From an uncultured Alistipes sp. (GTDB taxonomy: Bacteria; Bacteroidota; Bacteroidia; Bacteroidales; Rikenellaceae): a DNA stretch of 64,000 nucleotides. How positions within the stretch are numbered: position 1 is the first letter of the stretch; every line of letters starts with the position of its first letter. The stretch lies in NCBI GenBank assembly GCA_944320665.1, contig CALUII010000001.1, positions 13,344-77,343 of the forward strand, written 5' to 3'. A program made the translations under genes and the position numbers. Shown piece after piece: positions 1-64,000 of this stretch. The notes beneath the pieces are model-generated. The model was not told the origin of the DNA. It made no database searches and saw only the letters and a list, made by a program, of their open reading frames with translations.

Positions 1-159
1 CACACTGATCCGGTCGCCGATCCGCACCTCACGCGACGGCTTGGCATAGGCGTCGTTCACCGTCACCTTGTTGTTGCGGATGGCGTCGGCCGCGTCGCTG
101 CGCGTCTTGAAGACACGCACGGCCCACAGGTATTTGTCCAGTCTGATATCGTCTGCCAT
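1..159 (-). CDS. hslR: Hsp15-like RNA-binding S4 domain protein (5' part; runs off the window start)
   Basis: Manual translation from ATG at 159: MADDIRLDKYLWAVRVFKTRSDAADAIRNNKVTVND..KPSREVRIGDRI, the RLDKxLW..R.FKTRS S4/Hsp15 signature. Confidence 0.85.
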   Translation of the reverse strand, partial: MADDIRLDKYLWAVRVFKTRSDAADAIRNNKVTVNDAYAKPSREVRIGDRISV

Positions 160-178
160 AAATCGATATGTTATCGCG

Positions 179-1711
179 TTATTTTTCGTAGATGGATTCG
201 TTGCGCGGCATGTCGTGCGACCGCTCGTCGTTCTGTCGGCTGACGCTCAGGATCATTCCCAGGGCGATCGTCGTGAAGAGCGTCGACGAGCCGCCGCGCG
301 AGATGAGCGGCAGCGTCTGCCCCGTCTCGGGGATGAGGTTCACGGTCACCATCACGTGCAGCAGGGCCTGGCACGTGATGAGCAGCGCCAGCCCCAGCAC
401 CAGCAGTCCCGGGAAGGCCGTGCCGCACCGGCGGAAGATCTCGATCGCGCGAAAGAAGATCCATAGATAGAGCATCAGCAGCGCCCCGGCCAGCAGGATG
501 CCGTACTCCTCGACGAAAAAGGCAAAGGCAAAATCGCTCTCGGGGTGGATCATCTCGACGCGCATGGCGCTCTGACCGGCCCCCTCACCGAAGATGCCGC
601 CGTTGTGGATGGCGATCATCGACCGTTCGGCATCGGTCAGGTGGTCGATCGGCTTCTCGGTCTGCGAGCGGGTCCAGAGGTGGATCCACGTACCGACACG
701 CCCCTCGGCCGTCTCGCTGCGCCCCAGGTTGAGCGTCATGATGAGGACGATGCCCGCAAGGGCCCAGCCGATGAGTTTCATCAGCTCGCCGAAGCGCACG
801 CGCCCGATGAGCATCATCACCCACGACGCCGCAAAGACCAGCACGGCCGACGACGTGTGGGCCGGGAAGATCACCAGACACGAGATCATCACCGGCATGA
901 GGATGGGCCACGTACCCTCGCGCCAGATCCTGCGCTGCACGGGGTCGCTCCACCAGCGCCAGAACTGCCACGTGGGTACGATACGTATCTTGTCGATTTT
1001 GGACTGCCGCCCGGCCAGCTGGCGCGCCAGGAAGAGCACCGTGGCCACCTTCAGCGCCTCCGAGGGCTGGAACTGGAAGGGGCCGATCGGGATCCAGCGC
1101 GCGGCGCCGTTGGTCGTGGCGCCGATGAAGTAGACGGCCACCGTCAGCAGCACGCTCACGGCGTAGACCGGAGCCGAAAGGTAGTTGTAGACGCGGCAGT
1201 TGATCTTGTGCACGGCGACGAGCAGCCCGAAGCTCACGACGAGGATCATCAGCTGCTGGCGCAGGAAGTGCGACGTCGAACGCAGCGTGTGAGCGTCGTA
1301 GGCCATCTTGGCGGTCGACGAGTAGACCACGAGGATCGAGATCACGGCCAGCGCCGCGATGATGATCCACAGCACGCGGTCGCCCGTAAAGACACGAAAG
1401 GGGTGCTCCTCCGCCTCGGCCGTCGCGGCGGAAGCGTCGTCTGCCGCACCTCGACGCGTCGAGGTGCGGCGGCGGTCCGCACGCGGAGCCTCCTCTCCGG
1501 CCCGCGCACCCGAATCCGCCGAAGCCGTCTCGTCCGATGCGGCCGCATCGGACGGAAGATCTCGGCGCCGCGTGCCGGCCGGTGCATCGTCGTACCAGGG
1601 CGGCGCATCGGGCGAGGCCGGGGCGTCGTCGTCGCGCCGCAAGGGCGCGTGGTCACTACGCCAGGCGGCATCCTCCGCAGCGGAGGGGGTGTATCGTTCG
1701 CGTGCTGCCAT
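179..1711 (-). CDS. ftsW: FtsW/RodA/SpoVE (SEDS) peptidoglycan polymerase with ~100 aa low-complexity N-terminal extension
   Basis: NGAARWI..GPFQFQPSE..K, PESDFAF, GQTLPLISRGGSS motifs; multiple TM segments; follows murD. Confidence 0.92.
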   Translation of the reverse strand: MAARERYTPSAAEDAAWRSDHAPLRRDDDAPASPDAPPWYDDAPAGTRRRDLPSDAAASDETASADSGARAGEEAPRADRRRTSTRRGAADDASAATAEAEEHPFRVFTGDRVLWIIIAALAVISILVVYSSTAKMAYDAHTLRSTSHFLRQQLMILVVSFGLLVAVHKINCRVYNYLSAPVYAVSVLLTVAVYFIGATTNGAARWIPIGPFQFQPSEALKVATVLFLARQLAGRQSKIDKIRIVPTWQFWRWWSDPVQRRIWREGTWPILMPVMISCLVIFPAHTSSAVLVFAASWVMMLIGRVRFGELMKLIGWALAGIVLIMTLNLGRSETAEGRVGTWIHLWTRSQTEKPIDHLTDAERSMIAIHNGGIFGEGAGQSAMRVEMIHPESDFAFAFFVEEYGILLAGALLMLYLWIFFRAIEIFRRCGTAFPGLLVLGLALLITCQALLHVMVTVNLIPETGQTLPLISRGGSSTLFTTIALGMILSVSRQNDERSHDMPRNESIYEK

Positions 1712-1720
1712 GTGCCGGGG

Positions 1721-3070
1721 TTATGCGTTCTGGCGGACCCACTCCTTGAAGAGGCGGCCCCGCTCCTCGTAGTTGCGGAAGAGGTCAAAGCTGGCACATG
1801 CCGGCGAGAGCAGCACCGCGTCGCCCGGACGCGCGGCCCGTTTGGCGGCCGTCATCGCCTCGTCGAGCGACGACGTCGAGAGGATCTCGGGCACGACGCC
1901 CGTGAATTCGCGCACCAGCTTGGCGTTATCGACACCCATGCAGACCAGCGTGTGGACCTTCTCGCGGGCAAAGGCCTTGAGCGGTTCGTAGTCGTTGCCC
2001 TTGTCCGTGCCGCCGGCAATCCAGACCAGCGGCCGCTTCATGCTCTCGAGGGCATACCACACCGAGTCGACGTTGGTCGCCTTCGAGTCGTTGATCCACA
2101 CCACGCCGCCGTATTCGCCGGCCGGTTCGAGACGGTGCTCCACCGGTGCGAAGTCGTAGATCGAGCGTTGCACCTGTTCCGGCGCCACGCCCGCCGCAAG
2201 GGCCGCCAGTGCGGCTGCCATGGCATTGTAGGCGTTGTGGAGGCCGCTGATGCGCATACGTGCCGTGTCGATCTCGACCGACGTGCGGCCCACCGTCGCC
2301 GTGAAGCTCCCGTCGCAGAGGAAAGCATCGCCCGCACCGCTCGCCACGGCCCGCTTGGCCGCAAAGGGCAGCTCGCGCATCCGCAGGTCATACTTCGGCA
2401 GCTCGGCCGCAATCACCGGGTCGTCGGCCGAGTAGATGAAGCAGCAGCGCGAATGCTGGTTGCGGATGATGCGCATCTTCGAGTCGATGTAGTTCTGGAA
2501 GCAGTGGTCGTAGCGGTCAAGGTGGTCGGGCGTGATGTTGGTCAGCACGCCGATGTCGGCCCGGAAACGGTACATGCCGTCGAGCTGGAACGAACTCAGT
2601 TCGAGTACGTACCAGTCGTAGTGTCCCGTGGCGACGGAGTAGGCGAAGCTCTCGCCGATGTTGCCGCCGAGGGCCACGTTGTAGCCGGCGTCGCACAGGA
2701 TCTTGTAGATGAGCGACGTCGTGGTGGTCTTGCCGTTCGAGCCGGTGATGCAGATGGTGCGGGCCCCGTCGAGGTAACGCCCCGCAAACTCGATCTCGGA
2801 GATGATCGGAATGCCCGCCTCGCGGATGCGGCGCACGATGGGGGCCGTCTCCGGAATGCCGGGCGACTTGACCACCTCCGTGGCGGCAAGGATGCGCTCC
2901 TCGGTGTGGTGGCCCTCCTCGTAGGGAACCTTCCACTCGTCGAGCCGCGACTTGAAGCGGTCGGCGATGCGGCCGCTGTCCGACAGAAAGACATCGAAAC
3001 CCTCCTTGCGGGCGAGAATCGCCGAGCCGTAGCCGCTGATTCCTCCGCCCAAAACGACGATCTTTTTCAT
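1721..3070 (-). CDS. murD: UDP-N-acetylmuramoyl-L-alanine--D-glutamate ligase
   Basis: VLGGGISG, ITGSNGKTTT, ELSSFQL, HRLE, NDSKATN, LLSPACASFD motifs; ATG at 3070. Confidence 0.96.
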   Translation of the reverse strand: MKKIVVLGGGISGYGSAILARKEGFDVFLSDSGRIADRFKSRLDEWKVPYEEGHHTEERILAATEVVKSPGIPETAPIVRRIREAGIPIISEIEFAGRYLDGARTICITGSNGKTTTTSLIYKILCDAGYNVALGGNIGESFAYSVATGHYDWYVLELSSFQLDGMYRFRADIGVLTNITPDHLDRYDHCFQNYIDSKMRIIRNQHSRCCFIYSADDPVIAAELPKYDLRMRELPFAAKRAVASGAGDAFLCDGSFTATVGRTSVEIDTARMRISGLHNAYNAMAAALAALAAGVAPEQVQRSIYDFAPVEHRLEPAGEYGGVVWINDSKATNVDSVWYALESMKRPLVWIAGGTDKGNDYEPLKAFAREKVHTLVCMGVDNAKLVREFTGVVPEILSTSSLDEAMTAAKRAARPGDAVLLSPACASFDLFRNYEERGRLFKEWVRQNA

Positions 3071-3134
3071 ATTTTTCTTCAACAAACAGTGTTTTTCGAA
3101 CGATTCATTCCGTTAGGCCCGTGCCCCCAGCCCG

Positions 3135-4379
3135 TTATCGGATCTTGAGCGTCACGAGCGTGATGGCCGCCAGAAGCAGCGAGACGATCCAGAAACGCGT
3201 GGCGATCTTCGTCTCGAAGATCCCCTTCTTCTGGTAGTGGTGGTGCAGCGGCGACATCAGCAGGATGCGCCGTCCCTCGCCGTAGCGGTGCTTCGTGTAC
3301 TTGAAGTAGCTCACCTGCACCATCACCGAGAGGCTCTCGACCAGGAAGATGCCGCACAGCAGGGGCAGCAGCAGCTCCTTGCGGATGCAGAGCGCAAAGA
3401 CGGCGATGATGCCGCCGATCGAGAGCGACCCCGTGTCGCCCATGAAGATCTGCGCCGGGAAGGAGTTGTACCACAGAAAGCCGATCAGCGCGCCGGCAAA
3501 GGCCGCCGCAAAGACCACCAGCTCGCCGCTGCCCGGGATGTACATGATATTGAGGTAGTCGGCATAGACGATGTGGCCCGAGAGATAGGCCAGCACGCCC
3601 AGCACGGCCACGATCGGAACCGAAACGCCCGTGGCCAGGCCGTCGAGGCCGTCCGTGAGGTTGGCGCCGTTCGAGACGGCCGTGATCACCAGGATCGCCA
3701 CGAAGACGTAGAGCAGCCAGGCGGCCGTGTCATTGCCGCCCGTGAGCCAGCGGTAGTCGAACTCGTTGTCCTTGACGAAGGGGATGGTCGTCTGCGTGGT
3801 CTTGATCCGCTCGGTGCCGATCACCTCCTTGCGCAGGTGGCTGGCGATGGGCTCGCCCGCCTCGTTGTAGTAGACCGTCTCGACGGGGTTGGTCACGCGG
3901 TCGCGCACGACGATATCCTGCGAGAGCCACATCGTCGTGCCGACGATCAGGCCGAGCCCCACCTGACCGACGATCTTGAAGCGCCCCTTGAGCCCCTCCT
4001 TGTGGTGGCGGAAGACCTTGATGTAGTCGTCCAGACCGCCGATCAGCCCCAGCCAGACGGTCGAGACGAGCAGCAGCTGCACGTAGATGTTGTCCAGACG
4101 CCCGAAGAGCAGCGTCGGGATCAGAATGGCCAGCAGGATGATCACTCCGCCCATCGTGGGCGTACCCTTCTTCTGGAGCTGGCCTTCGAGCCCGAGGTCG
4201 CGGATCTCCTCGCCGATCTGCTTGCGGCGCAGGAAGTCGATGATCCGACGGCCGAAGATGATGACGATCAGCAGCGCCAGGATGATGGCGGCCGAGGCGC
4301 GGAACGAAATGTACTGAAACATGCCCGAACCCGGGATGTTGTAGAGGCGGTCGAGGTATTGGAACAGATGGTACAGCAT
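3135..4379 (-). CDS. mraY: phospho-N-acetylmuramoyl-pentapeptide transferase
   Basis: [36 protein letters not shown] motifs. Confidence 0.97.
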
Positions 4380-4414
4380 GGTTTTATGCTACGTCGTATT
4401 CTCTTCGGGAAAAC

Positions 4415-5902
4415 TTAGGAACGTTTGGTGGTATCGTCCGCCGCCGCGGGCGTGCGGTGCAGCTGTTCGAAGCAGCGGCGCACCTCGTCGCGGTCGTCGA
4501 ACGGATGTTTCGTGTCGCCGACGATCTGGTAGCTCTCGTGGCCCTTGCCCGCCACGAGGATCAGGTCGCCCGGACGGGCCAGCATCGCCGCCGTGCGGAT
4601 CGCTTCGGCGCGGTCGGCCAGCCGCAGGTAGCGCGCTCCGGCGTCGAGTCCGGCCACCATCTCGTCGAGAATGGCCTCGGGGTCCTCGTGCCGCGGGTTG
4701 TCCGACGTGAAGATCGCCGTGTCGGCATACTTCACGGCAATCTGCGCCATCTCGGGACGCTTCGTGCGGTCGCGGTCGCCGCCGCAGCCGCACAGCACGA
4801 TGAGTTGCTGGTCGGGACGGCGCAGCTCCTCGAGCGTGCGCAGCACGTTCTCCAGCGCATCGGGCGTGTGGGCGTAGTCGACCACGGCCGTCGTGCCGTC
4901 CGTGGCGCGGATCGTCTCGAAACGGCCGCTCACCGGGTGCAGGGCGCTCAGCGCCTGCAGCACCTCGTTGCGCTCCTGACCCAGGAGGCGTGCCGCGGCG
5001 TAGACCGAGAGGAGGTTGTAGGCGTTGAAACGCCCGGGCAGATGGACCCACACCTCGTCGCCGTCGAGGCGGAGCAGCATGCCGTCGGGGTGCATCTCGA
5101 GGATCTTGCAGCGGAAGTCGGCCGCCGCGCGCAGCGACAGCGTGCTCACGCAGGCCGCCGTATTCTGCACCATGACGCGGCCGTTGCGGTCGTCGATGTT
5201 GACCAGCGCGAAGGCCTCGGACGGCAGCTGGTCGAAGAAGAGCTTCTTGGCGCGGATGTACTCGGCAAAGGTCTTGTGGTAGTCGAGGTGGTCGTGGGTG
5301 ATGTTCGAGAAGATGCCGCCGGCGAAGTGCAGGCCGCGGATGCGCTCCTGCACGATGGCGTGCGACGAACACTCCATGAAGCAGTACGAGCAGCCGGCAT
5401 CGACCATCTCGCGCATCATGGCGTTGAGCCGGATGACGTCGGGCGTCGTGTGGGTCGCCTCGATGCGGCGGTCGCCGATGCAGTAGACCACCGTCGAGAT
5501 CAGTCCGGCCTCGTAGCCGAGCGCACGGAAGAGGTCGTAGAGCAGCGTCACGGTGGTCGTCTTGCCGTTCGTGCCGGTGATGCCAACCAGCTTCAGTTCG
5601 CGGCTCGGGTCGTCGTAGTAGGCTGCCGCCAGGTCGGCCATCGCCGCCTGCGTGTCGGCCACCTCGACGTAGGTGACCGTCGGGTCAAGCTCCGCCGGGA
5701 GTTCCTCGCACACCACCGCCGCGGCACCGGCCGCTACGGCCGCCGGAATGAAGGCGTGGCCGTCGCACTGTGTGCCGCGCACCGCAAAGAAACAATCGCC
5801 GCGCCCCACGCGCCGCGAGTCGTACGTCAGGCCGGCTATCTCGCGTTCGGCGGGTCCCTCGATCCGTCGCACAGCCGTCCGCTGGAAGGATAGTTGTTTC
5901 AT
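4415..5902 (-). CDS. murE: UDP-N-acetylmuramoyl-tripeptide synthetase (meso-DAP ligase)
   Basis: GITGTNGKTT, MECSSH, DHLDYH, DYAHTPDAL, DNPR (DAP-specific), AGKGHE. Confidence 0.96.
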   Translation of the reverse strand: MKQLSFQRTAVRRIEGPAEREIAGLTYDSRRVGRGDCFFAVRGTQCDGHAFIPAAVAAGAAAVVCEELPAELDPTVTYVEVADTQAAMADLAAAYYDDPSRELKLVGITGTNGKTTTVTLLYDLFRALGYEAGLISTVVYCIGDRRIEATHTTPDVIRLNAMMREMVDAGCSYCFMECSSHAIVQERIRGLHFAGGIFSNITHDHLDYHKTFAEYIRAKKLFFDQLPSEAFALVNIDDRNGRVMVQNTAACVSTLSLRAAADFRCKILEMHPDGMLLRLDGDEVWVHLPGRFNAYNLLSVYAAARLLGQERNEVLQALSALHPVSGRFETIRATDGTTAVVDYAHTPDALENVLRTLEELRRPDQQLIVLCGCGGDRDRTKRPEMAQIAVKYADTAIFTSDNPRHEDPEAILDEMVAGLDAGARYLRLADRAEAIRTAAMLARPGDLILVAGKGHESYQIVGDTKHPFDDRDEVRRCFEQLHRTPAAADDTTKRS

Positions 5903-5977
5903 GATTGATTTTTTACTCTATCTCGTTTTTCGTTTCGTTATCTCGTTTACCGTTCGCGCCAGTCCGGGGCCATCCGC

Positions 5978-8254
5978 TCAGCGCAGCGTCAGGTGGACCG
6001 CCGCGCCGTGTACGGCCCGCGTGCCCGGTGCCAGGCTCTGCTGCTGCACGGCCCCCGTGCCCGAGAAGGAGACTCGCAGGCCGCGGCTCTCCATCAGGAA
6101 GAGCGCATCCTTCAGCCCCATGCCCCGCACGTCGGGCACCAGCGACGGATCCTCGGCCACCGTGGTGATCTCGACCCGCGAGGCGCTGTCGACCCGCGCG
6201 CGGCCCCAGCCCGTGCGCGACTCATACGACACGGAGCGGGCATCCAGCACGTCGGCCACCTTGCGCACCGCGGCGATGTCGCCCCCCTTGATCCGCTGCG
6301 GACGCTGCGGATCGGCATACGGGGCGTCGTGCGGCACGTCGAGCGTGGCGTGCCACTCCTGCTCGCGGTTGTAGATGTAGTCGGCCATGCGTTTCACCAC
6401 CGGGCCCGCCAACGGACCTCCGTAGTAGGCCTTGCCGCCGCCACGGCGCGTGTGGATCGTCGTGAGGATCGTATAGCGCGGCTTTTCGGCCGGGAAGTAG
6501 GCCACCATGCTGCCCATGTAGTAGCCATCCGAATAGCGGATGCCGTTCTGCGCGAACTGCGCCGTACCCGTCTTGGCCGCCGCGCGGTAGCGCGTCGTGT
6601 CGTGGAAGTAGGGGGCCGCCGTACCCGAACGGCACACCTCGACCAACAGATCCTGCACCTTGCGCAGCGTCGACTGCGAGCAGATCTGCTCCTCGAGCAC
6701 CTCGGGACGGATGCGCCGTTCGAGCACGTCGCCGCGCCGCAGTTCGCGCACCAGGTGCGGTGCCACCATGCGGCCGTCGTTGGCCACGGCGTTGTAGAGC
6801 GTGATCATCTGCATGGGCGTCAGCTCGATCACATAGCCGAAGGCCAGGCGCGCCAGGGCCTGGTTGGCGCCGCCGATCCGCTTCCAGTCCGACGGGAAGT
6901 AGGGCGACCGCTCGCCGTAGGCCTCGAGCCCCACCGTGCGGTCGAGGTGAAGCGTGCGCAGGAAGTCCGAGTACGCCTCCTTGCGGTCGGCATAGCGTTC
7001 GTAAACCGCCTCGGCAAAGTAGACGTTCGACGACTGCGCCACGGCCGTGCGGAAGTCCATGTCGTGGAACCCGGCGTGCGAATCCTGCACGCGCGCGCCG
7101 CCCACCACCACGGGACGTCCGTTGCCCGTGTCGTAGACGGTCGAGAGCGGCATGCCGGCATCCTCGAGCAGGGCGATCATCGTCGCCAGCTTGAAGACCG
7201 AACCCAACTCGGCACGGCTGGCAATGGCGTAGTTCGTATTCTCGACAAACTCGCCGCGCGAGTTGCGGCCGAGGTTGACCAGCGCCAGGATCTCGCCCGT
7301 CTGCACCTCCATGACGATCGTCGTACCCCAGATGGCGTTCTGCGATTCGAGTCGCTCGCGCAGCGCCTTGTCGGCCACGTCCTGCAGGTCGAGGTCGAGC
7401 GTCGAAACCACGTCGAGTCCGTCGACCGGGTCCTCGCCGCTGCCGATCACGCGCCCCGAAAAGCCGCGCGCAATGCGCTGACGCACGGCATGGCCGTCAC
7501 GTCCGGCCAGCTCCTCGCGCCACACCGCCTCGATGCCGTAGTTGCCCCGGTCGCCGATCAGACCGATCGTGCGACGGGCCAGCTCGCCCTGCGGATAGAT
7601 GCGGCGGTCGTGCCGCACGACGTTGTAGACCATACCCATGTTCCAATTGAGAATCGGGTACTTGCGCAACTCCTGCCACTCGTTGTAGTCGACTTCGCGC
7701 GGGAAGAGTTTCACGGGTTTGTGGTCGCGGATCGTGTCGTAGATGCGGCGCGTGACGTACTCCTCGCCGCGCAGGCGGTTGATGATGCGCGTCAGGAAGC
7801 CCGTCGCTCGCAGATGGGTCGTGTCGCGTCCGTTCACCAGCCGGTAGTGGCGGGCGTGGGACGTGCGCAGAAAGTCACGGTATTGGGCCGGCGTGCGGTC
7901 GCCGAAGAAGGCCGAAAGCAGTTTGGCCAGCGAGTCGCTCTGTTCGCGGAACGTGCGCACCGAGTCGAGTCCCTCGCTGCCGAAGTCCATCTCGACCTGG
8001 TAGCGGAACATCGACACGGCCAGCGGCTCGCCGTTGCGGGCCAGGATGCTGCCGCGCTGCGCCGGAAGCGTATCCGTACGGAAGATGCGGCTGGCCAGCC
8101 GGTTGGCATTGTAGGCGATCTCCGAACTGAAGAGCTGCACCCAGATCAGCCGCGCGAAGACCACCACTCCCACCACCGCGAAGAGCAGGTAGAGCAGCCG
8201 CACGCGCAACAAAATGTCGCTCTTGATCTTTGATTTTTCCTCCTTCCGGGCCAT
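5978..8254 (-). CDS. ftsI: division penicillin-binding protein (class B) with C-terminal PASTA domain
   Basis: N-terminal TM, SVFK, SSN and KTGTAQ transpeptidase motifs, VPDVRGM PASTA; dcw position. Confidence 0.92.
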   Translation of the reverse strand: MARKEEKSKIKSDILLRVRLLYLLFAVVGVVVFARLIWVQLFSSEIAYNANRLASRIFRTDTLPAQRGSILARNGEPLAVSMFRYQVEMDFGSEGLDSVRTFREQSDSLAKLLSAFFGDRTPAQYRDFLRTSHARHYRLVNGRDTTHLRATGFLTRIINRLRGEEYVTRRIYDTIRDHKPVKLFPREVDYNEWQELRKYPILNWNMGMVYNVVRHDRRIYPQGELARRTIGLIGDRGNYGIEAVWREELAGRDGHAVRQRIARGFSGRVIGSGEDPVDGLDVVSTLDLDLQDVADKALRERLESQNAIWGTTIVMEVQTGEILALVNLGRNSRGEFVENTNYAIASRAELGSVFKLATMIALLEDAGMPLSTVYDTGNGRPVVVGGARVQDSHAGFHDMDFRTAVAQSSNVYFAEAVYERYADRKEAYSDFLRTLHLDRTVGLEAYGERSPYFPSDWKRIGGANQALARLAFGYVIELTPMQMITLYNAVANDGRMVAPHLVRELRRGDVLERRIRPEVLEEQICSQSTLRKVQDLLVEVCRSGTAAPYFHDTTRYRAAAKTGTAQFAQNGIRYSDGYYMGSMVAYFPAEKPRYTILTTIHTRRGGGKAYYGGPLAGPVVKRMADYIYNREQEWHATLDVPHDAPYADPQRPQRIKGGDIAAVRKVADVLDARSVSYESRTGWGRARVDSASRVEITTVAEDPSLVPDVRGMGLKDALFLMESRGLRVSFSGTGAVQQQSLAPGTRAVHGAAVHLTLR

Positions 8255-8270
8255 CGTTCTTCCTTCGGCG

Positions 8271-8810
8271 TCAGTCTTCGATGATTTCGCCCGGCGAGAC
8301 CGGGTCGTAGAGTTCGATGCCGCGACGACGCAGCTCCTCGGTGATGGCCGAGTGGGTCGTACGGCGGTAGCGCTGCTCCTGGAGACGGATCGACCGCTCG
8401 CGCAGCAGCTGCACCTCGCGTTCGAGACGCGAGTAGCGCATATCGAGATGCAGCGACGTGAACATCACCACGATGCTCAGAAAGAACATCACCGCAATGC
8501 AGATCAGGTATCGGTAGTACTCGGCGCTGCCCTTGCGCACGAGGATCGTGCCCGAGATCAGCTGCCACAGGGCACTCGCCCGGCGGCGGCGTTCACGCTC
8601 GGCCGCCTCCTCGCGCTCCTCGCGTTCGGCCGCCTCGCGCTCCTCGTCGGCACGGATCTCCTCGTCGGCCTCGCCGCGCTGCACGCGCAGCACCTCGCGG
8701 CGGATCTTGCGGGCAAGTTCCGCCTCGCGTTCGCGCTCGGCAAGCTCTTCGGGCGTCACGGGGTCGAATTCGTGGTCGTTCTTCATGATGGTCGGGTCGT
8801 CACGCATCAC
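8271..8810 (-). CDS. ftsL: FtsL-like cell division protein (Bacteroidota type); start uncertain
   Basis: Single TM followed by coiled coil, between rsmH and ftsI. Confidence 0.75.
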   Translation of the reverse strand: MMRDDPTIMKNDHEFDPVTPEELAEREREAELARKIRREVLRVQRGEADEEIRADEEREAAEREEREEAAERERRRRASALWQLISGTILVRKGSAEYYRYLICIAVMFFLSIVVMFTSLHLDMRYSRLEREVQLLRERSIRLQEQRYRRTTHSAITEELRRRGIELYDPVSPGEIIED

Positions 8811-9745
8811 GGCTGTACTTCGGCATCAACGCGTTTCACGGCGCAGCGCAGACGCGCCGAACGCGATCGGGGATTGCGCGCCACCTCCTCGTCCGACGGC
8901 ACGAGGGCCTTGCGCGTCACCACCTCGAAGGGGGCCTGCGGACGTCCGTAGAAGTCCTTCTCGACGCGCCCCTCGAAGTTGCCGCTGCGCATGAAGTTCT
9001 TCACCAACCGGTCCTCGAGCGAATGGTACGAGATGACGACCAGCCGCCCGCCCGGACGCAGCACACGCAGGCTCTGTTCGAGCGCCATCTTCAACGCCTC
9101 CATCTCGCCGTTGACCTCGATGCGCAACGCCTGGAAAAGTTTCGTCAGGAACTTGGCCTCCTCCTTGCGCGGCGTGCACGGACGCACGGCCTCGACCAGG
9201 TCGCCCGTCGTGGCCAGCGGGCGCTGGGCCCGGGCCCGTTCGATGCAGTTGGCCACCTTCCACGGCGTATCGAGCTCGCCCCAGTCGCGCAGCACGCGCG
9301 TGAGCTCCTCGTTCGAATAGCCGTTGGCCACGTCGGCTGCCGTCATGGCGCCGCGTTGATTCATGCGCATGTCGAGCGGCGCCTCGGCGCGGAACGAGAA
9401 GCCCCGTTCGGCCTCGTCGAAGTGGTGCGACGAGACCCCCAGGTCGGCCAGCACGGCATCGACCTGCGTCACGCCGCGCCAGCGCAGCGCCCCGCGCAGG
9501 AAGCGGAAGTTGCTCTCGACGAAGTGGAACCGGGCGTCGTCCGGACAGTTGGCCCGGGCGTCGCGGTCCTGGTCAAAGGCATAGAGCGACCCTTCGGGGC
9601 CGAGCGCACGCAGGATGCGGCGCGAGTGTCCGCCGCCGCCGAACGTGAGGTCCACGCAGCAGGCCGAGGGGGTGATCTCCATCAGCGCGACGGCCTCCTC
9701 GAGCAGCACGGGCGTATGGTAGTCGGAACGGTATTCGGGCATCAT
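8807..9745 (-). CDS. rsmH: 16S rRNA m4C1402 methyltransferase
   Basis: YHTPVLL, DLTFGGGGHS, DLGVSS, FQALRIEVNGE, SYHSLEDR, NPRSRSA; ATG at 9745 or 9742. Confidence 0.96.
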   Translation of the reverse strand: MMPEYRSDYHTPVLLEEAVALMEITPSACCVDLTFGGGGHSRRILRALGPEGSLYAFDQDRDARANCPDDARFHFVESNFRFLRGALRWRGVTQVDAVLADLGVSSHHFDEAERGFSFRAEAPLDMRMNQRGAMTAADVANGYSNEELTRVLRDWGELDTPWKVANCIERARAQRPLATTGDLVEAVRPCTPRKEEAKFLTKLFQALRIEVNGEMEALKMALEQSLRVLRPGGRLVVISYHSLEDRLVKNFMRSGNFEGRVEKDFYGRPQAPFEVVTRKALVPSDEEVARNPRSRSARLRCAVKRVDAEVQP

Positions 9746-10027
9746 GGATGGCAACAGTCAATTTGGGCGTAAAGTTAGGCAAATTTCGGAAAAGAATACC
9801 TATATTTGCGAATTATAATTCGCGGGCACCTCCGTCCGATCCGGTGCCGCCGGAACCGCCCGACCGCACGCCGTCGGCTCTCCGACAAGCGGTTGCCGAC
9901 GGCATCCGCATGCCCCGCACGACGGGCCTCCCCTTCTCCGCACAAGTTGCGGCACCCGCCTGCCCCCCGACGGACGGCTGGCCCCCGGTGAAGGAGCACC
10001 GAGCGTGTGTCCGCCAAACGAAACACT

Positions 10028-10861
10028 ATGCCCGAAATCGACGTCGGTGCGGTGCTCGCGGCCAAGGCCCCGCGCATCGCCCGTTACATCCCGCGGTGGG
10101 CCGTCAACTGGCTCCGCCGCACGATCCACGAAAGCGAGATCAACTACATCCTGCGCACCTACTGGGATCTGCCGCCGCAGGAGTTCATCCGCGCCTGCTT
10201 CCGCGAGTGGAAGGTGACCTACGCCTCCGAGGGGCTCGAACGACTCGACCCCGCAGGCCGCTACCTCTTCGCCTCGAACCACCCGTTCGGCGGCATGGAC
10301 GGCATGATGCTGGCCGACGAACTGATCGGCCGCTTCGGCGACGCGCGCGTCGTGGTCAACGACCTGCTGATGTACCTCGACCCGCTGCGCCCGCTCTGGA
10401 TCCCGGTCAACAAACACGGCGCACAGAGTGCCGAATACGCCCGGCGGTTCGATGCCGAGTTTGCGGGCGACCGCCCCATCCTGACCTTCCCCGCGGGGCT
10501 CTGCTCGCGCCGCCCGCACGGCGTCGTCGAAGACCCGGAGTGGAAGAGCAGCTTCCTGAAACGCGCCGCCGCCTCCGGACGGCAGATCGTGCCGGTCTTC
10601 GTCGAGGGCGAGTTGTCCGACTTCTTCTACCGCGTGGCCAACCTGCGCCGACGGCTGGGACTGCACCTCAACATCGAGATGCTGTGGCTGCCCGACGAGA
10701 TGTTCTCGCAGGGCGGCAAACACTTCCGCATCCTCTTCGGCGAACCGATCCCCGCCGCCGAACTGGCCGCCGCAGGCACCCTGCGCCAACAGACCGAACT
10801 GGTACGCCAAAAAGTATATTTTTTGGGAAATCGTCTCGCACCGGATCGCAACAAACGGTAA
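10028..10861 (+). CDS. glsA: PlsC-like O-acyltransferase, probable glycine-lipid synthesis GlsA
   Basis: NHPFGGMDG (HX4D) and FPAG motifs; paired with a GNAT N-acyltransferase divergent from the dcw cluster as in Bacteroides. Confidence 0.75.
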   Translation: MPEIDVGAVLAAKAPRIARYIPRWAVNWLRRTIHESEINYILRTYWDLPPQEFIRACFREWKVTYASEGLERLDPAGRYLFASNHPFGGMDGMMLADELIGRFGDARVVVNDLLMYLDPLRPLWIPVNKHGAQSAEYARRFDAEFAGDRPILTFPAGLCSRRPHGVVEDPEWKSSFLKRAAASGRQIVPVFVEGELSDFFYRVANLRRRLGLHLNIEMLWLPDEMFSQGGKHFRILFGEPIPAAELAAAGTLRQQTELVRQKVYFLGNRLAPDRNKR

Positions 10862-10904
10862 ATTGTCTATTTTTGCACCACCTTTTTGCATCACCAAACC
10901 ACCT

Positions 10905-11906
10905 ATGGAGACGATCATCCCACCGGTCGACCGGGCCTTGCTCCGGGCCGAACTGACCCCCGAACGCAAAGCCCGCGATACGCACAAGGCCGGTAACGAA
11001 ATCTACATATTCACCGCCACGGAGTGCCCCGCGCTCATGCGCGAAATCGGCCGCCTGCGCGAAGAGGCCTTCCGTACGGGCGGCGGCGGCACGGGCCTTG
11101 CCCTCGACATCGACGACGAGGATCTGGCCGGCGACGGTTACTACCAGCTGATTGTCTGGGACCCCGCGGCACAGGAGATCGTCGGCGGCTACCGCTTCAT
11201 CGTCTGCACGTCGGAACACCCGCGCCACCTCTCGACCGAGCACTACTTCACCTTCAGCGAGCAGTTCCGCCGCGAGTACCTCCCCTATACGATCGAGCTG
11301 GGACGTTCGTTCGTGCAGGTGCGCTACCAGGTGCGCCAGAACCCCAAGAGCCTCTATGCACTCGACAACCTCTGGGACGGACTCGGGGCGCTGATCGTCC
11401 TCAGCCCCACGACCAGGTACCTCTTCGGCAAGGTGACGATGTACACCACCTACAAGGCCGTGGCACGCAACGCGCTGATCTGGTTCCTGCGCCGCTACTT
11501 CCCCGACCGCGACGGACTGGTGAAGGCGATCCACCCGCTTGAACTCGATCTGGACGACCCCTACTACGAACAGCTCTTCACCGGGGCCGACTACCAGGAG
11601 AACTACCGCATCCTGATCCGCCTGATCCGCGACTTCAACGAGACGATCCCGCCGCTGATCAACGCCTACATGAACCTCTCGCCGACGATGAAGGTCTTCG
11701 ACACCTTCTCCAACACGGATTTCGGCGGCGTGGAGGAGACGGGCATCCTGGTGACCATTCCGGACATCTACCCCGAGAAGCGCGAACGCTACACCCGCTG
11801 GGAGGGATGGCGGCGTAACCTTTCGGCCCGGCGCGAGGAGTTCCGCCGCCGGCTGATGGAGCACCTGAAGGCCATCACCACCAAGAAGAAGAACAGCCAG
11901 CACTGA
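10905..11906 (+). CDS. glsB: GNAT (OlsB-like) N-acyltransferase, probable N-acyl-glycine synthase GlsB
   Basis: REIGRLRE.AFR.GGGGTG..LDID, IVGGYR, IELGRSFV, LDNLWDGLG, IPPLINAY motifs. Confidence 0.8.
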   Translation: METIIPPVDRALLRAELTPERKARDTHKAGNEIYIFTATECPALMREIGRLREEAFRTGGGGTGLALDIDDEDLAGDGYYQLIVWDPAAQEIVGGYRFIVCTSEHPRHLSTEHYFTFSEQFRREYLPYTIELGRSFVQVRYQVRQNPKSLYALDNLWDGLGALIVLSPTTRYLFGKVTMYTTYKAVARNALIWFLRRYFPDRDGLVKAIHPLELDLDDPYYEQLFTGADYQENYRILIRLIRDFNETIPPLINAYMNLSPTMKVFDTFSNTDFGGVEETGILVTIPDIYPEKRERYTRWEGWRRNLSARREEFRRRLMEHLKAITTKKKNSQH

Positions 11907-11933
11907 CCCGTGCTGCGGCACACCAACACAAAG

Positions 11934-11977
11934 AGAGGGGGGGCCGTCCGAAAAACGTTTTTCGGACGGCCCCCCTC
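11934..11977. terminator. long palindromic hairpin between convergent glsB and kdsC
   Basis: GGGGGGCCGTCCGAAAAAC/GTTTTTCGGACGGCCCCCC inverted repeat. Confidence 0.7.
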
Positions 11978-12004
11978 AGTCGTATCCGGGCACAAGCCCC
12001 TCGA

Positions 12005-12550
12005 TCAGCGCGATGCGGCCAGCTGCGACGGCGTGACGCCCTGCGAGTCGCGGGCCCAGTCGCCCCGAGCACGCAGCACCTGCTCGATGATGTCGCGCAC
12101 GGCGCCGTGACCGCCCCGGAACTCGGAGACGTAGCGCGATGCCTCAACTACCTCGGCCGCGGCATCGGCCGGGCAGACCGGAATGCCCACCGCACGCAGA
12201 CACTCCAGGTCGGGAATGTCGTCGCCCATGAAGATCGTCTGCGAGGCATCGACCCCCACCTCGCGGAGGAACTCCTCGAGGGCCGCGATCTTGTTCATGC
12301 AGTCCAGATAGGCGTGTTTGAGTCCCAACATCCGCAGGCGGTTTTCGAGCGTGCGGCCCCGGCCGCCCGTGATGATGCAGACCTTGTAGCCCATGCGCAC
12401 GGCATAGGCCAGCGCGTATCCATCCTTGGCATCGTAACGGCGGATGAAGTCGCCGTCGACCGTCGGGATGATTCCCCCGTCGGTCAGCACGCCGTCGACA
12501 TCGAAGACGAAGGCCTCGACGCGTGCTATATCTTCCTTGAAGTTTCCCAT
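12005..12550 (-). CDS. kdsC: 3-deoxy-D-manno-octulosonate 8-phosphate phosphatase (HAD)
   Basis: FDVDGVLTDG, KDGYA, IITG, MGDDIPD, GGHGAVRD; ATG at 12550. Confidence 0.88.
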   Translation of the reverse strand: MGNFKEDIARVEAFVFDVDGVLTDGGIIPTVDGDFIRRYDAKDGYALAYAVRMGYKVCIITGGRGRTLENRLRMLGLKHAYLDCMNKIAALEEFLREVGVDASQTIFMGDDIPDLECLRAVGIPVCPADAAAEVVEASRYVSEFRGGHGAVRDIIEQVLRARGDWARDSQGVTPSQLAASR

Positions 12551-13329
12551 ATGCTTTGTGACATTGTTCGATAAATCGTCTCGAGCAGTTCGTCCTCCCC
12601 GATCAGGACGAGGTGCCGCTCCTGCGTCGTGCGGTCGTTGCGCACGGCGGGTCCCGTCTGCACCCCGCGTGGCGAGGCCGAGGCCAGGGCCTTGGCCGCC
12701 GTCTCGGCGATGATCGGGCGCAGCACGTCGAACGGCAGGCCGGCCTCGGCCAGCACCCGTTCGCCGAGGGCGTAGAGGTGGTTCGTGAAGTTGCAGGCCA
12801 GCACACCCGACAGGTGGATGCGGCACCTCCGGGCCGAGTCGGCACGCTGCACCGTGCGGCTCAACCCGCGGGCAAAGGCCTCGACACGGGTTTCGGTCGC
12901 GGCGTCGGAGGCCTCGATGAAGAGGGGCACCTCGGCGAAATCGACCTCGCGGCCCGCCGTGAAGGTCTGAAACGGGTAGAGCACCGCGCGGTGCACGGCG
13001 GGCAGCACGTCGATCGCGACGCCTCCGGCCGTATGGGCCACGACGGCCCCGGCGGGCCGCCGCAACGCGGCGGCCACGTCGCCCACGGCGCGGTCGCTCA
13101 CGGCAATCAGATAGAGGTCGGCCTCGGCCGCACGGGCCGGATCGGGCTCCCAGGCGCAGCCGCCGATACGGGCCACTTCGGGGCCCCGTTCGGGGTTGCG
13201 GGCACAGACCTGGCGCAGTTCGAAGGGCGAGGCGGCCAGCGCACGGGCCAGCGCCTCGGCCACGTTGCCGCTGCCGACAAGAACGACGGAGCGCAGCGCG
13301 GAATTCGCAGTTTGTGGTTCGGAGATCAT
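12526..13329 (-). CDS. Rossmann-like + DUF2520 domain protein
   Basis: LVGSGNVA, IAVSD, HTAG, YPFQTF, CNFTNHLY, QTGPAVRND. Confidence 0.85.
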   Translation of the reverse strand: MISEPQTANSALRSVVLVGSGNVAEALARALAASPFELRQVCARNPERGPEVARIGGCAWEPDPARAAEADLYLIAVSDRAVGDVAAALRRPAGAVVAHTAGGVAIDVLPAVHRAVLYPFQTFTAGREVDFAEVPLFIEASDAATETRVEAFARGLSRTVQRADSARRCRIHLSGVLACNFTNHLYALGERVLAEAGLPFDVLRPIIAETAAKALASASPRGVQTGPAVRNDRTTQERHLVLIGEDELLETIYRTMSQSIWETSRKI

Positions 13330-13344
13330 CCTTCGCAACAGAGA

Positions 13345-14652
13345 TCAGGGTTCATTCAACAGATCGGTAAACTTGCGGTTGCCCGTCGAGGCGCGGGCAT
13401 CGCGCTTGAGCCGTTCGAGCTCCGCCTCGATGTACGGCATTTCGGGCACGGACGACAGGTCGACGCCCGATTGTCCCTGCCGGTCGGCGGCCTCCAGCAC
13501 GCCGTAGAGCGTCAGCGACGAGAGGTCGCAGGCGAGCGTGTAGGTGGTGTCGCGTCCGGGTTCGTCGGCCGGCACGGCCACGAGCAGGCGGGCGGTCGTG
13601 AGCTGAAAGAGGACGTCGTTCACGATGCGCGTAGGCAGCCCCAGGCGGCGGCGTATCTCGTCGGCACCGACCGGGCCGCCGCCGTCGCGGAAGCGGCGCG
13701 CCACGTAGAGCATCACGGCAAGCATCACCTTGCGGCGCTGGTCGTAACTGACGAGCAGCGACTCGCGCTCCTCGGCAAAGCGTTCGATGTTCTGATAGGC
13801 GAACGACAGTTCGCCGCCGAAGAGCAGGATCTGCCACGAGGTCTGCATCCACACGAGGAAGAGGGGCAGGGCCGCAAAGCTGCCGTAGATGGCGTTGTAG
13901 GAGGTCATCCAGCGCTGCAGGTAGACGTACCCCCACTGGAAGAGGAGGAAGCACGTGCCGGCAATCACGCCGGCGGTCAGGGCGCTGCGGAAGCGCACGT
14001 GCGTATTGGGGATGGCCGTATAGAGGAAGGTGAACATGCCCCACGTCACCACCATCGAGCTGACGCGGGCCAGCAGCCATGCCAGATCCGCATCGCTTCC
14101 CAGCCAACCCTGAGCCCAGCGGCCGAAGGTGTGGAGGATGCCCCAGAGGATGGGGGCGACGACGACGAGGGTGATGTAGTCGCTGTATTGGCGGGCGACG
14201 CTGCGCGTGACCTTCACCTCCCAGATGTTGTTGAAGGCGCTCTCGATCGATCCGAAGACCCGGATCACCGCCCAGAAGAGCATCACGAGGGCCACGGCCG
14301 CCACCACGCCGCCCTGCGTACGTTCGAGTGCGTGCCCGGCGAACTCGACCAGGTAGTCGATGATCTCGGGATACTGCGGGAAGAGTCCGTAGAGGTTGTC
14401 GAGCAACCCGTCGGCCAGTCCGAACCCCTTGACCACGGCGAAGACCACGGCGGCGATCGGCACGATCGACATCAGCGTGTAGAAGGTGAGAGCGGCACTG
14501 CGCACCATCGTACCGTGTTCGATCAGCCCGCGGGCCGTGTAGAAGAGCAGCTTGTATTGCTGCACGCCCCACCGCACGACGGGATTGCGGAAGTCGCTCG
14601 CGTCGCGGCGGAAGACCGTATCGGTCAGGAAGGTGAGTATGCGCTTGATCAT
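13345..14652 (-). CDS. YihY/virulence factor BrkB family membrane protein
   Basis: SAALTFYTLMSIVP, IESAFNNIW, YNAIYGSFAALPLFLVW; ATG at 14652. Confidence 0.9.
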   Translation of the reverse strand: MIKRILTFLTDTVFRRDASDFRNPVVRWGVQQYKLLFYTARGLIEHGTMVRSAALTFYTLMSIVPIAAVVFAVVKGFGLADGLLDNLYGLFPQYPEIIDYLVEFAGHALERTQGGVVAAVALVMLFWAVIRVFGSIESAFNNIWEVKVTRSVARQYSDYITLVVVAPILWGILHTFGRWAQGWLGSDADLAWLLARVSSMVVTWGMFTFLYTAIPNTHVRFRSALTAGVIAGTCFLLFQWGYVYLQRWMTSYNAIYGSFAALPLFLVWMQTSWQILLFGGELSFAYQNIERFAEERESLLVSYDQRRKVMLAVMLYVARRFRDGGGPVGADEIRRRLGLPTRIVNDVLFQLTTARLLVAVPADEPGRDTTYTLACDLSSLTLYGVLEAADRQGQSGVDLSSVPEMPYIEAELERLKRDARASTGNRKFTDLLNEP

Positions 14653-14729
14653 CGTTCCGTAAGCTATTGAAGGCGCATCGGCTGCGGCTGCGGCGGGTGT
14701 CGGGGGATGGGTGCGGGCCGCCGGTCCGA

Positions 14730-15896
14730 TTACAAATGTAGCGGTTTCAGACGGATTGTCCAAAAGTCGCGCCCGATTTTCGTGAAGGCCATGCGCCGTT
14801 CGCCCCCTTCGCGGATTCCGCACCGGGCGGCGACCTCGGCCGTCGCAAGCGGGAAGTCGCGCTTGAGCAGTTCGACCCGCTCGCCCTTCAGTTCGCGTCG
14901 CAGCGCCTTCGGGTCGTAGGGCTCGATCCGCTCGATGGGCCACACGCGCCCGAGCACCGGCCCGACGGGCTCCTCGCGGGCGAACCCATACCCGTCGTTG
15001 CTCCACAGGTCGGCCACGCCGCGCAGGGCCGCACAGGCCACGCGGGCCTTCTGCAAGGCCACGTCGGGCACCACGAGCCACCCGTAGCGCTGCGGATCGA
15101 ACGCCTCGCGGCAGGGTTCGTTGTCGAGGGCGTCGCGTCGCACCGTGAAGCTGCCGCGACCGAGGGCGGTGGCCGTAAGCTGCGCATCGCGGCCGTCGGC
15201 ATAGATCAACACCTCCTTGCACTCGCCGCCGAGCGAGACGACCTCGACCTCGCACCGACCGAAGCAGGCGAAGGCCTCGTCGACGTCGAAGAGCGGCGAA
15301 TTTTTCACGCACAGCCGTTCAGAGACACGATGTATCGCCTCATCGAGGACCGTCAGGTCGGGCGAGCAGTCGGCCAGCCGCACCCGTTTGCGCCCGTCGG
15401 CGCCGCGGCGGTCGGGATCGGCATAGACCCAGTCGAACCGCTCCGTGGTTGCGGCCAGATACTCCTCGGCGGCGGCGGTGACCACCTCGACGTTGTGCAC
15501 CCCCATGCGGTGCAGGTTCTCGCGCACAACGTCGGCCAGCAGCGGGTCGCGCTCGAGGGCCACGACACGCCGGAAACGCCGGGCCAGGGCCCGGGCATCG
15601 ACACCGAGACCGCACGTGAGGTCGAGCACCGCATCGCCGTCGATGCGTTTGTGCGCGGCGCAGGCCTCGCTCGAGGCCTGTTCGAAGGCGCGCGGCGGCA
15701 CGATGCACCGCGCCTCATACCACGACGGCAGTTTCTCGGCCGCCCGCCGCAGGTACTTCACCTGCGTGGCCACCTCGGCGGCGTGGGGCACACGGCGGTC
15801 GAGCGCCACCTGCAGGGGGTCGCGCCCGAGTTGCTCCTCGACGCACCGGCGGCCTTCGTCGGTGCGGAGCCATGCGACAGTTTCGGGAGTCATCAT
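14730..15896 (-). CDS. class I SAM-dependent methyltransferase with THUMP-like C-terminus
   Basis: FEQASSE, VLDLTCGLGVD, YADPDRR, DCSPD; ATGA overlap with comEC stop. Confidence 0.8.
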   Translation of the reverse strand: MMTPETVAWLRTDEGRRCVEEQLGRDPLQVALDRRVPHAAEVATQVKYLRRAAEKLPSWYEARCIVPPRAFEQASSEACAAHKRIDGDAVLDLTCGLGVDARALARRFRRVVALERDPLLADVVRENLHRMGVHNVEVVTAAAEEYLAATTERFDWVYADPDRRGADGRKRVRLADCSPDLTVLDEAIHRVSERLCVKNSPLFDVDEAFACFGRCEVEVVSLGGECKEVLIYADGRDAQLTATALGRGSFTVRRDALDNEPCREAFDPQRYGWLVVPDVALQKARVACAALRGVADLWSNDGYGFAREEPVGPVLGRVWPIERIEPYDPKALRRELKGERVELLKRDFPLATAEVAARCGIREGGERRMAFTKIGRDFWTIRLKPLHL

Positions 15897-17350
15897 CGCC
15901 GCAAAGATACCTTTTTCTTCGGTTCGGCGCACCCGGCGAGGGCCGTAATTGCGACGAAGAGGGCATAGACCGCGGCCACGGCACCGGCCGAAGGGTGCAT
16001 CTCGACTGCACCCCACGGCCATCGGGCCGCCCAGTCAATCAATCCGTTCTGGGCGGCAGCCAACCCGTCGAGCACCGGTCCGAGGAGGGGAGCCAGCCAC
16101 GGCACGGGGCAGACCATCCAGACCACCGTTCCGAAGAGGAGCAGCGTCGCCAGCGGGATAACCAACGGATTGATCGCCACGCCGGCCAGCGAGATCTGCC
16201 CGAAGTTGCAGGCCACGAGGGGTGCCGTGGCCACCGAGGCGACCAGGCCCACCACCAGCATGTCGACCAGCCAGTCGAGCGGCCTCCACGACGTGCGCAG
16301 CCTCCGTCCGAGGGGCACGGCCCAGGCGAGGATGGCGGCCACGGCGACGAACGAGAGTTGGAAGCTGATGTCGAACAGCCACTGCGGCTCCCACACCAGC
16401 ATGACGAAGGCCGTAGCCGAGAGTATGTTTCCGCTCTTGTAGACCGATCCGGCGGCCAGCGACAGCTGCAGCGCCGAGAACATCAGCGCGGCCCTCACCA
16501 CGCTGGGCGCGAGGCCCGTGACCGAGGCATAGAGCCAGATCAGGGCGACGGCCACGACATTGCGCCAGAGGTGTCCGCGGCGCAGCAGCGGCATCCACCC
16601 CAGCAGCGCATTGACCAACAGGAAGACGATCCCGACGTGCAGGCCCGACACGGCCAGCAGGTGCGACGTTCCGCTTCGGGCATAAGCCTCGCGGCGTGCC
16701 GCGCTGAGGGCCGAGCGTTCGCCGGCCGCCATCGCCTCGCAGAGGGCCTCGCCCTCGGGCGAGAGTCCGAGCCGCCGCAGGCGTTCGACCGCTCCGTCGT
16801 GAAGCGACACGCCACGTGGCGGACAACGTTCGAGCAGTTGCCACGGCGCGATCCACATCGTGCCGACGTAGCCACGCCGGCGCATCAGTGCACCGTATTC
16901 GGGCAGTGCGGCGGGAAAGTCGTTGAGGTAGCTTCGGACGAGCAGCCGTTCGCCCGTCCGCAGGTGCAGGGTCGAGTCACCGCGCACGACGACCCGCAGC
17001 GCTACGGCCCTCCAGCAACCGTCCGCTTCGTCGCGCCAGGCCGTGATTCGGCCCGTGCGTCCCTCGTCGAGCGAGAGTTCGAAATCACACCTCGTGGCGC
17101 GCGGCACGGAGTCGGGCCGGGGCTCGTGCAGCCCGTAGAGTCCCCATCCGAAGAGCAGCAGCGCCCCGACGGCATAGAGCGACGAGCGCCGCACGAGGGC
17201 CAGCGAACCGCACACCACGAACCCGCCCCAGACGAACCACGCGGGGAGCAGGAAGCGGTCGGCAGCGGCTATTCCGACGGCGAACGGGATCAGTGCCCGC
17301 AACATGGGCATCATCGCCAGGCGGGCGTGCAGGTTGTGCAGTGCAAACAT
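15893..17350 (-). CDS. comEC: ComEC/Rec2 competence DNA-uptake channel (no C-terminal lactamase domain)
   Basis: SGTSHLLAVSGLHVG, PSVVRAALM, DISFQLSF, many TM segments; start 17350 or a slightly later Met. Confidence 0.9.
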   Translation of the reverse strand: MFALHNLHARLAMMPMLRALIPFAVGIAAADRFLLPAWFVWGGFVVCGSLALVRRSSLYAVGALLLFGWGLYGLHEPRPDSVPRATRCDFELSLDEGRTGRITAWRDEADGCWRAVALRVVVRGDSTLHLRTGERLLVRSYLNDFPAALPEYGALMRRRGYVGTMWIAPWQLLERCPPRGVSLHDGAVERLRRLGLSPEGEALCEAMAAGERSALSAARREAYARSGTSHLLAVSGLHVGIVFLLVNALLGWMPLLRRGHLWRNVVAVALIWLYASVTGLAPSVVRAALMFSALQLSLAAGSVYKSGNILSATAFVMLVWEPQWLFDISFQLSFVAVAAILAWAVPLGRRLRTSWRPLDWLVDMLVVGLVASVATAPLVACNFGQISLAGVAINPLVIPLATLLLFGTVVWMVCPVPWLAPLLGPVLDGLAAAQNGLIDWAARWPWGAVEMHPSAGAVAAVYALFVAITALAGCAEPKKKVSLRR

Positions 17351-17503
17351 CGCCCAAAGATACGAAAATAACGCATTCGGACACCGCCTGCTGCCGTTCT
17401 CCCCCCCCCGGCCGTCGTTGCCGACCGTTCCGGAACGATCCGGCTGCAACGGCCCGCCGCAAGCGGCGGCCGGCCCCCGTTCTCCGACCGCCGCCACGCC
17501 CGG

Positions 17504-17926
17504 CTACTCCTCCATGTGGCGGTCGATGCGGCGGCGGACGTACTGCCTGAGGCGCTCGAAGATCGGGGCGTCGGAGAGCTGCGCGGCATTCTCGAGGAAG
17601 GACCAGAGTTCAACACCGCACGTGAAGCCGGTGAAGAGTCGCGCCAGATTGAGCTGCATGAACTCCAGCACACAGGAGTCGATGAGCCAGGCCATGGCGA
17701 TGGCCGTGAGGACGAGTCCGAGCTTCACGACCGTGCGCCACGCCTCGCGGCTCTCGAACCACCAGGGGCGCCCCTCGCGGCGGGCCACGGCGCGGCTGGC
17801 CGCCACGCCCGTGACGAAATCGACGCCGATGAAGGCCACGGCGCACCACACCAGCGGGGCGATCGGTGCGAAGAGTCCGGCGACGGCCGCCGCCACGCCG
17901 CTAACGAATCTGTACAAAGTCTCCAT
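17504..17926 (-). CDS. phage holin family protein (TcdE/Phage_holin_4-like)
   Basis: 140 aa, about 3 hydrophobic segments, DFVTGV..S, ES..AWRTVVK, ELWSFLENA pattern. Confidence 0.8.
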   Translation of the reverse strand: METLYRFVSGVAAAVAGLFAPIAPLVWCAVAFIGVDFVTGVAASRAVARREGRPWWFESREAWRTVVKLGLVLTAIAMAWLIDSCVLEFMQLNLARLFTGFTCGVELWSFLENAAQLSDAPIFERLRQYVRRRIDRHMEE

Positions 17927-18374
17927 GGATGCGGCAACGTTTCAGGATGTTCTGCATCGGGTCGTACTCGGGATAGTCCGCCGCCCGTTGGTCGAGGTGG
18001 TCCGATGCGCGCTGCATGAGGGCACGGGCCTGGCTTCGGAGTGCGCGCAGCAGCCGCAGCGACTGACTCTCCGAGACGGGTTCGGCGCCGTCGGGATCGG
18101 CCACAACGGCTCCGCAGCTGCCCGTGCGCACCTCGAGACGCGTCTGCACCAGCACGCGGGTCCAGAGGGCAAGCGGTGCGGCCAGATAGTCGGCGACCAG
18201 TTCGGCATATTCACCGGCAAGCAGGCGTTCGTAGAGGCGCTGCCCGACGACGGGCCGCACGTAACGCACCTCGGCGGCGGCGATGTCGCCCTCGGCCACG
18301 GCCGCCGGATCGAGGTAGTCGCCTCCGGTGAAGGCCAGCGCCGCGACCTGTTCGGATGTGATGAGTGTTTTCAT
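17901..18374 (-). CDS. DUF6712-like phage head-tail adaptor
   Basis: MKTLIT..., IAAAEVRYVRPVVGQRLYERL, DYLAAPLA, YPEY pattern like Bacteroidota phage proteins encoded after the portal. Confidence 0.65.
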   Translation of the reverse strand: MKTLITSEQVAALAFTGGDYLDPAAVAEGDIAAAEVRYVRPVVGQRLYERLLAGEYAELVADYLAAPLALWTRVLVQTRLEVRTGSCGAVVADPDGAEPVSESQSLRLLRALRSQARALMQRASDHLDQRAADYPEYDPMQNILKRCRIHGDFVQIR

Positions 18375-18639
18375 AGGATTACATGATAGTAGGATGGAAG
18401 GTTATCGCATGTTCAATGGTTTTTGTCGGGATCGGCGGCGGCGGACGACGCGCCCCTCCCGCCACGCACCTTCCCTTCGGCGGGCGGCCGTCTCCGACCC
18501 CGTGCGACGACCCCGGGGCGGTGGCTTCGCGGTGTGCGCCCCCCGGGAGGGCAGACACACCGGTCGGCAGACCGTCCCGCGTCGCACGGCGATCGGGCGA
18601 CCGTCCGTCAGATCAGAGAGGGAACGGAGCGGCGGGCAA

Positions 18640-19860
18640 TCAGTCGACGCTGCGCAGGTTGTACTTCGTGATTTCGGAGAGGAACTGCTGCTGTTCGGCA
18701 TCCTGCGGGTCGTACTCGAGGCCGTCGGCCTTGCGGGCCTCCCAGACGCGCATGTAGATGGGTTTCGAACGGGTCGGCGGACGGTTCACGATCTCGAGCG
18801 ACGAGGCGTCGCAGCCGAGCACGCGTTCGATGATGCGGCGAATGGGTTCGAGCAGTTCGGCCTGCTCGCCGAGGATGACCGTATTGAGGGCCACCTCGTA
18901 CTCGTGGAGGATGCGCTCGGCGTTGAATCCCGAGGCGTAGTCCAGGCCGCTGAGGGTGCGGAACCACGAGTGGGCGACGACGATGTCCGAAACGGCCTGG
19001 TCGTGGAGCGACTTCCAGTCGCCCTCGTTCTGCGAGGCGATGGGGATGAATCGCGAGTGGTCGTCGGCCGACCCCTCCTTGACGACGAAGAGCACCTGAC
19101 CGGGGTTTCCGGCAAACTTGCGTTCGGCCGTTCGGATGATCTGTTCGGCCTGCTCCTCGCTGTCGGCGGTGCTGTCGAGCATCATGACGCCCGAGAGCTG
19201 GAAGGAGTTGTCCAGACGCGAGATGTTCCACCGGTCGGTCTTGTAGGCGATGGCCGAGACGTCGAACCCGGCGATGTAGGGGGGCACGCCGTAGTGTTCG
19301 AACATCGGTTCGTAGTCCTTGTAGTGGACGATGCTGCGCAGCGTTCCGTCCTCCAGCTCCTCGAACGCGGGCCAGAGCGGAAGCGATCGGGCCTCCGAAG
19401 GGCGGAAGGCGCTCCAGTCGTGGTGGAGCAGGACGTGCGCCGAGTCGCGAGCCAGTCGGCAGCGCGAGGCGTCCTGATGGAAGAGCGCGAGGAAGCTGCC
19501 GGCGGCGTCGGTCACCACCTCGAGGAAGGCATTGCCGAAGAGCGACTTGTCGAATGCCAGTTTGTTGAGCAGCTGGCGGAGGCTCTCGCCCGATGCGTTG
19601 ACGTGGTCGGCCAGGCTGCGGAGCATCGGTTCGCGGTCGTCGCAGACGATGCCCTTTCCCGAGATGTAGTCGGCCTTGTCGTTGATGATGCGGCGGTGCG
19701 TGGTCGACCGGCGGGCCATGACGGCCAGTGCCACGGGGAAGAGGTTGTCGTCGCCCCAGCGCCAGAAGCGGTCGTTCTCGACGCGCCCGGCCCCGAGGTT
19801 CACATAGGGATCCGTACGGCTGTTGCGCACGACGGATCTACGGATTGAGTTCTTGGACAT
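18640..19860 (-). CDS. phage portal protein (Bacteroidota phage type)
   Basis: WGDDNLFP..L....RRSTTHRRIINDKADYISGKG, FDKSLFGNAFLEV, YGVPPY, IVVAH; 406 aa. Confidence 0.85.
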   Translation of the reverse strand: MSKNSIRRSVVRNSRTDPYVNLGAGRVENDRFWRWGDDNLFPVALAVMARRSTTHRRIINDKADYISGKGIVCDDREPMLRSLADHVNASGESLRQLLNKLAFDKSLFGNAFLEVVTDAAGSFLALFHQDASRCRLARDSAHVLLHHDWSAFRPSEARSLPLWPAFEELEDGTLRSIVHYKDYEPMFEHYGVPPYIAGFDVSAIAYKTDRWNISRLDNSFQLSGVMMLDSTADSEEQAEQIIRTAERKFAGNPGQVLFVVKEGSADDHSRFIPIASQNEGDWKSLHDQAVSDIVVAHSWFRTLSGLDYASGFNAERILHEYEVALNTVILGEQAELLEPIRRIIERVLGCDASSLEIVNRPPTRSKPIYMRVWEARKADGLEYDPQDAEQQQFLSEITKYNLRSVD

Positions 19861-19920
19861 GAGCAGTTTTGTTTCACACGTGAGTGGTGGGTAATCGGAT
19901 CAAGAGGGTTTTTATTCGGC

Positions 19921-20334
19921 TCAGTTGGGGAGGAGGGCCGTCGTGTCGTCGCATTCGAAACGGAGTCGGGCCTCGTTGCCGTCGGCGGGTTTGGCTCCCG
20001 AGGCGATTTCGAATTCGGAGAGTCGTAGGGGGTGTTCCCAGCCGAGAGCATCGGTCCACCCGACGGCCAGCTCCTCGCCGGCGGCGGTGGTGACGACGGC
20101 CGAAGCGCCCTGGGAGACCATCCGTTCGGCAAAGGGGAGGATCTCGCGGGCCGTTTCGCGCGGGACGATGAGATCGAGCGTATGGTGCACGCGCAGGATG
20201 CCGTTGTCGGAGAGGAGCTCCTCGGTGTAGGAGGAGCGCTGATCGAGGAGGAGGATCTCGGGCTGCGCGGTCTGCCCGACGGGGCAGATCCGCACAGCCA
20301 CGATACCTCCCACGGGTTTACGCCGTTCGGTCAT
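19921..20334 (-). CDS. putative tail tube / major tail-like protein
   Basis: 137 aa from ATG 20334; VGGIVAVRI, SSYTEE..SDNG....HTLDL, SGAKPADGNEARLRF beta-rich pattern; directly after the capsid gene. Confidence 0.5.
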   Translation of the reverse strand: MTERRKPVGGIVAVRICPVGQTAQPEILLLDQRSSYTEELLSDNGILRVHHTLDLIVPRETAREILPFAERMVSQGASAVVTTAAGEELAVGWTDALGWEHPLRLSEFEIASGAKPADGNEARLRFECDDTTALLPN

Positions 20335-20339
20335 CGGCC

Positions 20340-21320
20340 TCAGGCTTTGTGGGCGTACACGATGAGCGACTCGTCGAGGACGTCGCAGCCGGCCATGAAG
20401 ACGGCACGCTGACGGTTCTCCATCACGTCGGGGTTGTACCACATGCGGACCTCGTTGCCGGGGAAGTCGGCCGTGTTGACGGCGAGGACGAGATTCCGGC
20501 GGTCGGTGAGGATGGCGAACGACTTGTCGAGCGTCGTACTCTGCGCGAGGTAGGAGCCCAGACGCACGTCGACGATCGGGATGCCGTGATAGGCCAGTTC
20601 GCGGCGGCCGTGCACGGAGTCGATGTAGGCGGATTCGGTTCCGCGGCTGTCGAGGTACTTCTCGTAGAGGTAGTAGAGATCCGAAGTGACGAAGAAGGCG
20701 AGTTGCCCCTCGGCGCGCAGATCCTGGAGTTTGGCGCTTGCATTCTCCCAGAGGTTTTCGAAGATGGCGAGGGCCCCTTCGGGCTGGGCAATGGCCTCGG
20801 CGTCGTAGGTGTGCGAGTAGATGGTTTCGGTCGATGCGAAGGACTTGATCGTCTTGAGGAAGCCGTCAAAGGTGTTGTACCCCGACTCGGCCGTGGTGTC
20901 ACCCATCCACATGGTGGCCCGGATGCTCTCGGCGATCGATCGTTTGAAGAGGGTGGTTTCGGCCTGCTCGACCTCGGTTCCGGAGAGGTCGTCCATGTTG
21001 ACGTCGGCGCGCGCGGTGATCAGTTCGAAGACCAGCGAGAAGTAATCGGCGGCGGAGAATCCGAGTTCGGCCTTCACGCGGCTGAGTTGGATGGTCTTCT
21101 GGTACTTCGTGGCCCCCTCGCCACCGGACCATCCGGCCTCGGTATACTTCTGCAGGACGTTGGGGTTTGCCTCCCAGAGCTGGATGGTCGTGGGCACGGG
21201 CATGTTGTAGAGGATTCGGATGCCGAGCTCCTCGGCCGACTGGCCGGTCAGCATCGGGCGGAAAAAGATGGTTTCGAGCTCCTGACCGGTGTAGGTCTTT
21301 GCACTTTCGAGATAACTCAT
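20340..21320 (-). CDS. putative major capsid protein (HK97-like fold)
   Basis: 326 aa after the prohead protease; WMGDT....YNTFDGFLK, LAYHGIPIV, ILTDRRNLVLAV; strongly biased codons and A-rich leader suggesting high expression. Confidence 0.75.
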   Translation of the reverse strand: MSYLESAKTYTGQELETIFFRPMLTGQSAEELGIRILYNMPVPTTIQLWEANPNVLQKYTEAGWSGGEGATKYQKTIQLSRVKAELGFSAADYFSLVFELITARADVNMDDLSGTEVEQAETTLFKRSIAESIRATMWMGDTTAESGYNTFDGFLKTIKSFASTETIYSHTYDAEAIAQPEGALAIFENLWENASAKLQDLRAEGQLAFFVTSDLYYLYEKYLDSRGTESAYIDSVHGRRELAYHGIPIVDVRLGSYLAQSTTLDKSFAILTDRRNLVLAVNTADFPGNEVRMWYNPDVMENRQRAVFMAGCDVLDESLIVYAHKA

Positions 21321-21434
21321 GGTTTTGGTCTTGTTTTTTTAAGGTTTTATGGATACTGGGGTTCTATTGCCGCTCCGACGGGGCGCCGCCGCGGAGCCTG
21401 GTGGACAAGAGGGGGGGGGTACGTGTGCGGACAG

Positions 21435-22409
21435 CTATCCCTTGGCGAATCGGCGTGCATCCTCGGCATAGGCCTGCTCGTTCGGACGGCGCACCACTTC
21501 ACGCACGGCGGGATCCTCGCGCGGCAGGGTCGATGTGGGGGTTACGGTCTGCTGTCCCTGCTTGAGCGCGACGATCGACCGCGCGACACGGAAGAGGGGG
21601 TCGTCCACCGTATGGAGGATGTTCCGGTCCTCGACCGGATCGGGAGCCGCAGCCCGACTACGCGCACTTCGGTTTCTGGCGCGCCAGCGGCCGAAGAGCC
21701 CCCGTCCCGATCTTTTCCGCTCCGACGCGTGGGCGGCGGCCTCCGCCTCGGCTTCGGCCTCCGCCGGGGTCTGCTCCAGGTCGGTTTCCCGGGTTGTTTT
21801 TCGGTTCTCGGGCTCCGGAGCCGCGTCACCGATCAGTCGGTCGACCAGCCCGGCGTCGATCGCCTCCTGAGGCGAGAGCCAACGCCCGCAGCCGTTGTTC
21901 TGGGCCATCAGCGCGGCCATCTCCTCGACGCTCCGGCCGGCCCGTTCGGCATAGAGGGCCGCGAGACGGCGGTCGGTCTGATGCAGCAGGTCGAGATGGG
22001 CCTCGATCTCGTCGGCATTACCCTCGGTGGCGCAGATGGCGTTGTGGATCAGATAAAGCGCATGGGGCGACATCTCGCGGCAGCCGGCCGATGCGGCCTG
22101 GGCGATGATCGTGGCAGCCGAAGCGGTGTAGCCGTAGCATCGGGTGATGATCTGCGGAGCGTCGAGCGCCCGGAGCGCATCATAGATAAGCAGCGCGTCG
22201 TTCACGTCACCGCCCGTCGATCGGATGTTGACGACCACCTGCCGTGCGTCGATGGCTCCGATGCGGCGCACGGCCTCACAGAAAGCCTCGTAGGTTGCGA
22301 CCCGCTGTGCCGGGTCGTCGAACTGCCACTCCTCGGGCACGCCGATCGTCCCTTCGATGTCGATCGTACAACCCTCGGCGCAATTTCGGATTCGGATGTT
22401 GTTTTTCAT
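21435..22409 (-). CDS. ClpP-like prohead maturation protease with C-terminal scaffold-like extension
   Basis: IDIEGTIG, NIRSTGGDV, ASAATII (catalytic Ser), LIHNA (His), WLSPQEAIDAGLVD; ATG at 22409. Confidence 0.88.
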   Translation of the reverse strand: MKNNIRIRNCAEGCTIDIEGTIGVPEEWQFDDPAQRVATYEAFCEAVRRIGAIDARQVVVNIRSTGGDVNDALLIYDALRALDAPQIITRCYGYTASAATIIAQAASAGCREMSPHALYLIHNAICATEGNADEIEAHLDLLHQTDRRLAALYAERAGRSVEEMAALMAQNNGCGRWLSPQEAIDAGLVDRLIGDAAPEPENRKTTRETDLEQTPAEAEAEAEAAAHASERKRSGRGLFGRWRARNRSARSRAAAPDPVEDRNILHTVDDPLFRVARSIVALKQGQQTVTPTSTLPREDPAVREVVRRPNEQAYAEDARRFAKG

Positions 22410-22418
22410 GATCTTCGA

Positions 22419-22436
22419 TGTGTGTGTGTGTGTGTG
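22419..22436. repeat. (TG)9 dinucleotide tract in the protease leader
   Basis: TGTGTGTGTGTGTGTGTG about 10 nt upstream of the ATG at 22409. Confidence 0.85.
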
Positions 22437-22504
22437 AAGAGAGTGTGTGTATGTCTTTGTCGTATTGTTGTGTGCCGTTGCACCTGCGTGTGCGACGCTT
22501 TTCA

Positions 22505-22771
22505 TCAGCATTTGGCCCTGTAGTATACGGCCCCCTTGACCTTTGCATAGGAGCATCCGCACTGCATGGCCACGGCCTCCATGGCCTCACACCGGGGCAC
22601 GCCCCGGGCCACGAGTCGTTCGACGTCACACCTCAAGGCGGCCTGTTCGCAGCGAGCCGGGGCCACCACCCCGAGCTGCAAGAGGCGCTCGATGGTTTCG
22701 AGCCTTCCGAGTCCCACGGTCTGCTCGTCGAGGAAACGTTTCAGCTCCTCGCGTCCTGCGCCGCACCTCAT
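22505..22771 (-). CDS. small helix-turn-helix-like protein (88 aa)
   Basis: ATG overlaps the upstream stop (ATGA 22768-22771); C-terminal EAMEAVAMQCGCSYAKVKGAVY resembles an HTH. Confidence 0.6.
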   Translation of the reverse strand: MRCGAGREELKRFLDEQTVGLGRLETIERLLQLGVVAPARCEQAALRCDVERLVARGVPRCEAMEAVAMQCGCSYAKVKGAVYYRAKC

Positions 22772-25149
22772 GAACGGTCGTCGGGCAAGAGGGTGAAACG
22801 GCATCGGGCCGAGGCCGCGACGGGATCGTAAGCCTCGATCCTGCGCAGCGTGGCGCACACCTCGCCCTGGTCGGTCGCGATGCGGAAGAGGCTGCGCAGA
22901 TCCGGCACGGCACACCCCGGATTGAAGAGCGCCTCGAACTCGTGGGGTTCCATGCGCAGCGTGAGGGTGACGGCCCGGCGACGGTTTCGTATCGCCTCGT
23001 CGCGGTCGTAGTATCGGTGCAGGCCCTCGAGTCCGTCCCGGTCCTCGAAGCAGAGCGTGGACTGCTCGCCTTCGGCAGCGAGGTGGAACGCCGCGAGGGG
23101 ATAGACGTTTCCGGCCCCGGCCGGATTGGGCCACTGCTCGCCGGCGGGCAGGGTGCGCATGCCGAACCATCGCAGGATGCGTGGCGTGAAGTTCACGCCG
23201 TTCTGCTCCATGTCGTCGCGGTCTCCGACCACGGGCAGCAGAGCCGACGGAGCGTCAGCATACCCCCCGGCGGCACTGACCGTCGGTGCAAAGAGGGGGT
23301 TGGTCCGCCGCTCCAGCCCGGGGATACAAGCCTGCGACTGAGTGGCGGTGTGCCACGATCCGAAGGGATAGACGGGCTCCTCCTCTGCGTCGTCGTCCGC
23401 GACCAACCGGGCCGAGGCTCCGTCTCCGCTGCGGTATCCGTAGATTCGTTCGGCCTTGAGTCCGCAGGCCTCGTCCTCCCAGACAATGGGCTGCGTCCAG
23501 TCGGTTCGGTCCTCCCAGTCGGCCACGCGGCTCTCGTCCCAGAACTCGGCATCGGGTTCGATGAGCACGCATTTGCGGCGTTCGTCAGTGAAGAATCGGA
23601 GTCGGAACATCTGGGCAATGGCCTCGATCCACTCGATCTGCGCGACGTCGTGGCGACAGATCGCCTCGGTATTGAGGCGTTCGCCATAGGCGGGAGCAGG
23701 CGAGAAGAGCGGGCGTACCGAACATTCGCGATGGAGCAGGAAGCGCATCCCCTCGTCGGCCCCGTAGAAGAAGATCGTATTGAAATACTTGGGCGACGCA
23801 GGTCCGACCGTCTCGGCGGGCGTACGGATCGTGCATTCGACGGTTGTTTCGCCACGCTCCTCGATGTGGCCGTCGTAGAGGGCCCAGTCGCCGGTCCATC
23901 GGTTCCACGTACCGCTGCTCATACGATAGTACAGTACCGGATCGGAACAGGATCCCGAGACGGGGGTAGTCAAGCGGGCCGACCGCCCCGTGAAGTCGGT
24001 CCAGAGGCTCGAAGCCACGCCGTTGAGCGTGTAGAGGATCCGGAATTCGACCGTTTCGCCGGCGCCGAAGACCACCACGCGATAGGCCGTATTTTCGGAG
24101 AGTTCGCCGCGACGGTCGACATAGCGGTTCGGGAGGCGGAAGGTGAGGTTTCCGCCCGTTCCGAGGTTGAAGGAGTCGAAACCGGCGAGCCGGTTTCGGT
24201 CGACGATTCGGTGTTCGGTCGTGTAGCGGATGTGGTATTCGAAGGCGACGCTCACGGTCGACAGGGGTCTGTAGACGATCTTCTGGTCTTCGAGTCCGAA
24301 GCAGTTTCCGTTGTTGTAGGCCTCGGTATGGACGATCCCGGCGTTGTCCACGGCGAGGGGCGTGGCCGTCTGCACGATGTTTCCGATGATGTTTCCGGCG
24401 CCATAGGGCGTTGCATAGACTCGTCCCACGGCATCGGCCGTTGCCGATGCCTCGCTCAGCCGCACGGCACGAAATCCCATCCGCGCTTCGGCGGCCGTGG
24501 TGTCATGCTGGGCATAGGCACCGCTAAAGAAGAGCGAACGGAAGAGGTCGCTCTCGAGGAACCGGCTCTCGAGGCTGTACCCGGCCTCTTCGAAGATGGC
24601 CTTCCAGGCGGCCGCGACCGAGATGAACGGGTGGTAATCATCGGGCGTGAGGAGCCTCAGTACGGGTTGCAGATCGGCAGCGTCGTTCTGCTGATCGTAG
24701 CTGTCGCGCCAGACAGGGAGGAACTTCACGAGGTTGTTTATGCTCCACCCCATGGAGATCTCCGTCGGCGTGAGGTATCCGTTATATTGCAGCGGCAGCT
24801 GCTTCATTCTCCGGTCGGCGGCCCGGCGGGCCCAGGCGGCGCCACCCCATCGGAGTTCGACCAGGAAACCCGAGTCGGAGCACTGCACGAGGACGCAACG
24901 CCCGACGACCAACACGGCGCCGTCGCAACCGAGTTGTGCGGGGTGTTCGGCGGTGTTGAAGAGGGGCACTTCGCGCCCGAACCGCTCGTCGTTCGTGGCG
25001 GAGTGCGGCAGTTCGATGCGCAGGGTGTGGTCGTCGGCCTCGGCCGCGGGGTCGAGCAATCGGTCGGCGTCGTAGGTCAGCGCGACGGAGGTCTCCTCGG
25101 CCAGATCGAGGGCGACCTCGTCAACAATCAGTTCGAGTTGGCGTTTCAT
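22768..25149 (-). CDS. large phage tail tip/hub-like structural protein (793 aa)
   Basis: N-terminus LELIVDEVALDL.EETSVALTY...L.DP......IELP....ND..F; FTPRIL; C-terminal IEAYDP.......RFTL, typical of Bacteroidota phage tail proteins. Confidence 0.65.
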   Translation of the reverse strand: MKRQLELIVDEVALDLAEETSVALTYDADRLLDPAAEADDHTLRIELPHSATNDERFGREVPLFNTAEHPAQLGCDGAVLVVGRCVLVQCSDSGFLVELRWGGAAWARRAADRRMKQLPLQYNGYLTPTEISMGWSINNLVKFLPVWRDSYDQQNDAADLQPVLRLLTPDDYHPFISVAAAWKAIFEEAGYSLESRFLESDLFRSLFFSGAYAQHDTTAAEARMGFRAVRLSEASATADAVGRVYATPYGAGNIIGNIVQTATPLAVDNAGIVHTEAYNNGNCFGLEDQKIVYRPLSTVSVAFEYHIRYTTEHRIVDRNRLAGFDSFNLGTGGNLTFRLPNRYVDRRGELSENTAYRVVVFGAGETVEFRILYTLNGVASSLWTDFTGRSARLTTPVSGSCSDPVLYYRMSSGTWNRWTGDWALYDGHIEERGETTVECTIRTPAETVGPASPKYFNTIFFYGADEGMRFLLHRECSVRPLFSPAPAYGERLNTEAICRHDVAQIEWIEAIAQMFRLRFFTDERRKCVLIEPDAEFWDESRVADWEDRTDWTQPIVWEDEACGLKAERIYGYRSGDGASARLVADDDAEEEPVYPFGSWHTATQSQACIPGLERRTNPLFAPTVSAAGGYADAPSALLPVVGDRDDMEQNGVNFTPRILRWFGMRTLPAGEQWPNPAGAGNVYPLAAFHLAAEGEQSTLCFEDRDGLEGLHRYYDRDEAIRNRRRAVTLTLRMEPHEFEALFNPGCAVPDLRSLFRIATDQGEVCATLRRIEAYDPVAASARCRFTLLPDDRS

Positions 25150-25151
25150 GT

Positions 25152-26090
25152 TCAGGCGACGGGACAATGCAGTTCGACTTCGAGATTGCAGAGCGAGCCG
25201 TGTCGTCGGATTCCGGCCGAGTTCGAAGCGACGACGACGGGCTGATAGCCGTTTTCGGGATCGACGATCCAGACCTGCGGAGCGTGGAGCATGCCGGCCA
25301 GAGCGCGCAGCGTGTCGACGGTTTCGTATGCCGAGAGGAGGTTGAGCACGCGCACGGCTCGGGTTTCGGCGGCAGGCTCCCCCCAGACGTTGCGGATCAT
25401 GCGGTCGACGGTCTCGAGGCGCTCCTCGCGGACCACGGGGAAGTCGTAGTGTTCGACGGCCCCGGCGTCGCTTCGCCAGGCGACGCGGCATCCATCCGGA
25501 CGGGACTCGACCACCTCCCAGGAGACCTGCACAAACCGGTCGAAGAGTACGGAGATCCGTTCGGCGTCAGGGAATTCGTTCATATTGAGGCGGAAGAGGC
25601 GGAGTCCCGAGTCCGTCGACGTGAAGTTTCGGGAGGAGGTCTCCCCGTTGCAGAACCACGAGACGGAGGCGACACAACTCTGCGAGGTCAGGAGGGTCAG
25701 TTCGTCGCACTCGCCGCGGGCGATGAGGCGTTTGACGGGCATCGAGCTGAGGAGCGCCGGGGCCTCGACAGCCTCACGCCTCGGGAGGAGGGTCCTGATT
25801 GGGGATCGCACCCCGTCGGCCACGACATCGACGATCAGCGATCGGTCCGGGGCATCGTAGAAGCCGGTAGGCGCGACGGCGGGCTGGAATCGGAGGCGGT
25901 GGCGGAGGAACGGGGCGATATCGATCTGCCCGCCCTGGGATTCGAACATGCGGCGGGCCCCGATCACGTCGCCGACGCCGTAGTCGTAGACCTGCACGTC
26001 GAACGTGCGGGCCGGCTCCGTATCGGAGAAGGCGTAGCGCAACGGGGCGCCGAACGGAGCATAGTCGGGAGGAGTCTGAGTGAATTGCAT
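25152..26090 (-). CDS. phage distal-tail-like structural protein (312 aa)
   Basis: ATG 26090; CRVAWRSDAGAVEHYDF and LAGMLHAPQVWI resemble the W.N..G..DY..F and L..SP.V motifs of the gene preceding the hub protein in such phages. Confidence 0.55.
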   Translation of the reverse strand: MQFTQTPPDYAPFGAPLRYAFSDTEPARTFDVQVYDYGVGDVIGARRMFESQGGQIDIAPFLRHRLRFQPAVAPTGFYDAPDRSLIVDVVADGVRSPIRTLLPRREAVEAPALLSSMPVKRLIARGECDELTLLTSQSCVASVSWFCNGETSSRNFTSTDSGLRLFRLNMNEFPDAERISVLFDRFVQVSWEVVESRPDGCRVAWRSDAGAVEHYDFPVVREERLETVDRMIRNVWGEPAAETRAVRVLNLLSAYETVDTLRALAGMLHAPQVWIVDPENGYQPVVVASNSAGIRRHGSLCNLEVELHCPVA

Positions 26091-26130
26091 GTGGAAAAGG
26101 ATCAGTGTTTTTTTTGCGAGAAGCGAGGCG

Positions 26131-26272
26131 GCACCCGGATGCCGGGCGCGGATGGGGGGGCATAATCCGGAGTGGGCGAAGGGAATCCCGCCGCAATCCG
26201 AGAGGTGCGGGCCGGGGAGAGATGCGGGCCGCCCCGGCCGAACAGCCGGCGGCGTTGCACCCGGATGCCGGG
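26131..26272. repeat. 16-bp direct repeat GCACCCGGATGCCGGG (2 copies)
   Basis: Copies at 26131-26146 and 26257-26272, each containing CCCGG-ATG-CCGGG. Confidence 0.8.
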
Positions 26273-26343
26273 GGAGGGAGTGATGCCCGAGGGGTGCAGA
26301 GGAGCGAGGGAAGGAGAGAGGTGGTGGGGTCGAATGCGCTGGA

Positions 26344-26748
26344 TCAGAACCAGGTGACGATGCGGGCACGAGCCGTCTGAGCAATCTCACCGTGTGGGGT
26401 GAGCGTGGCGGCCGAGGGTTCGATCTGCAGCTCCTCGATGGCCAGGACGCACTCCTCTTCGGAGAGGTCGGAGAGAATTTCGAGGAGCTCCTCTTCGAGT
26501 TGGTCGGCGATCTGCGCCTGTTCCGACGGAGCGGCTCTGGCGGCGGTACGCATGAGGACGAGCGAGAGGTCGTATACGGCCCGGCCGTTGTTCCGGCCCT
26601 CGATCGAACGGAGCGACAGGGGATGCAACAGGGCGGCGGGATAGGCCCTTACGAGCGTGGGGGCGGCCTGCTGACGGAGCGCCAGGAAGTGCCAACCGCG
26701 TTCGACGGCCAACCGTTCGACCGCCTGTTCGAGACGGATGCGGTTCAT
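26344..26748 (-). CDS. putative tail completion/terminator-like protein (134 aa), first gene of the operon
   Basis: ATG 26748; YPAALL.P, YDLSLVLM, helix, then beta strands; size and pattern fit tail terminator folds. Confidence 0.45.
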   Translation of the reverse strand: MNRIRLEQAVERLAVERGWHFLALRQQAAPTLVRAYPAALLHPLSLRSIEGRNNGRAVYDLSLVLMRTAARAAPSEQAQIADQLEEELLEILSDLSEEECVLAIEELQIEPSAATLTPHGEIAQTARARIVTWF

Positions 26749-26874
26749 TGTCGAAAAGATGGATGAAAAAATGTTGAAAACGGTTAACAACTCTCCCCAA
26801 ATTGTTACAGGAGAGTCAGTTGGTCGTGTTGAAAAACTCCGGATCCGGTCCCGGCCAACTGTCGAATGACAGCG

Positions 26875-26907
26875 CAAATATAGCACCCGGCCACCCCCCT
26901 TGTCAAG
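26875..26907 (-). promoter_or_regulatory. Bacteroidota sigma-A promoter driving the phage-like operon
   Basis: Minus strand CTTG-N21-TATATTTG, matching TTTG-N19-21-TAnnTTTG. Confidence 0.65.
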
Positions 26908-26969
26908 AGGTCGGTGCATTTTTTCCGAAAAAAATAGAAGAAAGCCGACCACCGCACCGCGAAAATGAT

Positions 26970-26977
26970 TACTTTTG
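26970..26977 (+). promoter_or_regulatory. -7 element (TACTTTTG) of the mqnA-corA promoter
   Basis: TAnnTTTG match about 32 nt upstream of ATG 27010. Confidence 0.6.
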
Positions 26978-27009
26978 CCGGCGAAACCAACGCTTTCACA
27001 CACCGATGG

Positions 27010-27786
27010 ATGATGGTCATAGTCCCGCGCATAGTCGCCGCCGCGTCACTCGACGCGACGCCCTTCATCTATGGAATCCGACACGATGCTGAACTTCGTG
27101 CCGGACTGACCGTCACACCCACCACCTCCGAGGCGCTTCGCCTCTTCCTCGCCCACGAGGCCGACTACGCCCTGCTCCCCTCGTCACACTACCCCGACCT
27201 GACCGACGCCGAGATCGTCACCGAATACTGCATCGGCTCGACCGCACGCACGGGTAGCGCCCTGCTCGTGGGGAACTGCCTGCCGCAGGCCGCCCGGCGC
27301 ATCCTCTACGATCCCGCCTCGCCCACCACGGCCCAGCTGGCCGCCTACCTCTACAAACGCCACTGGCGCACCGCACCGGAGTTCGAGTCGCGCACGACGC
27401 TTCCGAGCCCCGAAGCCCTCGACGCCACGACGCTCTGCCTGCTCAGCGACGAGGAGGCGCTGCTCCACGGCCCGAACTACGCCCATCAGACTGACCTGGG
27501 GGCCGAATGGCGAGCCACGACGCACCAGCCGTTTGCCTACTCACTGTGGATCGGGCACAAGGAGAACGACAAGGAGCGGACCGAACAGCTGCAACAGGCC
27601 CTCACCTACGGGCTGGAACATACCTACGAAGCGCTGCTCGACGGGGGGTTCACGACGCGCGGCTACGATGCCTACGGGCACCTGACGTGCGACATCGACT
27701 ACATCTACGACAATCAGAAGCAACAGGCACTCCGCAAGTTCTGGGACTCGGGGATCAAGATCGCCCCGCGTGTCAATCCCGGCTGA
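27010..27786 (+). CDS. mqnA: MqnA-like chorismate dehydratase (futalosine pathway), divergent
   Basis: PFIYGI, ADYALLP, EYCIG, DLGAEW...T.QPFAYSLW; several family motifs altered. Confidence 0.7.
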   Translation: MMVIVPRIVAAASLDATPFIYGIRHDAELRAGLTVTPTTSEALRLFLAHEADYALLPSSHYPDLTDAEIVTEYCIGSTARTGSALLVGNCLPQAARRILYDPASPTTAQLAAYLYKRHWRTAPEFESRTTLPSPEALDATTLCLLSDEEALLHGPNYAHQTDLGAEWRATTHQPFAYSLWIGHKENDKERTEQLQQALTYGLEHTYEALLDGGFTTRGYDAYGHLTCDIDYIYDNQKQQALRKFWDSGIKIAPRVNPG

Positions 27787-27866
27787 AGGGACTGAGGACC
27801 GGGCCCGGTCCGGTCGTCTCCGGCCTACACGACATGTACCACCCCAAACAACCAAAGGAGCGACTT

Positions 27867-28850
27867 ATGATAACGATCTATCTGAAACAATACAACAAGA
27901 TCATCCGCAACGCCGACACGGCGCTGTTCGACGAGCTGGGCTACGACGACATACTGTGGATCGACATGTTGCAGCCGACGATCAAGGAGCAGAAGGCGGT
28001 CGAGAACTTCATGGAGATCAGCCTCCAGACGAAGCAGCAGGTCGAGGAGATCGAGTCGACGTCGAAATACTCCGAGACGGAGAATGCCATCATCTCGAAC
28101 TCGAACTTCTTCATCCCGACGGGCGAGAGTTTTCTGATCGAGCCGGTATCGTTCATCATCTCGAACGAAGGCGTCCTGGTTTCGGTCCGCAACGCCGAGT
28201 TCCGCACGTTCCGCGAGACGGAGAAGCGCCTACAGATGAACTACCGCAGCTACTCGACGGGCTACCACGTCTACATCTCGCTGCTGGAGGTGCGCATCGA
28301 CTTCGATGCGGACCTCGTCGAGCTGGTCTCGAAACAGGTTGCCGCTCTGAGCCGCGACGTGAACTCGGAGGACACGATCGACAAGGAGATCCTGCACCGC
28401 ATCAGTGCGCTGCAGGACAGCACGATGTCGTTGCGCGAGAACATCTTCGACCGGCAGCGCGTGTTGTCGGGCATTCTGCGTTCGGAACGCTTTCCGAACG
28501 ATATCTACCCGCGCCTTCAGTTGATGATCAAGGACGTGAATTCGCTGATCAACCACGCCGACTTCTCGTTCCAGCGACTGGACTACATCCAGGATGCGGC
28601 ACTGGGTCTGATCACGATCGAACAGAACGAGATCGTGAAGATCTTCTCGGTGGCGGCGGTGATCTTCCTTCCGGCGACGCTGATCGCCAGCATGTACGGC
28701 ATGAACTTCAAGTACATGCCCGAACTCGAATGGACCATCGAACTTCCGAACGGCTGGGTGCTCCCGATGGGTTACCTCTTTGCCATCTTCCTGATGCTGC
28801 TGAGTTCGGGACTCACGATCTGGTTCTTCAAGTACAAGAAGTGGCTCTGA
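27867..28850 (+). CDS. corA: magnesium/cobalt transporter
   Basis: LWIDM..P, QNEIVKIFS, YGMNF signature, two C-terminal TMs. Confidence 0.93.
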   Translation: MITIYLKQYNKIIRNADTALFDELGYDDILWIDMLQPTIKEQKAVENFMEISLQTKQQVEEIESTSKYSETENAIISNSNFFIPTGESFLIEPVSFIISNEGVLVSVRNAEFRTFRETEKRLQMNYRSYSTGYHVYISLLEVRIDFDADLVELVSKQVAALSRDVNSEDTIDKEILHRISALQDSTMSLRENIFDRQRVLSGILRSERFPNDIYPRLQLMIKDVNSLINHADFSFQRLDYIQDAALGLITIEQNEIVKIFSVAAVIFLPATLIASMYGMNFKYMPELEWTIELPNGWVLPMGYLFAIFLMLLSSGLTIWFFKYKKWL

Positions 28851-29137
28851 TCCCGATCGGAGCCACCTCCTTTTTTTTTCGCATGGCGCCCCCGCCCCAC
28901 ACCCCCCGACATCCGCCCTGCACCTTCGCCGCCCACTTCCAGCCGCCGCCGGCGCACCACTCGCGCACCACTCGCACCCCCGGCCCGCCCGCGCACGAAA
29001 TACCCCCTCACCCGCCCGCGCATACGCGCATACACCAACTTTCTGGGGCGAAAAAAGCGTTGAATCTGGAAATATTTCCTACATTTGCGGTACAGTTACG
29101 GAAAATGAGAGTGTAAATTCCTAAAATCCACAAAACC

Positions 29138-30397
29138 ATGTTCAAGATCGATTCTTACGATTTCAAAGGCAAACGCGCCATCATCCGCGTGGACTTCAAT
29201 GTGCCCCTCGACGCCGAGGGCCACGTCACGGACGACACCCGCATCCGTGCGGCGATCCCGACCATCCAGAAGGTCCTCGCCGGCGGCGGCTCGGTGATCC
29301 TCATGTCGCACCTGGGCCGTCCGAAGAAGAATCCGGATCCGAAATATTCGCTCTCCCAGATCGTCGGAGCGATCGAGAGCCGCCTGGGTCACAAGGTGGT
29401 ATTCGCCGGCGACTGCATGGGCGACGAGGCCGCCACGATGGCCCGCAACCTGAAACCGGGCGAGGTGATGCTGCTCGAAAACCTGCGCTTCTATGCCGAG
29501 GAGGAGGGCAAACCCCGCGGCCTGGCCGAGGATGCCACGGAGGAGCAGAAGGCCGAGGCCAAGAAGGCGGTGAAGGCATCGCAGAAGGAGTTCGTGAAGA
29601 AGCTGGCGTCGTACGCCGACTGCTACATCAACGACGCCTTCGGTACGGCCCACCGCGCCCATGCCTCGACGGCACTGATCGCCGACTACTTCCCGACGGA
29701 CAAGATGTTCGGCTACGTGATGGAGAACGAGCTGAAGGCGATCGACGGCGTGATGCAGCATCCGGCCCGTCCGTTCTGCGCGATCGTGGGCGGCTCGAAG
29801 GTCTCGACCAAGATCACGATCATCGAGAAGCTGATGGAGCAGGTCGACTCGATCATCATCGGCGGCGGCATGACCTTCACGTTCGACGCGGCCCAGGGAG
29901 GCAAGGTGGGCAACTCGCTCTGTGAGCCGGAGATGTTCCCCGTAGCGCTGGAGATCATCGCCAAGGCCAAGGAGAAGGGTATCCAGCTGGTGATGTCGCC
30001 CGACGCCCTGATTGCCGACGCCTTCTCGGCCGAGGCCCATACGGCCGAAGCACCGTCGAACGCCATTCCGGACGGCTGGATGGGTGTCGACATCGGCGAA
30101 GAGGGCAAGCGCCTCTTCCGGGAACACATCCTGGGCTGCAAGACGATTCTGTGGAACGGACCGGTGGGCGTCTTCGAGATCGACAAGTTCGCCACGGGCT
30201 CGAAGGCCGTAGCCGAGGCGATTGCCGAGGCGACGTCGAAGGGGGCCTACTCGCTGATCGGCGGCGGCGACTCGGTGGCATGCATCAACAAGCTGGGTCT
30301 GGCCGACAAGGTGTCGTACGTCTCGACGGGCGGCGGTGCCCTGCTCGAATACATGGAGGGCAAGGAGCTTCCGGGCGTTGCCGCCATCCGCAAATAG
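29138..30397 (+). CDS. pgk: phosphoglycerate kinase
   Basis: [44 protein letters not shown]; TACATTTG promoter at ~29080. Confidence 0.98.
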
Positions 30398-30512
30398 GAG
30401 CAGGCGGACGAGCGACACAAGCACACACACGACACAGGTTTGCTTTTCGCCGGGAGCGGGGAGCGGGCCTGTGTCTTCACCTAAAACACACAACACAACA
30501 TTTTATCCATCC

Positions 30513-32543
30513 ATGAAGAGACTTATTCTTATGGCCACAGCGGCCCTAGTGGCCAGCTGCCAGAGCCAACCGGCCAAGACGCCGGCACTGGACCTGGCCA
30601 ACTTCGACCTTTCGGTCGCGCCGAACGAGGATTTCTATCAGTACGCCACGGGGGGCTGGCAGGAGCGACACCCGCTGAAACCCGAATACGGCCGCTACGG
30701 AGCCTTCGACATGATCGGCGAGAACAACCAGATCCGCATCAACGAACTGTTCCAGGAGATGTCGGGCAAGACGGCCACGCCGGGCAGCGTCGAGCAGAAG
30801 ATCTCGGACCTCTACAAGATGGGGCTCGATTCGACTCGTCTGAATGCCGAGGGAGCAGCTCCGATCCGCGCCACGGTCGATCAGTTGCTTCAGCTCGGCG
30901 ATCGCAGCCAGCTGACCGAGGCCATCGCACGCCTTCACGCCACGTCGTGCAACCCGTTCTTCTCGATCGGCGTGCAGGGTGACCTGAAGAACAGCGACAT
31001 GAACGCCCTCTATGCCGGGCAGAGCGGTCTGGCGATGGGCGACCGCGACTACTACCTGACACCGGAGAACGAGCACATCCGCGCCGCCTACAAAACGTAC
31101 CTGACGCGTATCTTCACGCTTGCCGGAATGCCCGAGGCCGAGGTTCCGACGGCCGTTGAGGATGTCCTGAAGGTGGAGACGGCCCTTGCCGAGGCCTTCT
31201 GGTCGAACGTGCAGCTTCGCAACATGCAGGCGATGTACAACCCGATGACGAAGGCCGAGTTCGAGAAGACGTACGACGCCATCGACTGGGGCACGTACTA
31301 CCGCACGCTGGGTCTGGGCGACTACGATACGATCATCGTGACGCAGCCGTCGTCGCTTGCTGCCGCCAACACGCTGCTGAAGACGATGCCCGTTGAGGCG
31401 CTTCGCCACTACCTGGCCGCACAGTACATCGACAGCGCCGCCTCGTACCTGAGCGACGACTTTGTTGCCGCCTCGTTCGAGTTCTACGGCAAGACGATGT
31501 CGGGACAGCAGGAGATGAAACCCCGCTGGAAGCGTGCGATGTCCGTACCGAACGGCTCGCTGGGTGAGGCCGTAGGCGAGATCTACGTTTCGAAGTACTT
31601 CTCGGAGCAGGACAAGGCGCGCATGCTCGAGATGGTGAAGAACCTTCAGAAGGCCCTGAGCCAGCACATCGACGCCCTGGATTGGATGAGCGCCGAGACG
31701 AAGGCCCGCGCCCAGGAGAAGCTGGCCGCCTTCACGGTGAAGATCGGCTATCCGGACAAGTGGAAGGATTACACGACGCTGACGATCGACCCGACGAAGA
31801 GCTACTGGGATAACATCGTGACGGTGAACCAGTGGTACATTGCCGACAATCTGTCGAAGCTGGGTCAGCCGGTCGACAAGAGCGAGTGGCAGATGTCTCC
31901 GCAGACGGTGAACGCCTACTACAGTCCGCTGAGCAACGAGATCTGCTTCCCGGCCGCCATTCTTCAGCCGCCGTTCTACAATCCGGATGCCGACGATGCG
32001 GTGAACTACGGAGCGATCGGCGTGGTGATCGGTCATGAGATGACGCACGGATTCGACGACCAGGGGCGCCAGTTCGACAAGAACGGCAACATGAACAACT
32101 GGTGGACCGATGCCGACGCAGAGGCCTTCAAGAAGAAGACGGACATTCTGGTGGATCAGTTCAATGCGATCGAGGTACTTCCGGCCCGCGACGGACAGCC
32201 GGCCCTCCATGCCGACGGGGCCCTGTGCCTGGGCGAGAACATCGCCGACCAGGGCGGTCTTCGCGTAGCCTACACGGCGCTGCACAATGCGCTGGAGACG
32301 GCCGACGTGGCACCGATCGACGGTTTCACGCCGGAGCAGCGTTTCTACCTGGGTTACGCCACGCTGTGGGCGCAGAACATCCGCGACGAGGAGATCGCAC
32401 GCCTGACGAAACTCGACGTACACTCGCTGGGCAAGTGGCGCGTAAACGCGACGCTGCGCAACATCCAGGAGTTCTACGATGCCTTCGGCATCACGGACGG
32501 CCCGATGTATCTGCCCGTTGAGGAGCGTGTAATCATCTGGTAA
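30513..32543 (+). CDS. pepO: M13 family metalloendopeptidase lipoprotein (PepO)
   Basis: Lipobox VASC, DFYQYATGGW, VNAYY, HEMTH, GENIAD. Confidence 0.92.
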   Translation: MKRLILMATAALVASCQSQPAKTPALDLANFDLSVAPNEDFYQYATGGWQERHPLKPEYGRYGAFDMIGENNQIRINELFQEMSGKTATPGSVEQKISDLYKMGLDSTRLNAEGAAPIRATVDQLLQLGDRSQLTEAIARLHATSCNPFFSIGVQGDLKNSDMNALYAGQSGLAMGDRDYYLTPENEHIRAAYKTYLTRIFTLAGMPEAEVPTAVEDVLKVETALAEAFWSNVQLRNMQAMYNPMTKAEFEKTYDAIDWGTYYRTLGLGDYDTIIVTQPSSLAAANTLLKTMPVEALRHYLAAQYIDSAASYLSDDFVAASFEFYGKTMSGQQEMKPRWKRAMSVPNGSLGEAVGEIYVSKYFSEQDKARMLEMVKNLQKALSQHIDALDWMSAETKARAQEKLAAFTVKIGYPDKWKDYTTLTIDPTKSYWDNIVTVNQWYIADNLSKLGQPVDKSEWQMSPQTVNAYYSPLSNEICFPAAILQPPFYNPDADDAVNYGAIGVVIGHEMTHGFDDQGRQFDKNGNMNNWWTDADAEAFKKKTDILVDQFNAIEVLPARDGQPALHADGALCLGENIADQGGLRVAYTALHNALETADVAPIDGFTPEQRFYLGYATLWAQNIRDEEIARLTKLDVHSLGKWRVNATLRNIQEFYDAFGITDGPMYLPVEERVIIW

Positions 32544-32566
32544 CCATCCGTATTACCTCACACAGA

Positions 32567-32606
32567 GAGAGGGGAGGGGCGAACCGAGGTTCGCTCCTCC
32601 CCTCTT
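32567..32606 (+). terminator. hairpin downstream of pepO
   Basis: GAGGGGAGGGGCGAACC-GA-GGTTCGCTCCTCCCCTC. Confidence 0.65.
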
Positions 32607-32859
32607 CGTATCTACCGGTTCCGTTATACCCCCTGCGGATCGCCGCATTTGTCCTGGTCTTCTGTTCGTCTGCCGGATCGATCGGGAGCTCCGCCCGGGA
32701 GACGGGACGCGGAAGCTCCCCCTCTGAAAAACGGAGCCGGCCGACCAGGCTGGAGTTTCAAACGCGCCCCGCCCTCCTTCGGAGTGAGCTCCAACCGCCG
32801 CCCCGATCCACCACCCGCTCTGTTTTTTGCCCGGGCCCGGGAAGCGCATATACGCACGG

Positions 32860-32898
32860 AAAAAAAGAGGCCGTCCCTTCGTTTCCGAAAGGACGGCG
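32860..32898 (-). terminator. intrinsic terminator on the minus strand
   Basis: GCCGTCCTTTCG-GAAA-CGAAGGGACGGC followed by CTCTTTTTTT. Confidence 0.7.
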
Positions 32899-33408
32899 GC
32901 AGGCAAGCAAAGTCAGATTGATGAAATTGATGAATTGAAATTTGAATTATTTAATGATTATCCCCCAAACAAACTACTCGCGACACCTAGAGTGCCACAT
33001 CATTCCTATTCACACCACCCCTCCCAGTGCTCATCATTCAGCACCCGGAGACGATGAAGGCAGGCCCCGGATCTTTCCTGCGGTTCTTTACTCCTTCCGA
33101 GGCCGCCGGGCACCGCTGACGATGCCCCTTTCCATCACGGCTGCAAACCAAGTTGCCCGCACACTCTTCATAACCCCTTTTTTACCTTCAAACTAACGAA
33201 TCGTCCCGCAGCTGCAGCCGACCTGCGAGCGGTCCGCACTTCCCAAAGGATCAAGAGCCGTGCCAGACCACCGCATACGAGCAACCGTCTGATTATCAAC
33301 GGATGGATTCATTCCCTCCGACAATCCGGGGTGTGGAACGGGTGTGGCGGTGTGGAAAAACTCCCCACGACACGGACCACACTTTCGCCCGCCCCTCACG
33401 CTTCCGGA

Positions 33409-34803
33409 CTACTCGATGCCGTAGAGGTGCAACTTGTTGTAGAGGGTTTTTCGATCGATACCGAGGCTTTTTGCGGCCTGCGACTTGTTTCCGCCGGCAG
33501 CGGCCAGGGCGCGCCGGATGCGCATCTCCTCGTCGGCCGGATCGCGCAACAGGGTGGCGGGCTGGGTTCCGGTACCGACGATCTCGGCCGGGAGCTCCGC
33601 GCAGGAGATGTACTCCCCGCCCGCAAGCAGGGTGGCATACATGACCACATTCTTCAGTTGCCTGAGGTTTCCAGGCCAGGCGAATAGCCTGAGTGCGGCG
33701 GCAGCGCGGTCGTCGAATCCGACGATCTGTTTGTTGAGCTCGCGGTTGGCCCGATCGAGGAAGAAGTCGGCATAGAGCAGGATGTCCTCGGGCGTATCGC
33801 GCAACTCGGGCATGCGGAGCGAGAATTCGTTGAGCCGATGATACAGGTCCGCACGGAAGGATCCGCGGGCGATGGCCTCCGAGAGGTTTTCGTTCGTAGC
33901 GGCGACGATGCGGATGTCGATCGGGATTTCGCGCACGCTTCCGACGGGTCGAATACGCCGCTCCTGGAGCGCCCTCAGCAGCTGCACCTGCGTGTCGTAG
34001 GTCAGATTTCCCACCTCGTCGAGGAAGAGGGTTCCGCCGTTTGCGGCCTCGAAAGCGCCGGTTTTGTCGGTCAGCGCCCCGGTGAACGACCCCTTGATGT
34101 GGCCGAAGAACTCCGAAGCGGCCAGATCGCGGGGCACGGCGCCGCAATCGACCGCCACGAAGGGTTTTCCGGCGCGGGGGCTGCGTTCGTGGATGAGCCG
34201 CGCGATGTGCTCCTTTCCCGTACCGCTGGCACCGACGATCAGCACGGACATCTGCGTGGGGGCCACGAGCCGCACGTGTTCGTACACCTTCCGCGCGGCA
34301 TCGCTTCGCCCCTCGATGTAATCCTCCGATGCCGGGTTCCCCCCACGCGCATCGAGGGGTTCGGATTGGGTCCTCGAGGGCTGTGGCGCCCGCCTCGATG
34401 CGTCGTATTTCCCGTCACGGCCGCCCGCAGCGAGGTCCGGGGCGGTGACCTCACCGATCTTGAGGAGCAGCTCCTCGGGATTGACCGGTTTCGAGACGTA
34501 GTCCTTAGCGCCGAGCTTCATGCACCGCACGGCGTTCCCGATTTCGGCATAGCTCGTCATCACGATCACGGGGAGCTGCGGGGCCTGGCGAGCCAACCAC
34601 TCGAGCAGATCGGTTCCGTCGCCATCGGGGAGTCTCATGTCGCTGAGCACGAGGTCGTATGCCATTTGCTCGGCGTCGGCGATCCGTCGGCGTGCCGCCT
34701 CGATGTTTGCGGCGGTTTCGGTTTCGAATCCGCGTTTACCGAGCCACGTGGCCAGCATGAGGGCAAAGGTCACGTCATCATCAACGATCAGAATGCGTTT
34801 CAT
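33409..34803 (-). CDS. sigma-54-dependent response regulator (NtrC family, RteB-like)
   Basis: Receiver (VDDD, DMRLP), GASGTGKE, GSFTGA, FRADLYHRL, WPGNLRQL, Fis HTH; ATG 34803. Confidence 0.93.
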   Translation of the reverse strand: MKRILIVDDDVTFALMLATWLGKRGFETETAANIEAARRRIADAEQMAYDLVLSDMRLPDGDGTDLLEWLARQAPQLPVIVMTSYAEIGNAVRCMKLGAKDYVSKPVNPEELLLKIGEVTAPDLAAGGRDGKYDASRRAPQPSRTQSEPLDARGGNPASEDYIEGRSDAARKVYEHVRLVAPTQMSVLIVGASGTGKEHIARLIHERSPRAGKPFVAVDCGAVPRDLAASEFFGHIKGSFTGALTDKTGAFEAANGGTLFLDEVGNLTYDTQVQLLRALQERRIRPVGSVREIPIDIRIVAATNENLSEAIARGSFRADLYHRLNEFSLRMPELRDTPEDILLYADFFLDRANRELNKQIVGFDDRAAAALRLFAWPGNLRQLKNVVMYATLLAGGEYISCAELPAEIVGTGTQPATLLRDPADEEMRIRRALAAAGGNKSQAAKSLGIDRKTLYNKLHLYGIE

Positions 34804-34808
34804 ATCGA

Positions 34809-37442
34809 CTACAAAGATACCTTTTTTTGAGCTTCGGCGACGCATCGGCGCACATTTTCGACGATCCACGCCACGCGTTGCTTCAGCTCAGCGCCGGCCT
34901 CGGGCTCAGCTTCCATGCCCCCGCGCTCGACCTCGCGCAGGGCGGCAGCCAGGGTCCGGGCGCCGAGCATCGTGAAGATGGGGGCCATCCTGTGGGCCAA
35001 AGCCCGGATCGTCTCGCGGTCGCCGTCGGCGAGGGCCTTTTCGAGACGGTCGGCGGCCTCGGCATGCTGCGTGATAAACGATTCGAGGATGTTCCGTTCG
35101 GCCACGGCATCACCGGCGGCAAAGGCCGTCAGGGCCTCGAATCCGAAGGAGGCGGAATCGTCCGCGCCCCGTCCGACGGTTCCCTCCGCACCACGGGACT
35201 CCGCCCCGTCCCGCTCAACGTGGCACGCCGCGGCGATGCCTCCACCGTCGCCCCCCGCCGCATGCGGCAGTTCCCCGCCCCCCGGCGCATGCCGCACCAC
35301 GCGGGCCAATACGTCCCTCAACTCCGAGGCGGCAAACGGTTTTCGGAGTACGCCAGCAAATCCATCGGGCCACTCCTCGGATCGAGCCGATACGGCCACC
35401 ACGGGGACCTGAGGCGCGACGCGCGCCAGGGCCCGACACAACTGCACGCCATCCATTGCGGGCATCTGTATGTCGGTCAACACGGCGTCAAACGGGCGCT
35501 CTTCGACCAGTTTGACGGCATATTCCGGATAGGGGCAACACTCGGCCTCGATACCCTCGGCCCGACACAGCGCCGCGGTCATCTCGAGCTGCAGCGGGTC
35601 GTCGTCCACGAGCAGGATCTTCACTCCGGCCAGTCCTGCCGCCTTGCGCGGGCCTATGCCACGCACCTCGGCCCCGCTTCCGGCCTCCGTATCGCCGTGC
35701 CACACCGGCTCCGACGAGTCCCCCTCTCCGTCGCGGCCACCGACGGCCGCAACGTCGGCCACGGGGATCGAGACCACGAAGCGGCTACCGGCCCCCGGGG
35801 CGCTGTCGATCCAGATCCGCCCGCCGAGCAGCTGCACGAGACGCTTGACGATCGAGAGTCCGAGTCCGACCCCCTCCACCCCCTGAGCCGATCGCAGTCG
35901 GACGAACTCGCCGAAGATCTGCTCCTGCTCCTCGCGCGGAATGCCGCGCCCGGTATCCTTCACCTCGAAGAGGAGTTCCCCCTGCTCGGCACGCTGCACG
36001 CCGACGGTCACGCTGCCGTGATCGGTGAACTTGATGGCATTCGACACGAGGTTTTCGGCGATCTGCCATATTCGCGAAGGGTCACCGGCCACCTCCGCGC
36101 GGGCCGACTCCTCGACCTTCAGCACGAGATCGATGCCCCGCTCGGCGGCCAGGGGTTCGAAACCGGCACGGATGCTCTCGAAGAGCTGCTGCGGCACAAA
36201 CGGCACGCAGGCCTTCTCGACCTTGTTCAGGTCGAGCCGGTAGCAGTCGAGCAGGCTTCGGACCAGAGCGAGGAGGTGTTCGGAGGTCTGACGCATGTGG
36301 TCCAGATAGAGGGCCTGGCGCTTGTCCGAGGCGATTCGCGACAGCAGGTCGATGTACCCCATGAGCGAACCCAACGGGGCCTTGATATCGTGCGTGATGG
36401 CCATCATGAGTCTCTCGCGGGCATCGAGCAGGGCCCGTTTTTCGCGGTTTGCGTCCTCGAGCTGACGTTTGTACCGGTTGCTTCGGTTCACGTCGCGCCA
36501 GAGGATCGCCACGAAGAGCAGCATGAGCACGACGGCACATCCGGCAATCCACCCCAGCGTTTCGGACGACTGCCTTCGCAATCGGTCGTTCGCCTCGATC
36601 CGGTGCAGCAGGAAGGCATCGTCCTCGCGCTGGAAGTCCGACAGCAGGCGATAGATCTGCCTGTTAACCATCCGGTTGCTGTAGCTGAGCCTCAACCCCT
36701 CGTTCCAGGCACGGTCGTAGATCTCGATGCGTTGGCCGGTGACGCGGTCCTGCAGCGAGCGCAGCACCGAAGCGATGGTATCGGCCACCGGGCTCTGCCT
36801 CGGCAACGAGTCGGCGACGGTCCTCGTACGCGAGATGACGATGCTCGAGTCCTCCTTCGGCGGGCTGAAAACGTCGGCAATCCGGCGGAAGAAGCGTCTC
36901 CGGGCGCGCTGCACGCGTACCGTATCGGCCTGTTCCCGGACGACGGGCTGCGACGCGGCGGGGAGCGAATCGGCCGACACCAGGGAGTCGATCTGCACGG
37001 GGTGGATGATGGCCTCGATGTTCTTGTTGAGCAGTCGGGCCGTCCCCCCCGACCGGAGCGACCTCCAGAGGTTCATCGTTCGCCGCTCCTTGTCGGCGAC
37101 AAGCAGGGTGATGCTGTCGAGGCGCTGCATCTGGAGGGTATCGCGTTCGAGGGCCCGGAGCGAATCGAGGAAGTTGCGCACGGTGCGCAGTTCGCCCCGA
37201 TAACGGGCCTCATAGGAGCTGTATCCGGCGATCATGAGTTGGGCATAACCCTCGGCCTGATAGAGGTGGTAGAGGGTCTGGGCGGCGACGTCACGTTTGG
37301 ACCGCAGGGCGGCATACGTACCTGCGTCGTCGGGCGGACGGACCACCACGCGATAGAGGTAACCGACCGATACCAGACAGACGGCCAGCAGGAGGATGTA
37401 TCCGGTAACGATCTTCGTTTTGACGTATTTCGACTCTTTCAT
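34809..37442 (-). CDS. hybrid sensor histidine kinase (HisKA-HATPase-REC-HPt, RteA-like)
   Basis: Two TMs, THDIKAPL, NLVSNAIKFT, DTGRGI, GLGLSI, DIQMP, AHRM; ATG 37442. Confidence 0.92.
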   Translation of the reverse strand: MKESKYVKTKIVTGYILLLAVCLVSVGYLYRVVVRPPDDAGTYAALRSKRDVAAQTLYHLYQAEGYAQLMIAGYSSYEARYRGELRTVRNFLDSLRALERDTLQMQRLDSITLLVADKERRTMNLWRSLRSGGTARLLNKNIEAIIHPVQIDSLVSADSLPAASQPVVREQADTVRVQRARRRFFRRIADVFSPPKEDSSIVISRTRTVADSLPRQSPVADTIASVLRSLQDRVTGQRIEIYDRAWNEGLRLSYSNRMVNRQIYRLLSDFQREDDAFLLHRIEANDRLRRQSSETLGWIAGCAVVLMLLFVAILWRDVNRSNRYKRQLEDANREKRALLDARERLMMAITHDIKAPLGSLMGYIDLLSRIASDKRQALYLDHMRQTSEHLLALVRSLLDCYRLDLNKVEKACVPFVPQQLFESIRAGFEPLAAERGIDLVLKVEESARAEVAGDPSRIWQIAENLVSNAIKFTDHGSVTVGVQRAEQGELLFEVKDTGRGIPREEQEQIFGEFVRLRSAQGVEGVGLGLSIVKRLVQLLGGRIWIDSAPGAGSRFVVSIPVADVAAVGGRDGEGDSSEPVWHGDTEAGSGAEVRGIGPRKAAGLAGVKILLVDDDPLQLEMTAALCRAEGIEAECCPYPEYAVKLVEERPFDAVLTDIQMPAMDGVQLCRALARVAPQVPVVAVSARSEEWPDGFAGVLRKPFAASELRDVLARVVRHAPGGGELPHAAGGDGGGIAAACHVERDGAESRGAEGTVGRGADDSASFGFEALTAFAAGDAVAERNILESFITQHAEAADRLEKALADGDRETIRALAHRMAPIFTMLGARTLAAALREVERGGMEAEPEAGAELKQRVAWIVENVRRCVAEAQKKVSL

Positions 37443-37510
37443 CGGCAACAATTCAAACAGCGGTTGGTCCGCATTCGGTCCCCCGCATTCGGTCCCATTT
37501 GCAGCGGGCA

Positions 37511-39820
37511 TCAATAGAAGGTGCCGCGCTGGGCAAAGAGCGCATAACCGAAGTTGAATGTGAGGTACATGTTGTTCCAGTTACCCAGATCGTACTTGGT
37601 GAGCGAGAGGCTCACGGGTCCGATCGAGGTGTGGTAGACGAACGAGGCCTCGACGATGTAATGCAAGGTTTCGTCATTTGCCAGGCCGCTTTTGACCCCG
37701 GGACCCCAGTCTCGGTGGTCGCGCCACATGGCATAGAATCCGGTTCGGAAGAAGAAGTTGGGCAGCAGATCGAAGGTGGGCATGAGGCCGCCGGCGATGA
37801 ATCGCCGCGCATGGAAATCGGGCATGAAGATCATCTTCGACTGAGCGACGGGTTCGTATACGGGCATGGCCATGACGGAGGCCGTTTCGGTGAGGAATCG
37901 GGGCTGGTTGGTAATCAGCGCATCGAGATCGATTCCGAACGAGAACCACTTGATTTCGGGCAGATCGAAGTAGCGGTCCCACGACAACCGGGCTCCGACC
38001 CACTGCCGGGATTTCGCAGCGACGAATCGCGTCAGGTCGAAAGGTCTGTACTTGTCGCGCCCGGTGATGTATATACCGGAGAGGATCAGGTGGGAACCGC
38101 GTCGCGGGTAGAGGGGTTTGTCGAGCGTATTTCGCTCCATCTTGAGTTTGAGACCGAAGTAGGAGAACCGCGAGTGGTCCGTGTCGTCGGCGAGGGGGAT
38201 GTCCGAATCGTATCGGAAGTTGATGAGGCCACCGTTCGCCCTCAGTTCGATGAGGCTTCGCCTCGAGAGGGGCATTCCGGCGGCCAGCGAGGCGAAGGCT
38301 TCGCTGTTCTTGACCTGCATGGTGTTGTCGACGGCGGTGACGTTTCCGAAGGAACCGTGACGGAGGTTCTTGACGTCGAAATTGAGGGCGTAGTCGAGGT
38401 ATACGGGTTTTCCCATGTAGAAGTCGGCTCGTCCGCCGAATGCGCCCCACGTGTATAGCGGTCCGAGATAGAGGTCGGCTCCGACCGTATGGGCGACCCG
38501 TCCGATGGTTTCGTAGCTGATACCGATGTAAGCCTGGTTGAAAGCGGTGGACGAGAGGTTTCCGCCGATCATCATCTTGAAGCTGGGTTTGGTCTCCAGC
38601 CGGGCGGCAAAGGCATAGTGCTCGGTGGCCGGGTTGTAGATGGCCTTGGGGAAGTCCATGACGAAGTCGCCGCTGGCCAAAATGCCGTAGAGTTTGTCCT
38701 TGAGTTCGGGGAACTCCATGACGCGCTGTTCGTGGGACTCCTTGGGGTCGAACTTTGCGAAGTCGCGCACGTATTCGCGCTGTTTGTCGTTGAGCCCCGA
38801 TATGACGTATTCGTCGAACTGGAGCGGGGGGCACTTGGCGCGGAAAGCGGCGCGCCGTTTGGCGAAATAGGACGAGTCGCGTCGTTCGGAGATCTGTTCG
38901 AGCAGGGCGGGCATGAGCTCCATGGTGTCGTCGTATCCCATCTGGATGATGGCGACGGCGGCATCGAATTCGAGCATGCCGACGGGCACGGCCCGTCGGA
39001 TCATGAGGCTACGGCCCTCGGGCAGCGAGTAGTCCGAGTCGTGCATCGAGAGGACGAGTGCCTGCTCCATGAGGTCGTTGTTCTCGCTGGGCGGGGTATT
39101 TCCCTTGGTGCAGACGGAGCCGATGATGAATCCGGGTCTGAAGCATTCGTCCATGGGTCTCCAGGGGAAGTTGTCGTAGATTCCGCCGTCATAGAGGATC
39201 ATGGAGTCGATCTTCATGGGTTTGAATACGAGCGGGATGGACATCGACGAGCGCACGGCCTCGCCCAGATCTCCGTCGCGCATGACGACGCCTTCGCGAG
39301 CGTTGAGGTCGCTGGCGACGCAGAGGAACGGGACCATGAGGTTGTCGAAGTCCCCGCCGGCGGCGGCGGTAGCCGGAGCGAGGAGTTCGAGGAGCGCCAT
39401 GTCGATCGGAGTGGACGAAAGGAGGTTTTTGGGGACCTGGAGGCGTTTACCCTCGGCCTGGTCGAAGTTTACCCTCAGGTTGAGGAACGAGGGGATGCGT
39501 CCGATCTGCCGGTAGTAGGGCATGCAGAGCGGGTCGATACGTCCCGAGACCCACTCCTTGACGACGCCCGAAGCGACGATCTGTTTGAGTTCGTCGGGCG
39601 AGTACCCGGCAGCATAGAGCGCAGCGACGATCGAACCCATGGATGTTCCGGCGACGTAGTCGATCGGTATTCCGTTCTCCTCGAGCGCCTCGAGCACGCC
39701 GATATGGTAGAGCCCCTTTGCGCCTCCGCCGCTCATCACGACGCCGACGGACTGTGCACGGAGCCCCTGCAGCCCCAAAGTGGCCCCCAGGAGAAGAAAA
39801 GCGAGGAGTCTGCGCAGCAT
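37511..39820 (-). CDS. patatin-like phospholipase with probable C-terminal beta-barrel (PlpD-like)
   Basis: Signal peptide, SGGGAKG, GTSMG, DGG; C-terminal YLTFNFGY. Confidence 0.88.
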   Translation of the reverse strand: MLRRLLAFLLLGATLGLQGLRAQSVGVVMSGGGAKGLYHIGVLEALEENGIPIDYVAGTSMGSIVAALYAAGYSPDELKQIVASGVVKEWVSGRIDPLCMPYYRQIGRIPSFLNLRVNFDQAEGKRLQVPKNLLSSTPIDMALLELLAPATAAAGGDFDNLMVPFLCVASDLNAREGVVMRDGDLGEAVRSSMSIPLVFKPMKIDSMILYDGGIYDNFPWRPMDECFRPGFIIGSVCTKGNTPPSENNDLMEQALVLSMHDSDYSLPEGRSLMIRRAVPVGMLEFDAAVAIIQMGYDDTMELMPALLEQISERRDSSYFAKRRAAFRAKCPPLQFDEYVISGLNDKQREYVRDFAKFDPKESHEQRVMEFPELKDKLYGILASGDFVMDFPKAIYNPATEHYAFAARLETKPSFKMMIGGNLSSTAFNQAYIGISYETIGRVAHTVGADLYLGPLYTWGAFGGRADFYMGKPVYLDYALNFDVKNLRHGSFGNVTAVDNTMQVKNSEAFASLAAGMPLSRRSLIELRANGGLINFRYDSDIPLADDTDHSRFSYFGLKLKMERNTLDKPLYPRRGSHLILSGIYITGRDKYRPFDLTRFVAAKSRQWVGARLSWDRYFDLPEIKWFSFGIDLDALITNQPRFLTETASVMAMPVYEPVAQSKMIFMPDFHARRFIAGGLMPTFDLLPNFFFRTGFYAMWRDHRDWGPGVKSGLANDETLHYIVEASFVYHTSIGPVSLSLTKYDLGNWNNMYLTFNFGYALFAQRGTFY

Positions 39821-39894
39821 ATATGTAAATTTTTTATAACTTTGCGTGTTAAAAGCGCCCATAAAAGTAGGTAAAAAGTACAAACATTCAAAAT

Positions 39895-40920
39895 ATGATC
39901 GACAAAATCAACGAACTCCTTCGCCAAGTAGAAGAGTTCAAACCGAAGGCAGCCTCCGAAGTGGAGGAGTTCCGCATCCGCATCCTCGGCAAGAAGGGGG
40001 CTCTGAACCACCTGATGGAGGAGTTCAAGAGCGTGGCTCCGGAGCTGAAACGCGAACTGGGTCAGCAGCTCAACAAACTGAAGACGACGGCCACCGAACG
40101 CATCAACACGCTGCGCGAGGAGCTGAGCGCCACGGCGGCAGCCGAGGCGTCGCACGTCGAGGACATGACACGTCCGGGTTCGGCCTCGGAGCTGGGTTCG
40201 CGCCACCCGATCTCGCTGGTTCGCAACCAGATCGTCGAGGTCTTCACGCGCCTGGGCTACACGGTGGCCGAGGGTCCCGAGATCGAGGACGACTGGCACG
40301 TCTTCTCGGCGCTGAACTTCCCGCCCGAGCACCCGGCACGCGACATGCAGGACACGTTCTTCATCGAGAAGAATCCGGACATTCTGCTTCGCACGCACAC
40401 GTCGTCGATCCAGGTACGTACGATGGAGCGCCAGAAACCGCCGATCCGCGTGATCTGCCCGGGCCGCGTCTTCCGCAACGAGGCGATCTCGTACCGTGCG
40501 CACTGCATCTTCCACCAGATCGAGGGTCTCTACATCGACGAGGGGGTTTCGTTTGCCGACCTGAAGCAGTCGCTGCTCTACTTCGCCAAGGAGCTCTTCG
40601 GCGAGCAGGCCCGCATCCGCATGCGTCCGTCGTACTTTCCGTTCACGGAGCCGTCGGCCGAGGTGGACGTATCGTGCAACCTGTGCGGCGGCAAGGGATG
40701 CAACGTCTGCAAGGGCACGGGCTGGCTCGAGATCATGGGCTGCGGCATGGTCGATCCGAACGTGCTCCGTTCGTGCAACATCGACCCGGAGAAGTATTCG
40801 GGCTTCGCCTTCGGTATGGGCGTTGAGCGCATCGCGATGCTGAAGTACGGCGTGAAGGACCTCCGCCTCTACTTCGAGAACGACGTGCGCTTCCTGCACC
40901 AGTTCGACTCGGCACTCTGA
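39895..40920 (+). CDS. pheS: phenylalanine--tRNA ligase alpha subunit
   Basis: HPARDMQDTF, LRTHTS, FHQIEG, YFPFTEPS, GFAFGMGVER. Confidence 0.98.
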   Translation: MIDKINELLRQVEEFKPKAASEVEEFRIRILGKKGALNHLMEEFKSVAPELKRELGQQLNKLKTTATERINTLREELSATAAAEASHVEDMTRPGSASELGSRHPISLVRNQIVEVFTRLGYTVAEGPEIEDDWHVFSALNFPPEHPARDMQDTFFIEKNPDILLRTHTSSIQVRTMERQKPPIRVICPGRVFRNEAISYRAHCIFHQIEGLYIDEGVSFADLKQSLLYFAKELFGEQARIRMRPSYFPFTEPSAEVDVSCNLCGGKGCNVCKGTGWLEIMGCGMVDPNVLRSCNIDPEKYSGFAFGMGVERIAMLKYGVKDLRLYFENDVRFLHQFDSAL

Positions 40921-40958
40921 GTCGGGTCAACCCCTTATCCCCACACCTCACGAGCGAG

Positions 40959-42734
40959 ATGAAGAAACGTCCGGTGTCGCTACTGCTGCTGAGTCTGCTC
41001 TTCTGCACGGCCTTTGCCGGAGGCAGGAGGGGGGCCGGGGCGTCGTGCCCGTCGGTGGCCGACACGGTTCCGGATTCGGTGCGGAGCCTCTATTACTACA
41101 CGGAGGGTCTCAAGCAGCGTCAGATCAAGGGCGACACCGTGGGAGCGGCAGCCTCGTTCCGCGCCGCAATCGGCCACGACACGACCTACGCGCCGGCCTA
41201 CTACGAGCTGGCCGCGACGTGGGGCGAGAGCGCCCCGCAACGGCTCGACGAGGTGATCCGCCTTTCGGGCACGGCGAGCCGTCTCGACACCACGAACAAG
41301 TGGTACCTCCAACTCTACGGACAATCGCTCGTACTGGGCAGCCGCTACGACCGTGCGACGGAGGTCTACCGTCGCCTGACGCGGCTCGATCCGCGCAATG
41401 CGGACCACTACCGGCTGCTTGCGGCACTCTACGAGCAGCTGCAGCGCCCCACGGAGGCCCTTGCGGTGCTCGACACGGCGACCGTACGCTTCGGCCGCCT
41501 CGCGCCGCTGGAGGCGATGAAACAGCGGCTGCTGCTCGCCACCGGACAGTACGAGCGCGCGACCCGGGAGGCCGAAGCACTTGTTGCGGCCGAACCCTAC
41601 GAGGCGTCCCACCGCCTGGCGCTGGGCCAGATCTACGAACGCACGGGGCGCGACTCCATGGCCCAGGCGACCTACAGCCGGGCGGTAGCGCTGGCCCCGG
41701 GCGACCTGACGACGCTGGCGGTGGTGGGCGACTACTACAACCGCAAGCGCAACTACCGGGCCTTTCTGAGCATCACGCGCCGCCTGTTCGAATCGGACGC
41801 CCTCTCGGTCGAGGGAAAGGTTTCGCAATTCGAACGGCTGACGTCGGACGTGCGTTTCTACCGCGAATACTACCTTCAGATCAATGAGCTGGCCGAACTT
41901 CTGGCCCTGAAGTACCCGCAGGATCCGTCGGTAGCGGACCTCTACGGGCAACACCTGATCGCCTCGGGCGAACTGGACAAGGCGCTGTCCCTCTACAAGG
42001 CACACACGAGCGACCGTCCGGCGGTGAAGCGCTACTTCACGATGGTGATCGACATCGAGAGCTACAAACAGCGCCCCGATTCGGCCGAACGGTACGTGCA
42101 GGAGGCGCAGCGCCTCTTCCCGGATGATGCGGAGTTCCGCATCGCGCGGGGCCACCTCCACGCCTATGCCAAACGCTACAACGAGGCGGTCAAGAGCTAC
42201 CGAGCCTCCCTTCCCTACGCGACGACCGATTCGCTGCGTGGCGTGATCTGGGGCTACATCGGCGACAGCTACTACGGCGCCGGCGAGACGCGCCGCTGCT
42301 ACAAGGCCTACGACCGTTCGCTCCGCTACTGGCTCGAGAACGCAATGGTACTCAACAACTACGCCTACTTCCTCGCGGAGGAGGGTCGTCGTCTGGGCGA
42401 GGCGCTCGACCTGTCGGGACGCGCCGTGGCCCTCGAGGGGAACAATCCGACCTACCTGGACACGTACGGCTGGGTGCTCTACAAACTGGGTCGCATCGAG
42501 GAGGCGAAGAAGACGATGCAGCTGGCCATCTCGCTCGACGGCGGACGGAGTGCCGATCTTCAGCTTCACTACGGCGACATCCTCGCGGCATCGGGCGAAC
42601 GCTTCATGGCCGAGGTCTACTGGCGCAAGGCACTGGAGAACGGCTACGAGGATCCGGAAGCGATATCGCAGCGGTTCGAACGCCTCCAGGCGGAATCGCC
42701 GAATGCCAAGGAACGCAATACCCCCCGCAAATGA
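40959..42734 (+). CDS. tetratricopeptide repeat protein, secreted
   Basis: Signal peptide, helical repeats, LNNYAYFLA, YLDTYGWVLY. Confidence 0.85.
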   Translation: MKKRPVSLLLLSLLFCTAFAGGRRGAGASCPSVADTVPDSVRSLYYYTEGLKQRQIKGDTVGAAASFRAAIGHDTTYAPAYYELAATWGESAPQRLDEVIRLSGTASRLDTTNKWYLQLYGQSLVLGSRYDRATEVYRRLTRLDPRNADHYRLLAALYEQLQRPTEALAVLDTATVRFGRLAPLEAMKQRLLLATGQYERATREAEALVAAEPYEASHRLALGQIYERTGRDSMAQATYSRAVALAPGDLTTLAVVGDYYNRKRNYRAFLSITRRLFESDALSVEGKVSQFERLTSDVRFYREYYLQINELAELLALKYPQDPSVADLYGQHLIASGELDKALSLYKAHTSDRPAVKRYFTMVIDIESYKQRPDSAERYVQEAQRLFPDDAEFRIARGHLHAYAKRYNEAVKSYRASLPYATTDSLRGVIWGYIGDSYYGAGETRRCYKAYDRSLRYWLENAMVLNNYAYFLAEEGRRLGEALDLSGRAVALEGNNPTYLDTYGWVLYKLGRIEEAKKTMQLAISLDGGRSADLQLHYGDILAASGERFMAEVYWRKALENGYEDPEAISQRFERLQAESPNAKERNTPRK

Positions 42735-43867
42735 GACGCCGTACGTATATTTCCATGCTGCTCGTCGCAGTCGCGTGCGTGACGCTTGCGCAGCCCGTCC
42801 GGAGCCAGAACAGCTCCCAGATCGAGGCTCAGAAGCAGGTCATCGCACGTCTCGAAGCGCAGATCGCACGTCAGGAGCGCGAATTGTCGCGCCTGAAGCA
42901 GGGTCGCGCCCAAAGCGAGGAGCGTGTACGCCAGCTGGCCCGCCAGATCGACTCACGTAACCAGCTGCTCGAGGCGCAGGAGCGCCAGGCCGAACTGCTG
43001 GGCGTGCAACTCACGCGCACGAATGCAACGGCCGACAGCCTGAGCCAGGCACTCGAACGGAACCGCACGCTCTACGGCGCCATGGTTCGCGAGGCCTACC
43101 GCAACTACCGGCACGAGAACTACCTGACCTACCTATTTTCGGCGGAGGATTTTGCAGACATCGCGCGGAAGATAGCCAACCTGCGCGCCGTGTCCCAGAT
43201 GCGTGCCGAGAAGCTGCGCACCATCGCACGTCTGAAGGAGGAGGTCACGACGGAGCAGGAGCTGCTCGACCGCCGCAAACGGGCCCTTGATTCGGTGACG
43301 TCGCAACTGCGGGCACAACGCACGAAACTCGAACAGGACGCCCGCCGGGCACGTTCGGAGGTTCAGCGGCTCACGAAACAGGAGAAACAACGCCTGCAAC
43401 AGAAGATCGCCCAGGAGCAGCAGCTCGACGTGGCGATCGAGAGGCTTCGCAAGTTGTCGCGCGGCAACCGCGAGGGCGACTCGTTCTCGTCGAAGACGAC
43501 GGGTCTGCGCCTGCCGGTAGCGTCGGGACGCGTGCGGCGCTACAAGGGAAACATGGCGGAGATCACGGGACCGAAGGGTGCCCGCGTGACGTCGATCTAC
43601 GACGGCAAGGTGGTCGAGATCAAGCGCAACCGCATCACGAACAAATACGACGTCTACATTGCCCACGGCGAATACCTGACCTCGTACGCGAACCTTGGCA
43701 CGGTGAGCGTGACGAAGGATCAGAAGGTATCCCGTAACCAGCAGATCGGCACGATCGGCTCGTCGGTGAACATCCAGACGATGGAGACGGAGTATAAGCT
43801 GGTCTTCGGCATCTACTCGCCGTCGCCCACGGAGAAGATGCAGGCGGAGAAGTGTTTTCGCAAATAG
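42731..43867 (+). CDS. envC: EnvC-like murein hydrolase activator (coiled coil + degenerate M23)
   Basis: Long coiled coil, VTSIYDGKV, IAHGEYLTSYANL, QQIG; metal ligands absent. Confidence 0.75.
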   Translation: MRRRTYISMLLVAVACVTLAQPVRSQNSSQIEAQKQVIARLEAQIARQERELSRLKQGRAQSEERVRQLARQIDSRNQLLEAQERQAELLGVQLTRTNATADSLSQALERNRTLYGAMVREAYRNYRHENYLTYLFSAEDFADIARKIANLRAVSQMRAEKLRTIARLKEEVTTEQELLDRRKRALDSVTSQLRAQRTKLEQDARRARSEVQRLTKQEKQRLQQKIAQEQQLDVAIERLRKLSRGNREGDSFSSKTTGLRLPVASGRVRRYKGNMAEITGPKGARVTSIYDGKVVEIKRNRITNKYDVYIAHGEYLTSYANLGTVSVTKDQKVSRNQQIGTIGSSVNIQTMETEYKLVFGIYSPSPTEKMQAEKCFRK

Positions 43868-43884
43868 AGAGTGAAGCAAGGATC

Positions 43885-44340
43885 ATGGCAGTAAGATACT
43901 ATACGGATGGATGCAGCTACCGTCTTCCCGAGAAGCGGCGCACGAGCGCCTGGCTGTCGGAGGTCGCGCGGAGCGAGGGGTACACGCTGGGTGATGTAAC
44001 CTACATATTCTGCTCGGCGGCACGTCTTCTGGAGATGAACCGCCAGTACCTCGGACACGACTACTACACGGATGTGATCACGTTCGACTACAGCGACCGG
44101 CGCAAAGCCCGATACATATCGGGCGACATCTTCATCGACGTAGAGACGGTTGCGGACAACGCGCGACTCTACGGATGCGAACGGCTCGAAGAGATGCGAC
44201 GGGTAGTGGTCCACGGCGTGCTTCACCTCTGCGGACAGAACGACAAGACGCCGCGCACGAACGCACAGATGCACCGCAAGGAGGACAAATACCTGGCCTA
44301 CTGGCATCGCACGGCATCGGAGGAACAGAAGGAGCAGTAG
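43885..44340 (+). CDS. ybeY: rRNA maturation RNase YbeY
   Basis: NRQYLGHDYYTDVITF, GDIFI, HGVLHLCG. Confidence 0.93.
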   Translation: MAVRYYTDGCSYRLPEKRRTSAWLSEVARSEGYTLGDVTYIFCSAARLLEMNRQYLGHDYYTDVITFDYSDRRKARYISGDIFIDVETVADNARLYGCERLEEMRRVVVHGVLHLCGQNDKTPRTNAQMHRKEDKYLAYWHRTASEEQKEQ

Positions 44341-44860
44341 GGGCAGTAGGAGCCGCACATGAGGGATCGCCTCGCCCAGCGGCCGCTACCATGTGATTGA
44401 CGACGTGCAGCCGCCAGGCAGTGGTCATAGGCCGCGGCATGCGTGCCTTCGGATTCGCTACCTCCGCACGAGGCCATCGGGTAGCGGAACGATGCGGGCC
44501 CCGTTTTTCATGCCGCCTCGTGCGAGCCAGTGCATCCGGAACCGGCATGGGCCCCGCCCCGCGAAGAGACGCCGCAACGAGGTGCACGGGACAGGTGCGC
44601 GGAACGTACGCAAGGCGCGAGGGCAGAATGGGTAAAAAGAGCCCCTTACACCTCCCTTCGCAGCCCGAACAATAAAACCCACACCCATCTGGTATTCATG
44701 CAAAATTTCGGGCTGTTTCGGGCCATTTCGGGCACACATCCATCCGGCTATCCGACCAAACGAAGCGGACGCAGCGGGCCAATGGCCAGATAATTCGCCA
44801 CACACCTCTGCACGGAGCACGCATACGGAGCGAGACAGCAATACAACGCAACATACCATT

Positions 44861-46861
44861 ATGAAGACACTCACATACGATATTATAGTCATCGGAGGCG
44901 GCCACGCGGGCTGCGAGGCTGCCGCGGCCGCAGCACGCCTGGGATCGCGGACGCTGCTGCTGACGATGGACATGGAGAAATTTGCGGCCATGTCGTGCAA
45001 TCCGGCCGTAGGCGGTGTAGCTAAAGGGCAGATTGTCAGAGAGATAGATGCGCTTGGAGGTCAAATGGGGCGGATTACGGACCTGACGTCGATCCAGTTT
45101 CGGATGCTGAACCGATCGAAAGGGGCCGCCATGTGGAGTCCGCGAGCGCAGTGCGACAAGCACCGTTTTACGGAGGAGTGGCGCCGCACGCTCGAGACGA
45201 CGCCGAACCTCTACATCTGGCAGGACAGTGCCGTAGAGCTGCTTTTCGACACGCAGTCCCCCGGCGAGGACGGGGGAACCAGCACCCCGCAGCCCAGTAC
45301 GCCCTCCACCACCAGCCGCGTCGACCAGCCGGGCCCAGCGTTCGCACCCGCCGAACCGGCGCCCTCAGAGCGCCTTCGGGTCTGCGGCGTTCGCACACGC
45401 ATGGGCGTGACGTTCCGCTGCCGTGCCGTGGTGTTGACGAGCGGCACGTTTCTGGACGGAATGATGTACTGCGGACGGTCGCACGCCGAAGGGGGCCGTG
45501 CCGGCGACGCGGCGTCGCACGGACTGACCGCCTGTCTGCAGCGGTGCGGCTTCGAGACGGGGCGCATGAAGACCGGGACCCCGGCGCGACTCGATGCACG
45601 CACAATCCACTTCGAGCGGCTCGAACGGCAGGAAGGGGATCCCCATCCGGGCAAATTTTCCTATTCGAAGGCGACGCGAGCCCTACCGCTCGACGAACAG
45701 CTGCCGTGCTACATCGTCTACACGACGCCCGAAGTGCATGCCATACTGAAGGAGGGATTTGCCGATTCGCCGCTTTTCAACGGGACCATCCACGGCATTG
45801 GGCCACGCTACTGCCCGAGTATCGAGGATAAACTGCGCACGTTCGCAGGCAAGGATCAGCACCAGCTCTTTCTCGAACCCGAGGGTCGGACGACGAACGA
45901 ATACTATCTGAACGGTTTTTCGTCGTCGCTGCCGTGGGAGATCCAGCTTGAGGCGCTGCACCGCATTGCCGGATTCGAGGATCTTCACATCTACCGTCCG
46001 GGCTACGCCATCGAATACGACTATTTTCCGCCAACACAACTGCACCACACGCTGGAGACGAAACGCGTATCGGGGCTCTATTTTGCCGGTCAGGTAAACG
46101 GCACGACGGGCTACGAAGAGGCCGCCGCACAGGGTCTGATGGCGGGCATCAATGCGCATCGCTCGCTGCGAGGGGAGGGGGCGTTTGTATTGCGACGCGA
46201 CGAGGCCTACATCGGCGTCCTGATCGACGACCTGGTGACCAAAGGGGTCGACGAACCCTACCGCATGTTCACGTCACGAGCCGAGTACCGCATACTGCTG
46301 CGACAGGACAACGCCGACCTTCGGTTGACCCCGAAAGGGTACGAAATCGGGCTGATTTCGGAAGAGCGATACAAGGAATTCGAACAAAAAAAATCAGCCG
46401 TAGAATCGCTTGTAGCCTACACACACCGACAGAGCGTACGTACAGACGAAATTAACGGCTATCTGGAATCGATCGGTGAAGAGCCCTTACAGCAGGGACG
46501 TAAGCTCTACGACCTCATTGTACGCAATCGCGTGACGCTGCAAGGCCTGGCGGAGGCATTTCCGCGACTCGGCCGTTTCATCGCCGATCAGGGGATCGAC
46601 GCCGAGGCGGTCGAGGAGGCCGAGATACAAATCAAGTACAAAGGCTACATTGAGCGCGAAAAATTCATTGCCGACAAACTTCATCGCCTCGAAAATATTG
46701 AAATTCCCGAAAATTTCGATTTTTCGCAACTTCAATCCCTCACCATCGAGGCCCGTCAAAAACTCTCGCGCATTCGGCCACACACCATTGGACAAGCCTC
46801 GCGTATTCCCGGGGTTTCACCGGCAGACGTAAGCGTTCTGCTGGTAAAATTCGGTCGCTGA
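44861..46861 (+). CDS. mnmG: tRNA uridine-5-carboxymethylaminomethyl modification enzyme
   Basis: [63 protein letters not shown]. Confidence 0.98.
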
Positions 46862-46875
46862 CACCCGCAACCCAC

Positions 46876-46919
46876 TAACAAAAGGAGGGTGTTCCACGTG
46901 GAACATCCTCCTTTTGTTA
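46876..46919. terminator. hairpin after mnmG whose core is a parS palindrome
   Basis: TAACAAAAGGAGG-G-TGTTCCAC/GTGGAACA-T-CCTCCTTTTGTTA. Confidence 0.65.
46890..46905. promoter_or_regulatory. parS: parS centromere-like site 1
   Basis: Perfect 16-bp palindrome TGTTCCACGTGGAACA. Confidence 0.88.
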
Positions 46920-46960
46920 CCCCTCCCCAAAACACATACCACCCACCTTACACCAAGGGA

Positions 46961-46976
46961 TGTTCCACGTGGAACA
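46961..46976. promoter_or_regulatory. parS: parS centromere-like site 2
   Basis: Second identical TGTTCCACGTGGAACA, 71 bp from the first. Confidence 0.88.
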
Positions 46977-46984
46977 CCCCCCCC

Positions 46985-47021
46985 AAAAAAAAAGAGCGGC
47001 CCGCCACATGGGCGGAGCCGC
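46985..47021 (-). terminator. intrinsic terminator of ilvE
   Basis: GCGGCTCCGCC-CATGT-GGCGGGCCGC then TCTTTTTTTT on the minus strand. Confidence 0.65.
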
Positions 47022-47046
47022 GTCCGAATTGACGTTTTGTAACGGA

Positions 47047-48063
47047 TTACAATACGATGGTGCACCAGTTGTGCTTATCCTCGGCACGACCGTACTGAAT
47101 GTCCTGCAGACGAGTGTAGAGCTCCATCGAGGTCTTACCCACCTTATCCATACCGTACTCGTAGATCTTGTCGGTCTGCATGTCGACGATCTTGCCGATA
47201 GGCGAGATCACGGCAGCCGTACCGCAAGCGCCGCACTCCTCGAACGACTCGAGCTCCTCGAGCGGGATTTGACGCTCCTCAACGGTAAGGCCCATGTCGG
47301 CAGCGATCTGACGCAAGCTCTTGTTCGTGATCGAGGGGAGGATCGAAGGCGACTTCGGCGTAACATAGGTATTGTTCTTGATGCCGAAGAAGTTGGCAGC
47401 GCCGCACTCCTCAATGTACTTGTGCTCCTTGGCGTCGAGGTAGAGGACGTTGCTGAAGCCGCGCTCGTGTGCGTGCTCGCCCGAGAGGATCGAAGCAGCG
47501 TAGTTACCACCGACCTTCACATCACCCGTACCACGCGGTGCGGCACGGTCCTGTTCACGATCAAGAGCAACGACGATGGGTTTGATACCCGATTTGAAGT
47601 AAGCGCCCACGGGCGAAGCGTAAACGATCAGGAGGGCATCCTTCGAAGGCTTCACGCCGAGTCCGGCCGTCGTACCGAACATCACGGGACGCAGATAGAG
47701 CGAAGCACCTGTACCGTAGGGAGGGATGAAGCGCTCGTTGCGCTTAACGACCTCGATGCAGGCGTTAACGATCATCTCCTCGGTGGGCATGGGGAGGCAG
47801 AGGCGCTCGGCCGACGAACGCAGACGGGCGGCATTGTCCTTCACACGGAAAAGACGCACCTTACCGTCGGCACCGCGGAAGGCCTTCAGACCCTCGAACA
47901 GCTCGAGGCCGTAGTGCAGACACGAAGCCGACATGTGCATCTTGATGTACTCGTCGTCGGTCACCTGCATTTCGCCCCACTGGCCGTTTTTGAATTCGTA
48001 ACGTACGTTCCAGTCCGTCTTGAGGTAATCAAACCCCAGCGAACCCCAATCGATGTTTTCCAT
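47047..48063 (-). CDS. ilvE: branched-chain amino acid aminotransferase
   Basis: LHYGLELFEGLKA, SLYLRP, KVGGNYAAS, ECGAANFF, ILPSIT, CGTAAVISP. Confidence 0.96.
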   Translation of the reverse strand: MENIDWGSLGFDYLKTDWNVRYEFKNGQWGEMQVTDDEYIKMHMSASCLHYGLELFEGLKAFRGADGKVRLFRVKDNAARLRSSAERLCLPMPTEEMIVNACIEVVKRNERFIPPYGTGASLYLRPVMFGTTAGLGVKPSKDALLIVYASPVGAYFKSGIKPIVVALDREQDRAAPRGTGDVKVGGNYAASILSGEHAHERGFSNVLYLDAKEHKYIEECGAANFFGIKNNTYVTPKSPSILPSITNKSLRQIAADMGLTVEERQIPLEELESFEECGACGTAAVISPIGKIVDMQTDKIYEYGMDKVGKTSMELYTRLQDIQYGRAEDKHNWCTIVL

Positions 48064-48131
48064 GGTTAATTAGTTTTTAATTTGGTTAGTATTCAGTTAA
48101 CTCGAATATTCATCTTGAAAATGACCGTTCA

Positions 48132-50174
48132 CTATCCTACGACCGCGCCATTCATCGTCCGGTCGTCGGGCTGGAGCAGACGGAGTTTACCGCCGGCATC
48201 CTGCGCCATGAGGATCATCCCCTTGGAGAGGGTGCCCTTCAACTCGCGGGGGGCGAGGTTGACGAGGACGAGGACCTGTTTACCGACCAGCTCCTCGGGT
48301 TTGTAATATTCGGCAATACCCGATACGATTTCGCGGCGATCGATGCCCGTGTCGACGGTCAGTTTGAGCAGTTTCTTGGTCTTGGCGACCTTCTCTGCGG
48401 CGAGGATCGTCGAAACACGGATATCCATGCGTCCGAAGTCATCGAATTGCACCGTATCTTTCTGACTCTCAATATTTTGAGCTGCTTCAGCCGCAGCATT
48501 GGCCGCCTTCGTGGCAGCAAGCTTGTCGAGCTGACGCTGGATGACGTCGTCCTCGATTTTCTCGAAGAGCAACTCGGGCTCGCCGATGCGGTGTCCGGCA
48601 GCGATGAGCTCCATGCTACCGAGCCGTTCCCAGTCGAACTTGTCGACGGCCAGCATGCGGAGGATCTTCTCGGCGGAGAAGGGCATGAAGGGCTCGATGG
48701 CAATGGCCGTATTGGCCGTAATCTGAAGTGCAACGTAGAGGATCGTCTTCACGCGCTCGGGGTCGCTCTTGATGAGCTTCCAGGGCTCCGTATCGGCCAA
48801 ATACTTGTTACCGATACGCGCGACATTCATCGCATCCTTGAGCGCCTCGCGGAAATGGTAGTTCTCTATGTTCGACTCGAGCGAGGCCTTCACGCCGGCC
48901 AGTTCGGCAATGGTCTGACGGTCGTAGTCGTTCAACTCGCCGCACGTCGGGACGACGCCGTCGTAATACTTCTTCGTGAGGACCAGCGCGCGGTTTACGA
49001 AGTTACCCAGCACGGCCACCAACTCGTTGTTGTTGCGTGCCTGGAAGTCCTTCCAGGTGAAGTCGTTGTCCTTCGTCTCGGGGGCATTGGCACAGAGCAC
49101 GTAACGCAGCACATCCTCCTTTCCGGGGAAGTCGTCGAGGTACTCGTGGAGCCACACGGCCCAATTGCGCGACGTAGAGATCTTGTCGCCCTCGAGGTTG
49201 AGGAATTCGTTGGCGGGGACGTTTTCGGGCAAAATAAAGCCTCCGTGCGCCTTGAGCATCGAGGGGAAGACGATGCAGTGGAAAACGATGTTGTCCTTGC
49301 CGATGAAGTGGACGAGCTTCGTGTCGTCCGACTTCCAGTACTTCTCCCAGTCGGGCGTGAGGTCCTTCGTGGCGGAGATGTACCCGATCGGGGCGTCGAA
49401 CCAAACGTAGAGGACCTTTCCCTCGGCGCCCTCCACGGGCACGGGGATACCCCAGTCGAGGTCGCGGCTGACGGCACGGGGCTGCAGGCCGCCGTCCAAC
49501 CAGCTCTTGCACTGACCGTAAACGTTTGACTTCCACTCCTTGTGGCCGTCGAGGATCCACTCGCGGAGGAATTGTTCATACTGATCCAGAGGCAGATACC
49601 AGTGTTTCGTCTCGCGCTTCACGGGTACCGAACCCGAAACGGCGCTGTGGGGCTCGATCAGTTCGTCGGGCGAAAGGGTCGACCCGCACTTCTCGCACTG
49701 GTCGCCATAGGCGCGGTCGTTACCGCACTTGGGGCAGGTACCGACGATATAACGGTCGGCGAGGAAGGTATGCGCCTCCTCGTCGTAGTACTGCATGGAG
49801 GTCTTCTCGATGAACTTACCGTCGTCATAGAGTTTTCTGAAGAACTCCGAGGCGGTCCTGGCATGGGTCGGCGACGAGGTTCGCGAATAGATGTCGAACG
49901 ACATGCCGAGACGCTCGAACGACTCCTTGATGAGCGTATGATAGCGGTCGACGATCGCCTGGGGCGAAACGCCTTCGCGGCGGGCCTTGATGGTGATGGG
50001 CACGCCGTGTTCGTCGCTGCCGCAGACAGAGATGACGTCACGTCCGCGCAGACGCAGATAGCGGGTATAGATATCGGAAGGGATGTAGACTCCGGCCAGG
50101 TGACCGATATGCACGGGACCGTTGGCATAGGGGAGTGCCGAAGTAACGAGATAGCGTTTGAACTCTTTCGCCAT
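48132..50174 (-). CDS. metG: methionine--tRNA ligase with C-terminal tRNA-binding domain
   Basis: [41 protein letters not shown]. Confidence 0.98.
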
Positions 50175-50323
50175 ATTACAGTATCAGATCAGAGTACGAA
50201 TGATAAATCCTGTCAAAATTACTAATTTTTGTGATAAATCAAAAGTTGGCCACGATATTTCGCACGGAGACTGTGAGAAAACGGGAGAACGCCGCACCGC
50301 AACGGGCGCACTGGGGGCCACAC

Positions 50324-50355
50324 AAAACGACTCCACCGCATCAGCGGTGGAGTCG
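50324..50355 (-). terminator. intrinsic terminator of the fimbrillin-like gene
   Basis: 12-bp perfect stem CGACTCCACCGC-TGAT-GCGGTGGAGTCG then TTTTG. Confidence 0.7.
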
Positions 50356-50411
50356 ACCGATCGGAGTATGCGGAGCAGTCGGAAGGGGATCCGAAAGGCC
50401 GCCGGAGGGTA

Positions 50412-52700
50412 TTACTCCCAGACGATGAAGTTGGCGTAACCACGCTGGGTGGCAATACGATGCGTCTTGAAGAGTTCGCGTAATCCGCTGTCGTACTCGA
50501 CAACGACGGCAACGGCCGTAGCATAATTCGACGGACCATTCTCACGGGCCTCGACGTTGACGATAGCCGGAGCGGTATTTTCCACCCCTATTTCAACGCA
50601 CTCAGCCAAGATGGCTGCGTCATCGAGTGCCTCCCAGTTGGTCAACAGGTCCGAATAGACCCAATAGCGCACCACGCTGGGGTCAAGGGCCGTGATCTCA
50701 TAGCCGACCACATCCCACGGATAGCTCTCGCGCTCGTAGGACATCCACCCGTAAATCGTGCCGTCAGACGGACGGTCCATGAAGTCGTAGAGCACCTCAC
50801 CGACGGTGAAAGGCTGTCCGACAAGACGGGCCGTACTGGGGGTATCGGGATCGATGTTGACACCGAGCAGGTTGCTGCCGCCGAGCGAAATGCTCTGGCG
50901 ATACATGGGCACACCCTTCGTATCCTCGATGGTGTAGATCGTATAGACAGCCTTGTCGGTCGTGAGCGTGAGAGTGAAACCACCCGTATTCCAATAGGTA
51001 CCGCGACTCATGGTTCCACCGACGATATAGAGTTCGTGCGCTTCGGCGAAACCGAGTTTGACGGGTTCTCTCAAGGTGACGGTAGCCTCGGTCAGAGCGG
51101 GAGTGAAGGTATTGTTGCCGCTGGCGTTGTTGAAGAGCATCTCACCGCCGAAATAGACCCCATCACCCATGGTAAGGGTCAGCGACTGAAGCATCTCGTC
51201 CTGCGCATCGGTATTCCAGTTCGACACACTGAATTTCCAGGTAGCCAGGCTCTTTGCATTCATCGGCACGTCGATCGGCACGTTGGGTTCACCGACCGTA
51301 ACGGTGTAATCATACGCGGTATTGCCGCACATCGTGAACTGGTGAGCCGCGGGGATACCGGGATGGAGCTGCGTCTGCGCAAAGGCCACGGGGACACGTA
51401 CCGTACCGGCTACGATCTGCGGATCGCCCGAATCGCCTTCGGGAGTAAGGATCGCCTCATCCGAATAGGGGAAATAGCAGATGATCTCGGTTCCGGCCGG
51501 AGCGACAACGGGCTCCGTGACGAAATAGACGCTGCCCTCTTCGAGGAGGTAATCAGCCGGGATGTTTTGCCCGTTGATGAAGACACCCATGCGGTCGTCC
51601 TCGGCGAATTCGGGTTCGGTCGAATAGAAGAAGAGGGGCGACCCGTCGGCATAGAACGTCGGTTTGAGCTTCAGGGCGACGGGTTCGGGTTCGGACTTGG
51701 TTTCGAACTTGAGGGCAGGCATGTCGAGGATGTCACCGGGCAGGAGCACGGGTTTTTCGACACCGCCGACCGGCTGTTTGACCACAAACGGATCACGGGC
51801 CTCGGTGACCATCACCTCCTGCTGATCCGAAGTCAGCGTGACGGTGAATCCGTCGGGATAACAGGCCGGAGCGACCACGACGTAGATGGGCGTCGGCTGC
51901 TCGGGATCGACCGAGAGCTCGATCGGCCCCTGAAGGTCAACGGCCTTCGTACCGGCCTGTGCGGGCACGACGGCAAAAGCCCCCTGGCCCTCGATCAGGG
52001 CGTAGTCGACCACCGGATCGGCATACGTATCGTAGAGGATTTCGTCGATCTTCAAGAGGTTTTCCCCGGCGATGCTGCACTCGGCGGCGGCCTCATCGGC
52101 GGCCGTAGGCACGGCCTCGATCCGTACGTCGGTCAAGACGGTGGGCTGGTCGGCATAAACATTGAGCCGTATGGCCGCGGCCATGGGCTTGAAGAGGATC
52201 TCCTCATCGCCCTGCTTCCAGAAAGCGGCCATGGGCATGGCCTTCTGTGCGAAGCTGCCGGCCACATACTCCTGCACCTCGGGCACGGCGGCACCGAGGA
52301 GCGTTCGGTCGGATTCGATACGGCAGAGAGCCGACTCGTAGGGATATACGGCCGCGAAATAGTCTGCATCGGCCACATACGCCGGCGGGAGCTCGCCAAC
52401 GAACGAAGCCTTGAGACCGCCGACACCGTTGGCCAGGGTATACTCGGCGAGAGCATCTCCCTCGTCACAGACAACTGCAATGCGGTCATCGGCACTCCAC
52501 ATGGCATAGAGTGCCCCGTCGCTATCGGTCAACTGGGTACGCGACGCGGGTTCATTGACCGAGGCGATGGAGGTCACCAGGGTATATTTACCGGTGACCG
52601 GGACGGGCGACAAGGCATCGACCTCCTCGACATCCTGTGAACAGGCGACGAAGGCGGACAAAGCCGTGGCCGACACGAGATACAACCACAAACGTTTCAT
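50412..52700 (-). CDS. fimbrillin-like (type V pilin-like) surface lipoprotein
   Basis: Lipobox FVAC, ASRT processing-like site, WSADDRIAV..AVYPY..VPEVQ and a second EDDRMGVF..CYFPY..AQTQ unit; ATG 52700. Confidence 0.65.
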   Translation of the reverse strand: MKRLWLYLVSATALSAFVACSQDVEEVDALSPVPVTGKYTLVTSIASVNEPASRTQLTDSDGALYAMWSADDRIAVVCDEGDALAEYTLANGVGGLKASFVGELPPAYVADADYFAAVYPYESALCRIESDRTLLGAAVPEVQEYVAGSFAQKAMPMAAFWKQGDEEILFKPMAAAIRLNVYADQPTVLTDVRIEAVPTAADEAAAECSIAGENLLKIDEILYDTYADPVVDYALIEGQGAFAVVPAQAGTKAVDLQGPIELSVDPEQPTPIYVVVAPACYPDGFTVTLTSDQQEVMVTEARDPFVVKQPVGGVEKPVLLPGDILDMPALKFETKSEPEPVALKLKPTFYADGSPLFFYSTEPEFAEDDRMGVFINGQNIPADYLLEEGSVYFVTEPVVAPAGTEIICYFPYSDEAILTPEGDSGDPQIVAGTVRVPVAFAQTQLHPGIPAAHQFTMCGNTAYDYTVTVGEPNVPIDVPMNAKSLATWKFSVSNWNTDAQDEMLQSLTLTMGDGVYFGGEMLFNNASGNNTFTPALTEATVTLREPVKLGFAEAHELYIVGGTMSRGTYWNTGGFTLTLTTDKAVYTIYTIEDTKGVPMYRQSISLGGSNLLGVNIDPDTPSTARLVGQPFTVGEVLYDFMDRPSDGTIYGWMSYERESYPWDVVGYEITALDPSVVRYWVYSDLLTNWEALDDAAILAECVEIGVENTAPAIVNVEARENGPSNYATAVAVVVEYDSGLRELFKTHRIATQRGYANFIVWE

Positions 52701-53164
52701 ACGCATCAAGATTTTAGACGTTAATAATTCCATTGTCCGGGTTGGTTGTCGAAAGGCGAAGAACCGCCTTCGGGCAGATCGGACATGGCATAACCGGCTT
52801 CGCACAGAAACCGCACCTCCGTCACAGCAGGAGCCACGTAAGCATCCTTTTTGTAGAAAGACTCCATAGCAAAAAAATTTACAAGATTAACCCTTTGAGA
52901 CGTTTTTGCATATCAAATATAGGTCAAAAATTAACATTTTATACACAAATATTTATATTTAATAAATAATATTATAATATACGGCTTAATTAACCCCAAA
53001 TTCATACATTTGTATGATCCAACCGCGACAAGTTGTCTTACTCCCCGCCTCCGCCACCCAGGGGCACTACGGCTCCCGGGTGCCCTCCCCCTTCTTTTCT
53101 CCGCCCGCGCCGCAAAGGGGCAGCCCGCTCCACAAACGAACAGCCCGCACGGGAGGGAAGGGAG

Positions 53165-53216
53165 AAAAAACACGAAATCCGGCCCTCCGTGTTCACACAC
53201 GGGGGCCGGATTTTCG
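53165..53216 (-). terminator. hairpin downstream of dpp7
   Basis: AAATCCGGCCC.CCGTG/CACGGGGGCCGGATTT inverted repeat with a T-tract on the minus strand. Confidence 0.65.
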
Positions 53217-53295
53217 CTTGTACGATCGGCGCTACGCTATTCTTTCACACGTCACACATCCTGCCACACGCAGCACCGATCCGCCTCTGCACACG

Positions 53296-55437
53296 CTATC
53301 GGCGAGCGGCACGCGGGGCCTTCTTCTGCACGATATCCATCTCATCGAGCAACCATCCAGCGCCGGCATACTTGTCGATGATGAAGAGGACGTAACGCGC
53401 GTCGACAGCGATCGTACGCTGCAGTTCGGGCTCGAAGGCGACGTCACCCGACATGGCCTCCCAGTTTCCGTCGAAGGCCAGACCGATCAGTTCGCCGCGT
53501 GCATTCATCACGGGCGAACCGGAGTTACCGCCCGTAATGTCGCAGTTGATGAGGAAAGCGAGGGGCATCTCGCCGTTACGGTTGGCATAACGGCCGAAAT
53601 CGCGGGCCTCGTAGAGCTCCTTGAGACGCTCGGGAACGACGAATTCGGGGTTTTCGGGATTCTCCTTCTCCATGACGCCCTTGAGCGTGGTGTAGTACTT
53701 GTAGGTCACACCGTCCTGGGGATCGTATGGCAGCACCTGTCCGTAGGTCAGACGCAGCGTGAAGTTGGCATCGGGATACCACGCCTTGTCGGGCTGCATG
53801 CGCATCAGGCCGGCGATGTAGAGACGGTGTCCCTCGGCATACTTCTGCTGAGCGGGTTTAGCCTTTTCGGCGAGCTCCATATACTTTGCCATCACCGACT
53901 TGGCCATCGGCACGACGGGATCGGCCTGCACCTTCTCGGCCGAGAAGTTCTCGATAAGCTCCATGCACTTCTGCTCCGAAGCGAAGATCGAGTTGTCGTA
54001 GAGGTAATCGACATAGGCGTCGATATCGCCGTTGAACTGCTTGTCGATGATCTCGGTGTAGAAATCGGGCAGATCGGTCATGTGCTCGCGCGCGATGGTC
54101 AGCATGCGTTTGGCCACCTTACGGTCTGTGGGGGCGTTGTAGTCCTTGTACCAGTTGGCCATCACCTCCTTCATCTTCTCGACGTCGTTGATCTCGGTCA
54201 CCTTGAGGAAGGTGTTTGCGGGGCGGATCACCTCCACGGCGGTGAAGAAGGCCTCCGAGAGGTACTGCATGTCGCCGTTGATCGGGGTGAGCTGAGCGAT
54301 GGCCTCACGGATCATGGGCAGCGCCTCCATGAACTTCTCCTCGGGGAGGGAATTTCGGTCGGCCCAGGCCTGGAAGGCCTCCTCCTGAGCCTGTTTTTTA
54401 CCCTTTACGTCGAGTTTCTTGATACCGCGCGACATGCCGATCGAGTTTTTCCAGTAGTTCGACGACACGGCGTATTTCGAGGCATACTGGATGCGCACCT
54501 TGTCGCTGGCGCTCATGTCCTCCTTGAGCAGACGCTGGCGCTCGCCGCGGATGAAGATTCGGTTGGGGTTGTCGACCTCGAGCATCTTGTCGATCTCATA
54601 CGAGGTCATGTACCGCTCGGTCGAACCGGGGAAACCCATGATCATGGCGAAATCGCCCTCGTCGAAACCGTCGAGCGAGATCTTCAGGTGGTTCGGGGTC
54701 TGATAGGGGACGTTATCGGGCGAGTATGCAGCGGGTTTGTTCTCCTTGTTGGCATAGACGCGGAAGATCGAGAAGTCGCCCGTGTGGCGGGGCCACATCC
54801 AGTTGTCGGTCTCGCCGCCGAACTTGCCGATCGACGAGGGGGGAGTTCCGACCAGACGCACGTCGGTGAAGGTCTCGATGACAAAGGCGAAGTACTGGTT
54901 TCCGCCGAAGAAGTCCTTGATCTGAATCTCCATGCCGGGATGCTCCTTCTGGAGTTTTTCGGCGAGAGCCTTGGTGTTTTCGGCGATGATGCGGCTGCGC
55001 TCCTGCTCCGATGCGATGCTGGGGACATTACCGGTGAGATCGGCCGTGGCGTCGATGATCTGACGGATGAAGCGCACCTCGAGTCCCGGAGCGGGGAGCT
55101 CCTCCTGATTGGACTGGGCCCAGAAGCCATACTTCAGGTAGTCGTGATCGACCGACGAGAGGGCCTGAATCGAGCCGTAACCGCAGTGGTGGTTGGTGAA
55201 GACGAGTCCCTGGTCCGAGACGATTTCGCCCGTACAACCGTTACCGAAGATGACGATGGCATCCTTCAGCGCGGCCTGGTTGAGGCTGTAGATCTCCTCG
55301 GCGGAGAGTTTGCAGCCCTTCTCCTTCATCTGCTTGATGTTCATCTTCTGCAGGTAGGGCAGCAGCCACATACCCTCGTCGGCGAAGGCCGAGAGCGACA
55401 GCGCCGCCGCCGCGATCACTAAAAAGAGTTTTTTCAT
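53296..55437 (-). CDS. dpp7: S46 family dipeptidyl-peptidase, DPP7 type
   Basis: Signal peptide, DEGMWL, TNHHCGY, TGGNSGSPV, FDGNWE (Gly rather than the Arg of DPP11). Confidence 0.9.
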   Translation of the reverse strand: MKKLFLVIAAAALSLSAFADEGMWLLPYLQKMNIKQMKEKGCKLSAEEIYSLNQAALKDAIVIFGNGCTGEIVSDQGLVFTNHHCGYGSIQALSSVDHDYLKYGFWAQSNQEELPAPGLEVRFIRQIIDATADLTGNVPSIASEQERSRIIAENTKALAEKLQKEHPGMEIQIKDFFGGNQYFAFVIETFTDVRLVGTPPSSIGKFGGETDNWMWPRHTGDFSIFRVYANKENKPAAYSPDNVPYQTPNHLKISLDGFDEGDFAMIMGFPGSTERYMTSYEIDKMLEVDNPNRIFIRGERQRLLKEDMSASDKVRIQYASKYAVSSNYWKNSIGMSRGIKKLDVKGKKQAQEEAFQAWADRNSLPEEKFMEALPMIREAIAQLTPINGDMQYLSEAFFTAVEVIRPANTFLKVTEINDVEKMKEVMANWYKDYNAPTDRKVAKRMLTIAREHMTDLPDFYTEIIDKQFNGDIDAYVDYLYDNSIFASEQKCMELIENFSAEKVQADPVVPMAKSVMAKYMELAEKAKPAQQKYAEGHRLYIAGLMRMQPDKAWYPDANFTLRLTYGQVLPYDPQDGVTYKYYTTLKGVMEKENPENPEFVVPERLKELYEARDFGRYANRNGEMPLAFLINCDITGGNSGSPVMNARGELIGLAFDGNWEAMSGDVAFEPELQRTIAVDARYVLFIIDKYAGAGWLLDEMDIVQKKAPRAARR

Positions 55438-55514
55438 ACTGTTTTTTGAGAAGTTTGTTTAAATAGTAAAAGATTGATTGATGCTTCCGTATTCATCGGG
55501 TTCGGCTCCGGTTG

Positions 55515-56462
55515 CTACCGGTCGATCCGCCCGTTGATCATGTTTCGGATCGAGCGTTCGGCACGCCGGCGCGTCTCCTCGTCGATCACCACCTCGGGTT
55601 CGAGCCGTTCGAGGCATCGGGCGATGTTCTCGAGGGTGACCATCTTCATGTACCGGCAGTCGTTGCATCCGCACGTGGAGTCGATCGGCGGGGCCGGGAT
55701 GAAGCTCTTGTGGGGATACCGTCGCTTCATCTCGGCGAGGATGCCGGGCTCGGTGACGACGATGAACTCCAGAGCGGGGTCCTGGCCGCAGAAGTTGAGG
55801 ATGGCGGCCGTCGATCCGACGAAGTCGGCCACGGCAATGACCGGGGCCTTGCACTCGGGATGGGCCACCACCCTGGCCTGGGGATGCAGGCGCTTGAGTT
55901 CGAGGATCTTCTCGAGCGAGAACTCCTCGTGCACGTGGCAGGCACCGTCCCAGATGACCATGTTGTCGCGTCCGGTGAGTTTCTGGATGTAGGATCCGAG
56001 GTTGCGGTCCGGGGCGAAGATAATGGGCTGCTCGCGGGGGATCGACTCGACGACCTGGAGGGCGTTTGAGGAGGTGCAGCAGATGTCCGTCAGGGCCTTG
56101 ACGCCGACGGTCGTATTGACGTACGAGACGACCGTATGGCCCGGATATTTAGCCTTGAAGGCTTCGAAATCGCGGGCGTCGCACGATTCGGCGAGCGAGC
56201 AACCGGCCTCGGGGCAGGGGATGAGCACCCTCTTGTCGGGGCAGAGGACCTTGGCGGTCTCGGCCATGAAGTGCACGCCGGCGAAGAGGATGACCTCGGC
56301 GTCGACGGACTGCGCCTGGACGGAGAGGGCGAGCGAGTCGCCGAGGAAGTCGGCGACGGCCTGCACGTCGGGGGTCGTATAGTAGTGAGCGAGGATGACG
56401 GCCTTGCGGCTGCGCTTGAGTTCGGCGATTTGCCGGACGAGATCGTTTCGGTTTTCAGCCAT
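55515..56462 (-). CDS. nadA: quinolinate synthase
   Basis: ILAHYY, GDSL, GVHFMAETAK, AGCSLA, CTSSNA, CHVH, AHPEC, CRYMK. Confidence 0.96.
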   Translation of the reverse strand: MAENRNDLVRQIAELKRSRKAVILAHYYTTPDVQAVADFLGDSLALSVQAQSVDAEVILFAGVHFMAETAKVLCPDKRVLIPCPEAGCSLAESCDARDFEAFKAKYPGHTVVSYVNTTVGVKALTDICCTSSNALQVVESIPREQPIIFAPDRNLGSYIQKLTGRDNMVIWDGACHVHEEFSLEKILELKRLHPQARVVAHPECKAPVIAVADFVGSTAAILNFCGQDPALEFIVVTEPGILAEMKRRYPHKSFIPAPPIDSTCGCNDCRYMKMVTLENIARCLERLEPEVVIDEETRRRAERSIRNMINGRIDR

Positions 56463-56852
56463 CTCTTTTTCTTTTTTATTCCTTTTTAAAATTTAAATAA
56501 GAAAATAAGAATAAAAATAAAGGGTGTTCATACTGTGCATAACTTCACCCGTCGCGGAGTTATCGACAACCGCATGGATTTCTGTTCTTATTTTCACGCC
56601 TCGTTGTTTTTTGGGATCAATGAGTTGGCGGTTTTATGAACAAATGTTCCTTTTCGTTTTCAACATTTCGACACTCCCGAATTATGAACATCTGCCCGGT
56701 TGTTGCTGTTTGTTTCGCCGGCAGTAACTTGTGAAAACTTTTTTTGGATATCCGGAAAAGTTGGTCATACACTCGGGGAGTTGGTTTTTGCAAATTTTCG
56801 GGTCTCGATTTTTCACGACTTGTCGACGGTTTTTTACCGGGTTTTGAACAGG
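56463..56852. other. oriC: candidate chromosomal replication origin (oriC)
   Basis: AT-rich tract, NAN trio-like run 56498-56521, GGG, tandem boxes TGTTCATAC/TGTGCATAA (56525-56542), further boxes at 56560, 56634, 56657, 56682, 56842; parS and mnmG about 10 kb away. Confidence 0.75.
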
Positions 56853-57905
56853 CTAAAGTTGGTTTTTCATCACCTTATCGACAATCTTTTGGGCGACGTC
56901 CCGGTAGTAGGGTTCGACCATAGGGTCGCACGTTGCGGCGGGGCTGCCCGCATCGCTTCCCTCCATAATCGACTGAACGATCGGAATTTCGCCCAGAAAA
57001 TCGACGCCGTTCTCCTCGGCGAACCGGCGTGCACCGCCCCGTCCGAAGAGGTAGTATCGGTTCTGCGGCAGTTCGGCGGGGGTGAACCAGGCCATGTTTT
57101 CGACAATGCCGGCCACGGGGATCTTCACCTGCGGGTTGCGGAAGAGCTCCACGCCGCGGCGTACGTCGGCCACGGCGACCTGCTGCGGCGTCGAGACGAT
57201 GACGGCGCTGTCGATCTTCAGTTCGTTAATAATAGATAGGTGTATGTCGCCCGTCCCGGGGGGGAGGTCCGTGAGCAGGACGTCGAGTTTACCCCACCGC
57301 GTCTGGTGGATGAGTTGCCGGAGGGCGTTGACGGCCATGGCGCCGCGCCAGAGCAGGGCGTCGTTGGGTTTGACGAAGAATCCGATCGACATGATCTTGA
57401 TTCCCATCGACTCCGCCGGAACGATCTGGTCCATGTCGTCCTCGTGTACGGCGGCGGGCAGGTAGTCCTCCACACCGAAGAGCTTCGGCTGCGAGGGGCC
57501 GTAGATGTCGGCGTCGAGTATGCCGACGCGGTATCCCAGGTTTCGGAGGGCGATGGCGAGGTTGGCCGTGACGGTCGACTTGCCGACGCCGCCCTTGCCC
57601 GAAGCGACGGCCACCACGTGACCGATCTGGCCGGTCGTTGATTTCTGTTCGGCCTCGACCTTGCGGGGGGTACCCTCGTGCACGTCGACCTCGACGGTGC
57701 ACTGCGGGAAGGCTTCGGCGATCGCCTCCTGAGCCTGTTTTCTGAGTTTCGGGGCGAAGGGGTCACGCGCCTTGGCGAAGCGGAGCGTGACGACGATTCG
57801 CTCCGCCGAGGCCTCGATGCGCTCGACCATACCGCCCGAGAGCAGATCGTGTCCCTTTTCGGGGTGTATGATGGCGGAGAGCAGTTCTCTGATTTTTTTC
57901 TCCAT
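56853..57905 (-). CDS. mrp: Mrp/NBP35 (ApbC) Fe-S cluster carrier ATPase
   Basis: ASGKGGVGKST, DADIYGPS, DLPPGTGD, STPQ, GIVENM. Confidence 0.95.
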   Translation of the reverse strand: MEKKIRELLSAIIHPEKGHDLLSGGMVERIEASAERIVVTLRFAKARDPFAPKLRKQAQEAIAEAFPQCTVEVDVHEGTPRKVEAEQKSTTGQIGHVVAVASGKGGVGKSTVTANLAIALRNLGYRVGILDADIYGPSQPKLFGVEDYLPAAVHEDDMDQIVPAESMGIKIMSIGFFVKPNDALLWRGAMAVNALRQLIHQTRWGKLDVLLTDLPPGTGDIHLSIINELKIDSAVIVSTPQQVAVADVRRGVELFRNPQVKIPVAGIVENMAWFTPAELPQNRYYLFGRGGARRFAEENGVDFLGEIPIVQSIMEGSDAGSPAATCDPMVEPYYRDVAQKIVDKVMKNQL

Positions 57906-58094
57906 AGGACAAAAATAGTTTTTATGGACAAATATAGTGTTAATTTCCGATTTATGACAGGAAGAGGCAAAAAAGTTTATCGAAAAACGATAAATTTTAT
58001 TTGTTTCTCAGGAAAACTTCCTATATTTGCGTGACACGCCGTGCGGAAACGCCGCGGCTTTCAGGCTTTGTTGAAACTTCAAAACCGCTAATTC

Positions 58095-59876
58095 ATGAAA
58101 TTCTGGAAAGCATTTCTTGCCTCGCTGCTGGCTGTCGTCGTGGGCAGCCTGCTGACCTTCTTCTTCTGGTTTTTCCTCCTCGTCGGGCTGCTCGGCGCGT
58201 TCGAGAAGCGTGCGCCGGTCGTTGGGCCGCAGTCGATTCTGAAGATCGACTTTTCGGACCTGGTGGTCGATTCGCCGACGGGAGATCCGCTGGCGCAGAT
58301 CGACCTCAACAACTTCGAGACCGTGCGGCGCGTGCCGCTGATGCAGGCCCTACGGGCGATTGCGGCCGCCGAGAGCGATCCGCGCATCGAGGGGATCTAC
58401 CTCCGGATGAACGGCCGCGGCGGGGTCGAGGGGACGGCTCTTTTGGAGGAGCTGCGTTCGGCGCTGCTCGACTTCAAGCGCAACAGCGGCAAGTTCGTCC
58501 TCGCCTACAACGAGACCTATAGCCAAGGGTCGTACTACCTGGCCACGGCCGCCGACCGCATCTACCTTCAGCCCGAGGGGGCGATGGACTGGCGCGGACT
58601 GGCGATGAACGTGATGTTCTACAAGGGGCTGCTCGACAAACTGGATCTCAAGGCCGAGGTCTTCCGTCCGACGGTCTGCAAGTACAAGAGTGCCGTCGAG
58701 CCCTACATTCTGAGCGGGATGTCCGAGGCCAACCGCCTGCAGATGCAGGCCGTGGCCGATTCGATGTGGGAGACGATCCTCGAGGCGGTGAGCACGACGC
58801 GCAACATTCCGGTCGACCGGCTCAATGCGCTGGCCGACGAGTTGGCCGTAGTCCTTCCGGAGGATGCACTTCGCTACGGTTTTGTCGACGGGCTGATCTA
58901 CGAGGACCAGATGTCGGATGTCTTTGCCGAGATGGGCTATGCGTTGTCCGCCTCGCCGACATACGTCACGCTCGGGGAGTACGCCGCGACGATCGGTCCC
59001 GACATGAAAAACTACGCTGCGCCGCAGGTGGCGGTCGTCTATGCCGACGGAGCGATCGTCGACGGCGAGGGGACCTACGGCCAGGTCTACGGCAATTCGC
59101 TGGCCCAGCTGCTGGCCGACGTGCGGGCCAACAGCCGCGTGAAGGCGGTCGTGTTGCGTGTGAACTCGCCGGGCGGCAGCGCCCTGGCCTCGGACGTGAT
59201 CTGGCGTGAGATGGAGCTGCTGCGTGCCGAGAAGCCGGTGATCGTATCGATGGGTTCGTATGCCGCCAGCGGCGGATACTACATCTCGTGTCCGGCCGAT
59301 GCGATTGTGGCCGACCGCATGACGCTCACGGGGTCGATCGGCGTCTACGGCATGTACCTCAACACGGTCGACGCGCTGAAGAACAAGCTGGGCATCACGA
59401 TCGACGGCGTGAAGACGAACCGTTCGGCCGACATGGGGATGACGGGGCGTCTGACACCGGCCGAACGTACGTCGGTCATGCGCGGTGTGGACAAGGTCTA
59501 TGCGACCTTCACGCAGCACGTGGCCGAGGGGCGCAATCTGCCGCTCGAACGCGTGCTTGACATTGCCGGCGGGCGAGTCTGGACGGGTTCCGACGCCCTG
59601 GGCATCGGATTGATTGACAGCTACGGCGGTCTGCGCGAGGCGATTGCCATCGCGGCCGACAAGGCCGAGTTGGGGTCGGCCGATTTCCGTGTGGTCGAGG
59701 TGCTGGGTGAGCCGGATCCCTTCATGGCCCTCTTCTCGTCGCTCTTCACCGAGGTGAAGGCCCACATCGAGGCTTCGGAACTGGGCGTGATGATGCGCGA
59801 ATACCGCAAGGTGCAGGAGGCGTTCGGCCAGACGGGCATCGTGATGTACGAGCCGCGCACGGTGCGCCTCGACTGA
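58095..59876 (+). CDS. sppA: signal peptide peptidase SppA (67K type)
   Basis: KYKSAVEP, LRVNSPGGS, SMGSYAASGGYYI, TGSIGV, GRVWTG. Confidence 0.95.
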   Translation: MKFWKAFLASLLAVVVGSLLTFFFWFFLLVGLLGAFEKRAPVVGPQSILKIDFSDLVVDSPTGDPLAQIDLNNFETVRRVPLMQALRAIAAAESDPRIEGIYLRMNGRGGVEGTALLEELRSALLDFKRNSGKFVLAYNETYSQGSYYLATAADRIYLQPEGAMDWRGLAMNVMFYKGLLDKLDLKAEVFRPTVCKYKSAVEPYILSGMSEANRLQMQAVADSMWETILEAVSTTRNIPVDRLNALADELAVVLPEDALRYGFVDGLIYEDQMSDVFAEMGYALSASPTYVTLGEYAATIGPDMKNYAAPQVAVVYADGAIVDGEGTYGQVYGNSLAQLLADVRANSRVKAVVLRVNSPGGSALASDVIWREMELLRAEKPVIVSMGSYAASGGYYISCPADAIVADRMTLTGSIGVYGMYLNTVDALKNKLGITIDGVKTNRSADMGMTGRLTPAERTSVMRGVDKVYATFTQHVAEGRNLPLERVLDIAGGRVWTGSDALGIGLIDSYGGLREAIAIAADKAELGSADFRVVEVLGEPDPFMALFSSLFTEVKAHIEASELGVMMREYRKVQEAFGQTGIVMYEPRTVRLD

Positions 59877-60153
59877 GGCGTGCGCCCCTCCTACCCTGCG
59901 CCGCGGCCCGTGCCGCCCGCAGCGGCGGCGCCGGGCCGATAAGCAGATAGCTGATACGTATTACGAAATGAGTACGCTTGCGGCGTCTCCCGTTACACAA
60001 CGAACGGGGGACGCCGTTACGTTTTGTCACCCCCCCTCCGGCATCTTGTGCCGCCGCAATCCCCCGTTCTCCCCGTCCCCCGCCTGCGTGCGGAGAGGTG
60101 AAAAAGGGCTGATTCGTTTGGGGATTGGCGGGCGGATGCTTATCTTTGTGCCT

Positions 60154-60609
60154 ATGGCAGTAATCAGATTGACCAAAGAATTCAGCTTCGAGGCGGCTCA
60201 CGCCCTCGAGGGCTACGACGGTGCCTGCCGCGAGATCCACGGCCATTCGTACCGTCTCTACGTCACGGTGAAGGGGTGCCCTTCGACGCGTCCCGACGAC
60301 CCGAAATACGGCATGGTGATGGACTTCGGCGTGCTCAAGCGCATCGTCCACGAGGAGATCGTCTCACGCCTGGACCATGCGCTCGTGCTGCGCCGCACCG
60401 AGGCGTCGGAGCCGCTGCTCGCGACGCTCCGCACGCGTTTCGGCAACGTGGTGACGACACCCTACCAGCCCACGTGCGAGAACATGCTGGCCGACTTTGC
60501 GGCACGCATCGCGCCGCGTCTGCCCGAGGGGGTGCGGCTCCATTCGCTGCGTCTCTTCGAGACGGCCACGTCGTGCGCCGAGTGGTGTGCCGAGGATAAC
60601 GAACTGTAG
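60154..60609 (+). CDS. queD: 6-carboxytetrahydropterin synthase
   Basis: FSFEAAH, CREIHGHSY, GMVMDF, LDH, PTCEN, LFET. Confidence 0.9.
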   Translation: MAVIRLTKEFSFEAAHALEGYDGACREIHGHSYRLYVTVKGCPSTRPDDPKYGMVMDFGVLKRIVHEEIVSRLDHALVLRRTEASEPLLATLRTRFGNVVTTPYQPTCENMLADFAARIAPRLPEGVRLHSLRLFETATSCAEWCAEDNEL

Positions 60610-60622
60610 CGACTCAACGCCC

Positions 60623-63600
60623 ATGCAATCCGACAAGAAAACGCTCTTTCTGGTCGATGCCTATGCATTGATCTTCAAGTACTATTACGCCTTCATGGGG
60701 CGTCCGATGCGCAACCGCGCGGGGATGAACACCTCGGTGGTCTTCGGCTTCACGAAGTTTCTGCGCGACATCCAGAAGCGCGAGCGTCCCGACCTGTTGG
60801 GCGTGGCGTTCGATCCGAAGGGCGGGTCGTTCCGCCGCGAGCTCTTCCCCGAGTACAAGGCCAACCGGGCCGAGACGCCCGAAGACATCCTCCTCTCGGT
60901 ACCCTACGTCAAGCGGGTGCTCGAGGCGATGTGCATTCCGATCCTCGAGGTCGAGGGCTACGAGGCCGACGACGTGATCGGCACGCTGGCCCACAAGGGG
61001 GCCGAGGCCGGTTACGAGGTCTATATGGTGACACCCGACAAGGACTACGGCCAGCTGGTCGATGACCACTGCCGCATCTACAAGCAGAAGGGCGACGGCA
61101 TCGAGATCGTCGACCGAGAGGCGATCCGCACGAAGTACGGCATCGACGATCCGACGCTCGTACGCGATATTCTGGCCATCTGGGGCGACGCTTCGGACAA
61201 CATTCCGGGTGTCCCGGGCATCGGCGAGAAGGGGGCCTGCAAGCTGGTGCAGCAGTGGGGTCCGGTGGAGCAGATCCTCGACCACCTCGGCGAGATCGGC
61301 GGCAAACAGGGCGAGAAACTGGCCGCCTGGGGCGACCGGCTTCGCCTGGCGAAGGATCTGACGACGATCCGCCTCGATGTTCCGATCGAGTTCCGGCCCG
61401 AGGAGCTTACGGTCTGCGCGCCGCATATCGACGCCTTGCAGGCGCTCTTTGCCGAGCTGGAGTTTCGCATGTTTGCGGGCGATCTGGCCAACCTTGCACC
61501 GCCCGAGCCGCTGCCCGACGGACCGCGCCAGGCGGCTCAAACGCAACTGGCCGAGGTGGCCCGAGCCAAATCCGCCGCTGCCCGCAAGGCGGCCCTTACG
61601 GGCCAGGGCGACCTCTTCGCCGCGCCGGCAGCCTCCCCAGCCCCGATTCCTGCCCCGACGGACCCGGTGCTCCCGGTGGATCCGGCGGCAGATCCGACCG
61701 GCGTTTCATCGGCGGCGGCCACAGCCGACGCAACGGCGGCCGCCACCGCTGCGGCCGCTGTGAATACGGCTTCGGTTGCCGATTCCGCTCCGCATGGGGA
61801 GGGTTCTGCCGCCGATGCATCGATGGCTGCATCCGTTGCATCTGCCACGGCGGCGGCCGCCTCATCGGCCGATGAGGCTTTGCTGCAGCAGCCCGACGTG
61901 GCCTTCGCCACGGCCCTCACCACGCCCCACGACTACCGCCTGGTGGCCGATGCCGACGAACTGCGGCGCGTGGTGGCTGAGGTGGCAACCCATTCCGAAT
62001 TCTGCTTCGACACCGAGACCACGGGCTTCGACCTCTTCAACGACCGCATCGTGGGGCTGTCACTCGCCGTCGAACCCTTCCGGGCGTGGTACATCCCCTT
62101 CACGCCCGAATGCACCGAAGCCTATGCTGCGATTCTGCGTCCGCTCTTTGCCGACGCCTCGATCGCCAAGATCGGCCAGAACATCAAGTTCGACCTGATG
62201 GTGCTGCGGCGCATCGGCATTGCGCTTGCCGGCCGCAGGTTCGACACCATGATCCTCCACTACCTGATCGACCCCGAGGGGCGCCACAACATGAACGCCT
62301 TGGCGATGCGTTACCTCAACTACCGTCCGATCGAGATCGAGACGCTGATCGGCCGCGGAGCGCGTCAGCTCACGATGGATATGGTTTCGCCCGAACGCGT
62401 GAAGGAGTACGCGGCCGAGGATGCCGACGTCACGCTGCGCCTCAAACAGGTGCTCTGGCCCGAGGTCGGACGCCTCGGCCTCGAGCACCTCTACACCGAG
62501 ATCGAGGAGCCGATGATCGAGGTGCTGGCCGATATCGAGGAGGCGGGCGTGCGGATCGACACGGCGGCGCTGGCGGCCTATGCCGTCGAGCTGAACGGGC
62601 GCATGTCGGCACTCGAGGCGGAGATCCGGCGTCTGGCCGACGACCCGACGCTCAACATCAATTCGTCGCGTCAGCTGGGTGAACTGCTCTTCGCGCGGAT
62701 GCGCATCGCCGAGAAGCCCAAGATGACCAAGACGAAGCAGTTCAGCACCGAGGAGGAGTACCTCCAGGGTTTTGCGCACAAACACCCGATCGTGGCGCTG
62801 ATCCTCGAATACCGCGGCGTGAAGAAGCTGCTGTCGACCTACGTCGAGGCGCTTCCGCAGCTGGTCAATCCGGCGACGGGGCGCATCCACACCTCGTTCA
62901 ACCAGGCCGTGACGGCCACCGGCCGCCTCTCGTCGACGAACCCCAACCTGCAGAACATTCCGGTGCGCGACGAGCTGGGGCGGCGCATCCGCGAGGCCTT
63001 CATCCCCTCGGACGACGAACACCTGCTGCTTTCGGCCGACTATTCGCAGGTCGAGCTGCGATTGATGGCCCACCTTTCGGGCGACGAGTCGCTCATTGCG
63101 GCCTTCGAACACGGCGAGGACATCCACGCGGCGACGGCGGCGCGCCTCTTCAACAAACCCCTTGCCGACGTGACTCCCGAGGAGCGCCGGCGGGCCAAGA
63201 CGGCCAATTTCGGCATCATCTACGGCATCTCGGCCTTCGGACTGAGCCAGCGGCTCGACATTCCGCGCAAGGAGGCCCGGGAGATCATCGACGGCTACTT
63301 CGCCTCCTACCCGAAGGTGAAGGAGTACATGGACCACGTGGTCGAGCGGGCGCGCGAGGAGGGCTTCGTCTCGACGATCTTCGGCCGTCGGCGCTACCTG
63401 AACGACATCACGTCGCGCAACGCCGTGGCGCGCGGGTTGGCCGAACGCAACGCCGTGAATGCCCCGATCCAGGGTTCGGCGGCCGACATCATGAAGATCG
63501 CCATGATCCGCGTGCACCGGGCCTTTGCACGCGAGGGGATCCGTTCGCGGGTGATCCTCCAGGTGCACGACGAACTGGTCGTGGACATGCGCCGTGACGA

Positions 63601-63712
63601 ACAGGAGCGCGTCATCGCCATCGTGCGCGAGGCGATGGAGTCGGCCGCGTCGCTGCGCGTACGTCTGGTGACCGACTGCGGCGTGGGTCGCAACTGGCTT
63701 GAGGCGCACTGA
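60623..63712 (+). CDS. polA: DNA polymerase I with Ala-rich linker insertion
   Basis: 5'-3' exonuclease (LVDAYAL, YKANR, EADDVIGT), FDTETTG, TGRLSSTNPNLQNIP, DYSQVELR, QVHDEL. Confidence 0.97.
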   Translation: MQSDKKTLFLVDAYALIFKYYYAFMGRPMRNRAGMNTSVVFGFTKFLRDIQKRERPDLLGVAFDPKGGSFRRELFPEYKANRAETPEDILLSVPYVKRVLEAMCIPILEVEGYEADDVIGTLAHKGAEAGYEVYMVTPDKDYGQLVDDHCRIYKQKGDGIEIVDREAIRTKYGIDDPTLVRDILAIWGDASDNIPGVPGIGEKGACKLVQQWGPVEQILDHLGEIGGKQGEKLAAWGDRLRLAKDLTTIRLDVPIEFRPEELTVCAPHIDALQALFAELEFRMFAGDLANLAPPEPLPDGPRQAAQTQLAEVARAKSAAARKAALTGQGDLFAAPAASPAPIPAPTDPVLPVDPAADPTGVSSAAATADATAAATAAAAVNTASVADSAPHGEGSAADASMAASVASATAAAASSADEALLQQPDVAFATALTTPHDYRLVADADELRRVVAEVATHSEFCFDTETTGFDLFNDRIVGLSLAVEPFRAWYIPFTPECTEAYAAILRPLFADASIAKIGQNIKFDLMVLRRIGIALAGRRFDTMILHYLIDPEGRHNMNALAMRYLNYRPIEIETLIGRGARQLTMDMVSPERVKEYAAEDADVTLRLKQVLWPEVGRLGLEHLYTEIEEPMIEVLADIEEAGVRIDTAALAAYAVELNGRMSALEAEIRRLADDPTLNINSSRQLGELLFARMRIAEKPKMTKTKQFSTEEEYLQGFAHKHPIVALILEYRGVKKLLSTYVEALPQLVNPATGRIHTSFNQAVTATGRLSSTNPNLQNIPVRDELGRRIREAFIPSDDEHLLLSADYSQVELRLMAHLSGDESLIAAFEHGEDIHAATAARLFNKPLADVTPEERRRAKTANFGIIYGISAFGLSQRLDIPRKEAREIIDGYFASYPKVKEYMDHVVERAREEGFVSTIFGRRRYLNDITSRNAVARGLAERNAVNAPIQGSAADIMKIAMIRVHRAFAREGIRSRVILQVHDELVVDMRRDEQERVIAIVREAMESAASLRVRLVTDCGVGRNWLEAH

Positions 63713-63847
63713 GTGCCGACGCCGGAAGGACGAAACGGAGCACGAAAAGGACTTCGTGCAGCGCTCCGTGCGGTGTGTGTGCCGCAGGAGGGGAACGGAA
63801 TTTGAGACGATCCGGGCAAATTGCATCTCTAAAACACAAGCAAAGCT

Positions 63848-64000
63848 ATGATCGCTAAAAAATTCCGTTATGCACTGCTTCTCGGCGTGCTGGCAGTCGT
63901 CGTGACGTCCTGCGAGAAGGAGCCGTCGCTCTCCTCGCTCGACGACGACTATCTGGTCTACACGGCCTCGGATCCGGCGGCCGATTTCTCACTCTACGAG
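63848..64000 (+). CDS. lipoprotein, DUF4136-like (5' part; runs off the window end)
   Basis: MIAKKFRYALLLGVLAVVVTSC lipobox then EKEPSLSSLDDDYLVYTASDPAADF. Confidence 0.6.
   Translation, partial: MIAKKFRYALLLGVLAVVVTSCEKEPSLSSLDDDYLVYTASDPAADFSLYE

Follow-up and report, generated by a model that had tools for sequence, protein, structure and literature searches.

A phage-derived head, tail-tip, and packaging gene set retained across Rikenellaceae, a candidate gene transfer agent-like system of Bacteroidota

The ten co-oriented genes described here make up half of an ancient set of head, tail-tip, and packaging genes, inherited and still under selection, that about nine-tenths of Rikenellaceae carry. 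Domestication of these phage genes by the host, as the original prediction had proposed, is well supported by wide presence, gene order, low dN/dS, host-like trees, and a separate clade. On balance, the genes by which the set is known probably represent an independently evolved gene transfer agent (GTA)-like system in Bacteroidota. No published report of a GTA in Bacteroidota, or of this system, was found in the literature searched.

The operon and its genomic context

In the window (the whole stretch of 64,000 nt that was analyzed), positions 17504–26907 contain ten ORFs, all on the minus strand and all open, with no internal stops. The end coordinate first given for the cluster, 26907, turned out to be where a conserved promoter starts. 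The features are as follows:

26875..26907, minus strand, promoter (TTGACA element at 26900-26907; TAnnTTTG element at 26875-26882)
26749..26835, minus strand, three DnaA-box-like 9-mers in the leader (26827-26835, 26772-26780, 26749-26757)
26344..26748, minus strand, o1, 134 aa
25152..26090, minus strand, o2, 312 aa
22768..25149, minus strand, o3, 793 aa
22505..22771, minus strand, o4, 88 aa
21435..22409, minus strand, prohead protease, ClpP-type with a scaffold-like tail, 324 aa (PF00574, phrog_94)
20340..21320, minus strand, likely major capsid protein, 326 aa (phrog_1623, E 6e-10)
19921..20334, minus strand, o7, 137 aa
18640..19860, minus strand, portal protein, 406 aa (PF04860, above cut-off)
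17901..18374, minus strand, DUF6712 protein, 157 aa (PF20459)
17504..17926, minus strand, holin, 140 aa (PF05105)
15893..17350, minus strand, comEC, co-oriented flank about 150 nt past the holin (PF03772); at most a possible link to the particle genes

Much of the original description of the locus was confirmed. The genes are tightly coupled, with an ATGA overlap (22768–22771), o2 and o3 lying 2 nt apart, capsid and o7 lying 5 nt apart, and a 26-nt overlap between the DUF6712 and holin genes, and the operon sits between comEC (PF03772) and, on its other flank, mqnA (PF02621). Its composition (GC 0.61–0.67, GC3 0.77–0.90) is like that of five flanking genes (0.56–0.70 and 0.84–0.88, respectively). 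The family calls for the Clp protease (PF00574), portal (PF04860), DUF6712 protein, holin (PF05105), and capsid-like protein (phrog_1623) were upheld, and no att-like flanking repeat was present among the largest repeat families listed for 16500–28000. No tRNA genes were found within the 64,000-nt window. A repressor had been described as absent, which is true of this locus but not of the genome, where one is encoded on another contig. Similarly, the claimed "clean loss of everything else" does not extend to the large terminase and the repressor, which are kept at a second locus, although the rest of the loss stands; this retention strengthens the case for domestication.

Head, tail-tip, and lysis genes

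Counts of complete operons (n = 40) leave out those cut by contig ends. The capsid and DUF6712 genes are present in all 40, and the Ser/His pair of the prohead protease, predicted to be intact, is conserved as Ser97 and His122 in 44/44 sequences. The capsid was found in none of 149 genomes of other families; its prophage homolog (47% identical) matches PF20911, below the cut-off. The portal gene has an omega of 0.10. The DUF6712 protein is a putative head-tail adaptor, a role suggested because its gene comes after the portal. A lysin gene (135 aa; assigned by a match to phrog_873 with E 3.5e-38 in a relative) follows the holin in 26/40 operons and is missing in this copy. A tblastn search of this genome gave no match to it, and in four of five other genomes the lysin likewise did not turn up elsewhere. 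The holin is absent from 12/40 operons, the lysin from 14/40, and both from six.

For the tail tip, the AlphaFold2 model of o2 (pLDDT 95.7) predicts a Dit-like (distal-tail) protein whose N-terminal part carries two Ig-like domains. Residues 196–312 align with chain 2wzp_P of the baseplate of phage p2 (Z 7.1, rmsd 6.0, 111 residues); this Z score is middling, the gene position backs the Dit-like reading, and Foldseek returned Ig-rich proteins only. The o3 model (pLDDT 91.7) has the predicted fold of a baseplate hub (gp27/Tal/T5 pb3), with the best 18 structure matches all being hubs, either from phage tails or from injection systems (top match Z 12.8, rmsd 4.5, 306 residues) and a TNF/C1q-like domain inserted at about residues 216–485 of the predicted structure. 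No match to any family or solved structure was found for o1, o4, or o7, including Pfam and PDB sequence searches with o7. The o1 product is a putative tail terminator; its homolog stands ahead of the tail-tip genes in related phages. The o4 gene (25/40 operons; omega 0.14) comes after the tape measure gene in those phages. The o7 product may be a tail tube protein, shorter than its phage homologs (137 vs. 171–186 aa), and among named Atlas clusters those closest to it are tail tube families (0.85–0.86, a lead only). It is present in 22/40 operons and absent from 18, o1 is absent from 16, and the two are gone together in 15. A tape measure gene is absent from every chromosomal copy.

Terminase locus and regulatory elements

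The large terminase is encoded on another contig of the same genome (G000:C2:56509-57918), beside a CI-like repressor. This repressor-orf96-terminase module adjoins the head/tip operon only in genus g52. The terminase Walker A/B motifs and nuclease residues D311, E367, and D446 are invariant (37/37), and the self-cleavage dyad of the repressor is largely kept (Ser in 30/32, Lys in 29/32). A WHD change in the nuclease of the terminase is shared by the nearest phages and was rejected as a mark of domestication.

Related phages have an Sf6-like small terminase with an HTH domain. Relics of this gene between orf96 and the terminase keep the HTH in 1/39 loci and have lost it in 4/39, and no small terminase gene was found in the other 34. 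Loss of the HTH or of the whole gene predicts a motor without sequence specificity, and the erosion resembles non-specific packaging of the GTA type. Two candidates for a replacement small subunit, orf96 and the leader ORF o0, were rejected because hhalign found nothing for either, orf96 is an early gene in related phages, and o0 has a weak match to the gene that comes after the terminase. Predicted binding of orf96 to the terminase scored 0.00, 0.45, and 0.00 in three runs.

The promoter pattern of the operon, with elements of the Bacteroidota type, is kept in 41/43 leaders. Across 43 leaders, DnaA-box-like 9-mers occur 77 times in sense and 13 times in antisense orientation, compared with 4.7 in shuffles, and no 300-nt window of this genome other than the leader holds three such copies. 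These boxes may be bound by DnaA; no paper on a Bacteroidota DnaA box was found in the literature. The candidate repressor operator (RTTCAA-N3-TTGAAY) scores high at the repressor's own locus. An operator common to both loci was rejected, as it occurs at the operon promoter in only 10/41 leaders and not in that of this copy. A role of the repressor as host SOS regulator was also rejected, given that the six other top operator sites inspected in this genome do not lie beside repair genes.

Distribution, selection, and descent

The portal was found in 265/300 and the terminase in 270/300 Rikenellaceae genomes, mostly as single copies, consistent with the family-wide presence expected of a domesticated system. 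Both are lacking in the same six genera, and nearly so in a seventh. In partly overlapping genome sets, the terminase was recovered from 29/30 genomes and rpoB from 27/30. The core gene order is conserved in 40/40 complete operons, as anticipated. The proposed comEC-cluster-mqnA synteny is confined to some members of the genus, with comEC within the fetched flank in 13/40 complete operons.

Also as expected, dN/dS is far below 1, with codon-model omega values of 0.06–0.27 (comEC, 0.19) and values of 0.05–0.19 for this copy against its nearest kin. The codon model was used because dS saturates in these GC3-rich genes under pairwise NG86, which gave medians of 0.10–0.85 (0.05–0.29 for sister pairs). 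Sequences shorter than 75% of the median length or containing N were left out of the alignments.

The predicted agreement with host phylogeny was found to be broad, not exact. At codon positions 1+2, the cluster tree shares 12/20 splits with the rpoB tree (random maximum 2), with a distance correlation of 0.89 and no strongly supported conflict. A full rpoB tree was built with FastTree. In AU tests, the exact topology of each gene was rejected for the others (p of 0.03 or less). Against seven tape-measure-bearing or integrase-linked phages, the chromosomal copies form one clade (SH 1.0, UFBoot 100) and are not nested among active phages; the terminase tree alone does not separate the two groups.

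Comparison with related phages and known systems

The closest relatives are temperate siphophages of Rikenellaceae, including the G022:C31 prophage and the IMG/VR contigs behind L171, L188, L196, L197, and L229, which branch outside the chromosomal clade. They share the order from the gene after the terminase to DUF6712, and their portals, terminases, and capsids are 48–66, 56–62, and 45–58% identical to the chromosomal copies, respectively. These phages keep an integrase, replication genes, the HTH-bearing small terminase, a tape measure (about 900–1480 aa), and fibers; the chromosomal system has no integrase, replication, tape measure, or fiber genes. It differs from an active temperate prophage, which would carry an integrase, att sites, replication genes, a tape measure, and a small terminase. 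A tailocin is a tail with a tape measure but no head, portal, or terminase, whereas here the head and terminase are kept and the tape measure is lost. Capsid-forming phage satellites are mobile and patchy, with an integrase and a replication module, and the present system does not fit this description.

RcGTA of Alphaproteobacteria (family Rhodogtaviriformidae) likewise consists of multi-locus, vertically inherited head-tail genes, but it keeps the small terminase, tape measure, and tube and is regulated by CtrA/GafA. In contrast, the Rikenellaceae system has always lost the tape measure and usually the small terminase, and the elements that suggest how it is regulated are a CI-like repressor and DnaA-like boxes. 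Phages of the same gut family were the closest relatives recovered, which makes a separate origin probable. Headful-type ancestry is common to both, given the Sf6-like small terminase of the related phages. PBSX of Bacillus subtilis is another fixed defective element with a damage-inducible repressor, but it is a long-tailed killer, and neither a tape measure nor a sheath turned up in the Rikenellaceae system. PBSX is a defective phage packing host DNA (PMC12946183), as predicted here, and TerS of RcGTA is reported to have no specific DNA-binding domain (PMC7947584), a likeness to the erosion above.

The closest parallel in organization is FpGTA of Faecalibacterium prausnitzii, as described in PMC12946183. 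It belongs to a gut anaerobe, is encoded by ten ORFs in an operon of approximately 10 kb and by a second locus, has a short or invisible tail and a candidate small terminase without a DNA-binding domain, and is conserved across a genus. However, it comes from another phylum and ancestor, and its terminase lies inside the head operon with tip and lysis genes apart, the reverse of the Rikenellaceae split. Moreover, particles with 9-kb DNA were observed for FpGTA (PMC12946183), whereas the Rikenellaceae system is represented by gene data. Under the GTA definition in PMC7947584 and PMC12946183, the relevant findings are tailed-phage portal, capsid, protease, and terminase genes on the host chromosome, spread over several loci without integration or replication genes of their own, vertically inherited and under purifying selection.

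Proposed mechanism and alternative explanations

The most far-reaching reading, a possibility still well short of probable, is a minimal and first Bacteroidota GTA: a siphophage cut down to head and tail tip, with no tape measure, no tube in many species, and no small terminase in Alistipes, its motor freed by DNA damage and its shell operon linked through DnaA to replication state, by which this dominant gut family would share chromosomal DNA as repair template under stress. In the main reading, which is more probable than not, the operon and the repressor-orf96-terminase module would derive from a single temperate siphophage that became fixed in the forebear of most Rikenellaceae. The operon would be transcribed from its conserved host-type promoter, probably gated by the DnaA boxes, while the repressor, with its intact Ser/Lys dyad, would keep the terminase off until DNA damage. 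With the portal as base, protease and capsid would form a prohead, which the large terminase, without a pac-recognizing partner, would fill with a headful of host DNA. The short tip would consist of the adaptor, at most one or two tube rings, Dit, and hub, with Ig and C1q-like domains binding kin. Holin, plus lysin where present, would release the particles, likely small and stub-tailed with host chromosomal DNA packed without sequence preference, and recipients would import and recombine the DNA, possibly via ComEC.

Several findings weigh against a GTA. The terminase would have to start without any small subunit, and genes for the tail tube and for lysis are frequently missing. Because the tape measure is always gone and o7 and o1 often are, DNA delivery is left unexplained. 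In PMC12946183, Rikenellaceae are abundant in stool, and the 63-event packaging table has two Alistipes events, both classed as prophage induction and none as GTA; the long VLP reads of that study's two Alistipes bins also have secondary length peaks, at 11.3 and 13.1 kb. The losses of tape measure, tube, and terminator, together with Ig- and C1q-like surface domains kept under selection, would fit particles that carry host DNA but do not deliver it, serving as decoys, for kin killing or adhesion, or in programmed lysis with DNA release as in PBSX; PMC12946183 voices this doubt about FpGTA, citing PBSX. We regard this as rather unlikely: keeping an ATPase and a nuclease strictly conserved would be a high price for nothing more than a decoy, the sheath or long tail of killer particles is absent, and FpGTA particles also have no visible tail (PMC12946183).

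The genes might instead act only with a related temperate phage that contributes the tube, the tape measure, the small terminase, and the lysis functions, with host proteins diverting assembly to host-DNA-filled or dud virions, as defense or boosted transduction. The missing or patchy parts are exactly those that a phage would supply, phages with portals 62–66% identical circulate (one being the prophage in G022), and orf96 is an early gene in such phages. This is quite improbable, however, since the system keeps its own tail tip, for which a tail borrower would have no need, it has a repressor of its own, the capsids are only 45–58% identical to those of the phages, and the system is kept in genomes where the terminase search shows no second copy. 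Slow decay of an ordinary defective prophage is very improbable and already contradicted. Gene loss is stepwise along lineages, and this copy has no lysin and a short o7, but retention is as frequent as that of a universal marker, omega is 0.05–0.27, active sites are invariant, the promoter is conserved in 41/43 leaders, and GC3 is host-like.

Known GTA lineages are few. If the Rikenellaceae system is a GTA, its presence in about 90% of a major gut family's genomes would give Alistipes a permanent channel for chromosomal gene flow. The phage-to-GTA transition is directly testable here, since close active phages still exist and its successive stages can be seen in living lineages, with the small terminase with HTH, without HTH, or absent, and with tube and terminator present or lost. 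Finally, some IMG/VR "viral" contigs and Alistipes prophage calls are the chromosomal locus of this system and should be treated with caution.

Gene Content of the Operon and Second Locus

The system occupies two places in this Alistipes genome (G000):
17504..26907 of the window, minus strand, operon of ten ORFs flanked by comEC and mqnA
G000:C2:56509-57918, gene for a 470-aa large terminase at the second locus

The ten minus-strand ORFs of the original prediction, with their overlaps and flanks, were borne out on re-inspection, as was the resemblance to neighboring core genes, since the base composition of the operon is that of its flanks. The ClpP-type prohead protease, portal, DUF6712, and holin passed Pfam cut-offs, and the capsid is likely identified by its phrog_1623 match and gene position. 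The large terminase was found by a PF03237 search of the genome itself. Upstream of it lies a 96-aa gene (orf96), accompanied by a divergent HTH and S24 repressor gene, and the flanking genes, named from their translations, are tsaD-like and oxoacid-oxidoreductase-like. This second locus adjoins the operon in the Rikenellaceae genus g52 and is distant from it elsewhere.

Gene content was counted in 40 operons, each read end to end. The hub (o3), protease, capsid, portal, and DUF6712 genes are each present in 40/40, followed by the Dit-like o2 (39), holin (28), a 135-aa lysin (phrog_873; 26), the small ORF o4 (25), o1 (putative tail terminator; 24), and o7 (putative tail tube; 22). o1 and o7 are jointly present in 21 operons and jointly absent in 15, a pattern of shared retention and loss expected of a terminator and a tube. 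Holin and lysin are both absent from six operons, and the window's operon has no lysin gene, like two of its three closest relatives. The o2 model (pLDDT 95.7) has a pair of Ig-like domains, and its C-terminal domain matches a baseplate chain from a siphophage with a Z of 7.1, which is inside the chance range for the library used. For o3, the model (pLDDT 91.7; Z up to 12.8 in structure comparison) predicts a baseplate hub bearing an inserted C1q/TNF-like domain. The predicted particle is a head plus tail tip with little or no tube.

Several irregular copies were observed. In three genomes (L073, L083, and L088), the place of o7 between capsid and portal is taken by an 85-aa beta-rich frame with no relation to it. 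The L046 copy (genome G021) has an apparently frameshifted protease and DUF6712 and lacks both lysis genes; it appears to be a decaying copy or an assembly error. Rare broken alleles occur in two metagenomic copies (IMG/VR contigs L160 and L161), where a 6-8-kb insertion splits the capsid gene. In several relatives (L034, L035, L038, and L039), the flanking mqnA is in fragments and the adjoining phage-derived genes are intact. On metagenomic contig L157, a Mu-like prophage end directly adjoins a copy of the operon.

Phage Ancestry

The genes of the operon occur in identical order in a full prophage of a relative's genome (G022) and in IMG/VR contigs. These phage sequences additionally hold an integrase, replication genes, a small terminase, a tail chaperone, a tape measure, and fibers. 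In a four-protein head tree, the 43 chromosomal copies are separated from the 7 phage copies (SH 1.0; UFBoot 100 for 27 of the 50 rows); the terminase tree alone did not resolve this split. The hub-protease gap is at most about 1.1 kb in all copies and the phage tape measure gene is 2.7-4.4 kb, so that this gene fits in no copy. Phage fiber and small terminase proteins had no tblastn match in G000, although absences from this genome alone are weak because its assembly is 88.5% complete. The first gene of the chromosomal operon corresponds to the phage gene directly after the terminase, and orf96 is an early gene in four of the five phage records searched. The latter position indicates that the second locus formed by deletion of everything between the early region and the terminase.

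The G022 prophage (G022:C31; L066:5149 to L065 about 1100) looks like a complete temperate prophage of the ancestral type and bears a diversity-generating retroelement with Avd (PF22296), a reverse transcriptase, and an Lcl_C target. The 6.1-kb contig G000:C65 holds a fragment of a second, unrelated prophage, with a capsid-like ORF (275-1180) and matches to phage lysin and tape measure.

Packaging Functions

In all 37 of 37 terminases, the Walker A, Walker B, and coupling motifs are unchanged, as are three nuclease acids; the protease Ser and His are likewise invariant (44/44). The small terminase encoded by the phage gene upstream of the terminase is Sf6-like and includes an HTH. Its relics lie between orf96 and the terminase at five of 39 chromosomal loci, all in three early-branching genera. 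The HTH is kept in one relic, and four retain central and C-terminal parts only. No relic was found at the other 34 loci, including all 24 Alistipes loci, and whole-genome searches of four Alistipes genomes found no small terminase. PF03592 matches occur in two of five genomes, at a distance from the operon and second locus. The erosion of the small terminase would parallel RcGTA, for which PMC7947584 describes the same loss of specific DNA recognition.

Distribution, Selection, and Descent

The portal is present in 35 of 36 same-genus genomes. Among 300 family genomes, 265 have the portal and 270 the terminase, with more than one match in 10 and 22 of the positive genomes, respectively (counted from match listings). 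Both genes are absent from six genera (15 genomes), and a seventh has portals in 0/7 and terminases in 1/7. In an rpoB tree with one genome from each of six of these seven genera, they group as one clade (support 0.996); the distribution is thus explained by one gain or one loss. A control search recovered rpoB in 27/30 and terminase in 29/30 genomes, the two sets partly overlapping. No capsid was found among 149 genomes from other families of the same order.

Codon-model omega values are 0.07-0.24 across the genus, 0.06-0.27 in the tube-less subset, and 0.05-0.19 for G000 with two or three nearest kin, compared with 0.19 for comEC and 0.04 for rpoB; simple pairwise estimates are higher because of saturation. 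For 23 genomes, 12 of the 20 splits of a six-gene tree recur in the tree of rpoB positions 1+2 (random maximum 2; rho 0.89), without strong conflict. With the rpoB protein tree, the six-gene tree shares 8 of 20 splits and has four strongly supported conflicting pairs. AU tests rejected exact identity of the topologies. Taken together, the shared splits, conflicts, and rejections point to broadly vertical descent with noise or some within-family exchange.

Relationship to Gene Transfer Agents

Together, the operon and second locus make up a genuine particle system of phage derivation that spans two loci, is ancient, and is under selection. It is GTA-like on every genomic test run, and, as judged from its genes, it is probably a GTA-like agent of separate origin. 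Among the alternatives, a particle that is formed but does not deliver seems unlikely, and a phage-dependent role slightly less likely still. In the published packaging table relevant here, 'A. avistercoris' is presumably an Alistipes. PMC12946183, which describes FpGTA, tabulates 63 packaging events, two of them from Alistipes and each classed as prophage induction, which counts against abundant constitutive particle production. The second peaks of these two events are at 11.3 and 13.1 kb, and such peaks are common in that table. The consulted passages of PMC13371034 do not mention Rikenellaceae. No description of the two-locus system was found in the literature searched, which largely excludes subscription journals.

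Regulation

Of 43 operons, 41 have a TTGACA...TAnnTTTG promoter upstream. The promoter is followed by direct repeats of TTWTYVACA, with 77 sense and 13 antisense copies compared with 4.7 expected, an excess that is overstated because the motif was defined by eye on those very leaders. One leader holds two copies of TTATCCACA. The motif, which resembles the DnaA box, is also present in three of four dnaA leaders. It occurs too in four genomes (G000:C47:10763-11424; L243, L244, and L249) where a conserved AT-rich gap separates HIT-family from HTH genes; this gap may be a replication origin away from dnaA. Control of the operon by DnaA is, on balance, slightly favored. The repressor of the second locus keeps its Ser/Lys dyad, and a palindrome (RTTCAA-N3-TTGAAY) lies upstream of its gene. 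Of 41 leaders, 10 have this palindrome at the operon promoter with a score of at least 9 bits, and the leader in the window is not one of these. Elsewhere in the window (56500-57100), a cluster of DnaA-box-like motifs surrounds the gap that separates nadA-like from Mrp/ApbC-like genes and is also seen in a relative's genome (G236).
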